Assembly: GCA_964016885.1 (NCBI GenBank) | Contig: OZ024753.1 | Span: 36,270,001 to 36,334,000, forward strand | Length of the DNA: 64,000 nt | DNA from: Eledone cirrhosa | Lineage: Eukaryota | Reading direction: 5' to 3' | Shown here: positions 1-64,000 of the stretch, in pieces | How positions within the stretch are numbered: position 1 is the stretch's first letter | Layout: every line of letters starts with the position of its first letter | Notes under the pieces: generated by a model | The model's input: only the letters and a program-made list of their open reading frames with translations | Database searches by the model: none | Told to the model about the DNA's origin: nothing | Made by a program: the position numbers and the translations under genes

Positions 1-22
1 CCATCAAAAGGTATCCAATATG

Positions 23-855
23 TTGCTCCTTAACGGTTGAGCGCTTACTCTCATATTGGATACCTTTTGATGGTCCTTCACCTCTTCTTCTACAACATGG
101 ATTATCTTATATTATGCATACTCCAGTCCCACAAACTGTAGAGTGCTTCTTATCCGATATCTGCATTGCTTTATTGTACTACAATAAAACTCACCTCCTA
201 CATTTACTTGCTCCTTAACGGTTGAGCGCTTACTCTCATATTGGATACCTTTTGATGGTCCTTCACCTCTTCTTCTACAACATGGATTATCTTATATTAT
301 GCATACTCCAGTCCCACAAACTGTAGAGTGCTTCTTATCCGATATCTGCATTGCTTTATTGTACTACAATAAAACTCACCTCCTACATTTACTTGCTCCT
401 TAACGGTTGAGCGCTTACTCTCATATTGGATACCTTTTGATGGTCCTTCACCTCTTCTTCTACAACATGGATTATCTTATATTATGCATACTCCAGTCCC
501 ACAAACTGTAGAGTGCTTCTTATCCGATATCTGCATTGCTTTATTGTACTACAATAAAACTCACCTCCTACATTTACTTGCTCCTTAACGGTTGAGCGCT
601 TACTCTCATATTGGATACCTTTTGATGGTCCTTCACCTCTTCTTCTACAACATGGATTATCTTATATTATGCATACTCCAGTCCCACAAACTGTAGAGTG
701 CTTCTTATCCGATATCTGCATTGCTTTATTGTACTACAATAAAACTCACCTCCTACATTTACTTGCTCCTTAACGGTTGAGCGCTTACTCTCATATTGGA
801 TACCTTTTGATGGTCCTTCACCTCTTCTTCTACAACATGGATTATCTTATATTAT
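23..855. repeat. 185-bp tandem repeat, ~4.5 essentially identical copies
   Basis: Unit start TTGCTCCTTAACGG recurs at 23, 208, 393, 578, 763. The array runs into (TA)n. Bases 1-22 are the reverse complement of 52-73. Confidence 0.97.
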
Positions 856-862
856 ATATATT

Positions 863-950
<88 letters not shown>

Positions 951-1009
951 TATATAAATATATATATATATATAAATAAATATATATATATATAAATATA
1001 TATAAATAT

Positions 1010-1104
<95 letters not shown>

Positions 1105-1148
1105 AATATATAAATATATATATAATATAAATATATATATATATAAAT

Positions 1149-1185
<37 letters not shown>

Positions 1186-1346
1186 AATATATATATATAT
1201 AAATATATATATATAGATATATAAATATATATATATAGATATATATAAATATATATATAGATATATAAATATATATATATATAGATATATAAATATATAT
1301 ATATAGATATATAAATATATATATATAGATATATAAATATATATAT

Positions 1347-1385
<39 letters not shown>

Positions 1386-1387
1386 AA

Positions 1388-1685
1388 TAGTTTAGCGAGG
1401 TTTTTTATATGAAATCGTGTGTCGAAACAAATATTGTTATACTTGGGGAGGGTCATATTTGTGTAATATTGCCAGAATTAATAACAGAACACACTCACTG
1501 TTTGGTTGGTTTTCGCTTCTCGCTGTCTTTTATATCTGCGATCTAACTTAATCGGTCCTCAATGTTGCACTTGACTGACCGACGGTCAAAAATAATACAG
1601 ATACAATATAGACACAAACACATATATATAGTTTACATAATTTACATAAATCTTTCGTTGCACATCTGCAACATCGTCAGTGGTG

Positions 1686-1742
<57 letters not shown>

Positions 1743-1894
1743 CCTCCTGTTGTGTTGTATGTCTACGCCATTTTTTATTCAGTCTGTCTATATAAAAGAC
1801 AGCGAGAAGCGAAAACCAACCAAACAGTGAGTGTGTTCTGTTATTAATTCTGGCAATATTACACAAATATGACCCTCCCCAAGTATAACAATAT
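1388..1894 (-). mobile_element. Family A hammerhead-bearing element in (TA)n, with ~105-bp inverted duplication
   Basis: Homologous to 5161-5490 (e.g. ATATTGTTATACTT(G/T)GGGAGGGTCAT, CTACGCCAT). 1431-1535 is the reverse complement of ~1790-1894. TA tracts on both sides. Confidence 0.8.
1644..1685 (-). ncRNA. Type I hammerhead ribozyme (family A, stem I degraded)
   Basis: Minus strand reads CA CTGACGA T GTTGCA GATG TGCAAC GAAA GATT TA TG: intact core, perfect 6-bp stem II, self-complementary stem III. Only ~2 bp of stem I remain. Confidence 0.7.
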
Positions 1895-1947
1895 ATATAA
1901 ATATATATATATATAAATATATATATATATAAATATATATATATATA

Positions 1948-2035
<88 letters not shown>

Positions 2036-2038
2036 AAT

Positions 2039-2069
<31 letters not shown>

Positions 2070-2310
2070 AATATATATATATATAAATATATATATATAT
2101 AAATATATATATATATAAATATATATATATATAAATATATATATATATAAATATATATATATATAAATATATATATATATAAATATATATATATATAAAT
2201 ATATATATATATAAATATATATATATATAAATATATATATATATAAATATATTTATATATATATATAAATATATATATATATAAATATATAAATATATAT
2301 ATATATATAA

Positions 2311-2343
<33 letters not shown>

Positions 2344-2344
2344 A

Positions 2345-2377
<33 letters not shown>

Positions 2378-2415
2378 AATATAATATATATAAATATATA
2401 AATATATAAATATAA

Positions 2416-2449
<34 letters not shown>

Positions 2450-2585
2450 AATATAAATATATATAAATATAAATATATATAAATATATATAAATATATAT
2501 ATATATAAATATATAAATATATATATATAAATATATATATATATACATAAATATATAAATATATATATATATAAATATATAAATA

Positions 2586-2621
<36 letters not shown>

Positions 2622-2636
2622 AATATATATATATAA

Positions 2637-2667
<31 letters not shown>

Positions 2668-2732
2668 AACATATATATATAAACATATATATATATATAT
2701 ATAAATATATATAAATATATATATATATATAA

Positions 2733-2763
<31 letters not shown>

Positions 2764-2999
2764 AATATATATATGTGCGTGTGTGTGTGTGTATGTGTGT
2801 GTGTTTTAGTATACATATGGTGTATATAATTGTAGAGGTGTATGCTTGTGTAATATTAGTTGAGTGCAAGATGGCAGATATTTTGGGTTTGTTATGCAAT
2901 ATTTGCTGCAAATAGTTAATAGAAGGGGGTAAGACAGAGTTTTCCTGCAAACAGCTGTTACAGGGGACGTCTTACCTACCTATATATATACACACACAT

Positions 3000-3040
<41 letters not shown>

Positions 3041-4204
3041 TATATATACACACACACACATATATATATACACACACACACATATATATACACACACACA
3101 CACACATATATATATACACACACACACATATATATATATACTCACACATATATATATATACACACACACACGTATATATACACACACATACACACATATA
3201 CACACACACATATATACATATATATATACATGCAATCACTTATATGTACACACAGGCATACTCAAATACACATATATACATACATACAGTCATACATACA
3301 AACATACACACACACACAGTAGGTTCTTTGCTTTCATAATTTGGTCAGATTCCCTTGAATGATGTTAACGATGTTGATAAATGTCACATGTTTGTATTGT
3401 GACACATGCAGAAACAAGTTTAAATTCCTCCATTATCTACACATACAGAGAAACACACCAGAGAACACAGACACACATACAACGTGACATAGACACACAC
3501 ACACACACACCCACCCACCCACCCACACACACACTCACTGAGAGGCAGATGCACATATACAGACGTTCTGACAGACAGATCCGCACATACACATACACAC
3601 ACACACACACAGAAACACACCAAAGAACACAGACACATATAGCGTGACATAGACACACACACACACACACACACACAATCTCACAGATCTTCACACACAC
3701 ACAGTCTCACACATACACACAGTCTCACACATACACACACACAGTCTCACAGATTTTCACACACACACACACAGTCTCCCACATACACAGTCTCACACTC
3801 AGTCTCACACATACACACACACAGTCTCACACACACACACACACAATCTCACACATACACACACACAGTCTCACACACACAGTCTCACACACACACAGAT
3901 ATTCACACACACACACAGTCTCACTCAGACACACACACAGTCTCACTCACACACACACAGTCTTATACACACATACACACACATCTGCAAATGTTTCTGC
4001 TATTGTTGCTTCACTATTACAGTGGGGAATGTAATAAACGTTTCCTTTGGTTTAGTACAAGCCCTTCACTTTCTGGTTGTTGTTATTGTTGTTGTTGTTG
4101 TTTTGAAAGACGCCATAGCCATTGTTAAAATGCTTTTGCTCATCGGACTATTGCTCGATGATGGCTGACCTGGGGATAAACAAAAACAACAACAACCGAC
4201 AACA

Positions 4205-5035
4205 ACAAAAAGTGCTATGTGGCATTTGTTTTGGTTATTTACGGCCAGAGGTCAACTTTGCTTTTTATCCTTCCGAAATCGATAAAATAAAGTACCAGTC
4301 AAGTACTGGTGTCGATATAATCGAGTGAACCCCACTAACCTTCTACAAATGCTTGTGCGGTGTCAAAATTAGAAACAATTATTAGAGTGGTGAATTGGTA
4401 GAATCGTTAGAGCGTTGGACAAATGCTTTGTGATATTCGTTGAAACTTTTTACGTTCTAAGTTGAAATCCCACAGAAGTAATCTTTTATCTTATCAAGGT
4501 GGATAAAATAAAGCATCAGTCAGGTAGTAGAGTCGATATATTCGGCTTTTCTCTTTCCTTCAGATACTCAGATTCAAGGCCTTGTTCCTAAATTAGAAAT
4601 CATTATTATTTGGATTGGTGGTGGATTGGCAGTATCGGTAGAGAGTCGGACGCCATGCTTTGTAGCATAGAGTTACGCCTCTTCATGATCTGAGTTCAAA
4701 TCCCGCCGAGGTTAACTTTGCCTTTCATCCTTACAGGGTCGATAAAATAAAGTACCAGTAATGCACTGGGTATTTGCTGGCCTTGTGCCAAAAGTAGAAA
4801 CAATTATTATTTGGATTGGTGGTGGATTGGCAGTATCGGTAGAGAGTCGGACGCCATGCTTTGTAGCATAGAGTTACGCCCCTTTATGATCTGAGTTCAA
4901 ATCCTGCCGAGGTTAACTTTGCCTTTCATCTTTACAGGGTCGATAAAATAAAGTACCAGTTACGCACTGGGATCGATTTAATCGACTTTCCCCTCCCCCA
5001 AAATTGTAGGCCTTGTGCCTATATAAGAAACCATT
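4205..5035 (+). mobile_element. Head-to-tail cluster of four ~190-220 bp tRNA-derived SINEs (dominant family in window)
   Basis: Repeated GGATTGGCAGTATCGGTAGAG...CTGAGTTCAAATCC (B box)...CTTTGCCTTTCATCC...GTCGATAAAATAAAGTACCAG...GGCCTTGTGCC..AAGTAGAAAC. Copies start near 4205, 4385, 4617, 4818. The first two are more diverged. Confidence 0.88.
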
Positions 5036-5046
5036 GTTGTTGATGT

Positions 5047-5547
<501 letters not shown>

Positions 5548-5773
5548 AGAGTGAGATATTACAAATTGTGTACAAATAAAAGGGTTCTGGTGGCAATAAT
5601 TAAGAAATTATTAATATTATTATCATTATTATTATTAGTACTGCTATTGTTGTTGTTGTTAACATGTTTGGTTTTCCTTTTTCGTGTTTTCAAATCTCCA
5701 AGCGCCAATTTCTAAGTCTCGTTATACGCCTATTTAAGTGTACGTCAACAGAGAGGGGTGGAGAGAGAGAAGG

Positions 5774-5804
<31 letters not shown>

Positions 5805-5860
5805 GAGAGAAAGGAACATTGAGATAAAGAGAGGGAGATAGAGAGATAGAGAGAGAAAGA

Positions 5861-5904
<44 letters not shown>

Positions 5905-6071
5905 AAGAGAGAGAGATAAAGAGAGAGAAAGTTTTGAATGAGAAAATGAAGAATAAAGAGAGGAAAAGAAGTAGGAGGAAGAAGAGGATGAGGTTGAGGT
6001 TTTTAAACAGAAGTGATATAATTGGTTACTATATATATATATATATATATACATATGTATGTGTATATGCG

Positions 6072-6103
<32 letters not shown>

Positions 6104-6236
6104 CGTAAAATAAAAATATATAGGCATGTATGTATGCATACATATATTTACAAACATATATACCATAATATTTAAACATACACCTACACACTCACGTACA
6201 CACACACACACACACACGTACACACACACACACACA

Positions 6237-6306
<70 letters not shown>

Positions 6307-7200
6307 CAGATTCCTACAAACAAACACAGACATGTGAGCTGCTATCAACTTGTACAAAATTTCATGATGTAATTTTCAGTGCTTTTACGACAAGCTTATA
6401 ACAACAGAACCCCAATGTGTTTTGGCTGTACTGCAAACAACAAACCGAACATAGGGGGGCTTGATCTTTATTTAAAGACCCTTTAACATGCTTGAACAGG
6501 CGTTGGGAATCATCGCAGGAACAGCTTTTTATTTTAAATTTTTTCTATTTTCTTTTGTGCGTGTGTATGAGGTGAGGTTGGAGGGTGGAACTAAATAAAA
6601 CGTAATGGCGATGATGATGATGATAATAATAACAATAACAATGATGATGATGATGATGATAATAGTAAGAAGGCGAAGAAGAAGGAGGCAAAGAAGAAGA
6701 AGAAGAAGGCGAAGAAGAAGGCGAAGAAGAAGGCGAAGAAGAAGAAGAAGAAGAAGAAGAAGGATACCTTGATATCTTTTTGTTGGTACTCTGCCAGATA
6801 TTAGTAAAGAAGACATGCAGTCATTTTGGATCTAATCCAGTTAATGACTGGTACCCGTTTTATCCATTCCCGAACGTTAAAGTGTCATGGCCGACTCCTT
6901 TGGGATTTCAAATGGAAACATTAAGGGATCCAAAATAAGTATTTAGCCTGATATTCTAATATTTCTGATACCCCTCATCCCACTGAAATAACACATAAAA
7001 AACACACGTAAGTAACGAGCTACAAAAAGATCAGTTATTAGAGTATCTACAAAACAAGCCAGAACAATACAAACATAAAATATGAAAATGCTGTACCCCT
7101 GCCAGGAACCTTGAGTAATGGGTGGAAGAAAACGATCAAGAAAGAATGCGATCACAAAATCACACGGCCGAAATGTTGTTTCGCCGAAGAGTCTCTAGAG

Positions 7201-7796
7201 CAGGGGTGTGCAACAGGCGGCCCCCGGGCCACAATCCGGCCCGCCAGACCAGTCAGAGTGGCCCGCGATGACCGTTTTTAATTTTTACCTTGTAGGCTTA
7301 TTTAGAATTTTTTTTTCATAACCGTAATACAATTTTCTGTTAGTTGACCTATACTAAAGGGCTTCACTGATAGAGTTATGTGTGTTATAATGTCACAGTT
7401 GACCTCTACTAAAGGGCTCCACTGATAGAGTTATGTGTGTTATAATGTCACAGTTGACCTCTACTAAAGGGCTTCACTGATAGAGTTATGTGTGTTATAA
7501 TGTCACAGTTGACCTCTACTAAAGGGCTTCACTGATAGAGTTATGTGTGTTATAATGTCACAGTTGACCTCTACTAAAGGGCTTCACTGATAGAGTTATG
7601 TGTGTTATAATGTCACAGTTGACCTCTACTAAAGGGCTTCACTGATAGGGTTATGTGTGTTACAATTTCCCAGTTCCATGTTATGGAAAGAAGTTGTGGT
7701 GAATCTTTGGAATAGTGCTTAATAAATATTAATGGCCCTAATAGTTGTTCCAATGTTCAAAAGTGGCCCGCTAATGGAATATGTTGCACACCCCTG
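7201..7796. mobile_element. hAT (Charlie-like) MITE with internal 55-bp minisatellite
   Basis: TIR CAGGGGTGTGCAACA/TGTTGCACACCCCTG. Perfect 8-bp TSD CTCTAGAG (7193-7200, 7797-7804). Six 55-bp units at 7342-7675. Confidence 0.95.
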
Positions 7797-7820
7797 CTCT
7801 AGAGCAGCGTTACTCTATAG

Positions 7821-8159
7821 CAGGGGTTCTCAACCTGGTCCATGTGGACCACGAGTGGTCCACAGGAAAATTCAGGTGGTCCACACACAATTTTCAATAG
7901 CAAATTCTCTTTTGATCCATGCATTTGTCTTAAAGCGCTGTTCTTATTCTTCGCATAAGTACGACTTCAGCTGTTTATTTGCGTAGATTTTTAGGCACTG
8001 CGACATGATAATAGCATTTTCTAATTCATTGAAAAAAAAACATCTACTGATGCTTATAAGTAGCAGTTCTATTACAAAAGATTTAAAAGTTTAGATTGTC
8101 CACAGGAAAAAATTACTTATTTTGGTGGTCCACAGCGAAAAAAAGGTTGAGAACCCCTG
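7821..8159. mobile_element. hAT MITE
   Basis: TIR CAGGGGTTCTCAACCT/AGGTTGAGAACCCCTG. Perfect 8-bp TSD CTCTATAG (7813-7820, 8160-8167). Subterminal GTGGTCCAC repeats. Confidence 0.95.
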
Positions 8160-8290
8160 CTCTATAGTGAGCATACTCGGAGATGAGAGAGTTGCTCGTA
8201 GAGGGTATGAAGAATTGACTTCACTATTGGACCGATACTTTATTTATCGACTTTAAAACTGTAACTAATCTTATCTTCTTATCTTAAGTC

Positions 8291-8788
8291 CACCCTCCTT
8301 CAAAAACGAGGGAGAGGCGGTTTTCCTATATGTTATGTCTATGGTGAAAGAGGTTATATAGTGGACGAGGTTAAAAGGGCTGAGGTCACACACGTTTCTC
8401 TCCGGCGAGCAACTGATTCGTTTTTTCAAATATCATTTTGGAAGAAGAATCAGGATGGAGAGAGAGGTGCTGTACCCCAGCAAATTTTATAAAAGGTGGG
8501 TGAATGTGGCAAAGATGGCCCGAGTGGTTGGGCCTTCGCTCTATTCAAGCCTGTAGGTTGAGGAAAAAGAGGAAGAGAGGAAGGGAGTACTCACTCTTGG
8601 TGCTCCTGTAGATGAGGGTCGTACATTTTTTCTGGGTGTGTACAACTCCTGTGTAACGCCTCCCCCCTATTGGGGATATCAATTGTTATTTGTTATTTTA
8701 TTAATAGTTTTATTTTCATATACCTGTATGTAAACTCCCCATTTGTATTTGTCCCCTTCTTTTGTGCCCTTGTGGCTAATAAAGAAAT
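8291..8788 (+). mobile_element. 5'-truncated Tx1/L1-clade LINE (ORF2 C-terminus + 3'UTR)
   Basis: Frame 8290-8556 reads PPSFKNEGEAVFLYVMSMVKEVI*WTRLKG...FYKRWVNVAKMARVVGPSLYSSL*. AATAAA at ~8778. 12-bp TSD TTATCTTAAGTC (8279-8290, 8789-8800). Clade call rests on recalled C-terminal motif similarity. Confidence 0.75.
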
Positions 8789-9036
8789 TTATCTTAAGTC
8801 GATAGGCAAGATCCACAGACCTCATTCGTCAAATCGGACCATGGAAACAATGCTTCCATTGGTCTTTCCGTTGCTGACACTGGTCGCAATTTCTAGCAAC
8901 TAACACTTAACGCCACCTATAGCACCACCACCATCACCCCAACGCCGCCACTAACTCCAATAACATCATTCTAGCAGACCAGCTGTGTATTGATATTTAA
9001 CCTCGTTCTGAGAAACGTCAATTGCTTGCTCGATTA

Positions 9037-9998
<962 letters not shown>

Positions 9999-10083
9999 TA
10001 TATATATATATACACACATATATATATATATATATACACACATATATATATATATATATACACACATATATATATATATATAT

Positions 10084-10124
<41 letters not shown>

Positions 10125-10137
10125 TATATATATATAT

Positions 10138-10250
<113 letters not shown>

Positions 10251-10365
10251 GGGCGTGACGAGCTGCCGGCCTGTTTGTTTTCGTTAGTTGTACAGCGTTG
10301 TGAAAAAGGCCAACACGCCATCAATGATGGCGAAAGCAGAGAGTACCGGAAGTGTCAATACATAC

Positions 10366-10454
10366 CGTAGCTGGACGGGTTCCAGCAGTCAGCCATGACG
10401 GCTGCATATGATAAGATAATTAGTCGTTGAGAAGAAGGAGCAGCAATAGCGTTA
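10366..10454 (-). CDS. Candidate internal coding exon of an unknown gene ([29 protein letters not shown])
   Basis: Acceptor tttctaacacatag|, donor ACG|gtatgt. 89 nt, open frame, phase 2 to phase 1, non-repetitive sequence. Confidence 0.45.
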
Positions 10455-11430
10455 CTATGTGTTAGAAACTAAGCTAAGAAAACTGTCGGCGGCCACTTGG
10501 CTTTGTCTTTGGTAGAAATATGGAGAGACTGTAAGAATAATGTGGTGTTTGGTATTATTTGAGTTGTAATAAACGGTGGTGGTGGTGGTGGTGGTGGTGG
10601 GTCCAGTGTAGGAATATTTGGAGACGGTTGCTGCTGATAGGACTTGTAGGTGTGTCTGTGTCTGCTGTATCTGGCGACTGTGCCTCTCGCCACGGCCACC
10701 AACACCACCACCTTCTCAGCAAGATTAAGACTATAGAAGAAGAAGAAGAAGAAGAAGAAGAAGAAGGTAAAGAAGAAGAAGGCAAAGAAGAAGACGGCAA
10801 AGAAGAAGAAGAAAGCAAAAAAGAAGGCAAAGAAGGCAAAGAAGAAGAAAGCAAAAAAGAAGGCAAAGAAGGCAAAGAAGAAGAAGAAAACGTAGAAGAC
10901 AGAAGGAGACGTAAAAATTAGAAGAATGGTATTGTGGATTGACCTTATTATCATCATTCTGAGTTAAAATCCCGCTGAGGTTAACTTTGCCTTTCATCCT
11001 TACGGAGTCAATAAAATAAAGTACCAGTAATGCACTGGGATAATTGCTGGCCTTGTGCCAAATGTAGAAACAATTATTATCATCAGCCTCATTACCACAA
11101 AAATAACCACCGCCACGGCATTGTCATTACCGTTATCTCCTCCACCACTATGATCACGACGACAATGACAACCACCACCACTCCTACTACGACCATCACC
11201 ACGACGACCACTATATATATATATAAATTAATAAAAACAATGAATAAAAACAAAGAACAAGTTCTTTATATTAAAAAATTCATCATTTTACGATCGTTTC
11301 TAGGATATATATGTGTGTAGGTATGTATATCATATAGATTTATGTAAAAATATTACAAACTATCAGAGGAAATATACATACCTTCACATATATATGCTGT
11401 CTTCAGAAATGATTTTAATCGAACATTTTT

Positions 11431-11494
11431 GAATGCATCTTCTCTTTTCATGATATTTGGATTACATTGAGTTCTTCATACGGATTGGACACTA

Positions 11495-11559
<65 letters not shown>

Positions 11560-11639
11560 CAACCAAAATATACGGTAGTGTCCAATCCGTATGAAGAACT
11601 CAATGTAATCCAAATATCATGAAAAGAGAAGATGCATTC
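11431..11639. repeat. ~66-bp inverted repeat flanking a (TA)n tract
   Basis: GAATGCATCTTC...GGACACTACC (TA)n ... GGTAGTGTCC...GAAGATGCATTC; arms match exactly as read. Confidence 0.9.
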
Positions 11640-12016
11640 CTCAGATCGATTTGACGAAAGTCGATCGACTGTCGACATATATATATATACCGAGCGATGC
11701 GTTATGTCCTTGGGCAAGACATTTTATTTCACGTTGCTCCTTCTACCCGGAGTTTGCGACCGATAAAAAGTATTAGCAATTTGAAAGACCAATGGAAACA
11801 TTGTTTCCTCAGATCGATTTGACGAAAGTCGATCGACTGTCGACATATATATGAAAGACCATTGGTCTTTTAAATTGCTAATACTTTCTATCGGTCGCAA
11901 CGTGAAATAAAATGTCTTGCCCAAGGACATAACGCATCGCTCGGTTGGGGAATCGAACTCGCAACCTCACGATTGAGAGCTCAATTCTCTAGCCACTCAG
12001 CCACACGACTTCACTA
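11639..12016 (-). mobile_element. Internally scrambled tRNA-derived SINE (same family as 51899-52110)
   Basis: Minus-strand head with A box TGGCTGAGTGG and B box AGTTCGATTCC at 11945-12016. Body pieces occur in both orientations. Confidence 0.8.
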
Positions 12017-12059
12017 AATATATATTATATAGACACACACACACACATACACATCGACC

Positions 12060-12123
<64 letters not shown>

Positions 12124-12381
12124 TTACCACTAAACTACTACTCATATTTCTATAATAACAACAATGTGATTTGAGTTTCCGGCCAGGTTGTACGACGTTT
12201 CTTTTCTATTGAGATCACAACCACCATCATCATCACCACCACCACCACCACCACCACCACCACCACCTGGAAACCGCCCCCATTACTTCAGAACTGATAA
12301 TCCACCCTTTTCAGAAGTTTTCCTATCAGGTTGGTCAGTCTGGTGCAAAATTACCCCCCCCCCCCTCACATATCCATTTTG

Positions 12382-12501
12382 TTGTTGTTTTTGTTTGAAT
12401 TCTTCGGCCTTTCAATGGTCGGCTTGAGATACAGTAGGATAGTTCCTACTGTATCTCAAGCCGACCATTGAAAGGCCGAAGAATTCAAACAAAAACAACA
12501 A
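12382..12501. repeat. Perfect 58-bp-arm hairpin with 4-nt loop
   Basis: 12382-12439 is the exact reverse complement of 12444-12501; loop TAGT. Confidence 0.95.
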
Positions 12502-12832
12502 AATAAGCATCATTTCGTATTGCTAGGATAGTCTATCCACATCTGGTCACTTTCTCTTACTTTTTGCCTCTCCTTCGCTTCTTCCCGCCTCCCTACAATC
12601 CCATCTGGTCAAGCTGTTGACTGTATTTACGTTGTAGTAGTTGTTGTTGTTGTAGTTGTTTCATTAATCAACGATTAGTCCAGCCACTGTCGGTCATGCT
12701 CCGAGGTTGAAGAATTAACTGAAATTATTTGGCGATCATCGTTCGAATTTTTGCCATACTTATTCCTCTTTTCCTCTTCCTTGTTTTAGCAGCTGCTAAC
12801 TTTGACCAGTAGCGACCAGACTGTAGTAGTAA

Positions 12833-12880
<48 letters not shown>

Positions 12881-12885
12881 TAGTA

Positions 12886-12934
<49 letters not shown>

Positions 12935-13253
12935 TAGTAACGGCTCCCACCTGTGTAGGTTTAACCAGCCTCGTATGAGGTTACATCTCATATGAGAATT
13001 ATGTAGGGTGAGGTGGTGGTGGTGGTAGTGCTTTAATGATAGGATGTGCTAGACCTATCATATCACCAGTTTATTTTTTTCCTGTGTCATATTGATGGGG
13101 TCTTTTGAGATATGACAAGGCTAGACCTTTGAATTAAAGGTACATTTCATTCGATGCGCTTCAACACAGTTTCATAGCTTCTTTTGACTCGAGGCTACAC
13201 AAAGGGATCAAATTCGGGACCTCAAAATTGTGAAGCGAACTTTTTACCCAGCA

Positions 13254-13312
<59 letters not shown>

Positions 13313-13319
13313 TATATAT

Positions 13320-13508
13320 AACGAAGGAAATGTGGTAAGGAACCAGGTGGACCATAGCGCACCAAAGTACTCAATACTTAGGGTAGTAGAGTGGGTAATA
13401 GGAACGAGTGGGACCCCGACGACTGAGCTCAAGCAGTTTCGACGGCTAATTCAGTCCAGAATTAGCCGTCGAAACGGCTTGAGCTCAACCGTCGGGGTCC
13501 CACTCGTT

Positions 13509-13513
<5 letters not shown>
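13320..13513 (-). mobile_element. Family C TA-embedded fold-back element
   Basis: Homologous to 16321-16524, 49032-49180 and 62273-62341. Hairpin arms 13398-13452/13459-13513. (TA)n on both sides. Confidence 0.88.
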
Positions 13514-13570
<57 letters not shown>

Positions 13571-13648
13571 TCCATTACGAGCTGAAGCTCCGCTAGGGTG
13601 AAACGGTTGTTCTCGGTGTGGTGAACTAACTGTTGTGTTACTTACCAC

Positions 13649-13695
<47 letters not shown>

Positions 13696-14107
13696 CCTCT
13701 CTCTCTCTATATATATAGTAATGATGGTGGTAATGATGTTGATAGTGGGGATGATGAAAATGATGATTATATTACGGGTGATGATGACGATGATGGTGTC
13801 CATGATGATGATGATGATGATGATGATAATGTAGATAACGACAATGGGTATTTGTAGTATAGTGTCAGTTCAGCCAACATGGACGATGGAAGAGAATGGA
13901 ATTAAGTTGAAGATAAAGACTAAAACTACGAATGTCAGAAAAAATGGAAGAGAAATTGGTTTAGTGGACTGGCTACACAAACATTTGTTTAACTGATATA
14001 ATCATGGTGAGGGTTAAACCTGTAGAGTAATCGTGCTAAGCCTTGTGTGTATATAAGCACGTATATATACACACGCACCCACACGTATATAAATGCATGT
14101 GTATATA

Positions 14108-15203
14108 GAGTGGCGGACTGGGTCTAAAAATATTGGTTGCCAGGAGATGAAGGGGGCCTACCTACATATAGAATGCTATCATTTAATTTTTATAATGAAT
14201 AAATAACATTTTCGAAAAATGCATAAGTGGCCACAAAATAGTACAATCAAATTTTTGCGGAAAAATATCTAACTTTTTCCAATAAAAAATATTATGTATT
14301 TTGCGGAATCCAGAGACTTTCAATAGAAGTCGACCCTAAATATTACTAATACCTCTAGGAAAGTCATGAATGACACCACATTTTTTAAACTTTGATTTTG
14401 AAAGTAGGTTTATAATAATCAATTTTCATTATACTTTCGTAGTTGTCTCGGTGGCCTACTTGCAGGAATCGTGGTGATCCTGGTCTGAAGATCGATCCTG
14501 GTCAGGAGTAGGGTTTCCGGTAAATCAATTCAGTTTTTTCTATTGGTTGTAAAATAAAAACTAAAAAAGGTTACGTGTGCCTCCCGATCAGGATTGAACC
14601 CAAGGCCAGGGTCTCCACCATCTCTATTACCTACCGATAGGCCACAGAGACAAGTACGAAAATCTTATGAAAATTCATACTTATAAACCTACTTTCAAAA
14701 TGTTCAGTGTCGTTTAAGCCTTTCTTAATGTTATTGCTCCTACTTAAGGTCGACTTCTAAATCATTTGGGTGTTCCATAAATTACATCCTCGTTTTGTTT
14801 CTAGTATCATATATTTTGGATTCTAGTAATTCCCTGTGGAATTGGTTAATTGTTTTTATTAATTGCTAATTAATAATAATAATTGTTTCTACTTTAGGCA
14901 CAAGGCCAGCAATTACCCAGTGCATTACTGGTACTTTATTTTATCGATCGCGTAAGGATGAAAGGAAAAGTAAACCTCGGCGGGATTTGAACTCAGACTG
15001 TAATTAATAATAATAATAATTGTTAATTGCTTTGCTTAATTGTTTTATTTATTTGAAAAAAAAATGTTATTCTTTCTCTTAGATTTCAGGTATTTTTTTG
15101 AAGCAAAGCATTGGCCCCTAAAATACTACAGTGGGCCTTGCAATGCTACTGTGGGCCCCCTGGGGCCCAGTTGCCATTGGGCAACCTGGCAAGTGCGCCA
15201 CTG
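14108..15203. mobile_element. Old hAT-like MITE (CAGTGGCG-type ends) with nested insertions
   Basis: Imperfect TIR GAGTGGCGGACTGG/CAAGTGCGCCACTG; subterminal GGGCCC motifs; TSD not clean. Contains a fold-back (14294-14787) and a SINE fragment (14881-14997, minus). Confidence 0.6.
14294..14787. mobile_element. Diverged fold-back element whose arms end in inward-facing tRNA-like segments
   Basis: Mirrored blocks TAGAAGTCGACC/GGTCGACTTCTA, TTTTGAAAGTAGGTTTATAA/TTATAAACCTACTTTCAAAA, GTCTCGGTGGCCTA/TAGGCCACAGAGAC. Right arm (minus) has TGGCCTATCGG and GGTTCAATCC. Confidence 0.75.
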
Positions 15204-15408
15204 TATATATGCATGTATATATATATGAATATATATATATAAATATATATATCAGTATATATATATATATATATATATATAAATATATATATCAGTATAT
15301 ATATATATATATATATATATCAGTATATATATATATATATATATCAGTATATATATATATATATATATTTGCGCATGCATATATGTATGTATATCTATCT
15401 ATCTTTCT

Positions 15409-15483
<75 letters not shown>

Positions 15484-15566
15484 CGTGTGTGTACGTATAT
15501 GGTAGATAAACGGAAACAACACAGCAAGCAAACAATACAGCACAATTAGTTTAGCGCTTGAAAAGA

Positions 15567-15605
15567 TTCTTAACGTTTCGGACCACTAGTTCTTCATCAG
15601 AAGAA
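15567..15605 (-). ncRNA. Minimal type I hammerhead ribozyme (family E)
   Basis: Minus strand reads TTCTT CTGATGA AGAACTAGTGGTCC GAAACGTT AAGAA. Stem I TTCTT/AAGAA, palindromic ACGT stem III, stem II partly degraded. Confidence 0.72.
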
Positions 15606-15634
15606 AGAATGATAAATAAAAGAAGAAAGAAAAA

Positions 15635-15714
<80 letters not shown>

Positions 15715-15965
15715 GACTTAAAATCAAGAAGAAAGCAAGAACGGGGGGGGGGTTTCCTCATCAGTTGTCTACTGGCGATCTCGGATATTTCAACGCTTTA
15801 AAGACAATATATCTACCCCCAGCGCGCTCAATAACTAGGTAAGTTATTAGGAAAACGGAGAAGAGAGGGAGGGAAAATAGAAAGGAAAAGGGAAAAAAAG
15901 GGACGAAAAGTGAAGAAAAGAGAAAACAGCGAAAAAAACAACAATGTTGTTTGGTAAAGATATCC

Positions 15966-16017
<52 letters not shown>

Positions 16018-16320
16018 GAAGAGAGAAGAAACATTTAGATATAATTAGTAATAAAATGTATCATACCTAAACTGCTCCTAGATTCCTCGACTACGTAGTT
16101 TCGTGGCATAAACAAAAACAATACATCATAAAGATATAGAGTCCTTGCGAGGTCTGCCAACTTATCAAGAGGATACCTCATTTTACTAGTCTCAAGAACG
16201 CGTCTAGACGACGTGAGAAAGAATCCCAAAAGGCGGAGGGGGAGATAGTCACGCGATATAACGGTCGAGAAACAGAGCTAAGCCTCTTATAACCCCGAAG
16301 AAAATACCATATATATATAT

Positions 16321-16519
16321 AACGAAGGAAATGTGGTAAGGAACCAGGTGGACCATAACGCACCAAAGTACTCAATACCTAGGATAGTAGAGTGGGTAAT
16401 AGGAACGAGTAGGACCCCGACGGCTGAGCCCAAGCCGCCTCGACGGCTAACTCTGGACTTTTTAGTCCAGAGTTAGCCGTCGAGGCGGCTTGGGTTTAGC
16501 CGTCGGGGTCCTACTCGTT

Positions 16520-16524
<5 letters not shown>
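16321..16524 (-). mobile_element. Family C TA-embedded fold-back element
   Basis: Hairpin arms ~16399-16459/16464-16524; homologous to 13320-13513. Confidence 0.88.
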
Positions 16525-16565
<41 letters not shown>

Positions 16566-16943
16566 CATATATATACATAGTGTATGAATGCGCACGCATT
16601 TTTGTTGGTAAGAGATGATATATCTAAAAGAGTCAGATGGTTGCAAGACGTGAGAAAGAGACAGGGTGAGGCTGGTAATGGAAGAGTAAGGAAGTCGAAG
16701 GAAGAGCCATGCTGAGCATAAGTTGTAGCATAGATATAGAACAAAAGAAAGAAGCGAAGAATATATTGCTTTTATGGCGGGGTGTTGGGGGGGGGGGGTC
16801 TGGGGCTAGGGGTTGTGGTGGAGTGTAGGGGTTTGTCTCAATGTGTTTTGGTTGTCTGCTATCGCTGCTTTCTCAATCATATCGTTAAACATCCATTTAA
16901 AGATGAAGAAGAAGGAGAACATCATGGAAGAAGTATAAAAACA

Positions 16944-16990
<47 letters not shown>

Positions 16991-16991
16991 C

Positions 16992-17022
<31 letters not shown>

Positions 17023-17064
17023 AATGGCTGTTCGTAAAGAGACCACAGATAGATAAGGTACTGA

Positions 17065-17096
<32 letters not shown>

Positions 17097-17559
17097 CTCT
17101 CTCTCTATATATATATATAGAGAGAGAGAGAGGGAGAGAGATGAGGGGTTATATTCTGTATCAACGAAAGAAGACGAAGATGATAATGATGATGATGGTT
17201 AGTATGGGGATGATGATGATGATGACGATGGTGAAAAAAAAAAACAGCTGACGAAAGGGGTATCTAAAACAACAATAAATAAATAAATAAATAAACAATA
17301 AGAATAAGACAAACAAGATGGCAGAAGATGGTTGGTGAGTGTTGGTGAGTGTTGTAAATGTTTTCGTTTCTACTGTCAGACTATCATGGACAAGATGGCG
17401 TTGGAAACATATCTATTCACGGTTGAGTGAATGACTACAACAACTACAACAACAGCAATAATACCAACACCGTCATCCTCATCATCATCCTCATCATCAT
17501 CATCATCATCGACAACAACAACTATGACAACGTCGTCATCATCATCATCAACATCATTT

Positions 17560-17778
17560 TTGATAGAAATGCCGTCAAAATGTCAACATAATGGAATATT
17601 TGATAGAAATGTCAAAATGTCAACATAATGAGATTTTAGATAGAAATGCGGTCAAAATGTCAACATAATGAGATTTTGGATAGAAATGCCGTCAAAATGT
17701 CAACATAATGACATTTTTGATAGAAATGCCGTCAAAATGTCAACATAATGACATTTTAGAAATAAATGCCGTGAAAAT
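17560..17778. repeat. ~39-40-bp minisatellite, ~5 copies
   Basis: Unit GATAGAAATGCCGTCAAAATGTCAACATAATGACATTTT. Confidence 0.9.
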
Positions 17779-18121
17779 GAGAAATAAGCTGGTGCACAAA
17801 AGTGACTGGAAGAAGGAAATAAAGAAAGGCGATGTACAAGACAAGTTTACACACAAACACATCACCACCTAGCATGTTTGGTGTGATTCAAACCTTGATA
17901 GAGAAATCCTATTAGCCAGGTAAACGATTGCTTCAGAATTTTATATACATTGATTTTTATATTCAGTGATTTGAGGGAAAGATTTGGCTGTTAATTTTAC
18001 CTGGTCAAGTAACTTGTGAGGATAGTAGCCTCTTCGTGAAGAAATTTCATTCACTTGACTGTAGTAGTCCGACACGAAGGAGAGATTTTTAATTGCTATT
18101 TCTAACAAGTAGGGTAACTCA

Positions 18122-18410
18122 GAGCTGTATGGGAGCCTGCCAAAAGTCAGCTCAAAAGTGACAAGAGGAGACTGAGGTTAGCTGGACATGCTCACCGACA
18201 TCCAGAGTTGACACTGCTCTCAGTGCTCCTGTGGTAGCCCCTGCATGGACACACTGGAAGAGGAAGACCAAGGTTAACGTATGTTGATGCCCTAAGGACA
18301 GACACTGGTCTGTTGGAGACGCAGGACATGGCAGCGATAATGAGGGACAGAGACCGCTGGAGAGAACTCGTTCATGGACTTCGGGAATTTTACCCGCCCT
18401 AGATAGATAG
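18122..18410 (+). mobile_element. RTE-clade LINE 3' relic
   Basis: ELYGSLPKVSSKV/RRLRLAGHAHRHPE...LLW*PLHGHTGRGRPRLTYVDALRTDTG...MRDRDRWRELV, a typical RTE ORF C-terminus with one frameshift and one stop. Short AGAT tail. Confidence 0.88.
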
Positions 18411-19309
18411 GGTAACCAGGTAGAAGCTACATTGTTATCTATGCTCCAAAGTGTCTTGTCAATCAGGGTTGATCGGTACATAAACAGTAACAACAACAAC
18501 AACAACAACAACAAGCATCAGCAATGTACATCGCAAGAAAGACGTGGATTGGTATTGAAGTAAATGTTTTAAAAGGTAAAAAGCATAGAAGAAGAAGAAG
18601 AAGAAGAAGAAGAAGAAGAAGAAGAAGAAGAAGAAGAAATAGGAACAAAACCAAGAACAACCAAAAATACCCATATCAAATACAACAATAACAACAGGAA
18701 CAACTACAACAACAGCACCAAAATACAGAACAACAATAACAAGCGTAACAATAACAACAACAGCAACTACAACAACAACAGCAATAACAACAACAGCAAT
18801 AACAACAACAGCAACAACAACAGCACGAACAATAGCAATGACATAACTTAGAGAGAAGCTGAGAAAAAACAACAACACGGCAAGAATAACAGTGGAAATG
18901 ACAGCAACAACAATATTACGAATATAAGAAATAAAAATATATATGTATGAAGGTATGTGTGTATATATATATAGTATACATGTTTATATATATATATATG
19001 CATATATGTGTGAGTATGTATATATATATATACATATATATTATATATATGCATATATGTGTGAGTATGTATGTATATATGTATATATATATTATATTTA
19101 TATATATATATGCATATGTGTGAGTATGTATATAATATATATATATATATATATATACATACATATATACATACATACTCACACATATATGCATATATAT
19201 ATATAATATATATATACATATATACATACATACTTACACACATATATATATATATATATTATATATATACATATATATACTCACACATATATGCATATAT
19301 ATATACACT

Positions 19310-19355
<46 letters not shown>

Positions 19356-19367
19356 CTCACACACATA

Positions 19368-19414
<47 letters not shown>

Positions 19415-19600
19415 TCACACACATATGCATATATATATATATATATATATACTCACACACATATGCATATATATATATATATACTCACACACATATGCAT
19501 ATATATATATATATACTCAGACATATATGCATATATATATATATATATATATATATACTCACACATATATATTATATATAAACACACACAAACACACACC

Positions 19601-19652
<52 letters not shown>

Positions 19653-19862
19653 CAATATAAGAATAAGGTGTAGCTGGTTTGTAAAATGTCAGTGTACGTA
19701 TGTAAGAATGGCATTAGAAAGATGAAAGGGAAATCTTCAGATGTTTCTAAGAAAATGTTTATTGATGATTGACAAAAGGTAGAAGTTAGAGGCGACCTTT
19801 AACGAAACTTTGTTTTAAGGACAGAACTGTTCTGTGGCTACCGATAACAAAATGACTTACAC

Positions 19863-19909
19863 CTGTTTCTAGAAATATAGTGTCTTAAAATGCCAACGAG
19901 ATTGACGAC
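19863..19909 (-). CDS. Candidate small coding exon (VVNLVGILRHYISRN)
   Basis: Acceptor cacaag|GTC. Donor CAG|gtgtaagt (phase 2) or GT|gtaagt (ends 19861, phase 1). Continues the frame of the 43631 exon. Confidence 0.38.
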
Positions 19910-19914
19910 CTTGT

Positions 19915-21000
19915 GATGGTGGTGGTGGTGGTGGTGGTGTTGGTGGTGATGGTGGGTGGTAGTGTTGGTGATGTTGTTGGTGGTGTTGGTGGTCTTGGTG
20001 GTGGTGGTGTTGGTGATGATGGTGGTGGTGGTGTTGGTGATGATGGTGGCGGGTGGTGTTGGAGGTGTTGGTGGTGGTGGTGTTGGTGGTGTTGTTGGTG
20101 TGTTGGTGATGGTGGTGGTGGTGTTGGTGATGGTGGTGTTGGTGGTGGTGTTGGTGATGATGTTGGCGGTGGTGTTGGTGGTGTTGTGGTGGTGGTGGTG
20201 TTGGTGATGTTGTTGGTGGTGTTGTGGTGGTGGTGGGATGGTGGTGGTGTTGGTGATGGTGGTGGTGATGGTGTTGGTGGTTGTGGTGGTGTTGGTGGTG
20301 GTGGTTGTGGTGGTGTTGGTGATGGTGATGGTGTTGGTGTTGGTGGTTGTTGGTGATGATGGTGGTGGTGTTGGTGATGATGGTGGTGATGTAGGTGGTG
20401 GTGATGATGATGGTGGTGATGCTGGTGGTGGTGGTGATGTTGGTGATGATGGTGGTGGTGGTGATGTTGGTGATGATGGTGGTGGTGTTGGTGGTGTTGG
20501 TGATGATGTTGGTGGTGTTGGTGATGATGATGGTGGTATTGGTGGTGGTGGTGGTGATAGTGGTGATACTGCTGGTGGTGGTGGTAGTTGTGATGGAAAA
20601 TGATGATGATGATGCTGGTGTTGGTAATGATGGTGGTGTTGGTGGTGGTGGTGGTGGTGGGTGATGCTGCTGCTGGTGGTGGGAGTTGTGATGGAAATGA
20701 TGATGATGATGATGGTGTTGGTGATGGTGGTGGTGTTGGTGGTGTTGGTTATGATGATGGTGGTGATGATGATGGTGGGTGGTGATGATGGTGATGATTG
20801 TGATGGTGATGATGAGGAGGGTGACGATGGTGGTAATGGTGGTAATGATGGTGATGATGGTGGTTGATGGTGTTGCTGATGATGACGGCGGTTACGAGGA
20901 TGGTCGTGTTGGTATGGTAGAGGTGATGATGAGAAGGATGACGATGGTGGTAATGATAGTGATGATGATAACGGCGATGGTGGTGACGGTGATGATGATG
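19915..21000. repeat. Degenerate (GGT/GAT/GTT)n trinucleotide tract
   Basis: Continuous low-complexity triplets; source of spurious poly-V/G ORFs. Confidence 0.95.
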
Positions 21001-21044
21001 ATTATATCTGCCTATCTATCTGTTTGTCCCCCCCCCCCCTTCTC

Positions 21045-21092
<48 letters not shown>

Positions 21093-21180
21093 ATTTTTAT
21101 GTTTTGCGATCACCTCCCCTTCCCGCTTGGTGACGGTGTGAGATTTCTCTTTGTGAGACTGTTGGAATTTCAAATTTGGC

Positions 21181-21551
21181 GGTCACTCTAACACTGACGG
21201 GTATCATTTATATCGATAGTGTTGGGCATCCACTGATGATTTATAAGTGCCCACCTGCATATATTCCTACATACTATGTGTAGGCTTCTACATAACCTGG
21301 ACATTATTTTCCCAACTTGTAGAAAACTTATAATGAAACGATCGTTTGGAAAGAGGATGTATTTAATTATGTCTCATATAAAATAATACAACTGGCTATC
21401 CGCAAAATACGTATAGTTAGCACCCCAAACGTATAATATATACTAAGTATAATATACTACGTATAATATACTAAGGGTATATCCTAATGTTTGTTGAGTG
21501 AGATGGAAGTCGGTCGGAGTATTGCTTAAAGCTTTCTCTGTTAATGTATTA
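21181..21551 (+). mobile_element. Family B hammerhead-bearing element with (TA)n 3' flank
   Basis: Near-identical inverted copy at 52443-52819. Both end ...TTAATGTATTA(TA)n. Confidence 0.9.
21229..21350 (+). ncRNA. Type I hammerhead ribozyme with long branched stem II (family B)
   Basis: TCCA CTGATGA T TTATAAGT...ACTTATAA T GAAA CGATCG TT TGGA. Stem I TCCA/TGGA, 8-bp stem II base, palindromic stem III. Predicted cut after 21346. Confidence 0.8.
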
Positions 21552-21552
21552 A

Positions 21553-21585
<33 letters not shown>

Positions 21586-21747
21586 TACATATATCGGTCC
21601 ATCTCTCTACATATCTACTATATCTACTTATTGTTATTGAGAATGTCCCTCCGCTCTCTCTTCATCTCTTATCTTTTGCACACACATATATACACGCATG
21701 TACACACACACACATATATACATATATATGTACACACATACATACAT

Positions 21748-21791
<44 letters not shown>

Positions 21792-22137
21792 TATATATAG
21801 TCTTCATGTCGTCCCAAAGTATTCTATGTATAACTTTTTAAAAATAACTGGGTTAGTTAACGATGCATTTCGTCTTCTTGTTCAGCAGAAGTATCTAAAA
21901 AACAGTTAATTCACACACAACCCCCCCCCCCCCCACACACACACAAACTCTACATATATTCTGCAAAAGAAAACGCACAAAAAACAAACAAAATATAAAA
22001 GAAATACAGTTAAAACATACAAACATTACAAAAAACAAACATTACATAACAATGTTAAATGCCACCTCTTGTGATATTAGATAGAGTTGCTGTGGTTTTG
22101 TTTGTCTTTTGAAAGTTATTTTTACTAAAATGGTTGC

Positions 22138-23640
22138 ATGGTAGGCTAATTCATGGCTGTGTGGTAGGGTAATGTATGGCTGTGTTGTAGGCTAATTTCA
22201 TGGCTGTGTGGTAGGGTAATGTATGGCTGTGTTGTAGGCTAATTCATGGCTGTGTGGTAGGGTAATGTATGGCTGTGTTGTAGGCCTAATGGTATGGCTG
22301 TGTTGTAGGCTAATGTATGACTGTGTTGTAGGTAATTCATGCTGTGTGGTAGGGTAATGTATGGCTGTGTTGTAGGCTAATGTATGACTGTGTTGTAGGC
22401 TAATTCATGGCTGTGTGGTAGGGTAATGTATGGCTGTGTTGTAGGCTAATTCATGGCTGTGTGGTAGGGTAATGTATGGCTGTGTTGTAGGCTAATTCAT
22501 GGCTGTGTGGTAGGGTAATGTATGGCTGTGTTGTAGGCTAATTCATGGCTGTGTGGTAGGGTAATGTATGGCTGTGTTGTAGGCTAATGTATGGCTGTGT
22601 TGTAGGCTAATGTATGACTGTGTTGTAGGGTAATTCATGGCTGTGTGGTAGGGTAATGTATGGCTGTGTTGTAGGCTAATTCATGGCTGTGTGGTAGGGT
22701 AATGTATGGCTGTGTTGTAGGCTAATGTATGACTGTGTTGTAGGCTAATTCATGGCTGTGTGGTAGGGTAATGTATGGCTGTGTTGTAGGCTAATTCATG
22801 GCTGTTGTGTAGGGTAATGTATGGCTGTGTTGTAGGCTAATTCATGGCTGTGTGGTAGGGTAATGTATGGCTGTGTTGTAGGTGGGGCTAATGTATGGCT
22901 GTGTTGTAGGCTAATGTATGACTGTGTTGTAGGGTAATGTATGGCTGTGTTGTGGGCTAATGTATGCCTGTGTTGTAGGGTAATGTATGCCTGTGTTGTA
23001 GGGTAATGTATGGCTGTGTTGTAGGGTAATGTATGCCTGTGTTGTAGGGTAATGTATGGATGTGTTGTAGGGTAATGTATGGCTGTGTTGTAGGCTAATG
23101 TATGGCTGTGTTGTAGGGTAATGTATGGCTGTGTTGTAGGGTAATGTAATGGCTGTGTTGTGGGCTAATGTATGACTGTGTTGTAGGCTAATGTATGGCT
23201 GTGTTGTAGGCTAATGTATGGCTGTGTTGTAGGGTAATGTATGCTGTGTTGTAGGGTAATGTATGGCTGTGTTGTGGGCTAATGTATGACTGTGTTGTAG
23301 ACTAATGTATGGCTGTGTTGTGGGCTAATGTATGACTGTGTTGTAGGCTAATGTATGCCTGTGTTGTAGGCTAATGTATGACTGTGTTGTAGGCTAATGT
23401 ATGCCTGTGTTGTAGGCTAATGTATGGACTGTGTTGTAGGCTAATGTATGGCTGTGTTGTAGGGTAATGTATGGCTGTGTTGTAGGCTAATGTATGCCTG
23501 TGTTGTAGGCTAATGTACGGCTGTGTGGTAGGCTAATGTATGGCTGTGTTGTAGGCTAATTCATGGCTGTGTGGTAGGCAAAAGGATGGGTACGTGGTAG
23601 GCTAAGTGTTAGGCTGAGGCAGGTCTGTGTGGTAGGCTAT
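22138..23640. repeat. 23-bp minisatellite, ~65 units with variant patterning
   Basis: Units GGCTGTGTTGTAGGCTAATTCAT / GGCTGTGTGGTAGGGTAATGTAT. Confidence 0.96.
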
Positions 23641-23649
23641 TGTTTGGCT

Positions 23650-23838
23650 GTTAGACAAAATGCCCTGCAGCAATTAGTTACGCCCCTTTATGTCCTGAGT
23701 TCAAATCCCGCCGAGGTCAGCTTTGCCTTTCATCCTTACAGGGTCGATAAATAAAGTATCAGTAACCCACTGGGATCGATTTAATCGACTTTCGCCTTCC
23801 CTTCAAATTGCTGGCCTTGTGCCAAATGTACAAACTAT
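23650..23838 (+). mobile_element. tRNA-derived SINE (dominant family)
   Basis: CTGAGTTCAAATCCCGCCGAGGTC..CTTTGCCTTTCATCC..GTCGATAA..GCTGGCCTTGTGCC. Confidence 0.85.
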
Positions 23839-23846
23839 AAATAAAT

Positions 23847-23981
<135 letters not shown>

Positions 23982-24301
23982 TATATATATATGTGTGCAG
24001 AGGCGGCAATCATGTACATCAACATTTATATATCCTTATGAATAATGTGTACACTCACACACACACACACACATATATATACAAAAAATAGCGTGGAGGG
24101 ATGGAGAGAGATGAAATATCTCAAATATACGAAGTAATTTACAGACATATGACATATAGAGATACACATTTACATATGCATGAACATATATTTTATTTAC
24201 AAAACAATAACATTTGTACATATACGTAAGTTTATATAAACACGCACACAGATGCATATATATATGTATGTGTGTGTGTATATATATACATACATACACA
24301 C

Positions 24302-24369
<68 letters not shown>

Positions 24370-24541
24370 ATAAACGCACAACATGCTATCATTTTGCTTT
24401 ATCTTTTACTGTTTCCTATCTTCCTTTTTTTCATTATATTTTTATCATTATTATAGTTATTATTATTTATTTATCTATTTTATTTTATTTTATTTTATTT
24501 TATTTTATTCTATTTTATTTGTTTTTTTGACATTTTACTTC

Positions 24542-24773
24542 TTAGATAAAATTTTCGTAAGTTTCTCCTCGAAGAAATTTCCCATTCGTGGCAACTTTCA
24601 AGTGATTGGCACGTTTCGATTTTCTTTTGGGAATCCTTCGGCTGTTAACACTTGAATCTTTGAACTTTAGCTCGTTAAAAAGCGAAAGCCTATGTATGTG
24701 TTTGTGACTTGAGAAGTTTCGTGAGAAGACAAGTTTAGAATGATATTTATTATTGGATAAATCAGGCATGTAA
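24542..24773 (-). CDS. Possible terminal exon / short ORF of unknown function
   Basis: Strong acceptor ttcttatattctcag| then a non-repetitive open frame (YMPDLSNNKY...GETYENFI*). No recognisable motif. Confidence 0.2.
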
Positions 24774-24947
24774 CTGAGAATATAAGAATTGTAGAAAATG
24801 GTCGAAGATGTTTCTCTCTCTTAATGGATAATCATTAAAATCGAACTACTTTCCCTGATCTCAATTGGTTATTTTCGTTTCGTTTGTATGGCTCTGTAGG
24901 CGGGCTTGGCTGTGTTTGGGTTCGGTTTGAACACACCAAAGAGGGAA

Positions 24948-24982
<35 letters not shown>

Positions 24983-24987
24983 AAGGG

Positions 24988-25028
<41 letters not shown>

Positions 25029-25151
25029 AAGTGGAGATAGATAAATAGATAGATAGAGAGATAGAGAGAGAGAGAGAAAGGGGAGAGCGATAGATAGACA
25101 GATAGAGAGATAGAGAGAGAGAGAGAAAGGGAGAGCGATAGATAGACAGAC

Positions 25152-25200
<49 letters not shown>

Positions 25201-25465
25201 CATTAGCACTTACATAACTCAACAGATATCTCTCTCACACATATATAAAAAATACACACAAATATACACATACACACAAATACACACAGTCGCACACACA
25301 CATGAATTTCTAAACACACACACATACACAAACATGCATATATATATATATATATAGACACACACACACCATATAATGTATATATACATATATGTATATA
25401 TATATACACACACACACACACAATGAATATATACATACATATATATACACACATAATGTATAGAT

Positions 25466-25507
<42 letters not shown>

Positions 25508-25781
25508 ATGTATAGATACATATATATATATACACACATACAATGTATATATACATATATATATACACACATACAATGTATATATACATACACACACATA
25601 TATATACAGACACAATGTGTGTGTGTATATATATATACACACACATAAACATACATTATCTCTCTCTCATACACACACACACATATGAATCTTATTATTT
25701 AAAGTGTGAACTTTTCATAACGAAAAATTCAACAACAACAACCACATAAACAGCAACAGCAACAACAACAACAACAACAAC

Positions 25782-25817
<36 letters not shown>

Positions 25818-26354
25818 TTATCATCAGATTTGTTGAATAATATTTTCGTTATCTTGGAATCTCTTGGAATAATATTGCAAAGCTGAAGTATTTGTTTACA
25901 ACAACATTTTGAATTCTCAACAAGATATATAGATTATAGAATATTTCTGGCGAAGAAATTCTTCGATAGTTTTGGCCTTTGTTTATTTATTTATTATTTT
26001 ATTTGATTTTTAATTGTTTTTTTTTTTATAATGTTTTTTTTTTTTTTGTTGTTATAGTGAAGCGAACTATTTTTTGTTTGATTTTTTATATTGTTGTGAA
26101 GTAAACTATTTTTTGTTTTATTTTAATGTTGTGAAGAGAACTATTTTTGTTTGATTTTTTTATATTGTTGTGAAGTAAACTATGTTTTGTTTTATTTTAA
26201 TGTTGTTGTGAAAGAGAACTGTTTTTAAAAATATTTTTTAAATATAAATTTAAAGTGTAATTTAAAAATTTTTTTTTATAAATTTAGTTCAGGGCTTTTT
26301 ACAAAGTCATAATGTCGTTGCTGGTTCTCCGTCTCTTCCGACGATGAGTGCTCA

Positions 26355-26625
26355 ATTTGATTCAATCAACGGAACTTCTTGCTCGTTAAATTAACAAATA
26401 AGTGGGTGGCTGAATATTCAACAGGCACGTGTACTCTAAACGTAGTTCTCAGGGAGATTCAGCGTGACACAATGTGTGATAAGGTTGGACCCTTGAATTA
26501 CAGGTACAACTAATTTTTGCTAACAGAGGACTGAAGCAAAATGAAATAAAGTGTCTTGCTAAAGGACATAACACTCTGCCCGAAAGACCAGTACCCTAAC
26601 CATTACTCCAAAAGCCTCTAACATA
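26355..26625 (-). mobile_element. tRNA-derived SINE of a second family (resembles octopus OK-type SINEs)
   Basis: CGTAGTTCTCAGGGAGATTCAGCGTGACAC...TGAAATAAAGTGTCTTGCT.AAGGACA. Shares the CTTG.GCAAGACACTTTATTTCA block with 30486 and 51899 SINEs. Family name recalled, not searched. Confidence 0.7.
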
Positions 26626-26632
26626 AAGTCAT

Positions 26633-26820
26633 AATTGTTTCTACTTTTGGCACAAGGCCAGCGATTACCCCAGTGCACCACTGGTACTTTATTTTATCGA
26701 CCTCATAAGGATGAAAGGCAAAGTTAACCTCGGCGGATTTGAACTCAGAACGCAAAGGGCCATAACTATGCTGCAAAACATGAGGTCTGACGCTCTACCG
26801 ATACTGCCAAACCACTGCCT
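26633..26820 (-). mobile_element. tRNA-derived SINE (dominant family)
   Basis: Full-length reverse-complement match to 4617-4810. Confidence 0.88.
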
Positions 26821-27359
26821 ATTATGATGATGATGATAATAATAAAGATACTACTACTAATAACAATAATGTTTATGATGCTGATAATGATGATGATTTC
26901 TTTTAGCGGTCACAATGGTCCAAGACATTGAGGAAAATACAGGAGCCCATGCCTCTCATGGTGCGAACACAACTAATCTTTTTTTTTTTTTTTTCGAGAG
27001 AGAGAGAAAGAGAGAGAGAGAGAATGATAGAGAGGGGTGAGTAAGAGACATAGAAAAAACATCGACCTCCAGTACTTGACTGGTACATCTTTATCGACCT
27101 CGAAAAGATGACAAACGAAGTTGACCTCGTCGGGATTTGAACTCAGAGGACAGAAAGAGCTAGAAATGCCACAAAGCCTTCTTCTATCAACTCAGCCAAT
27201 TTATCGCCTAAGAGAAACAATAGACCGCAATATATAATGTTATAGTTCGTAAATAGAGTGATACTCTAGTCAATGTAATAAGTAACTCTAACACTTTTAT
27301 CTGATCTCACCTTTCCCCTATTTTAAAGTGGTTACGACACTCACATACAGATACACATA

Positions 27360-27428
<69 letters not shown>

Positions 27429-27435
27429 CTCATAA

Positions 27436-27497
<62 letters not shown>

Positions 27498-27651
27498 GTG
27501 TGTATGTGTGTGTGTACATATAGGTATATATATACACACATACATATAGGTGTCTATCTACATATACAAACACGAACGGTTATACATACATACATACATG
27601 CATACATACATGCATACATACATACATACATACATACATACATACATACAT

Positions 27652-27690
<39 letters not shown>

Positions 27691-27738
27691 TGCATGCATA
27701 TATACGTACATACATACGTACATACATACATACATACA

Positions 27739-27788
<50 letters not shown>

Positions 27789-28546
27789 CATATATATATA
27801 CATGCATGCATATATACGTACATACATACGTACATACATACAAAACAAACAGAGACATAGACGACTTCGTACAATACAACATTCTCACATCACACTACAA
27901 CACACCACACCACATAATGCTACAACACACCACAACACATCACATCACACCATATCACAACACATCGCAGCATATCACATCTATATATCTATCTACACAC
28001 GAAATCCCACGTTGCTTATTCGTTTTGTTGATTACATTACCGAGCGAACTCTATTACCAGATCACCGGACTCTAAACCTAGTTATCAATTCAAAGTAACT
28101 TCGTATAAAATTCTATTTCTTTTCACATAACTTAACTGGAATGCTTGCTCGCTGTTTTTACCACCACGGCTATAAGATCTCTACCGTTTCCACAGAACTC
28201 TCCTCAGCCTCTCTAATCACTTACTCCAGTCAGTCAGCCAAGACAGTCAGTTAATCATGTTTTATTTTTTTGTTTGTTTTTTGTTGTTTCTTTATTTCAT
28301 TGCTGTACAATTGACTGGAGTTTGCTTCTGAAAGTGGCGAAGTAATATAGAGAAACAACAACACACACACACATACATACACACACACACACACTCACAA
28401 AAAAAAAAAAATATATATATATATACACTATATGCATACAATCAGGCACACACACACACATATATATATATACATACTCGCACAAATATATATATACACT
28501 ACTCTATATGCATTCAACCACACACATATTCACATATTTATAAAAC

Positions 28547-28616
<70 letters not shown>

Positions 28617-29376
28617 TATATCCATACTTATATATAGGTGTCTATCTGCATATAACATAAAACAAATATTTAATATATGATAAGTTTATTTTGTACAACA
28701 CACGTGCAGCGTGAACATACACATAATATATTTATTTTAGACTCACTATTTATTATATTAACTATGAGTAGTGGAGAGACTGGGATATATTAAATTGATC
28801 GATAAGTGTGAGGTTACATAATGGCGGGGTTCAATAATCGATTATGGCATATATAATTAAGAATATTTATATTTAGAGAAAATGTATTAGCTTTGAAAAT
28901 ATATGTCTTAACTATAAGAAGTATTGATTTTTAATTTAGGCACAAGGCCAGCAAATTTATTTTATGGGGTGGAGTGCAAAGTTGAGTAAATCGCCCACAG
29001 TACATTACTGATACTTTATTTTAGCGACGCCGCAATGATGGAATACACAGTTAACATTTGTAGGATTGAAACTCAACATTCTGGAATGAACCAGAACAAA
29101 TACCGCAATGACATTTTATTAACGCTCCACCAATTAAGTTTTATTTACATGGTAAAACAATGGTAAACTTTGTAGTTGAAATAATTATACATCTGGCTTA
29201 TATGCCTGTTTAGGACCATGGTTGGATCAACCATTGGGCAAAATATGTACATGCTTGGAGCATCAAGGGGAGAAGGGACTCATTTCATTCAAATTAATTG
29301 TATTTTTTATTAAGAAAAAAAAAATGCTGAATACATAGGGAGGTGGGTGGACAATGTTATTTTAAGTGATAGCACT

Positions 29377-29416
<40 letters not shown>

Positions 29417-29512
29417 GAAAAGATTCAGGACCTCCACGGCTGAGCTCCGGCCGTTTCGACACCTAGATCCAAACTTGTAGTTTTAAACAATTTGATTTAA
29501 TTTAATAATATT

Positions 29513-29720
29513 ATGATTTGGTAGATCTAGTAAGTTTTTTGTTAACTTCAGTGGGAAGACTTTTAAAGATTCCTGGTTAACTTTCCTGGAGAACTTTCAC
29601 GCATTCGTCAGTGGCGGTTGTCAAACTGAGGCGAGAAAGTTCTCCAGGAAAGTTAACCAGGAATCTTTAAAAAGCTTCCCACTGAAGTTAACAAAGAACT
29701 TACTAGATCTACAAAATCAT
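29513..29720. repeat. ~86-bp-arm inverted repeat with 36-bp spacer
   Basis: 29513-29598 vs 29635-29720, few mismatches. Preceded by a family C-like motif (29418-29470) and followed directly by a SINE (29722-29891). Confidence 0.9.
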
Positions 29721-29984
29721 ATCGGTAGAGGGTTGGACGCCATGCTTTCTAGCATAGTTACGCCCCTTTACGGTCTGAGTTCAAATCCCGCCAAGGTTAA
29801 CTTTGCCTTTCATCCTTACGGGGTCGATAAAATAAAGTACCAGTAATGTACTGGATAATTGCTGGCCTTGTGCCTAAAGTAGAAACAATTATAACATTAA
29901 CTCAAATTGTTTAGAACTACAAGTGAAGTAATTCTTTTACTTGTTTTAAATATACCTAACTGTATCAAGGATTTCACACATTTT

Positions 29985-30049
<65 letters not shown>

Positions 30050-30054
<5 letters not shown>

Positions 30055-30180
30055 AGACTCCTGAGACACGCTTTCAATATATCATGGCGACAGTGTCACA
30101 AATGGAGAGCACTATCTGGGTAGTCCTCCCATGTCGGATATTGTTCGTCTAAGAAGGATACGTTTTGTGGGACATTTTCA
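30050..30180 (+). mobile_element. RTE-clade LINE fragment
   Basis: RLLRHAFNISWRQ/VTNGEHYLGSPPMSDIVRLRRIRFVGH (one frameshift), an RTE post-RT motif. Confidence 0.75.
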
Positions 30181-30485
30181 CAAATACCTTGAAAAATATG
30201 TAGACATCAAGATACGATTCTTTACAATTTTTCTTGATATTCTTAAATGTAAACATTGTTTAGTGGTACCTCTGCCAGATCTAAATCTGTTATTAACGAA
30301 GTGAAAACAGGTTTATTGATCACCCTGATAATGATTTTTTTCACCGATATTAAAGAGAGATATACCCAGATGATAACCAAACACAAGACTATCGTCTTAG
30401 TCCTTGTACACGTGGGTGGTCAGGGCACCTTTGAAAATTGCAGGGTCAGCTTCCTCTCGGGCTAAATAAGTATTTTTGAGCGATG

Positions 30486-30750
30486 GAGGCACGTGGCCTA
30501 GTGGTAAGAGTGTTGGACTTACGATCATAATGTCGTGGGTTCGATTCCTGGGCTGCGTGTTCTGTTCTTGAGCAAAACACTTCATTTCACGTTGCTCCGG
30601 TTTACTCAGCTGAAAATGAGTACCAGTAATAGCTGGAGGTTTAACCCTGCGATGGACTGGCGTTCTGTCCAGAGGGGAGTCTTGTATTCTGAGTCGCTTC
30701 ACACCATGAAACCGGGATAAGCACCGGTCAAATGAGCCTTCTGGCTTAAG
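30486..30750 (+). mobile_element. Full-length tRNA-derived SINE
   Basis: A box TGGCCTAGTGG, B box GGTTCGATTCC, central CCCTGCGATGGACTGGCG..TGTCCAG segment resembling conserved SINE core domains. A related head lies on minus at 33650-33812. Confidence 0.85.
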
Positions 30751-31744
30751 ACAGTATCCACTTTAGATCTTGTACAGGTAGATGATCAGTGCCCTTTGAA
30801 ATATTACATGGTTGCTTTCCCTTTATTGGGTACTGATGGAGTGGTAGAGCCTTTGTAGAAGGGAAGCTGTGTCTTCATCCCATTCCACTGGGATTATCAA
30901 ATAATATTAATTATCTTTGACGGACTTTTCTCATGGGGTCACAAACACCCTGAAAACAGTGCGTGTGTGTATGTGATTGTATGTTTATACCTGCAGGTAA
31001 GGGGTAGGGGTGTGTCTGTGTGTTTTTTATGTATGTATGACTACGTGTGTAAGTTGCATCTATATGTGTGTGTGCGTGTATGTGTCTGTGTGCGTGTATG
31101 TGCGTGTAACTTGCATCTATCTATCTATCTATCTGTATGTGGGTGGGTGTCTACACACACACACACACATATATGTCTGTGTGTGAGTGTTTGTCTATGT
31201 GACTGTATGAAATGTCAGTGTGTGCGCGTTATACGTGTGTGTGTGTGACAATACACCTATCTGTCTCTGTGTTTATTAATGTGTGTATATGTGTGTGTGT
31301 GTATGTGTGTATGTGTAACTGTGAGAGAGAGCATGTGTGTATATAATATATAAGTGTCCGTGTCAATGTGTACGGCTCTATCCCCCTACCTAGATCTCTA
31401 TATCTCTATATTTGTGTATCTGTTAGTGTCTGTGTTTCTGTATTTATATAAAGCGCTCTTCAGATTTAATCAACAAATCTATCAAGTTGAAAATACGACA
31501 CAAATTGCTTTAATACTTTTCCTTTCATCTTGTCAGCTCACTTTAAATAATATTTCTTTCTTTCACAACTCTGTTGCCTTTGCAGATGCGAAGGGGAAAA
31601 AACACTTATTTTTGTAGAATTCTCTTTGTACCATTAACTAAGTAAAGCGAATGACGAATTAGAAAGTTTAATCGACTATCAGAACTAAATACATTATTTC
31701 ATGCTATGCTTGCATGTATAGGTGTATACATGTTTATGTATATG

Positions 31745-31776
<32 letters not shown>

Positions 31777-32007
31777 TTAAATGCAAGTACGTATGTGTGT
31801 GTAGTGAGTATATGTATATGTGTGTCTGTATGCTTGTATGCATGCATATATGTCCATTTTAGGTGTGTATGTATGTATATATATATATAATGTATCTATG
31901 TATAGTTATGTGCATGTACATGAATATATGCATATATACACATAGATATACATATTAGTACAAACACAATCACACATACGCACAAAAACAGGCATATATA
32001 TATATGC

Positions 32008-32070
<63 letters not shown>

Positions 32071-32478
32071 TGTGTGTGTATGTGGTTGGATGTAGATATA
32101 ATTGGTGTGTGTCGACGTATTTATTTGCAGGAATATACACAGTACTTATATAGATCCTATTGTACACACATAGTTACAAACATACCTATACATACACACA
32201 TACACGCATATATATATATATATGCGTGTATGTATGTATATATGTGGTTACCTATGTATAACATGTATATACAAACACAGACACAAATCTCTGCTGATGG
32301 GGTTGTTTATATATGAGTGTTTTGTCTCAATACATGTGTAGAGTAAACATGCAAACCATGAAATTAACATCACATACACACACAAGCACACACACACACT
32401 CTCACTCTAACAAGCAAGCACACACTCACACACACGCCGAACGTTTGTAATGTCCTGCGTTAAAACAATTGTTTTAGG

Positions 32479-32523
<45 letters not shown>

Positions 32524-32893
32524 TATTTATTTATTTATATATAAATGTATGTTTATATATGTGTGGATATATATACATATATGTAAATGTATCTCTCTCA
32601 CACACATATATGTATAAGTGTATATATATATATAAACATATATGTAAGTATATATATACATGATATATATAAACATATATATATACATATTATATATATA
32701 AACATATATATAAGTATATATATATATGATATATATATACATATTATATATATAAACATATATATAAGTATATATATGATATATATAAACATATATATAT
32801 ACATATTATATATATAAACATATATATAAGTATATATATATATGATATAAATAAACATATATATATATATATATTATATATATAAACATATAC

Positions 32894-32924
<31 letters not shown>

Positions 32925-33238
32925 ACCAAAATAAATAACAAAATTGGAAGTATAGTATATCTAAATATCTCACAGGATTCTATTTCATCTGTCCGTCATT
33001 TTATAAAGTTAATGTCGAGTAATTATCTCAGTACTTCATACAACAAGACACACTTCCTACTATGTAGTGTTAGTAAAGTAAATTATCCAAACACTTACTG
33101 CCAGTGGATGTTTGAGTATCTAATAGATTTTATTGATGGATGATATACAGAAGATTTGACCGGCGCTAACATTAAGTCCAACTAGGCAGCCAGACAATCA
33201 TGTAGACCCCAGTGAGGTGTATTATTCTATGTAGATAG

Positions 33239-33635
33239 GGCGGTGGATTGGCAGTATCGGTAGAGGGTCGGACGCCATGCTTTGACGCATAGAGTTACGG
33301 CCCTTGCCATTCTGAGTTCAAATCCCGCCGAGGTTAACTTTGCCTTTCATCCTTACGGGGTCGATCAAATAAAGTACCAGTAATGCACTGAGTAATTGCT
33401 GGCCTTGTGCCAAAAGTAGAAACAATTATTCTATGTAGATAGGGCGGTGGATTGGCAGTATCGGTAGAGGGTCAGGGGCCATGCTTAGCAACATAAAGTT
33501 ACGCCCCTTTACACTCTGAGTTCAAATCCTGACGAGGTTAACTTTGCATTCCATCCTTACGGGGTCGATAAATAAAGTACCAGTAATGCACTGGGTTAAT
33601 TGCTGGCCTTGTACCAAAGTAGAAACAATTATTAT
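33239..33635 (+). mobile_element. Two tandem SINEs (dominant family)
   Basis: Both copies are preceded by the same ATTATTCTATGTAGATAG flank (33221 and ~33425), which is either a TSD or a tandem duplication. Confidence 0.88.
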
Positions 33636-33874
33636 ATGTATTATATGTTAAACCCTCTGATATTGCTGGTACTCATTTTTAGCAGAGTAAACTAGAGTAA
33701 CGTGAAATGAAGTGTTTTGCCCAAGAATACAATACACAACCCAGTCCAGGATTTGAACTCTCGACATTATGATTGTAGGTCCAACACCATTACCACTAGG
33801 CTACACGCCTCCACTCCTTGCTAATCCTTCGAAACACCATGTTTGTTTTAAAAAAAATGATGTTGCTAGTAGTA

Positions 33875-34497
33875 TTGGTGTTGATGATGTTGGAGCTGGG
33901 AGTGGTGGTGGTGGTGGTGGTGGTGGTGTTGGTGCCGGGAGTGGTGGTGTTGGTGGTGGTGGTGGTGGTGGTGTTGATGGTGGTGTTGATGGTGTTGGTG
34001 GTGTTGGTGCCGGGAGTAGTGGTGCTGGTGGTGTTGGTGGTGTTGGTGGTGTTGGTGGTGTTGGTGCCGGGAGTAGTGGTGCAGGTGGTGTTGGTGTTGG
34101 TGCCGGGAGTAGTGGTGTGGGTGGTGTTGGTGGTGTTGGTGGTGGTGGTGGTGGTGTTGGTGGTGTTGGTGCCGGGAGTAGTGGTGTGGGTGGTGTTGGT
34201 GGTGTTGATGGTGTTGGAGCTGGGAGTGGTGATGTTGGTGGGGGTGGTGGTGTTGGTGCCGGGAGTAGTGGTGTGGGTGGTGTTGGTGATGTTAGTGGTG
34301 TTGGTGCCGGGAGTAGTGGTGTTGGTGGTGGTGGTGGTGTTGGTGGTGTTGGTGCCGGGAGTAGTGGTGTTGGTGGTGTTGGTGGTGTTGGTGCCGGGAG
34401 TGGTGGTGTTGGTGCCGGGAGTGTTGGTGCCGGGAGTGGTGGTGGTGGTGCCGGGAGTGGTGGTGGTGGTGCCGGGAGTGGTGGTGGTGGTGGTGAT
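33875..34497. repeat. GGT-rich degenerate repeat with GGTGCCGGGAGT motif
   Basis: Recurrent GGTGTTGGTGCCGGGAGT(A/G)GT; lies between SINEs. Confidence 0.9.
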
Positions 34498-34510
34498 AAA
34501 TCCAGAACAA

Positions 34511-34731
34511 TAATTGTTCCTGCCTTTGGCACAAGACCAGCTATTTAAGGAGGAGGGGAAAGTGGATTAAATTGACTCCAGTACATTACTGGTACTTTAT
34601 TTCATCGATCTCGTAAATATGACAGGTAAAGCTAACCACGGCTGGATTTGAACTCAGAACGAAAAGGGTCGTAACTCCATGCTGCAAAGTATGTTGATCG
34701 ACGCTTTACCGATACTACGAATCCACCGCTC
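34511..34731 (-). mobile_element. tRNA-derived SINE (dominant family)
   Basis: GGCACAAG...CTGGTACTTTATTT..TCGA...GGATTTGAACTCAG...ATCCACCGC. Further minus copies at ~36001-36320, 27060-27210, 28930-29130, 50243-50335 and 55970-56130. Confidence 0.8.
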
Positions 34732-36531
34732 TTATAATAATAATGATGATGATGATGATGATAAAATAGATATATTCGTATTATATAATATATATCAATA
34801 CATATATACAAATAGATACACACATACATACATAAAGTACACGAATATGTATATATATGTATATATATGTATATACGTATATATGGATATAATATTCACA
34901 TACATATTATACATCCATTAATCCACCCATACATTTATACATACATACACACATATACATACGTACATACATACACACATATATATGTGTGTATATATAC
35001 ATACATGCAGGCAGATACATACATACATACATACATACATACACACATGCAGGCAGATATATACATACATACATACATAAATACTTAAATACATACATAT
35101 ATGCATAATTCATAAATACATACATACACACATAAATACATACATACATACATATATACATATATAAATACCTAAATACATACATACATACATAATATAT
35201 AAATACCTAAATACATACATATATGCATAATATATAAATACATACATGCACACATAAATACATACACAAATACCTAAATACACACACACACACAGACACA
35301 CAAATACATACATACACACACATACATACACACACAGAAACATACATACAAACATACCATCACACATCACCTTAGGGGCATAAAATGCAATATAGATTTA
35401 TCGTTACGCTTCAGTTGATGTTTGTCGATACACCGAAGCGTGACAACACTGAAAACTGAAATCAATGAACGAGTGACTCAATGTCGCTATGTGATGCCTA
35501 CAGAAAGAAGACTCCATCTCAACTGAACTGTTCATAAAAGCAAACCTGTCTTAGGCCTGTCTTTATAATGTTCTGTAAATTTTGAGATTGGTGCAATGAA
35601 CTTTTAATAAGGATATTGTTTTAACACGTTAACCCAGTAAACATAAGCTATCAGGTGTTTAGATTCTGAATCACATTTGTTCTTTATTCTCTACTAACTA
35701 TATTACCATATAAAACCAACAGAAGAACTATGTATGTATGTATGTATGTATGTATGTATGTATGTATGTATGTATGTATGTATGTATGTATGTATGTGTG
35801 TGTGTGTTTGTGTGTGTGTGTGCGTGTGTGTGCTCGAAAATGTATAAAAATGCACACTGGTAAATGCACATATGCACACATACACACACATAAGCCCATA
35901 CATATGTACAAACACACAGACAAGCACATACATATGCACACATGAGCACATACGTATGCACATATACACACATAAGCAACATACATATGCATATATAAGG
36001 GTTTCTGATTTAGGTACAAGGCAAACAATTTTAAATTGACCCCGTGCATCACTGGTACTTTATTTTAAGTATAAAAGGCAAAGCTAACCTCGGCGCGATT
36101 TGAACTCCAAACGTAAAGGAACGTAACTATATACCACAAAACATGTTGTCCGACGCTCTACTGATACAGCTAATCCACCGGCCTCAATGATTTCTGATTT
36201 AGGCACAAAGGGGAATGTTGATTACATCGACCCCAGTACGTTACTGGTATATTATTTTATCGACCCCGTAAGGATGAAAGGTAAAGCTGACCTCGATGTG
36301 GTCTGAACTCAAAATGTAAAGGGTTGTCGATAGATACGATAGGTTAGCTCGGGAGGTTAAGCAGTGGTGGTCACTGAAAAAGGCGGTGGTAATACCAATG
36401 ATAGTTGGAGTCTTAAGAACAGTGAGTAGAGATCTTGAGAAGAACATTAAATAAATAGGGTGGGTGGGGGTGGAACAATAACATGAATGGGGGAAAGAGA
36501 CAGACAGACAGATAGGTAGGTATATAGATAG

Positions 36532-36564
<33 letters not shown>

Positions 36565-36918
36565 AGGAGAGAAAACGACAGTGTGTGTGTGTAACAGAGA
36601 GAGTGTGTGTATGTGTTTGTGTATAAGAGAGAAATTAAAGGCGTGTGTGTGCTTGTCTGTGTGTGTGAGAGAGAGAGAGAGACAGAGACAGTTATATTTA
36701 TATATATATAACTAGATCGACAGACAGGTAGATAGAGAGAGAAAGAGAGGGGGAGAGGGAGAGGGAGAGAGAGAGAGAGAGGGGAGTTAGAGAGAGGGCG
36801 AGAGAAAGAGAGAGAAAAGAGAGAGGCGGAGAAAGAAAGAGAGAGGCGGAGAAAGTGAGAGAGAGCGGAGAGAGAGAGAAGAGAGAAAAAAGAGAGAGAT
36901 GAGAGAGTGAGAGAGAGC

Positions 36919-36982
<64 letters not shown>

Positions 36983-37462
36983 AGTATGTGGATATGTAGT
37001 TTTTGTGTATGTGTTAGTGAAGTGAAATAGAAGGAAAATATGAGAATATATGAGAAATAGTAACGAGGTACGAATATTAAGGAAGTTAGACATTGCCGGA
37101 AGGGTTTCTATGAGGAGTTGTAACGATGAGATGAATACGTGTGTGTGTGTGCGCGTGTGTATGTGTATGTGTATATGAGTGTATGTATGTGTGTATGTAC
37201 GTGTGTGTGTGGGGGGGGGGTATATGTATTGTATATGTGCGTCCAAGTATGTATCTAATGAGGTACGAAGGATGTACGAATGTTTGCGTGTATCTATTTA
37301 TCTATCTACACACACACATATATATATACATATATATGCATATAATCGATTAGTTTATACATACAGATACATATATAGAGTGTCCCCCAACATGTATACA
37401 CAAATGTACGCATTCTAATCAAAATATGTATACATTTTTGGGGGACAACCTCTGTATATATG

Positions 37463-37496
<34 letters not shown>

Positions 37497-37753
37497 TAAA
37501 CACCGATTGAGAACGAATGAAAAATAAATATATACCCACATTTATTAGAATGCTGTTAAAGTGCGTATATATTTTTGGGGGACACCCTGTATATATATAA
37601 ATGTATATATATATAAATATATATATATGTATATCGTATATATGTATGTATATCATATATATGTATGTAAAAGGTAAACAAAAATAACAACACAATCGCT
37701 ACAGTATATGGGAGGTATATATTAGGTTAACGCTTGATATAGCAGGAAGGAGG

Positions 37754-37790
37754 TCTTAACGTTTCGGACGCTAGTCCTTCATCAGAAAAA
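37754..37790 (-). ncRNA. Minimal type I hammerhead ribozyme (family E)
   Basis: Minus strand reads TTTT CTGATGA A GGAC TAGC GTCC GAAACGTT AAGA. Perfect 4-bp stem II, palindromic ACGT stem III, stem I with one G-U. Confidence 0.82.
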
Positions 37791-38240
37791 AGAATGAGAA
37801 ATAAAACAGATGGACGGGCGGGATAGAATTGGAAGAAATGTCTTTAGATAAAAAATAACAGGTCCATTCATGTTGACATCTCTAATACATATATTTACAT
37901 ATATATATATATATACATATAAATATACATATATATATACATTTATATACATATATATACATATATATATACATTTATATACATATATATACATATATAT
38001 ACATATATATACATATATATACATTTATATACATATATATATATACATTTATATACACATATATACACATATATATACATATATATACACATATATATAC
38101 ATATATATATACATATATATATACATATATATACATATATATATACATATATATATACATATATATATACATATATATATACATATATATATACATATAT
38201 ATATACATATATATATACATATATATATACATATATATAC

Positions 38241-38287
<47 letters not shown>

Positions 38288-38298
38288 CATATATATAC

Positions 38299-38346
<48 letters not shown>

Positions 38347-38417
38347 GTATATATATGTATATATATATATATATATGTATATATATGTATATATATATAT
38401 ATATATGTATATATATG

Positions 38418-38452
<35 letters not shown>

Positions 38453-38457
38453 GTATA

Positions 38458-38498
<41 letters not shown>

Positions 38499-38531
38499 GT
38501 ATATATAAATATATATATATGTATATATGTG

Positions 38532-38571
<40 letters not shown>

Positions 38572-38848
38572 TGTATATATATGTATATATAAATATATAT
38601 ATATGTATATATATGTATATATAAATATATATATATATGTATATATATGTATATATATGTATATATGTATATATATATATGTATATATATGTATATATAT
38701 GTATATATATGTATATATGTATATATATATATGTATATATATGTATATATATGTATATATATGTATATATGTATATATATATATGTATATATGTATATAT
38801 ATGTATATATATATATGTATATATGTATATATAGTATATATATACACA

Positions 38849-38880
<32 letters not shown>

Positions 38881-39049
38881 CATATATATACATATATACA
38901 TATATATATATACATATATACATATATATACATATATATACATATATATACATATATATATATACATATATACATATATATACATATATATACATATAAT
39001 ATATATTTATATATACATATATATATATTTATATATACATATATATACA

Positions 39050-39103
<54 letters not shown>

Positions 39104-39168
39104 TACATATATATATATTTATATATACATATATATACATATATATATATATATATACATATATATAC

Positions 39169-39221
<53 letters not shown>

Positions 39222-39332
39222 CATATATATACATATATATATATATATATACATATATATACATATATATATATATATATACATATATATACATATATAT
39301 ACATATATATATATATATATACGTATATATAC

Positions 39333-39381
<49 letters not shown>

Positions 39382-39726
39382 CATATATATACATATATAT
39401 ATACATATATATACATATATACACATATATATATACATATATACATACATATATATACATATATACATACATATATATACATATATACATACATATATAT
39501 ACATATATACATACATATATATACATATATATACATATATATACATATATACATACATATATATACATATATACATACATACATATATATACATATATTC
39601 ATACATATATACATATATACATACATATATACATACATACATATATATACATATATACATATATATATACATACATATATACATATATATACATACATAT
39701 ATATATACATATACATACACATATAC

Positions 39727-39765
<39 letters not shown>

Positions 39766-40608
39766 CATACATATATACATATACATATATATACATACAC
39801 ATATACATATACATACATATATATATACATACATATATACATATACATATATATACATATATATATACATACATATATACATATACATATATATACATAT
39901 ATATATACATACATATATACATATATTTCATATATATACATATATATTTATATATACACACATATATATAGATATATATACATATATATATACATATATA
40001 TACATATATACATATATATACATATATATATACATATATACATATATATATACATATATATACATATATATTTATATATACACACATATATAGATATATA
40101 TACATATATATACATATATACATATATATATACATATATACATATATATACATATATATATACATATATATACATATATATACATATATATACATATATA
40201 TTTATATATACACACATAATATATTTATATATACACACATATATAGATATATATATACATATATATACATATACATATATATATATATACATATACACAT
40301 ATACATATATACATATACATATATATACATATACATATATATATATATACATATACACATATACATATATACATATACATATATATATACATATATATTT
40401 ATATATACACACATATATATAGATATATATATATACATATATATATACATATACACATATATATACATATATATATATATACATATATATATACATATAT
40501 ATATACATATACACATATATATACATATATATATATATACATATACACATATATATACATATATATATATACATATACACATATATATACATATATATAT
40601 ACATATAT

Positions 40609-40643
<35 letters not shown>

Positions 40644-41038
40644 TATATACATATACATATATATATACATATATCTATATACATATATATATACATATAC
40701 ATATATATATACATATATCTATATACATATATATATACATATATCTATATACATATATATATACATATATCTATATACATATATATATACATATATCTAT
40801 ATACATATATATATACATATATATATATACATATATATATACATATATATATACATATATATATATACATATATACATATATATACATATATATACATAT
40901 ATATATATACATATATATACATATATACATATATATACATATATATATATACATATATATACATATATATATATACACATATATATACATATATATATAC
41001 ATATATATACATATATATATACATATATATACATATAT

Positions 41039-41650
41039 ATGGTGGCTGCCAACTCGTTTTCGAGTACGGCCACTACTTTATATCCATGTAGGAGAACCCC
41101 TACCGATGCGCTGAACGAGTGTGACTTTTTAGTCCAGCCAGCGACTTGAAAACTCTGGTACAAACACTACACTTGTGACAATTACTGACACATAGTGCTG
41201 GGCCCATGGTACCATGTGACGACAAGTGCAGAGAGATCTCCAGATATAAAGCAATGCCTGTGCCGTGAAGCTTTTATAGTGAGCAAAGGCACTGCACAAA
41301 GCCAGTCCCACTCTCTTAACCAAGATGATATTTACCAAAAAGAAGAACAAGTCAACATCATTGGATACCATCAGGGTTGCAGGTGTTATATCAGAGTTTT
41401 CCTTCTCCTAGAATTCTGCCTTGACAAAGGCTAAGGGGTCATCTCTCCCGGTGATTTTGGATGGCCATTGACTCTTAAGAGCTACTTTGCCCTTTGACAG
41501 GTTTTGTTTTTAGTCCTGCAGGATGTCCAAAGTCACCCTCCTCACCAAGAAACCTTGGTGGGGTTGCCAGTTTAGTCGCCAACGACCCGACCATGGGACA
41601 GGTTGTACTGGGATACATGTTACCAGTAGCACCAACTGGTGACCTGACAC
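41039..41650 (-). mobile_element. Family D ~610-bp non-autonomous element, probably RTE-LINE-derived (5'UTR + 3' stem-loop)
   Basis: Three close copies (41039-41650, 41995-42352, 49207-49762). Contains CTAGGAGAAGGAAAACTCTGA and GCTACTGGTA motifs recalled from RTE 5'UTRs. 3' hairpin ACTCG-AAAA-CGAGT within GTGGC..GCCAC, then an (AT)n tail. Confidence 0.75.
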
Positions 41651-41660
41651 ATATATATAC

Positions 41661-41691
<31 letters not shown>

Positions 41692-41957
41692 CATATATAT
41701 ACATATATATATATATACATATATATACATATATATATACATATATATACATATATATATATATATACATATATATATACATATATATATATATATACAT
41801 ATATATACATATATATATACATATATACATATATATACATATATATATACATATATACATATATATACATATATATATACATATATACATATATATACAT
41901 ATATATATACATATATACATATATATACATATATACATATATATACATATATATACA

Positions 41958-41989
<32 letters not shown>

Positions 41990-41994
41990 CATAT

Positions 41995-42352
41995 ATGGTG
42001 GCTGCCAACTCGTTTTCGAGTACGGCCACCACTTTATATCCATGTAGGAGAACCCCTACCGATGCACTCTGGCACAAACACTACACTTGTGACAAGTATT
42101 GACACAGTGCTGAGCCCATAGTACCATGTGACAACAAGTGCAGAGCGATCTCCAGATATAAAGCAATGCCTGTGCCGTGAAGCTTTTATAGTGAGCAAAG
42201 GCACTGCACAAAGCCAGTCCCACTCTCTTAACCAAGATGATATTTACCAAAAAGAAGAACAAGTCAACATCATTGGATACCATCAGAGTTGCAGGTGTTA
42301 TATCAGAGTTTTCCATCTCCTAGAATTCTGCCTTGACAAAGGCTAAGGGGTC
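41995..42352 (-). mobile_element. Family D copy, 5'-truncated with internal deletion
   Basis: Matches 41039-41440 minus ~43 bp after CCGATGC. Confidence 0.85.
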
Positions 42353-42962
42353 ATATATATACATATATATACATACATATATACATACATATATACATAT
42401 ATATACATACATATATACATACATATATACATATATATACATACATATATACATATATATATACATACATATATATATACATATACATACATATACATAC
42501 ATATACATACATATACATACATATACATATATATACATATATATATATATACATACATATATACATATACATATATATTCATATATTTACATATATATTT
42601 ATATATACACACATATATATAGATATATATACATATATATACATATATATACATATATATACATATATATACATATATATTTATATATACACACATATAT
42701 ATAGATATATATACATATATATATACATATATATACATATATATATACATATATATACATATATATATACATATATATACATATATATATACATATACAC
42801 ATATATATATACATATACACATATATATATATACATATACACATATATATACATATACACATATATATACATATACATATATATATATATATACATATAT
42901 ATATACATATATATATATACATATATATATACATATATATATATATACATATATATATATAC

Positions 42963-42993
<31 letters not shown>

Positions 42994-43176
42994 CATATAC
43001 ATATACATATATATACATATATATATATACATATACATATACATATATATACATATATATATATACATATACATATACATATATATACATATATATACAT
43101 ACATATACATATACATATATATACATATATATACATATATATATACATATATATATACATATATATATATATATAC

Positions 43177-43235
<59 letters not shown>

Positions 43236-43269
43236 CATATATATATACATATATATATATATATACACA

Positions 43270-43320
<51 letters not shown>

Positions 43321-43514
43321 ATATATATATGTATGTATATAAATCAAGAAAGACATCACTATGAAAACGCCTTGTTGAGTCAAACCAAGCCAAGCGTTAA
43401 TATCATCCACTACCTGGAATACCATAACTGGACTATACCTAAGTGGATTGCATTTAACTATTATTTGTTACCCCGTATATGTATGTATATATATATACAC
43501 GCACACACACAGTA

Positions 43515-43561
<47 letters not shown>

Positions 43562-43630
43562 ATATATTGATATGTATATATATAATTTGGTCGTTTTGAC
43601 TGCTGCTATTTATAGTGGTAGTAGACTGAC

Positions 43631-43864
43631 CTCCCAGCCCCCGCTTCTATCTTTGCACACGGCACTGGACAGAATTGCTTCCACATCATTCATTCTCATC
43701 TCGGGAACAATTTTGAATAGCGCCAGTTCGTAATTTGAACTCGGGAACTTTATATTCTCCGAGTGAAAAGACCCTTCTGACGAGAGTTTATCTTTTCCAT
43801 GGAAGGCCGCAAGGACTGTCCATTTATTTTTGAGACTCGAAACCGATTCGGTAAAGGTAACCAT
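43631..43864 (-). CDS. Candidate coding exon, 78 codons (MVTFTESVSSLKNKWTVLAAF...AVCKDRSGGWE), product unknown
   Basis: Complex, GC-elevated ORF ending at canonical donor GAG|gtcagt (phase 0). Possible acceptor ttttaaaag| before 43880. Confidence 0.55.
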
Positions 43865-44037
43865 AGTGAGTACAGTGAATCTTTTAAAATTTATTTTGAA
43901 ACTTTTTCTTATTTGCTAAACCTTGATTATATATGTTCTGGCTCGTTAATTTATTAATCTGCCATTGAACCACATTGGCACATGGTTGGACAATACATGT
44001 GTCACTAAACGCTTTTTGCGTGTAGAGATATATACTT

Positions 44038-44103
<66 letters not shown>

Positions 44104-44459
44104 TTGTGTGTGTGTGTGTATATAAACACCGATTGAGAAGAACGAATGAAAAATAAACCTAGACAGAAAGAAGGGCAAGAAAGACTGAACGAAACCAAGA
44201 TGTCTGCCGTTATAGAACAATAGTCATGACGTAGGATAGCAGTTATAGTGTGATAAAATGGTGGCAAAGGTTAGAAATGAACGAAGAAGGAATTTAGTGA
44301 CTGTGAATGAGTGATAAATGGGGAAGCCCCAGATATGTTCTAATTGAGAGAGATATATTATTAACTATTATTCGCTTACCCACTCTGCTTCTCTCTGTCA
44401 ATCTTTCGTATGTATGTACGTATGTATATATGTGTGAATATATATATATATATGTAAAA

Positions 44460-44524
<65 letters not shown>

Positions 44525-44656
44525 CAAATATAGTTATATGTATATCTGCCTATATATATATATATATATAGGCAGACATACATATAACTATATTTGCTTA
44601 TATATATATATATACACACTTTTACATATATATATATATATATATATACACACTGT

Positions 44657-44688
<32 letters not shown>

Positions 44689-44754
44689 TATATATATATA
44701 TATATATTCATACAGACAGACATGCGTGCATATAACTAGATATGCTTTTATATA

Positions 44755-44834
44755 CAGGGTGTACCTCCCAAAAATGTATACACACTTCAACACCCTTCTT
44801 ATAACAGTATGTATATATTTTTGGGGACACCCTG
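44755..44834. mobile_element. Tiny Tc1/mariner-type MITE
   Basis: TA|CAGGGTGT...GACACCCTG|TA. Related copies at 37376-37454, ~37530-37589, 57664-57762 and 58183-58281. Confidence 0.8.
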
Positions 44835-44889
44835 TATATACACACATCTGCACCCACCCCCCACAATCACACACACTTTCTAGTGCTAC

Positions 44890-45235
44890 GTAATGCTGCT
44901 TGTATTTCTATATGCCATGTCTTTATCGAAAGATTGTCGTCTGCTTGACTTGTCCATACACATATATTATTACAACTACTCGGGAAATCAGGGTGGAGAA
45001 GGAACTGCTGCCTTCCAGCCAGTTTATTGAAAGGTGGATGAGATAAGTGAGAATAGTCTGAGTGAACGGGCCTGCTCTGAGTATGAGCCAGTAGACTGGA
45101 GAAGGATAACCGGGCGGGCACACTTTCCCTACGCGTCAGGGTGACCGTGGATTTTGTTGGCTTTCTCTATGAGTGACCCAGGGGATTTTTACATATTTCT
45201 TTGTTTTCGTTATAAATTTCTTTTGTGCGTAAAAA
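44890..45235 (+). mobile_element. Decayed second copy of the Tx1/L1-like LINE 3' end
   Basis: LVFLYAMSLSKD... and EIRVEKELLPSSQFIERWMR*VRIV*VNGPALSMSQ* align with the 8290-8556 peptide. Confidence 0.7.
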
Positions 45236-46021
45236 ACCACGCTAGACAATCCTGCACCATCTTGTACCGTCTTGCGCTATCCTGTACCGCCCTGTGCCGT
45301 GCTGTACTGTCCTGTACAATCTTGTACCGTCCTGTACCGCCCTGTACCGTCCTGTGCCGACATATACCGTCCTGTACCGAAATGTCCTTAACATTAGCCC
45401 CGTGTGGCTTTACTTGGGTCCTTAATTTTCTTGGCCCCTAATACTCTTGAATCCCTAATTCTCTTGGAATCTGTTTTAACAAGATCCTACTATTTTCTTC
45501 AATGATAGTGACTGGACTTTAACCCCTTCGTTATAATTCGGTTACAGAAACATGATCTAGGACTCATTGTGCAGGGTCTTATCATCTCCGGTTTTGTCCA
45601 GTTTAGATGATTAATTAAAGAAAGTTAATTAATTTAAGAAGAATGTACACGATTGTGTGATACATAGACACACACACACAGATAGATACATAGACACACA
45701 CACACACACAGATAGATACGTAGACACACACACACAGATAGATAGATAGACACACACACAGACAGATAGATAGATAGACACACACACACACAGATAGATA
45801 CATAGACACACACACACAGATAGCTACATAGACACACACACACAGATAGATACATAGACACACACACACACAGATAGATACATAGACACACACACACACA
45901 CACAGATAGCTACATAGACACACACACAGACAGACACATACAGACAAAACATGGTCTCTCATTCTCACATACATGCACACATATCAAACGACACATCATC
46001 CACACACACACACACACACAC

Positions 46022-46090
<69 letters not shown>

Positions 46091-46763
46091 CCCACTCTAT
46101 GTACATTGTCACAACTATACGTCAAAACGTCCCAAGCACACACTGACACGCACGTCCACAGATATTCTCATGGCTTTATCGCACTATGGAAATAATATAT
46201 TAATGTTTAAAATGTCAGTTATGAGAGAGAGAGAGTAGGAGGGATGGATAGAGGAGGGAGAGATGGAGAGAGAGAGAGAGATAGATAGAGATAGAGAGAG
46301 AGATATAGAGATAGATAGATAGAGAGATAGAGAGAGAGATGGAGAGAGATAGAGAGGGATGGAGATGGAGAGAGATCGAGAGAGATGGACAGCGATGGAG
46401 AGAGAGAGAAAGTGCGATAGAGAGAGATGGAGAGGGTTGGAAATGGAGAGAGAGAGTAGGAGAGATGGAGAGGGAAACATGTCAGTTTTGAGAGAGAGAG
46501 AGAGAGTAGGAGATATGGAGAGAGAGATGGAGAGGGAGAGACGGAATGTGACAGGGAGAGAGAGACGAAAGAAAGGAAGGTATGGAGAAAATAATTAAAT
46601 AAAGACAGTAAGAACGAAGGTTAGAGAGAGAGAGAGAGAGAAAAGGGATGGAAAAAGCTGAAAGGAAATATGAAAGGTATGTTTAAGGTAAGAATGACAT
46701 CAAAGAGAAAAATATCCACCGCCTCCTCTCTCTCCCTCCGTCTCTCTATCTGTCTTTTGTCTC

Positions 46764-46839
<76 letters not shown>

Positions 46840-46904
46840 CGTGTGTCCGTGTATCTGTCGCTGAGTTTGTGTTCCTTTCTCTGTCCAAGTCAGTCCACTT
46901 TCTT

Positions 46905-47500
46905 TCTTTCTCTGTCTCTGATATATCCTCACCCCCCACTCTCTCTCTGTCTCTGTTGTCTCTGATATATCCTCACCCCCCACTCTCTCTCTGTCTCTGA
47001 TGTCTCTGATATATCCTCACCCCCACTCTCTCTCTGTCTCTGTTGTCTCTGATATATCCTCACCCCCCACTCTCTCTCTGTTTCTGTTGTCTCTTATATA
47101 TCCTCACCCCTCTCTCTCTGTTTCTGTTATCCAATGATGAAAAAGGTAAATTTCCAACAAACTATCGACCATATACCCACCCTCCCACCACCACCTCCAC
47201 TATGTACTTTCTCGGTGGGGCATCCTCAACCAAACACCTCGGTTAATTCAGCCATCCCTCCACTCTCTCTCCCACACCCCATCTCTCCCCATCTCCCACA
47301 TCTCTTTCTCCAGCCTCTTTCTCTCTCTCTCAATTCAGCCACCCCTCCACTCTCTCTCCCACACCCCATCTCTCCCCATCTCCCACATCTCTTTCTCCAG
47401 CCTCTTTCTCTCTCTCTCTCTCAATTCAGCCACCCCTCCACTCTCTCTCCCACAACCCATCTCTCCCCATCTCCCACATCTCTTTCTCCAGCCTCTCTCT
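46905..47500. repeat. Two adjacent pyrimidine-rich minisatellites (~43-bp x5; ~85-bp x3)
   Basis: TCTCTGATATATCCTCACCCCCCAC repeats; AATTCAGCCA(T/C)CCCTCCACTC recurs at ~47245, 47332 and 47423. Confidence 0.85.
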
Positions 47501-48921
47501 CTCTCTCTTCCTCCTCTCTATCTACCCTCCCCATATCATTCTCTCTCCTATCTCTTTCTTTTTCTACCCCTCTCTCAACCCTCTCTCTCTATCTATCTCT
47601 CCCCCTCTCCCCATCTCCCTTTCTCTCTCTCTTCTCACTCTCTCTTCCTCTCTCAACTCTCTCTCTCTATTTCTCTTTCTCTCATCCTCTCTCCACCTCT
47701 CCCTATCTCTCTTTCTCTCATCCTCTCTCCACCTCTCTCTATCTCCCTTTCTCTTCCCATGCCTCTCTCTCTCTATCTCTCTTTCTCTACCCCTGTCTAT
47801 CTATCTTTCTTTCCTCCTGTCTCCACCCTCTCTATCTCACTTTCTCTCTATCACTCTTTCTCCCCCCCCCGCTCTTCACCATCCTCTCTATCTCACCTTC
47901 TCTTCCCACCCACCCCTCTCTCTCACTCTCTCTTTATCTCTCTCACGTTCCTTCACCTCCTCCCACCACTCCATCACCCCATCAACAACGATAGCTTTAT
48001 CTCACAAGTGATATCTAGCCATCAAAACTGTTTGTTTAACAAACCCATATAAGTTACCTCGCTTTATATATTTTATTCTATATTTTTATATTTCCTCTTC
48101 TCTTCTTTTCTAATATTCACAGCTGTTCCTAACTGTAATACGTTCGTTAAACATTTCGTGACGGCATGCCGTTACTTTCGTGGAGTCGACTCAGAGGTGA
48201 GGATAAAACATGAAACAACAACACCAGCAGTAACAACAACAACAACAACTACAACTACATCAACAACATCAGCAACAACGACAACTACAGCAATAACAAC
48301 AACAGCAACAACGACCACAACACCAACAGCAATAACAACAACAACAACAACAGCTACGACAACTACATCAACAACAGCAATAACAACAACAACATCAATA
48401 ACAACAACAGTAACAACAGCTACATCAACAACAGCAATAACAACAACAACAGCAACAACAACAGCAACTACATCAACAACAGCAATAACACCAACACCAA
48501 CAATAACAACAACACCAACGACGACAACTACATCAACAACAGCAATAACAACAACAACAACACAAGCAACGACAACTACAACAACACCAACAACAGTAAC
48601 AATAGCAACGACAACTACATCAACAACAACGACAACAACAACAACACCAACACCGACAATAACAGTAACAACTACATCAACAACACCACCACCACCAACA
48701 ACACCACCAATAACACTAGCAACAACAACAACAACTATAACAACAATAACAACAAAGAAAAAATGCAAGCAAAGCATAAAAAACGAGAGGAAATGTAAAA
48801 ATACAAAACAATGAAATAAGATAAAACAAACAACACATACTTGAAACTAATTACAGGTATACATGATGGTATGCTACTACCTGTGCTGTCAATATGTAAT
48901 GCAATGTATGTGTGTATGTAC

Positions 48922-49013
<92 letters not shown>

Positions 49014-49031
49014 ATGTATATATATATATAT

Positions 49032-49180
49032 AACGGAGGAAGAGTGGTAAGGAACCAGATGGACCATAACGCACCAGAGTACTCAATATTTAAGGTAGTA
49101 GAGTGGGTAATAGGAAAATGGTCCAGAAATAGCCGTCGAAACGGCTTGAGCTCTGCCGTCGGGGTCAAACATTTTCCTAT
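49032..49180 (-). mobile_element. Family C element with orientation switch
   Basis: 49032-49120 is in one orientation, 49121-49180 in the other; ATAGGAAAATG/CATTTTCCTAT inverted. Confidence 0.85.
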
Positions 49181-49206
49181 ATATATATGTATGCATGTAT
49201 GTATGT

Positions 49207-49762
49207 ATGGTCAGGTCGTTGGCGACTAAACTGGCAACCCCACCAAGGTTTCTTGGTGAGGAGGGTGACTTTGGACATCCTGCAGAACTAAAAACAAAAC
49301 CTGTCAAAGGGCAAAGGATCTCTTAAGAGTCAATGGCCATCTAAAATCACGGGGAGAGATGACCCCTTAGCCTTTGTCAAGGCAGAATTCTAGGAGAAGG
49401 AAAACTCTGATATAATACCTGCAACCCTGATGGTATCCAATGATGTTGACTTGTTCTTCTTTTTGGTAAATATCATCTTGGTTAAGAGAGTGAGACTGGC
49501 TTTGTGCAGTGCCTTTGCTCACTATAAAAGCTTCACGGCACAGGCATTGCTTTATATCTGGAGATCTCTCTGCACTTGTCATCACATGGTACCATGGGCC
49601 CAGCACTATGTGTCAATAATTGTCACAAGTGTAGTGTTTGTACCAGTGTTTTCAAGTCGCTGGCTGGACAAAAAAGTCACACTCGTTCAGCGCATCGGTA
49701 GGGGTTCTCCTACATGGATATAAAGTAGTGGCCGTACTCGAAAACGAGTTAGCAGCCACCAT
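49207..49762 (+). mobile_element. Family D copy
   Basis: Reverse complement of ~41039-41595; microsatellite on both sides. Confidence 0.88.
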
Positions 49763-50479
49763 ATATGTATATATATAATGTATTACGCACGATTTTCTTA
49801 CCATAATTTAAAATGTAAGTTATATTTTTTAATAAATAACCAATTTAGCCTCGCTGTGACAAGTAAACTACCTGGTTACACCTGGAGACTATCAGGATCA
49901 ATCCAGCGAGTTTCTGGTCTTCGTAACTGAACACCAGAGAGTGGATACCCACAAAAAGAATAGTAACTTATAGCTCTTTATATTTAACTTGGATTCAAAT
50001 AAAACCGATCTGTCTCATTTACTTAACTGTACATACCCAGACAACGTGAATTAATTAATCAAAAGTCCTTTACACACCAGCATTTAAAGTATTTTGAAAT
50101 ATATACCTTTTTAATAAACTGTATAATGGGTTGTGTAGTTTAATAAAATGTATAGGCAAGGTAAGAAGTGTAAACTATAGGGAGTGAAGGGGGAGAAGCT
50201 AGAATGTAATGAAATAGAATCAACGAGATAAAACTTGTTTAATAATTGTTTCTACTTTTGGCACAAGGCCAGCAATTATCCAGTGCATTACTGGTACTTT
50301 ATTTTATCGACCCCGTAAAGATGAAAGGCAAACGTTTCGTGTTTTATTGTTCGTTTAGGTGAAGGTAGAGGCGTGAAAGATGTAAGACTTTGTACAATGT
50401 ATGAAAATATATAGTATAACTTTGTAATAAACTGTACAATTTATGTTTCTGTGAGAAGTAAAGGAAGTGGTTATACCAC

Positions 50480-50799
50480 AGCTAAAATTTACTACTAATA
50501 CACTAAAATGAAAAAACTCCTCATTCAACAACACAAAATCACAGACCAATATAATATATAAATTTCAATATAAACATAAAAGTTGTGAACTTCGACACCA
50601 AAATATGTTACAACGGTTACACAAGCACGACATTTACCGTTGGTTAACTATTCACTTACAACAAGGAGATATCTCAATACAATATAAAGAGTACATACAA
50701 CAGAACAAGGCAAGTAACCACGCAGCTTTTACAAATATCAAAAATATCAATGCTTCGAAAACCAGGCGCCTACGAATCTATACTTTGCTAAACACGTAA
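50480..50799 (+). pseudogene. Decayed Penelope-like element GIY-YIG endonuclease (ORF C-terminus)
   Basis: Across frameshifts: KIYY*YTKMKKLLIQ / QTNIIYKFQYKHKSCE / YNGYTSTTF / YRWLTIHLQQG...RRLRIYTLL. This matches the PLE pattern N-V-V-Y-K-F..C..YIG.T.T.L.RRL..H...RRL.I.EAL. Confidence 0.75.
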
Positions 50800-50823
50800 A
50801 AAATTCTTCACGATACGACAATG

Positions 50824-50868
50824 CTGATTTTGAGGATGGAGCTGTGAAGGCTCCGAAATGTTGAAGCC
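50824..50868 (+). ncRNA. Degenerate hammerhead directly 3' of the GIY-YIG relic
   Basis: TTGAGGA T GGAGC TGTGAAG GCTCC GAAATGTT. C3 changed to T, 5-bp stem II, stem I poor. Confidence 0.5.
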
Positions 50869-51175
50869 GATATGGATTTAGGAAAGCTATTGTTTCAAAT
50901 CAAACTTAAAGGGCCAATAAGGAAAAATGAAAAATCGTTAATAAAATTTATCACACCAGAACGTTGTCGCATTTTCAATTCTTGTGACGCTAAACTCCGC
51001 CAGATGCAGACTGCGCATCAACATGAGATATTTTTCTCCACAAAGTTCGATCACCAGCAGCAGAGTTCAAAGAGCAAAGATCCAGTCCAGTCCAGTCCAG
51101 TCCATAAGTTGACATTATCAAAAGTCACCTCAAAGATTCGTTGTACAGAGGAGGCCACCTCTGGACCCTCGAAGA

Positions 51176-51372
51176 GTGAACAGGAGAACACAGCAGCAGT
51201 CCCAGACTGATGTAATAGCTATGACTAGGGGATACTACCAGCAACCTCGGACTGGTTTGATTTATACGAAGAGAAGAAACGCCCAGACAAAAGAGAAGAC
51301 CTTTAAAATCTGCACATACAACACACGAACCATCAATGACCGTAATACCAACTCTCTTGAGACAATGATGTA
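51176..51372 (+). mobile_element. LINE fragment: N-terminus of APE endonuclease
   Basis: FKICTYNTRTIND resembles the APE motif I (I.T.N.RTL); the frame is truncated shortly after. Confidence 0.65.
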
Positions 51373-51420
51373 TTTTCAATAAAACATATTTAAAATAAAA
51401 ACTGACCCTACATCTACACC

Positions 51421-51469
<49 letters not shown>

Positions 51470-51596
51470 AAAGTTCTATTTAAATTGTTGGGATACAACA
51501 AACAAATATTTTTATAACTGATATAAAGCACTCGACAAGTATTTGGAGTAAATATACGATATTAACAAATGGAAACTATATTTATAAAACCATATC

Positions 51597-51661
51597 TATT
51601 TTATTATACATATTTCAAGGATACCATGTTAAATTATGGTATGCTTTCATCAGACAAACTA
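51597..51661 (-). ncRNA. Type I hammerhead ribozyme (family F, minus arm)
   Basis: Mirror of 51741-51805 with one stem I mismatch. Confidence 0.85.
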
Positions 51662-51740
51662 CAATATATACCAGTTTTATAAATAAATATTGACATACCC
51701 TATCCATGTCAATATTTATTTATAAAACTGGTATATATTG

Positions 51741-51805
51741 TATTTTGTCTGATGAAAGCATACCATAATTTAACATGGTATCCTTGAAATATGTATAATA
51801 AAATA
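51741..51805 (+). ncRNA. Type I hammerhead ribozyme (family F)
   Basis: TATTTTGT CTGATGA AAG C ATACCAT AATTTAAC ATGGTAT C CTT GAAA TATGTA TA ATAAAATA. 8-bp stem I, 10-bp stem II, self-complementary stem III. Predicted cut after 51797. Confidence 0.9.
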
Positions 51806-51844
51806 GATATGGTTTTATAAATATAGTTTCCATTTGTTAATATC

Positions 51845-51898
<54 letters not shown>

Positions 51899-51903
<5 letters not shown>

Positions 51904-52109
51904 AGACGTGTGGCCTCCTAGAGAATTGGATTCGCAATCATGGGGTTGTGAGTTCGATTCCCGATCCGGGCGATGCATTGTGTCCTTGGGCAAGACACTT
52001 TATTTCACGTTGCTCCTTCTACCTGGAGTTGTGATCGATAGATAGTATTAGCAATTAGAAAGACCAATGGAAACGTTTCCTCGGTCCAATTTGACGAAAG
52101 TCGATCGCT

Positions 52110-52110
<1 letters not shown>
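51899..52110 (+). mobile_element. tRNA-derived SINE between TA tracts
   Basis: B box AGTTCGATTCC, TGTCCTTGGGCAAGACACTTTATTTCACGTTGCTCC; same family as 11639-12016 and ~8800-8895. Confidence 0.85.
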
Positions 52111-52170
<60 letters not shown>

Positions 52171-52372
52171 TAAACGGAATAGAAAATGCTGACAAATTGT
52201 TCACAGTTGAAAAATGGTTTAATTAGGAATAAAAGAGTATTAGTGATTGTATGGGTTAGTATTCAGTTGTGGTTTTAAGTTTTTAAGTTTTTACCAGTTG
52301 CGCATTTCTAAATGCTTTTCAAAAATAATTTTGAGATAGAGTGTCCGTGCTGTTTGCTCTGATCTATATATA

Positions 52373-52442
<70 letters not shown>

Positions 52443-52447
<5 letters not shown>

Positions 52448-52819
52448 CATTAACAGAGAAAGCTTTAAGCAATACTCCGACCGACTTCCGTCTCACTCAA
52501 CAAACATTAGGATATACCTTAGTATAATCCCAATTATACGTTTGGGGTGCTAACTATACGTATTTTGCGGATAGCCAGTTGTATTATTTTATATGAGACA
52601 TAATTAAATACATCCCTCTTTCCAAACGATCGTTTCATTATAAGTTTTCTACAAGTTGGGAAAATAATGTCCAGGTTATGTAGAAGCCTACACATAGTCT
52701 GTAGGAATATATGCAGGTGGGCACTTATAAATCATCAGTGGATGCCCAACAATATCGATATAAAAAAACCCTACCGATATTTACATTCAGCGATGGTATC
52801 CGTCAGTGTTAGAGTGACC
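52443..52819 (-). mobile_element. Family B element, TA on both sides
   Basis: Reverse complement of 21181-21551 with small indels. Confidence 0.9.
52621..52742 (-). ncRNA. Type I hammerhead ribozyme with long branched stem II (family B)
   Basis: Core and stems identical to 21229-21350. Confidence 0.8.
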
Positions 52820-53075
52820 ATATATATATATACGATATATTAACAAATGGAAACTATATTTATAAAACCATATTTATTTCATTATACATATTTCTTTTTC
52901 CTTTTTCCATACTCCAACGATCTATTTTAAATCTACTGTGATTTAAACATATCCGACACTAATTTGCATAATAGACTAAATAAATTTAGTAACCCCACTA
53001 TCCGGGAGCTTCCAACAGAAATGGTCGCATTCTTTAAGGGTTGTCAATATTTATTTATAAAACTGATCTATATTA

Positions 53076-53140
53076 TATTTTATCTGATGAAAGCGCACCA
53101 TAATTTGTCTTGGTGTCCTTGAAATATGTATAATGAAATA
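53076..53140 (+). ncRNA. Type I hammerhead ribozyme (family F, diverged copy)
   Basis: TATTTTAT CTGATGA AAG C GCACCA TAATTTGTCT TGGTGT C CTT GAAA TATGTA TA ATGAAATA; stem changes relative to 51741 preserve pairing. Confidence 0.9.
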
Positions 53141-53267
53141 AATATGGTTTTATAAATATAGTTTCCATTTGTTAATATATCCTATTTTTACTCCAATAAT
53201 TTGTTGAGTGCTTTATATCAGTTATAAAAATATTTGCTTGTTGTCGCCCAACAAATTAAATATAACT

Positions 53268-53338
<71 letters not shown>

Positions 53339-53527
53339 TTATATATACACACACATATATACACCTATAAAACCACACTCACACACAAACGTAAAGGAAC
53401 ATATCCATTCACTAAATATACTAAAGTTAACAACAAGCTGGAGTATTTCTTCTTAAGAAGTTCGAAAAAACAAACATTTCTTTTCTTCCTTCTACCTACC
53501 ACCCACACATTTATATACATACATACA

Positions 53528-53572
<45 letters not shown>

Positions 53573-53625
53573 ATGTGTGTGTGTGTATATATCGTTATAT
53601 ATATATATATATATATATATCGTTA

Positions 53626-53726
<101 letters not shown>

Positions 53727-53751
53727 CGTTATATATATATATCGTTAGTTT

Positions 53752-53788
<37 letters not shown>

Positions 53789-54371
53789 TTATTTGGTGTA
53801 TTTATTTGTTTAGTTAAACTGTTCAACATTTTCGTGTAGAACTGACAGTAATGTATCCACTCAAGCGACTTGTAGTAAATGATAAACTTTAGCTCGCAAA
53901 TGGTCTGTAGTTTATTTTACTTTCTTTATTACTTCTATACTTTCTTACTTTTTCATTCCCACTTTCTCTTTCCTTCTTTCCGCCTCCTTTCCTTACTTTC
54001 CTTCGAACTTTCTATTCTTCTTCCATACGCTCCTTCAAATGTGATAAGCCCAATAGTTATTGCTTACACTTTTCTTTCTTTGTTAGTCCTATACTTTCTT
54101 AGATTTTCCTTCATTTTTCACTTTCTCTTTTCTTCCTTCTTCTCTCCTTCTTCCTCCTCATCTCTTCCTTCCTTTCTTTCCTTCATACTTTCTATTTTTC
54201 TTCTTCCATACGCTGCTTCAAATTTGATAAACGAAATAGCTATACCTTGAATTTTACTCTCTTTCTTTGACACTTCTATACTTTCTTACTTTTTCATTCC
54301 TTTTTTCTTTCCTTTCATTCTATTCTTTCTTCTTCTTCTTCCTCCTTTTGTCTTTCTTTCATTATTCTTAT

Positions 54372-54550
54372 TGGCAGTATCGGTAGAGAGTCGGACGCCA
54401 TGCTTTCCAGCATAGTTACGTCCCTTTACGATCTGAGTTCAAATCCCGTCGAGGTTGACTTTGCCTTTCATCCTTACGGGGTCGATAAAATAAAGTACCA
54501 GTAATGCACTGGGTAATTGCTGGCCTTGTGCCAAAAGTAGAAACAATTAT
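54372..54550 (+). mobile_element. tRNA-derived SINE (dominant family)
   Basis: Close match to 4617-4810. Other plus copies at ~10958-11078, 29722-29891 and 56808-57005. Confidence 0.88.
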
Positions 54551-54674
54551 TCTTACATATCTTTCTCCCCCCCCCCCTCATTTCGCCCTTCTCACTTTCT
54601 ATATTTTCCTTTTTTGTTCTTTCCCTTCTTTCTATCATTCTTCTATCACATTTATTCTTTCTCTATTTAGACCT

Positions 54675-54905
54675 ATAACTCTCTCGCTATCTCTCTCACT
54701 CTATCTCTCAATAACTCTCTCGCTATCTCTCTCACTCTATCTCTCAATAACTCTCTCGCTATCTCTCTCACTCTATCTCTCAATAACTCTCTCGCTATCT
54801 CTCTCACTCTATCTCTCAATAACTCTCTCGCTATCTCTCTCACTCTATCTCTCAATAACTCTCTCGTTATCTCTCTCACTCTATCTCTCAATAACTCTCT
54901 CGCTA
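54675..54905. repeat. 36-bp minisatellite, ~6 copies
   Basis: Unit ATAACTCTCTCGCTATCTCTCTCACTCTATCTCTCA. Confidence 0.95.
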
Positions 54906-55414
54906 TAATTCACTCCCATAAGATCAGTGAATGGGTCTCTCCTCTTCAAGACGACATCTATGTCCTCCACCACCACCATCACAACCACCACTGCTATCAT
55001 CACCACTACCAGCACCACCACCCTCACTACTACCATCATTACCACCACCAGGACCTCTGCGATCACTATCATCACCATCATCATCTTTACCAATACCACA
55101 ACCACCAGCATCACCACCACCACCGCCAGAACCTCTACGATCACTCATCCCTACCAATACCACTATCACCACCAGCAACACCACCACCACAACACCACCA
55201 CTACTACCACCAACACTATCACTACTATACCACCCACCATCATCATCATCGTTTGAACAAGAAAATGACAGAAAGGCCTAAATATCGCCTTAGCTGTGAT
55301 ATTGCTAAGTGACATGTTGTTTCAAGAAACACAACACCCTACTTTATGTATGATTACTTTAACTGATAGTTGGGCCCCTTTTTTTAACCCCACATTATTA
55401 TCACTACCATCAAT

Positions 55415-55446
<32 letters not shown>

Positions 55447-57550
55447 CAACACCGCCACCACCATCATCATCAACCACCACCACCACCACCACCACCAAAA
55501 CCATCAACCACTACCGAAACCACAACCTCACACCACCACCAATACTGCCACCAATACCACCACCACCAACAACAACAACACCATCATCAATACCACCACC
55601 ATCATCAGGAATGCCTCATGATTTCATACGAATGAAACAGTTCTAATCCTGTAGAAGCCTTTTCTATATTAAATCTTCGTTGTTCTCACTCTACTTATGT
55701 ATTGAGTACTTTATTTACTGTGGTTAACCCCCGATTCTACACGCACATACACACACACACACATATATATATATGAGAGAGAGAGAGAGGAGAGAAAGAG
55801 AGGAGAGAGGGGAGAGAAAGAGAGGAGAGAGGGGAGAGAAAGAGAGGGGAGAGAAAGAGAGGAGAGAGAGAGAGAGAGAGTCAACCCACCGCTTTCCCCA
55901 TTTCTCTCACACGCACAAACATGTATTTAATTGCGTTGCATTGTCGATATATTTTCTCCTCTTAAGAGAGAATCGACTTCAGTATTGGAACAGTACTTTA
56001 TTTATCGACCTCCAAACGCTGAACAGTGAAGTTGACTCCGGTGGGAATTGAACTCAGAGCACAGAGAGCCAGAACTAATGCCACAAATCATTCTATCCAA
56101 CGTTCTAACAGCTTTGTCAATTCACCACCTTTTAATATACCACAGTTGGTCCAACAACAACAACAACAACAGCAACAACAACAACGACGGTGGTGGCAGC
56201 GGCGGCAGCAAAAATCTCTTTATTTATTTGTTCATTCATTCATTCATTCATCGTTATTTTAGTCTATGTAAAATACTAATTCCACTGCCTAATTTCTCTG
56301 TCTAATTGACATTCATTATATCCTCCCATTGTATGCCCCCCCCCACACCATTCCATCCCGACGACATACCATTCCAGAAATATACACAAATACGCTACAG
56401 TGAATAACAATCACAAATCTTTACGTTCGTCCATTCATTAGAAGAATGTAAATCTTAAGTTGGCATTTAAACAAGCGCAACATTCACAAACGGTATGTGA
56501 GTAAGTTAATACAAACTCTCTCTCTCTCTCTCTCTCTCCCTTCTCTTTTTCTCCAATCTCTCTCTCATACGAGGCTCGGTTGAAGAGTTCCCCCGTCTGA
56601 AAATTTCATAGGCTGTTAAAATATTGTACGTATGTATGTATGGTCCCGTAACTCCTAATAGAGTCGTAGGAGCGTCGTATTGACATACGGCGTTTCTTGG
56701 GCATTTTAAAACCCTGGTAGATCCCATCCCTCTCCAGGCCTGAGTACAGCAGATTTCTTCCAAAGAGAGATAGAAAGTGAGAGAGAGGAAATGAGAAAGA
56801 GATATATATTGGTAGAGCGTCAGACAACATGCTTTTTGGTATTTAGTTAAGTCTTTCTATGTTCTGAGTTCAAATACCACCAAGGTTAGCTTTGCTTTTC
56901 ATCCTTACAGGGTCGATAAAATAAAGTATCAGCAACGCACAGGAGTTGATTTATTCGACTTTCCCCTCCTCAAAAGTTGTTGGCCATGTGTCTAAAGCAG
57001 AAACCACGTTTTGAGATAATCGGACGTGTTTTGTTTAACTTTTTTCATATTGTAGATTCTTACCAAGTGAAACCAGGTGAAAAATCATTTTTATTTTTAA
57101 ATCTCGAAATTCTAAATAGATACATTGGATTTTAATTATTTGCTTTGATCCTATCTTGCCTCATTAAGTACGAAAATTCAAAGCATAAACATTTAAGATG
57201 TCATCATCTTATTTTGAAACTCGTCACGATAAGACATCGTCGGGGTGAAGAGAAAAAATAGAAGTGAGAAGCAAAAAGACAAGCCTATCTAAATAAAAAG
57301 CCGGAAGGTTTAACGAGACGGCAGAATGCACATCAGCTCACTAAACATACGATTCTAACCATTTCTTTACCAACTTTACAGTCATCTACTACCACGACAT
57401 ATTTAATGAAATTATATTCGGTTAGTCTGTAAAACATGTTGGGTGGTATGAATAATAATAAAGATAATAGTGTTAGTATTAGTGGTAGTAATAATAATAA
57501 TAACAATGATAATGATAAAAAAGGGAATTATATTAATAATATATGTATAT

Positions 57551-57584
<34 letters not shown>

Positions 57585-57625
57585 GGGCATATACACACTT
57601 CAACAGCATTCTAATAAATATTTCT

Positions 57626-57663
<38 letters not shown>

Positions 57664-57666
<3 letters not shown>

Positions 57667-57762
57667 GGTGTCCCCAAAATGTATAAACACTTTGATTACC
57701 GGTACAGGAAATATTTATTAGAATACTGTTGAATTGTGTATATATTTTTTCGGGACACCCTG
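57664..57762. mobile_element. Tiny Tc1/mariner-type MITE
   Basis: TA|CAGGGTGTCCC...GGGACACCCTG|TA, 99 bp. Confidence 0.85.
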
Positions 57763-57829
57763 TATATGTGTGTATATATATATATATACACAAAACAAAC
57801 ACACGTTACGGTATTATTATTGCACATAC

Positions 57830-57986
57830 CTTCAGCTTGTAACTCATATTGTCTCGTACATACGAAGGTACGTCTTGATACAGGAAGTTGCACGACGTAA
57901 TTAATCACGTTTGGTAACAATCACACGACACTCTTCGAGATCTCGTGTCCACATCACTTCCGTACAAACCGGGATTTTCTGTCTAC
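57830..57986 (-). other. Candidate exon (no full open frame; possibly 5'UTR of the minus-strand gene)
   Basis: Acceptor ttttcgtaatag|, donor GAAG|gtatgt; complex GC-elevated sequence; stops in all three frames. Confidence 0.3.
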
Positions 57987-58082
57987 CTATTACGAAAAAC
58001 GATCTCATATTTAATATTACTGCAAAGTCTTATTAATGAATTAAAATGTTTGCTTTTTAACCAGGCTGTGCCATGTACATAT

Positions 58083-58187
<105 letters not shown>

Positions 58188-58332
58188 TGTCCCCAAAAAT
58201 GTATACACACTTCAACAGCATTCTAATAAATATTGCCTATACAGGTAATCAAAGTGTGTATACATTTTGTGGGACATCCTGTATATATATATAGGAAAAG
58301 AGTCAGGACCCTGACGGCTGAGCTCCGGCCGT

Positions 58333-58386
<54 letters not shown>

Positions 58387-58465
58387 TATATATATGTGTA
58401 TATATATATTTATATTTATATATACGTATGTACACATATATATTTATATTTATATATACGTATGT

Positions 58466-58553
<88 letters not shown>

Positions 58554-59192
58554 TACGTATATATTATATATATATTATACATACATAAATCCATTATAAA
58601 ATACAAACAGTAGCATCAACAACAATATATATATATATATATATTTACTCCGGCTGCCTGCTCGATGAAACAACAAATCATAAAGTTTAAAGATAACAGA
58701 TATAAGCATTTATAACTCTTCATCTATTCTTGCCTCACCTAACACCACTGTAAAATGTTCACCGTACTTATTCCTCCCGAGAAAACCATTTTCTAATGAG
58801 GCAACTAAGCGGAAATGCATAACTTGCTGCAATTATTTCTACTCTTATAATCCAATACGATGCAGTAGGCAATAAAAACAAACGAATTATTTTACGTAAA
58901 CAAAATGTATAGAGCGATTTGATAGAGAAAATAAACAAACAATCCAATGGGTTTGATGACTTTGCTGAGAAAAAACGAAATATATATAAAAGATATAAAG
59001 ATATAACCAAAAGAAAAGAAATACTACCAAGCAAGATGGAGGACGAGAAAAAACAAGCGTTTGTCATGTAAACGTTTATCGTGAAATATGGTATTAAAGA
59101 ATATAAGAAAAAAATGTTAAGAATCAGATATATAAACGAAACGAAAGCGCCGTTGTGTAGTAGTCTAGCAGCATATAGTATACAGTGATAGG

Positions 59193-59258
<66 letters not shown>

Positions 59259-59259
59259 A

Positions 59260-59290
<31 letters not shown>

Positions 59291-59295
59291 TATAA

Positions 59296-59330
<35 letters not shown>

Positions 59331-59475
59331 AATATATATATATATAAATATATATATATATATGTATATATATATGTGTATATATATATGTAAATATATA
59401 TATATATGTATATATATATATGTATATATATATGTAAATATATATATATATATATGTATATATATACGTAAATAT

Positions 59476-59531
<56 letters not shown>

Positions 59532-59578
59532 CTATCTATCTATCTATCTATCTATCTAACCATCTATCTATCTATCTA

Positions 59579-59631
<53 letters not shown>

Positions 59632-60066
59632 TGTGTGTATATGCTTACATCGAACAAAAATAATAGCACAGATGGGTGAACGAAGAGAAAGTGAGGTAGA
59701 GAATAGAGGGCAATAAATATGTAAAGTAAACAGTTTAAAACCCAAACAAGAGAAGATATAGAGACGAAGCAATACAAGAAATAGATAGTATAGAGTAGAG
59801 TGAAGAGAGAGAGAGAGAGAGAGAGTGTAAGAGAAAGAGATAGACAAATAGATAGAGAGGAGTAGATAGATAGATAGAGAGATAGACAGAGTGAGAGAGA
59901 GAGAGAGAGACAGAGTGAGATAGAGGTAGACAGAGTGAGAGAGAGAGATAGACAGAGTGAGAGAGAGAGAGAGAGACAGAGTGAGAGAGAGAGATAGACA
60001 GAGTGAGATAGAGAGGTAGACAGAGTGAGAGAGAGAGATAGACAGAGTGAGAGAGAGAGAGACAGA

Positions 60067-60109
<43 letters not shown>

Positions 60110-60356
60110 TGAGAGAGAGAGATAGACAGAGTGAGATAGAGAGATAGACAGAGTGAGAGAGAGGTAGACAGAGTGAGAGAGAGAGATAGACAGAGTGAGA
60201 GAGAGAGAGAGACAGAGTGAGAGAGAGAGATAGACAGAGTGAGATAAAGAGATAGACAGAGTGAGAGAGAGAGATAGACAGGGAGCAAGAGATAAATAGA
60301 CAGAGTGAGATAGATAGATAGAGAGATAGATAGATAGAGTGGCAATGTTATATAAG

Positions 60357-60716
60357 TGTTTCTACTTTTGGCACAAGGCCAGCAATTACCCAGTGTATTA
60401 CTGGTACTTTATTTTATCGACCCCGTAAGGATGAAAGGTAAATTTAACCTCAGCGGTGTTTGAACTCAAAACGTAAATGGCCATAACTCTATGCTGCAAA
60501 GTATGGTGTCTGACGCTCTATTGATACTGCCAATCCACAATAAAGTAATAATTGTTCCTACTATTGGCACAAGGCCAGCAATTACCCAGTACATCACTGG
60601 TACTTTATTTTATAGACCCCATGAAACGCAAAGTTAACCTCGGCGGGATTTGAACTCAGACCATAAAGGGCCGTAAATCTTTGCTGCAAAGCATGGCGTC
60701 TGACCCTCTACCGATG
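60357..60716 (-). mobile_element. Two tandem SINEs (dominant family)
   Basis: Reverse-complement copies at ~60357-60540 and ~60550-60716. Confidence 0.88.
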
Positions 60717-61217
60717 CCTCCATGGCAACAAAAAAAAAAAGCATCAGAAATGTACATTGCAAGGACATGGATTATTATTGATGTAAATGTCTTAAAAGCT
60801 AGAAAGAAAAGTGATTATACCATAAGTCATTTTTAAATGCATGCGTACATAACTAACAGAAACACCTACGTATACACACACTCGTGTATACGTGTGGATA
60901 TACATACTCTCGTGTATATATAGCGATACCATAGACACAAAGATCAGAATAGTAAGTCTTACATCTTGAATATATGCAAAGGACAAACAACAACAAACAT
61001 ATAAGAAAAGGAAACTATCATTACGTTAGATCATACCAAGGAATCAATTTCTATATAGATTTTTCCATTGATGATACTCCTGGAACAAGGAACAACATAA
61101 AATAAAGTATTTTGTTGAATGATACGACGTACCACTCAAATCCAGGGCCTAACCACAAGACCATGCGGAATACTTTACAACACTCAATATATTATATAGA
61201 ATAGATTACAATGATGA

Positions 61218-61268
<51 letters not shown>

Positions 61269-61584
61269 ATATATATATATATATACAAAATTAAATTAAG
61301 GGTGTCATGTCAGAGAGACATGCGCCATATCCATTGTAGAATATACTCCAAGATTCCAATGAATAGATCCGATGGTGAAATATGTTTCTTTAATGAAATA
61401 TATACAAGGAAGATTAATCAATTAATGAAATATATACAAGGAAGATTAATCAATTTATTTAAAGTTCTAGTTAAACTTTAATTAGTTACCTACCTAGCTA
61501 TGTGTGCTTACACACTTTTACAAATTATTCCCTGTGATTGTTTCATATGTTTATTTTAGATATATATATATGTCAGTCAATTTC

Positions 61585-61694
<110 letters not shown>

Positions 61695-61820
61695 ATATAC
61701 ATATACATATATATATATATAAATATATGTATATATATACACATATATATATACATATATATACATATATACATATACATATATATATATACATATACAT
61801 ATATATATATATACATATAC

Positions 61821-61852
<32 letters not shown>

Positions 61853-61920
61853 ACATATACATATATATATATATATATAAATATACATATACATATATAT
61901 ACATATACATATATATATAA

Positions 61921-61952
<32 letters not shown>

Positions 61953-62272
61953 ATAAATATGACCAAAATCTAAAATGGAAATGGTGGCGGTCAATCAGAG
62001 AGGGGTTCGTCCGGTAGGAGTGAAAGACCCTGGATTATATATATATATATAGGCCAAGCTGTCGAAATGGCAAGAGCCCAGCTGCCGAGCCCCGACTCTT
62101 TGTAATACACACACACACATACATATATGTATATATGTGTGTATGTATGAGTATATATGTGTGTATGTATGAGTATATATGTGTGTATGTATGAGTAAAC
62201 AGGACCGAAGTTTCAAGGTTGCATCATATATAAACTTTATACATACATATCCGTATATTATTTATGTGAGAA

Positions 62273-62338
62273 TGAGTACTCAATAGGAGAAAGTATGACC
62301 CCGACGGCAGAGCTCAAGCCGTTTCGACGGCTATTTCT

Positions 62339-62341
<3 letters not shown>
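62273..62341 (-). mobile_element. Family C fragment
   Basis: GAGTACTCAATAGGA..GACCCCGACGGCAGAGCTCAAGCCGTTTCGACGGCTATTTCTGGA then (TA)n. Confidence 0.8.
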
Positions 62342-62372
<31 letters not shown>

Positions 62373-62455
62373 TATTTCTGGATATATATATATATATATA
62401 TATATACTTAACTGTACCAAGGATCTCGCAGATTTTCCTATATATATATATGCAT

Positions 62456-62535
<80 letters not shown>

Positions 62536-62680
62536 TGTATATATAGTAATAATAATAAAATTGAAGACTAAAATCCAAAGAGGGCTCGATAAGGAAAATA
62601 TATATCAAATATATAAGAACCGTAGAGCAAATATATATATATATATATACAGTATATATATATATATATATATATATACA

Positions 62681-62722
<42 letters not shown>

Positions 62723-62810
62723 TATATATATGTATATATATATATATATATATATACTGTATATATACTGTATATATATATATATATACTGTATATATAC
62801 TGTATATATA

Positions 62811-62847
<37 letters not shown>

Positions 62848-64000
62848 GTCCAACCATCGCCCTCCATCACAGACACACAGACATGCATATAATTGCCTGG
62901 CTTTGTCATTACATTTTCTCTTCTCCTCCTCTTCTTCCTCTTTCTCCTTCTACTCATCATCATCATCATCATCATCGGCATCATCACCCCCTCCTCCTCC
63001 TTTTCTATAGTTTCTTGTCCTCCCTTCACATCGTATATTGTTAGCCAAAGATCTCTACTTGAAAGAACAGAAACAACAACAACAACAATAACAATAACAG
63101 TCTCAACAACAACAGCAACAAATGCAAAAAAAATACCACACACACACAAAACAAAGCTAAAAAGACAACAAAAAACAACTACAAACAAATAACTACCTAA
63201 ATAAATAAAAGAAAAAGAAAAAAAAAGAAAAAAGAAACGAAAAGAAGAAGAAAAGGGAAAAAAAGAAAGGAAAGAAAAGAAACGAAAAAGAAGAAGAAAA
63301 AGAAAGAACAAGGACGGAAAGAAAAAAAAGAAGAAAACGAAAGAAAACGAAAAAAAGAAGAAACGGAAAGAAAAAGAAAGAAACGAAAAAAAAGAAGAAA
63401 AGGAAAGAAAAATAAAGGAAAGAAAAAAGGAAGAGACGAAAAAAAACAAGAAAAGGAAAGAAATGAAAAAAAGAAGAAAACGAAAAAAAAGAAGAAAAAG
63501 AAAGAAACGAAAAAAAGAAGAAAACGAAAAGAAAACAGAAAAAAAGAAAACGAAAGAAAACGAAAAAAAAGAAGAAAAGGAAAGAAAAAGAAAGGGAAGA
63601 AAGAGGTAAAAATGAAATAACAATTCACCTCTTGTAAATGTGAACCAGTTTTATGGATTAAGATGGTTTTAATTAGCTTGTGTTATATTGAGTGTGAAAC
63701 ATTGTTGGAAATATAACAAGTTTCTGTGCCATATGGTATAGACACTGTCTTGGATGGTGATAACTAAAGAGATCTTTTTATCATTAAAACTACTCCATTT
63801 TAACTATATGAATTTATCACTTATATAACCTCCAGGCTCTCCTATAACTCTTCTATGTAAAGAGGAGATTTTACTATGAGTGTCGTTGTATGTGTGGATA
63901 TATGTGTGTGTGTGTGTGTATATGTGTGTGTTTGTGTGTGTGTGTGTGGATGTGTACGTGTGTGTTTGTGTGTGTGTGGATGTGTACGTGTTGTGTTTGT

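Follow-up and report, generated by a model that had tools for sequence, protein, structure and literature searches.

The window, which is the whole stretch of Eledone cirrhosa DNA that was analysed (64,000 nucleotides), contained two hairpins of about 190 bases, at 13321-13512 and 16322-16523, both situated in (TA)n. In each hairpin, an arm without a tail that ended at a position designated site 1 was joined head to head with an arm reaching 78 nt further, to site 2. This one-sided 78-nt tail is a diagnostic feature of Penelope-like elements (PLEs), and in tandem copies it ran on (TATCTAGC) into the 5' UTR and ORF. Template positions were numbered from the first T of TTCCTA, taken as 0, and the A at -54, where many arms began, is referred to below as the wall. 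The following features were distinguished.

13257..13320, no strand: (TA)n target, left flank of the first hairpin, from the sequence
13321..13398, minus strand: first hairpin, 78-nt PLE tail from site 1 (TTCC|TAT) to site 2 (TTCGT|TAT), on one arm only
13399..13452, minus strand: first hairpin, tailed arm, template -48 to +5
13453..13512, plus strand: first hairpin, tail-less arm, from the wall A (-54) of the TYAGTY motif to site 1
13471..13498, plus strand: first hairpin, 3' half of a type I hammerhead, from the sequence and helix tallies over 61 complete arms, with GAAA at 13471-13474, stem III and its loop at 13475-13491, the stem I strand at 13494-13498 and predicted cleavage after 13493
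13513..13568, no strand: (TA)n target, right flank of the first hairpin
16322..16399, minus strand: second hairpin, tail, with one further sense A>G
16400..16459, minus strand: second hairpin, arm bearing the tail, covering -54 to +5; four A>G on the sense strand (-46, -34, -33 and -25) are common to both arms
16460..16463: second hairpin, junction spacer TTTT, a partial match to the template TTT before AGTCC
16464..16523, plus strand: second hairpin, tail-less arm, sharing these four A>G and carrying two C>T of its own
29415..29475, minus strand: single arm of a sister family, also beginning at the equivalent A (AGTT)
49033..49179: third copy, an inverted join, with the inverted tail at 49033-49110, a 10-nt arm at 49111-49120 and a sense arm from -53 at 49121-49179
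58292..58333, minus strand: shorter arm of the sister family
62282..62341, minus strand: fourth copy, a single arm from -52, with an internal deletion in the tail

A sequence-only reading of this window had reported two hairpins and further copies of the same motif, and these were found at the positions given above. It had described the motif as GAAA, stem III, GUC and a stem I strand, with sense sequence beginning at the stem II loop; this description was correct, since the sense sequence began at about AGTCC and the hammerhead 5' half was absent from all four window copies. Only two of the four copies had been considered mirrored, which held for the 13.3-kb and 16.4-kb hairpins but not for the 49-kb copy, which was also an inverted join. 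The one-sided 78-nt tail had gone unmentioned in that reading. The related stem III motifs were present at 29415-29475 and 58292-58333 but belonged to the sister family rather than to the same one. The variants believed to be private to one copy were mostly of another kind: CCTAC was the commonest subfamily allele (42/154 hairpins) and CCCAC a minor one (11/154), in a set of hairpins selected in part because they resembled the 13.3-kb copy; GAAAC was the normal state. Of these variants, the GAGG set in the 16.4-kb copy alone was rare (32 matches). The 13.3-kb copy carried three private arm changes, each confined to one arm. A general repeat search of the window was dominated by microsatellites.

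The genome comprises 3.0 Gb and is rich in microsatellites. The core 18-mer of the hairpins gave 39,170 exact genome matches and the arm-tail junction motif gave 43,220, whereas the reversed control gave 0 in both cases; these counts refer to arms, not loci, and are lower bounds. The hairpin motif was therefore far above chance. As described below, a Penelope-like retrotransposon that carries a ribozyme most often yields these hairpins of about 190 bases when it inserts. In an Rfam scan, the listing covered 150 of 479 matches and contained no hammerhead, only sub-threshold miRNA and other matches, including one to MIR7533.

The 3' half of a hammerhead had been recognised in the hairpins, and copies extending further 5' supplied the remainder. 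A relaxed-pattern genome search yielded 5,821 matches with a complete 5' half (ACCCC, core and the 5' strand of stem II). It had been predicted that such copies would read ACCCC, CTGANGA and GACGGC. ACCCC was confirmed, but the core was mostly YTGANAA and stem II began G(C/T/A)TCGGCTA. In 61 complete arms, the core was UUGANAA in 44, CUGAGAA with a C·A mismatch in 10, CUGAGGA in 6 and UUGAAGA in 1; the six CUGAGGA arms came from deliberate searches for that sequence. Genome searches with CTGANGA returned mostly hairpin centres and unrelated flanks, with about 10 true CUGAGGA copies, the number of true matches being small because the usual core is U3·A8. Across the 61 complete arms, core position N7 was free to vary, stem I was ACCCC:GGGGU in 49 and stem III retained a G·U variant; in stem II, a compensatory G-C to A-U change was found in the sister family. 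The complete copies possessed the 3-8 core pair, GA, GAAA, an NUH site and three helices, as in type I hammerheads. Minimum free energy folding on its own was ambiguous: only 2 of 7 copies adopted the hammerhead fold, and one of these needed a constraint to do so. The longer copies thus carry a complete hammerhead of type I, with U3·A8 in its core, which is a predicted ribozyme; the U3-A8 pair is an already described variant of the PLE core (PMC4209133).

In long copies, the sequence 5' of the ribozyme comprised a 3' UTR of about 1.1 kb and, beyond it, an ORF. At G000:C1:91.47-91.49 Mb, a tandem array consisted of 3,542-bp units with 99.7-100% identity between them. Its unit contained an intact open frame of 717 aa, with reverse transcriptase (RT) followed by a C-terminal GIY-YIG endonuclease (EN), and a complete hammerhead at its 3' end; the ATG lay at +232 from the wall, that is, 231 nt downstream of it. 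The motifs RWR, SDKT, YRDDG, CNCPDRSIC (CxCX5C), NVIY...AYIG (GIY-YIG-like), CNLC (CxxC) and CKH (CxH) were identified in the ORF, RWR being a conservative change from the RWK of the Hydra clade. The N-terminus resembled that of Hydra-1_Obim in a comparison by eye. A Pfam search of the ORF gave 0 matches and a PDB sequence search nothing relevant, so the assignment to PLEs is based on its motifs and on a resemblance to published Hydra proteins judged by eye. Atlas neighbours of the ORF scored 0.96-0.99, and some of their clusters contained GIY-YIG or RVT_1. A single-sequence fold had a pLDDT of 33 and was set aside.

The element displayed the single ORF of EN+ PLEs, as well as their partial tandems or pLTRs, inverted 5'-truncated copy and one-sided tail. 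An inverted 5'-truncated copy with a one-sided tail is standard PLE anatomy (PMC8557442, PMC3846280). RW(K/R), DKT, the CxCX5C linker, CxxC and CxH in EN, and insertion into (TA)n were all present, and the published definition of the Hydra clade includes RWK, DKT, CxCX5C, CxxC, CxH and (TA)n targeting (PMC8557442). Judged from its sequence, the parent is almost certainly a Hydra-clade Penelope-like retroelement. Members of this clade have a canonical hammerhead and are generally shorter than 3 kb, whereas the Eledone element has a variant core, a 3,542-bp unit and a long 3' UTR. Because its ribozyme sequence differs from that of Hydra-1_Obim, the family is distinct from the latter; it would be a new one within a known PLE clade. 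Previously known features are the clade itself, the layout of inverted copy plus tail, the U3·A8 core and the use of two start sites.

The 5' ends of the arms were studied in 96 unselected tailed arms, obtained in genome order from the first 100 arm-tail junction matches, some of which were merged. Fifty-three ended at -48 to -58, 3 at -59 to -92 and 30 were shorter, and the 10 read-through arms ran through the ribozyme 5' half. The wall at -54 was the A of TYAGTY inside the stem II loop, and TTAGT or TCAGT was present there in 53/61 complete arms. The motif resembles the initiator consensus, TCAKTY. Initiator-like motifs in pLTRs have already been reported (PMC2377424, PMC3846280). In the sister family, TTAGTT was kept and arms also began at that A, although the rest of the loop differed. 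No Drosophila-type DPE was found at +28 to +32. About 20 arm ends in the 96-arm set passed 1-5 nt beyond the wall A (TTTAGTCC); consequently, the proposed start would have to be heterogeneous, or these ends reflect stalls or chance T matches.

Many arms ending at the wall carried an additional G. The template base before the wall A was T or C in all complete arms save one shifted match, and never G. In truncated arms with a base other than T at -55, this base was G in 55 of the 100 matches listed, and in 36/68 after removal of the 21/89 for which the other arm or repeats could account; in read-through arms, it was G in 0/61. At the comparison position -51, G was found in 9 of the 100 matches listed. 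The excess was smaller against -57/-58 (47/89 at the wall versus 31/114). Thus, G occurred at the wall in a majority of arms, not in all. In the sister family, it was found in about a third of the 100 matches listed and was often explained by microhomology. At 183 loci, the extra G ended both arms, with a 1-nt spacer between them; this central base was A or T in 49 of the 50 matches listed, and the 15 such loci examined in full spanned several subfamilies. An extra G at the 5' junctions of full-length L1 copies has been read as the cap (PMC11702581), although RTs also add untemplated bases without a cap, R2 adding G and T (PMC13000458).

Four loci held pieces of the unit (4-959, 1-358 and, twice, 1-254), each of which stopped at the wall again, with an apparent template jump before the renewed stop. 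These pieces indicate, at the level of sequence, that a putative RNA beginning at the wall extends into the ORF; none of the 4 candidates examined was a copy from the wall to the 3' end through the whole ORF. Among body-bearing matches, 13/30 were read-through when arrays were counted once. Cleavage at a second GUC (AGUC|CAG) was rejected as the cause of the wall, since templated sequence 5' of this site is retained in many arms. A splice acceptor at TTTAG/TTCAG was also rejected, since the copies retain AG and have no conserved upstream exon. The place where arms stop has the look of an RNA 5' end and not of a block at stem II, and the DNA junctions suggest that a capped mRNA probably starts inside the ribozyme.

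Hairpins were re-formed at each insertion, as had been claimed for the window copies, and little doubt remains on this point. An inverted partner was flagged for 72 of the 96 tailed arms, including 3 at long gaps. A stricter pattern retrieved 43 hairpins with 40 distinct junctions, and none of the 7 identical-junction pairs had a subfamily in common, 1.5 being expected by shuffling. Within a locus, the arms matched in subfamily: a diagnostic 9-mer was the same in both arms of 107 of the 139 scorable hairpins, and most of the other 32 differed by one base. Among full-ribozyme matches, 20 long pairs were picked as opposite-strand neighbours, and all 20 were inverted repeats, with arms of 0.15-1.9 kb. 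It had been expected that arm trees would pair arms within loci. This was the case for 25/40 arms of the long pairs, for which the mate was the closest sequence, and not for the other 15; the tree gives weak support, as it is blurred by unequal overlaps and near-identical young copies. A few arm pairs looked chimeric; one of them, L257, combined two subfamilies and may derive from two RNAs.

The similarity of the arms could also have arisen after insertion, and homogenisation had been offered as an alternative to re-formation. Gene conversion of this kind would fit the 94-100% identity between arms of the long pairs. In short hairpins, rare variants contradicted it, 14 being common to both arms and 211 unshared, in a tally limited to three subfamilies large enough to score; several of the 14 were subfamily misassignments. 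Gene conversion is therefore the most improbable of the explanations considered. Movement of a preformed hairpin as a non-autonomous MITE or SINE would account for the high copy number and for recurrent junctions, one of which had 827 matches; moreover, L196, L327 and L334 look as if whole hairpin RNA had been edited and reinserted. This explanation may hold for a small minority of copies but is very unlikely as a general one. It is contradicted by the 40 distinct junctions among 43 loci, by the seven identical-junction pairs described above and by the persistence of the same architecture with arms of up to 1.9 kb. Junctions varied without tracking subfamily and one end was an unpaired tail, which distinguishes the copies from MITEs. 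An ancestral hairpin MITE, named earlier as the outcome that would overturn re-formation, was thus refuted as the main route by junction variety.

The sequence-only reading had attributed the hairpins to snap-back of a single cDNA at stem II, followed by self-priming. The match between arms within loci and the rare variants they share agree with such a fold-back, and at the junction GGACTC|AGAA a 4-nt loop closed by a G-C pair can be drawn. A fold-back copy cannot contain sequence missing from the first strand, and the tail should therefore be on the arm that reaches furthest 5'. By hand count in the 96-arm set, it was the tail-less arm that extended 5' by at least 5 nt more than its partner in 17 loci, and the tailed arm that did so in 13. 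At TCTGGACTCAGAAW, the most frequent G-ended junction examined (the 827 matches mentioned above), the tail was on the non-G arm in 56 of the 100 matches listed, the state having been read on the right arm. Later asymmetric deletion at the palindrome tip could mask some snap-back events. In addition, the spacers of double-G junctions (0-2 nt) are too short for a priming loop, the second arm halted exactly at site 1 and the A>G changes common to both arms lay on the sense strand. Self-priming by snap-back is accordingly disfavoured and appears quite improbable. Two cDNAs could also have been joined after the RT, copying a longer RNA, paused at a bound protein or at the inner hairpin within stem II, with G arising by ordinary terminal addition. 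A predicted inner hairpin, rich in A/U, does have its 3' foot at the wall, and some arms passed the wall by a few nt; yet this hairpin is weak and folds differently among subfamilies, the sister family halted at the same A despite its different loop, and the G excess was specific to -55. Furthermore, read-through often occurred in both arms, with 22 inverted pairs among the 100 full-ribozyme matches listed. RT pausing is therefore unlikely. Two cDNAs running off an RNA 5' end are the likely source of the hairpins, and the best explanation, which is probably correct, is head-to-head joining of two target-primed cDNAs, each of which would have run to a likely capped mRNA start.

The proposed route of two target-primed cDNAs would proceed as follows. 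An internal promoter in the stem II loop would start the mRNA at the wall; because this start lies inside the loop, the 5' copy on the mRNA would be half a ribozyme, unable to cut off its own cap. The endonuclease would nick both strands of (TA)n, and each nick would prime at one site by a 3-nt TAT match, the two sites being 78 nt apart. On a unit-length mRNA, no more than about 60 nt would separate one site from the cap, and about 138 nt the other, so that both cDNAs would be of the "strong-stop" type. The RT would copy the cap as G and would probably add A, and end-joining would fuse the two cDNA 3' ends, often by 1-2 nt of microhomology. A double-G junction with central A/T could then result from two cDNAs that each ended in C then A and overlapped. 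In most cases, one RNA molecule would probably serve as template for both cDNAs, in agreement with the 9-mer identity in 107/139 hairpins and with the presence of GAGG in both arms of 12/16. Long arms would likely come from read-through RNA of tandem copies; a retrovirus-like strand transfer was not favoured, since long arms come in pairs.

Support for several of these steps comes from an anole PLE, Poseidon_Ac (PAc), studied in vitro (Frangieh et al. 2024, PMC11167929). Its RT starts at two internal sites bounding the tail, its AT-rich target is cut on both strands, and a dimer is predicted. It needs sequence downstream of the tail, and its insertion proceeds without ribozyme cleavage, which is dispensable. 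If the downstream-sequence requirement is carried over by inference from PAc to the Eledone element, short double products would be the default, because such sequence follows only the cap-near sites on a wall-started unit mRNA. The PAc ORF overlaps the ribozyme, whereas the Eledone ATG lies 94 nt past the tail.

The element was also compared with other known systems. It shares ORF order, motifs, (TA)n insertion, a 3' hammerhead and the inverted copy with one-sided tail with the EN+ PLEs of the Hydra clade (Craig et al. 2021, PMC8557442), a set that includes Hydra-1_Obim. It differs from them in its 3.5-kb unit (generally <3 kb), its 78-nt tail (30-40 nt typical), its U3·A8 core and 30-35 nt stem II loop (CUGANGA and short loops in the listed Hydra ribozymes) and in the fact that most of its insertions are stubs of about 190 bp. 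The Schistosoma Cercyon PLE (Cervera and de la Pena 2014, PMC4209133) likewise has a U3·A8 hammerhead with the same core covariation, a palindromic loop 3, an extra base between positions 9 and 10.1 of the pairing region and close opposite-strand ribozymes; in Eledone, by contrast, helix III is a full 4-5 bp and helix II has a long insertion with a likely start site. In L1 twin priming (PMC11702581), both target ends prime one RNA, the cDNAs are end-joined and full-length 5' ends carry an extra G, as proposed or found here, but the L1 cDNAs cover adjacent RNA segments, whereas those of Eledone cover the same segment and give a palindrome. Non-LTR retrozymes (10.64898/2026.07.22.740005) are also short, PLE-derived, hammerhead-related repeats. 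They form head-to-tail tandems of units that each have a whole ribozyme and lack an ORF, unlike the head-to-head halves of Eledone, in which no ribozyme is complete; the tandem units examined in Eledone were full coding units, and the hairpins were not assigned to the retrozymes.

The origin of PLE inverted repeats and one-sided tails has been named as open (PMC8557442), and self-priming on an antisense template has been proposed for PLEs (PMC3846280). A narrow literature search, which missed subscription journals, found nothing linking Penelope-like elements to twin priming or strong-stop DNA, and nothing on edited RNA fixed in retrocopies. We tentatively propose, at somewhat less than even confidence, that an mRNA starting inside its own ribozyme, and thus bearing a disarmed half-hammerhead, is primed on, as a single molecule, from both target ends, giving mostly double strong-stop palindromes, and that the head-to-head repeats of PLEs in general result from twin priming on sense RNA rather than from self-priming on an antisense template. 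The many natural junctions, the sharp predicted start and the near-identical intact array allow a direct test of twin priming against self-priming and of what the ribozyme contributes. The stubs supply unusually direct junction evidence on an open step of PLE mobility. If the proposal is true, each of tens of thousands of junctions is the record of one RNA molecule, with traces of cap copying and, now and then, of A-to-I editing. The family also shows that an abundant repeat of hairpin form, which might be catalogued as a MITE, a SINE or a miRNA precursor, is a by-product of retrotransposition and a large potential source of double-stranded RNA.

The 16.4-kb copy had four A>G changes on the sense strand of both arms and one more in the tail. 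GAAA>GAGG had 32 genome matches, versus 24 for all eight other double changes at this site. GAGG was present in both arms of 12 of the 16 scorable hairpins, with 1 more ambiguous, on 5-6 subfamily backgrounds; the TT>CC control was present in both arms in 0/4 (p=0.014 versus GAGG), at a site confounded by a sister-family allele. Since this control accounted for about 14 of the 100 matches listed, versus 32 for GG, counts alone give only about a twofold excess. Extra A>G changes in GAGG arms numbered 8/282 (p=0.005), 5 of the 8 coming from the window locus, and unselected arms gave no clear general editing signal (A>G 10/1,399; T>C 9/2,176). The shared A>G changes are somewhat better read as fossil A-to-I editing of one RNA copied twice than otherwise, the support being weak to moderate; rare GAGG source copies would account for part of the pattern. 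In L196, L327 and L334, A>G changes were on the same genomic strand in both arms, which suggests occasional reinsertion of an edited whole-hairpin RNA.

The arms of three hairpins (L196, L327 and L334) contained clusters of A>G changes, which were found in both arms and on the same genomic strand. One arm of L334 was changed at the same four sites as the copy at 16.4 kb in the window (hairpin 16322-16523), on another background. In L257, as well as in L069 and L260, the two arms of a single hairpin belonged to different subfamilies, which suggests that two RNA templates were used.

Insertions made of several pieces were found at L503, L504, L505 and L508. In these loci, a short stub came first and was succeeded by jumps to ORF-proximal sites inside the element (positions 959, 358, 254 and 232); each piece was copied back to the same wall, the sharp 5' stop of most arms. 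At L507 (G000:C1:91482401-91492300), the intact tandem array broke up at its 5' end (locus positions 6770-9900). There, a 55-bp ORF segment (unit positions ~1755-1812) was repeated head to tail in more than 55 copies. Nearly all of these copies were 100% identical; possibly, they arose by repeated template jumping or are an assembly artefact.

Copies with CUGAGAA (L141, L157, L300 and others) formed a subfamily whose ribozyme core is mismatched at C3·A8. Because this subfamily was still abundant, comprising approximately one-fifth of the 100 matches listed, ribozyme cleavage may be dispensable for spreading.

Other hammerhead-like motifs and two SINE-like stretches were located in the window:

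1680, - strand, CUGANGA...GAAA motif
5410, - strand, CUGANGA...GAAA motif
~14480-14700, SINE-like stretch
~14880-15000, SINE-like stretch
15600, - strand, CUGANGA...GAAA motif
29611, - strand, CUGANGA...GAAA motif
37785, - strand, CUGANGA...GAAA motif
51653, CUGANGA...GAAA motif
51749, CUGANGA...GAAA motif
53084, CUGANGA...GAAA motif

The eight motifs look like whole hammerheads from other Penelope-like families. Both SINE-like stretches presumably resemble tRNA-derived cephalopod repeats. A GTCGAAA motif with a loop containing GAGC was present at 62050-62100 and was more distant from the main and sister hairpin families. An inverted repeat of a different type, with arms of ~85 nt each, was observed at ~29500-29720; its centre contained a CTGACGA...GAAA motif on the - strand, and a sub-threshold Rfam hairpin match was located at 29564-29669.

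Follow-up and report, generated by a model that had tools for sequence, protein, structure and literature searches.

A candidate hammerhead ribozyme with a 95-nt three-way-junction stem II domain in a probably Penelope-dependent retroelement family of Eledone cirrhosa

The loop of stem II is where engineers attach aptamers to hammerhead ribozymes, and natural hammerheads are regarded as compact. The mammalian discontinuous Clec2 hammerhead has type III topology, with an insertion in loop 1. Its core halves, like those of the motif described here, are separated by a long insertion, but this measures several hundred nt and lies in an mRNA 3' UTR, and the summary of it in PMC6765202 mentions no conserved branched domain. 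Closer to our motif are the minimal hammerheads of Penelope-like elements (PLEs), which according to the main text of Cervera and de la Pena (2014, PMC4209133) are type I ribozymes with a helix II larger than usual (7-8 bp), a helix I of 4-5 bp and a short palindromic helix III suited to dimers, present in thousands of dispersed, mostly truncated copies; the same text states that in vivo evidence of their cleavage is lacking. Metazoan non-LTR retrozymes, as presented in the main text of Cervera and de la Pena (2020, PMC7229834), are non-coding, non-autonomous, tandem or partially tandem elements of about 300 nt with a GC content below 45% and a type I hammerhead with a canonical small loop 2, and they accumulate as circular RNA. 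The anole Poseidon element PAc is autonomous and has a compact hammerhead; it starts reverse transcription internally, downstream of the hammerhead, inserts at an AT-rich target and forms partial tandems, and its main text reports that no RNA reads end at the cleavage site (Frangieh et al., 2024, PMC11167929). Pseudoknotted hammerheads have short stems II, and about 40% of them use a stem I/stem II pseudoknot, as given in the main text of Perreault et al. (2011, PMC3088659).

The window analyzed here, a 64,000-nt stretch of the Eledone cirrhosa genome, holds two copies of a motif that shares features with each of these systems. We read it, with a probability of roughly 80%, as a type I hammerhead whose stem II bears a three-way-junction domain of 95 nt; its carrier, on this reading, is a non-autonomous, retrozyme-like element dependent on Penelope, and the ribozyme is attenuated in SF1, the subfamily of the window copies. 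By analogy, the element would work like the dimer-type PLE hammerheads (PMC4209133) in a carrier resembling the retrozymes (PMC7229834); it lies outside strict membership of both, because it has no ORF, its unit is over twice the retrozyme size and its loop 2 is non-canonical.

On the plus strand, the 5' strand of stem I (21229-21232) forms 4 bp with 21347-50, including a U-A pair that is C-G in SF2, and leads into the core CUGAUGA (21233-39). The insert between the core halves (21240-21334, 95 nt) starts with position 10.1, a U that faces U21334, and the 5' strand of stem II (together 21240-21248), which forms an 8-bp helix (21241-48/21326-33). There follow the junction strand GCCCA (21249-21253), hairpin IIa (21254-21284; 10 bp, 21254-63/21275-84, with an 11-nt loop) and hairpin IIb (21286-21324; 7 bp, 21286-92/21318-24, with a 25-nt loop). 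The 3' strand of stem II, the U at position 11.1 and the core GAAA (21335-38) occupy 21326-21338, and palindromic stem III (palindrome 21338-45) plus a GUU triplet occupy 21338-21346, with predicted cleavage after U21346. The 3' strand of stem I and a 3' segment then extend to the fixed 3' end and into (TA)n (21347-21556). Upstream, a 5' leader UGGGC (21223-21227) is complementary to the junction strand, offering a candidate pseudoknot or an alternative pairing. The second copy has its ribozyme on the minus strand (52621-52742).

An earlier note on this DNA had proposed a hammerhead with a multibranched stem II, and the order of the core elements together with two-sided changes in the stems bears this out. 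Three helices surround the core, helix I being the open one. The note's core halves, 8-bp helix, hairpin IIb (TTCTACA/TGTAGAA), stem III palindrome, scissile site and second copy with the same architecture agree with our assignment. Its first inner hairpin, drawn with a 5' arm at 21266-73, does not stand: 3-4 of the 8 pairs fail in five of six subfamily consensuses, one of 8 fails even in the consensus of its own subfamily, and the fold is 2.6 kcal/mol worse than the alternative, which is the supported hairpin IIa.

The insert folds better than shuffled sequence (z -4.0; none of 200 shuffles as good). Stem III of the monomer comprises 2 bp and a tetraloop (helix III is 2-3 bp long across the subfamilies), and in a dimer it would become an 8-bp duplex predicted at -10 kcal/mol; the minimum-energy folds predicted for the monomer lack the active core. 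The triplet after CUGANGA...GAAA is GUU, GUC or GUA depending on the subfamily, in the NUH order expected of a hammerhead. As the note had anticipated, standard searches miss the motif: Rfam returned no hammerhead in a 461-nt region at E<=10, giving one unrelated weak match, and among the best 150 of 479 matches in the whole-window scan all were driven by microsatellites. No coding role was found for this region of the window.

With a helix II of 8 bp, a helix I of 4 bp and an 8-nt palindrome, the motif has the PLE minimal geometry. The note's premise that PLE hammerheads usually have a very short stem II is contradicted by the 7-8 bp of the published main text (PMC4209133); what is unusual here is the loop-2 domain. 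Unlike the elements in that text, the motif has a conserved three-way junction in place of loop 2, and its carrier has no ORF. In the main texts of the literature we found no natural hammerhead with a conserved branched stem II domain of ~95 nt; the supplementary alignments of PMC3088659, PMC4209133 and PMC8557442 could contain long-arm examples.

At least six subfamilies carry the branched-arm hammerhead. A split by eye of the first 100 of 1,561 matches, covering chromosome 1 only, gave 19 copies of SF1, 49 of SF2, 4 of SF3, 20 of SF4 and 6 of SF5, with 2 others; SF1 and SF2 units share 63% identity overall. Ribozyme identity between the two copies in the window is ~98%, so the second copy by itself says nothing about conservation, evidence of which comes instead from the diverged subfamilies. 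In the six subfamily consensuses all 12 core columns are invariant, and of the 46 other unpaired columns 25 vary. In a 12-sequence alignment, which represents about six related lineages, two-sided changes affect 8 of 38 pairs, of which stem II holds three (10.1-11.1 among them), IIa another three, and stem I and IIb one each. Altogether 96.9% of the alignment cells are paired, against 30-50% with slid partners, and RNAalifold independently finds stems I, II, IIa and IIb, the active core not being recovered. Two-sided changes account for 7 of 17 differences between subfamilies versus 7 of 153 copy changes within them (p 6e-5); the share of changes that merely keep pairing (12/17 between, 76/153 within) shows no significant excess (p 0.13). 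Relatives with an insert of 30-60 nt amount to five different singletons, so that no shortened lineage has amplified among those the pattern could see. These comparisons argue that the insert is under selection for structure. Hairpin IIa is imperfect in some subfamilies, forming 8 of 10 pairs in SF2 and 7 of 10 in SF5, where the helix appears chimeric.

The subfamilies also differ around the active site. The 10.1-11.1 pair is U·U in SF1, A-U in SF2, G-C in SF3 and SF5, and a G with a bulged U in SF4, so that SF2, SF3 and SF5 have the purine-pyrimidine pair and SF1 does not. The core-proximal U·U reported in the earlier note is therefore present at 21240/21334 but is not a family feature, since it is confined to SF1. 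Compared with the PLE hammerheads in the main text of PMC4209133, the conserved G10.1-C11.1 is replaced in SF1 and SF2, and the extra nucleotide between 9 and 10.1 is absent from SF1-3 and SF5; the extra U of SF4 follows the G. The triplet is GUU in SF1, GUC in SF2 and SF4, and GUA in SF3 and SF5. An identical palindrome is common to SF1, SF3, SF4b and SF5, is extended in SF2, and is kept by a two-sided change in SF4a, which fits the note's idea of dimeric cleavage.

The carrier is a non-coding, partially tandem retroelement of ~715 nt (range 700-770) that targets (TA)n, in a 3.0-Gb genome very rich in such tracts. A first look gave 3,024 candidates for this dispersed repeat, and the spaced intact core has 1,561 matches genome-wide, compared with 17 for the reversed control pattern. 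Units join head to tail, and in nine arrays, two of them of mixed subfamily composition, they repeat every 697-767 nt; one array (locus L054) has more than two units. The mixed arrays (L036, SF3 then SF1; L202, SF2, SF2, SF4) suggest template switching or insertion into existing copies. The longest ATG ORF is 58 aa in SF1 and 36 aa in SF2, and folded as a circle the unit reaches -178.5, against -148.7 +/- 6.2 for 20 mononucleotide shuffles. The 5' ends of copies vary, and the 3' end is fixed: (TA)n is entered 160-201 nt past the scissile bond in 90 of 105 copies, the 3' ends lying in AT-rich sequence that blends into the target. Both window copies are 5'-truncated SF1 copies and probably inert, truncated solitary insertions; one (21095-21556, plus strand) spans unit positions 249-715 with (TA)n on both flanks, the other (52443-52819, minus strand) unit positions 335-710.

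The element has no RT plus GIY-YIG ORF between pseudo-LTRs. It has the traits of a non-autonomous PLE, namely partial head-to-tail tandems, a fixed internal 3' end, 5' truncation and a microsatellite target, an arrangement like that in the main texts of PMC8557442 and PMC11167929, and the Penelope-like context assumed in the earlier note is supported by the first two and the (TA)n target. As in the retrozymes of PMC7229834, its GC content is below 45%; it differs from what that main text describes in its larger unit and strict (TA)n insertion. The family pattern has no match in metagenome or in viral contigs. Among contigs from the two runs compared, one that bears a second organism label covers the whole ribozyme and differs by 8 letters and 2 gaps, a divergence too small to inform covariation; ends do not pile up in these contigs. 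No public run is listed as a source of its RNA, a result that is uninformative on expression.

Reverse transcription of a cleaved RNA should leave insertions whose first base is the one that follows the scissile bond. Among the first 100 of 191 SF2 matches, 20 of 28 distinct loci start there, the first and second base being indistinguishable after a TA run. All 20 were fetched, and each runs on into the 3' part of the family with the upstream core absent; as two share a flank, 19 of 27 loci are independent (p 6e-12 against 2 of 16 positions). Genome-wide, the GUC subfamily gives 27 clean junctions at the scissile bond. A matched control, an internal TGGG site with the same starting bases, gave 0 clean and 2 ambiguous junctions over 13 loci. 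The peak at the scissile bond is 1-2 bases wide, with microhomology of only 1 nt. In SF3 and SF4, 8 of 19 loci start at the site, the SF3 cases being confounded by TA microhomology; SF4 alone gives 4 of 11 loci (p 0.04). The indirect cleavage signature read from these sequences looks strong in SF2, moderate in SF3/4 and not significant in SF1. We take the pile-up in the GUC subfamily as genomic evidence of cleavage in vivo, and the junctions would place cleavage by the family in the germline. At one locus (L283), the insertion starts at the scissile bond and runs beyond the 3' end typical of other copies, on into the following unit; its template would have been cut at one ribozyme and been longer than a 185-nt stub.

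In SF1, 3 of 17 loci (4 with one ambiguous) start at the site, which is not above uniform expectation over the full junction window (p 0.15-0.36). SF1 contributes 1 clean junction against about 10 expected (p 3e-4, its share being estimated from 100 matches), and on this count looks attenuated. The contrast with SF2 gives p 0.0007-0.002 on the full junction window and p 0.05-0.13 on a narrower one without microhomology-prone positions. The density of SF1 junctions is higher immediately 3' of the site than on its 5' side, which could reflect trimming or stalling. From its sequences, SF1 appears to cleave weakly or not at all, as an attenuated version of the ribozyme. GUU is a poor triplet. The U·U alone need not abolish cleavage, because U10.1·U11.1 occurs in natural hammerheads as the best-tolerated mismatch (main text of PMC3088659), and because the axolotl HHR_Amex2, which shares with SF1 the basal U·U of helix II and a helix III of 2 bp, is reported in the main text of PMC7229834 to reach 22% cleavage in monomeric form and a higher value as a dimer.

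A reading that we regard as less probable than attenuation holds that the family is real but SF1 dead through U·U and GUU, spreading via uncut multimeric RNA or being cut only in mixed dimers with active subfamilies. The single clean junction fits a dead SF1, as do the mixed arrays and the palindrome shared by SF1, SF3, SF4b and SF5, and in the main text of PMC11167929 ribozyme mutants of the anole element remain able to insert in vitro, uncut RNA being the main substrate. It is opposed by the intact core of the SF1 consensus, the 3-4 SF1 loci that begin at the site, the cleaving axolotl U·U ribozyme (PMC7229834) and the recurrence of GUU in other hammerhead families of this genome.

What the insert does is a matter of similar weighing. 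Leader and junction strand are complementary over 4-5 bp in all six subfamily consensuses (conservation p 0.08), no two-sided change in this pairing occurs in the 12-sequence alignment, and an alternative partner for the leader, the IIb loop, gives weaker pairing in each of the six. Because 9 bp separate the junction from the core and stem I has 4 bp, leader pairing may favor the inactive over the active fold. Compared with the pseudoknots in the main text of PMC3088659, the candidate pairing reaches a junction strand 9 bp from the core and shows no compensatory change. We give slightly less than even odds to the insert being a module that tunes the ribozyme through leader-junction pairing. 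A platform for the Penelope RT/endonuclease or for a host chaperone, whose binding turns the ribozyme on, is less probable. Stem II domains of about 90-97 nt recur in this family and in two autonomous families (D and E), variants with deletions show no amplification, and the anole Penelope hammerhead, whose ORF begins in stem II, cleaves only with its protein (main text of PMC11167929); yet D and E have rod-shaped arms in place of a three-way junction and give no match to the family model, and the protein-binding region inferred in that text falls within the ORF's first 172 nt, for the most part downstream of the ribozyme. Stubs without the domain are uninformative on the platform, because their template RNA may have held another copy. 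Slightly less likely again, the insert is tolerated compact bulk.

Similarly unlikely is the bolder reading of the stem II domain as a natural allosteric switch, in which leader-junction pairing or a junction-bound protein gates cleavage. Were it true, subfamilies would have been tuned up (SF2: GUC, A-U, longer helix III) or down (SF1: GUU, U·U), large-armed hammerheads would be a general, overlooked class in PLEs, and some clades reported to be hammerhead-less would carry ones too long for the descriptors used. The descriptor of PMC8557442 has a 7-17-nt spacer, and eight "half cores" 35-50 nt apart are noted there.

The observations suggest the following cycle. Tandem copies would be transcribed as multimers, and the ribozyme would cut after position 17, as the genomic junctions indicate for SF2 and more weakly for SF3/4, probably best as a double hammerhead formed through the palindrome. 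A Penelope-type RT/endonuclease acting in trans would nick (TA)n and, judging from the fixed 3' end, start reverse transcription inside the RNA ~185 nt past the cut. Run-off of the cDNA at the cleaved 5' end would yield the observed ~185-nt stubs beginning at the scissile bond, and read-through of an uncut or re-ligated site, on a circle or an uncut multimer, would yield the observed partial tandems. A circular RNA stage is thus conceivable. In having insertion junctions that mark the site, the family differs from PAc as described in the main text of PMC11167929.

DNA comparison with 47 loci that hold Penelope-type ORFs or matches, a small sample of the 10,596 first-look GIY-YIG candidates, revealed no autonomous partner, and neither did a covariance model over 58 sources. 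The end of family E matches SF3 weakly over 51 columns (2 of 300 shuffles as good, in one of 12 comparisons). Some ORFs at the GIY-YIG candidates reach 800-1,100 aa, and the genome is very rich in PLEs. Mobilization by a non-Penelope LINE instead of a PLE would accord with the lack of a sequence link to a Penelope-type ORF locus among the 47, and with a single clear 5'-to-5' inverted pair among 200 partly redundant loci, but the internal fixed 3' end, partial tandems, (TA)n target and hammerhead geometry are PLE-like by the main texts of PMC8557442, PMC4209133 and PMC11167929, and we consider a LINE improbable. Least probable of all is that the junction peak reflects RT stalling at structure or (TA)n microhomology over a fossil hammerhead in a structured SINE-like RNA: junctions elsewhere are clearly drawn to AT-rich microhomology and SF1 junctions are denser on the 3' side, but the peak spans one or two bases and involves a single nt of microhomology, the control site gave 0 of 13, and SF1, with the same stem I context, shows almost no peak.

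On the preferred reading of a cleaving, Penelope-dependent family, a conserved branched 95-nt domain departs from the compact picture of natural hammerheads, and its presence in >1,500 Rfam-invisible copies implies a length bias in genome-wide counts of ribozymes. The main texts of PMC4209133 and PMC11167929 had left open whether hammerheads of Penelope elements cleave in vivo, and the pile-up of 5' ends would be a base-resolution record of germline cleavage, readable from any assembly. Differences in triplet, 10.1-11.1 pair and helix III turn the subfamilies into a natural allelic series for which an in vivo read-out exists, so that the contribution of cleavage to Penelope transposition can be tested directly.

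Scanning the window and the fetched loci with a descriptor yielded 42 distinct matches, 26 of them outside the family, against 1 in reversed sequence, with 13-96 nt between the core halves. Families D and E have rod-like stems II of 90 and 91 nt, palindromic stems III and mismatched 10.1-11.1 positions, and they too end in (TA)n; long arms therefore recur. Family D (1,025 candidates) has the ribozyme downstream of an RT/GIY-YIG-type ORF in three of five loci. Family E (810 candidates, with 40 full-length matches 100% identical) forms a ribozyme-ORF-ribozyme unit of 3,564 nt at L277. Its ORF matched no Pfam family, and its Penelope-type identity comes from motifs recognized by eye, from a BLASTP match to an ORF with RT plus GIY-YIG (E 1e-5) and from Atlas neighbors (HTH_animal/GIY-YIG). 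DNA similarity, the covariance model and end comparisons established no sequence link between D or E and the present family. Family E (L192:804, L269-L277) looks like a very young autonomous PLE, with inverted 5'-truncated partners, two alternative 3' ends and GUC; family D (L037:720, L298-L302) is a sister autonomous element with GUU, whose basal stem II pairs differ two-sidedly from those of E, by eye.

Further families in the genome have arms of 36-103 nt. A 13-copy hammerhead with a 100-103-nt arm has a palindrome identical to ours (L304 and L305, minus strand, 1502). First read as the 3' repeat of a Neptune-type ORF at L304, it was rejected as a partner: that ORF is truncated, both fetched copies share flanks with a different ORF, which we take to be transposase-like, and the downstream segment is unlike that of our family. 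This hammerhead apparently lies inside a transposase-encoding element. Other hammerheads have a 50-52-nt stem II, a 10-nt palindromic stem III and GUU (L043, L055, L057, L126), or a 52-55-nt stem II of helix, internal loop and hairpin with GUA (window 43777, plus strand; L140:742; L185:2994). Hammerhead-like motifs occur with a 96-nt stem II (L224:759), with a 38-nt stem II in a 542-nt tandem (L112, minus strand, 118 and 660), and with about 30 nt between the core halves and AUA (window 53084 and 51749, plus strand, and 51653, minus strand), two of these copies forming an inverted pair. The window also holds compact type I hammerheads typical of PLEs at 37785 and 15600 (both minus strand), with a 13-14-nt stem II and a minimal palindromic stem III, as well as long perfect inverted repeats in (TA)n (16409-16514, 13308-13569 and similar), with related copies elsewhere in the window.
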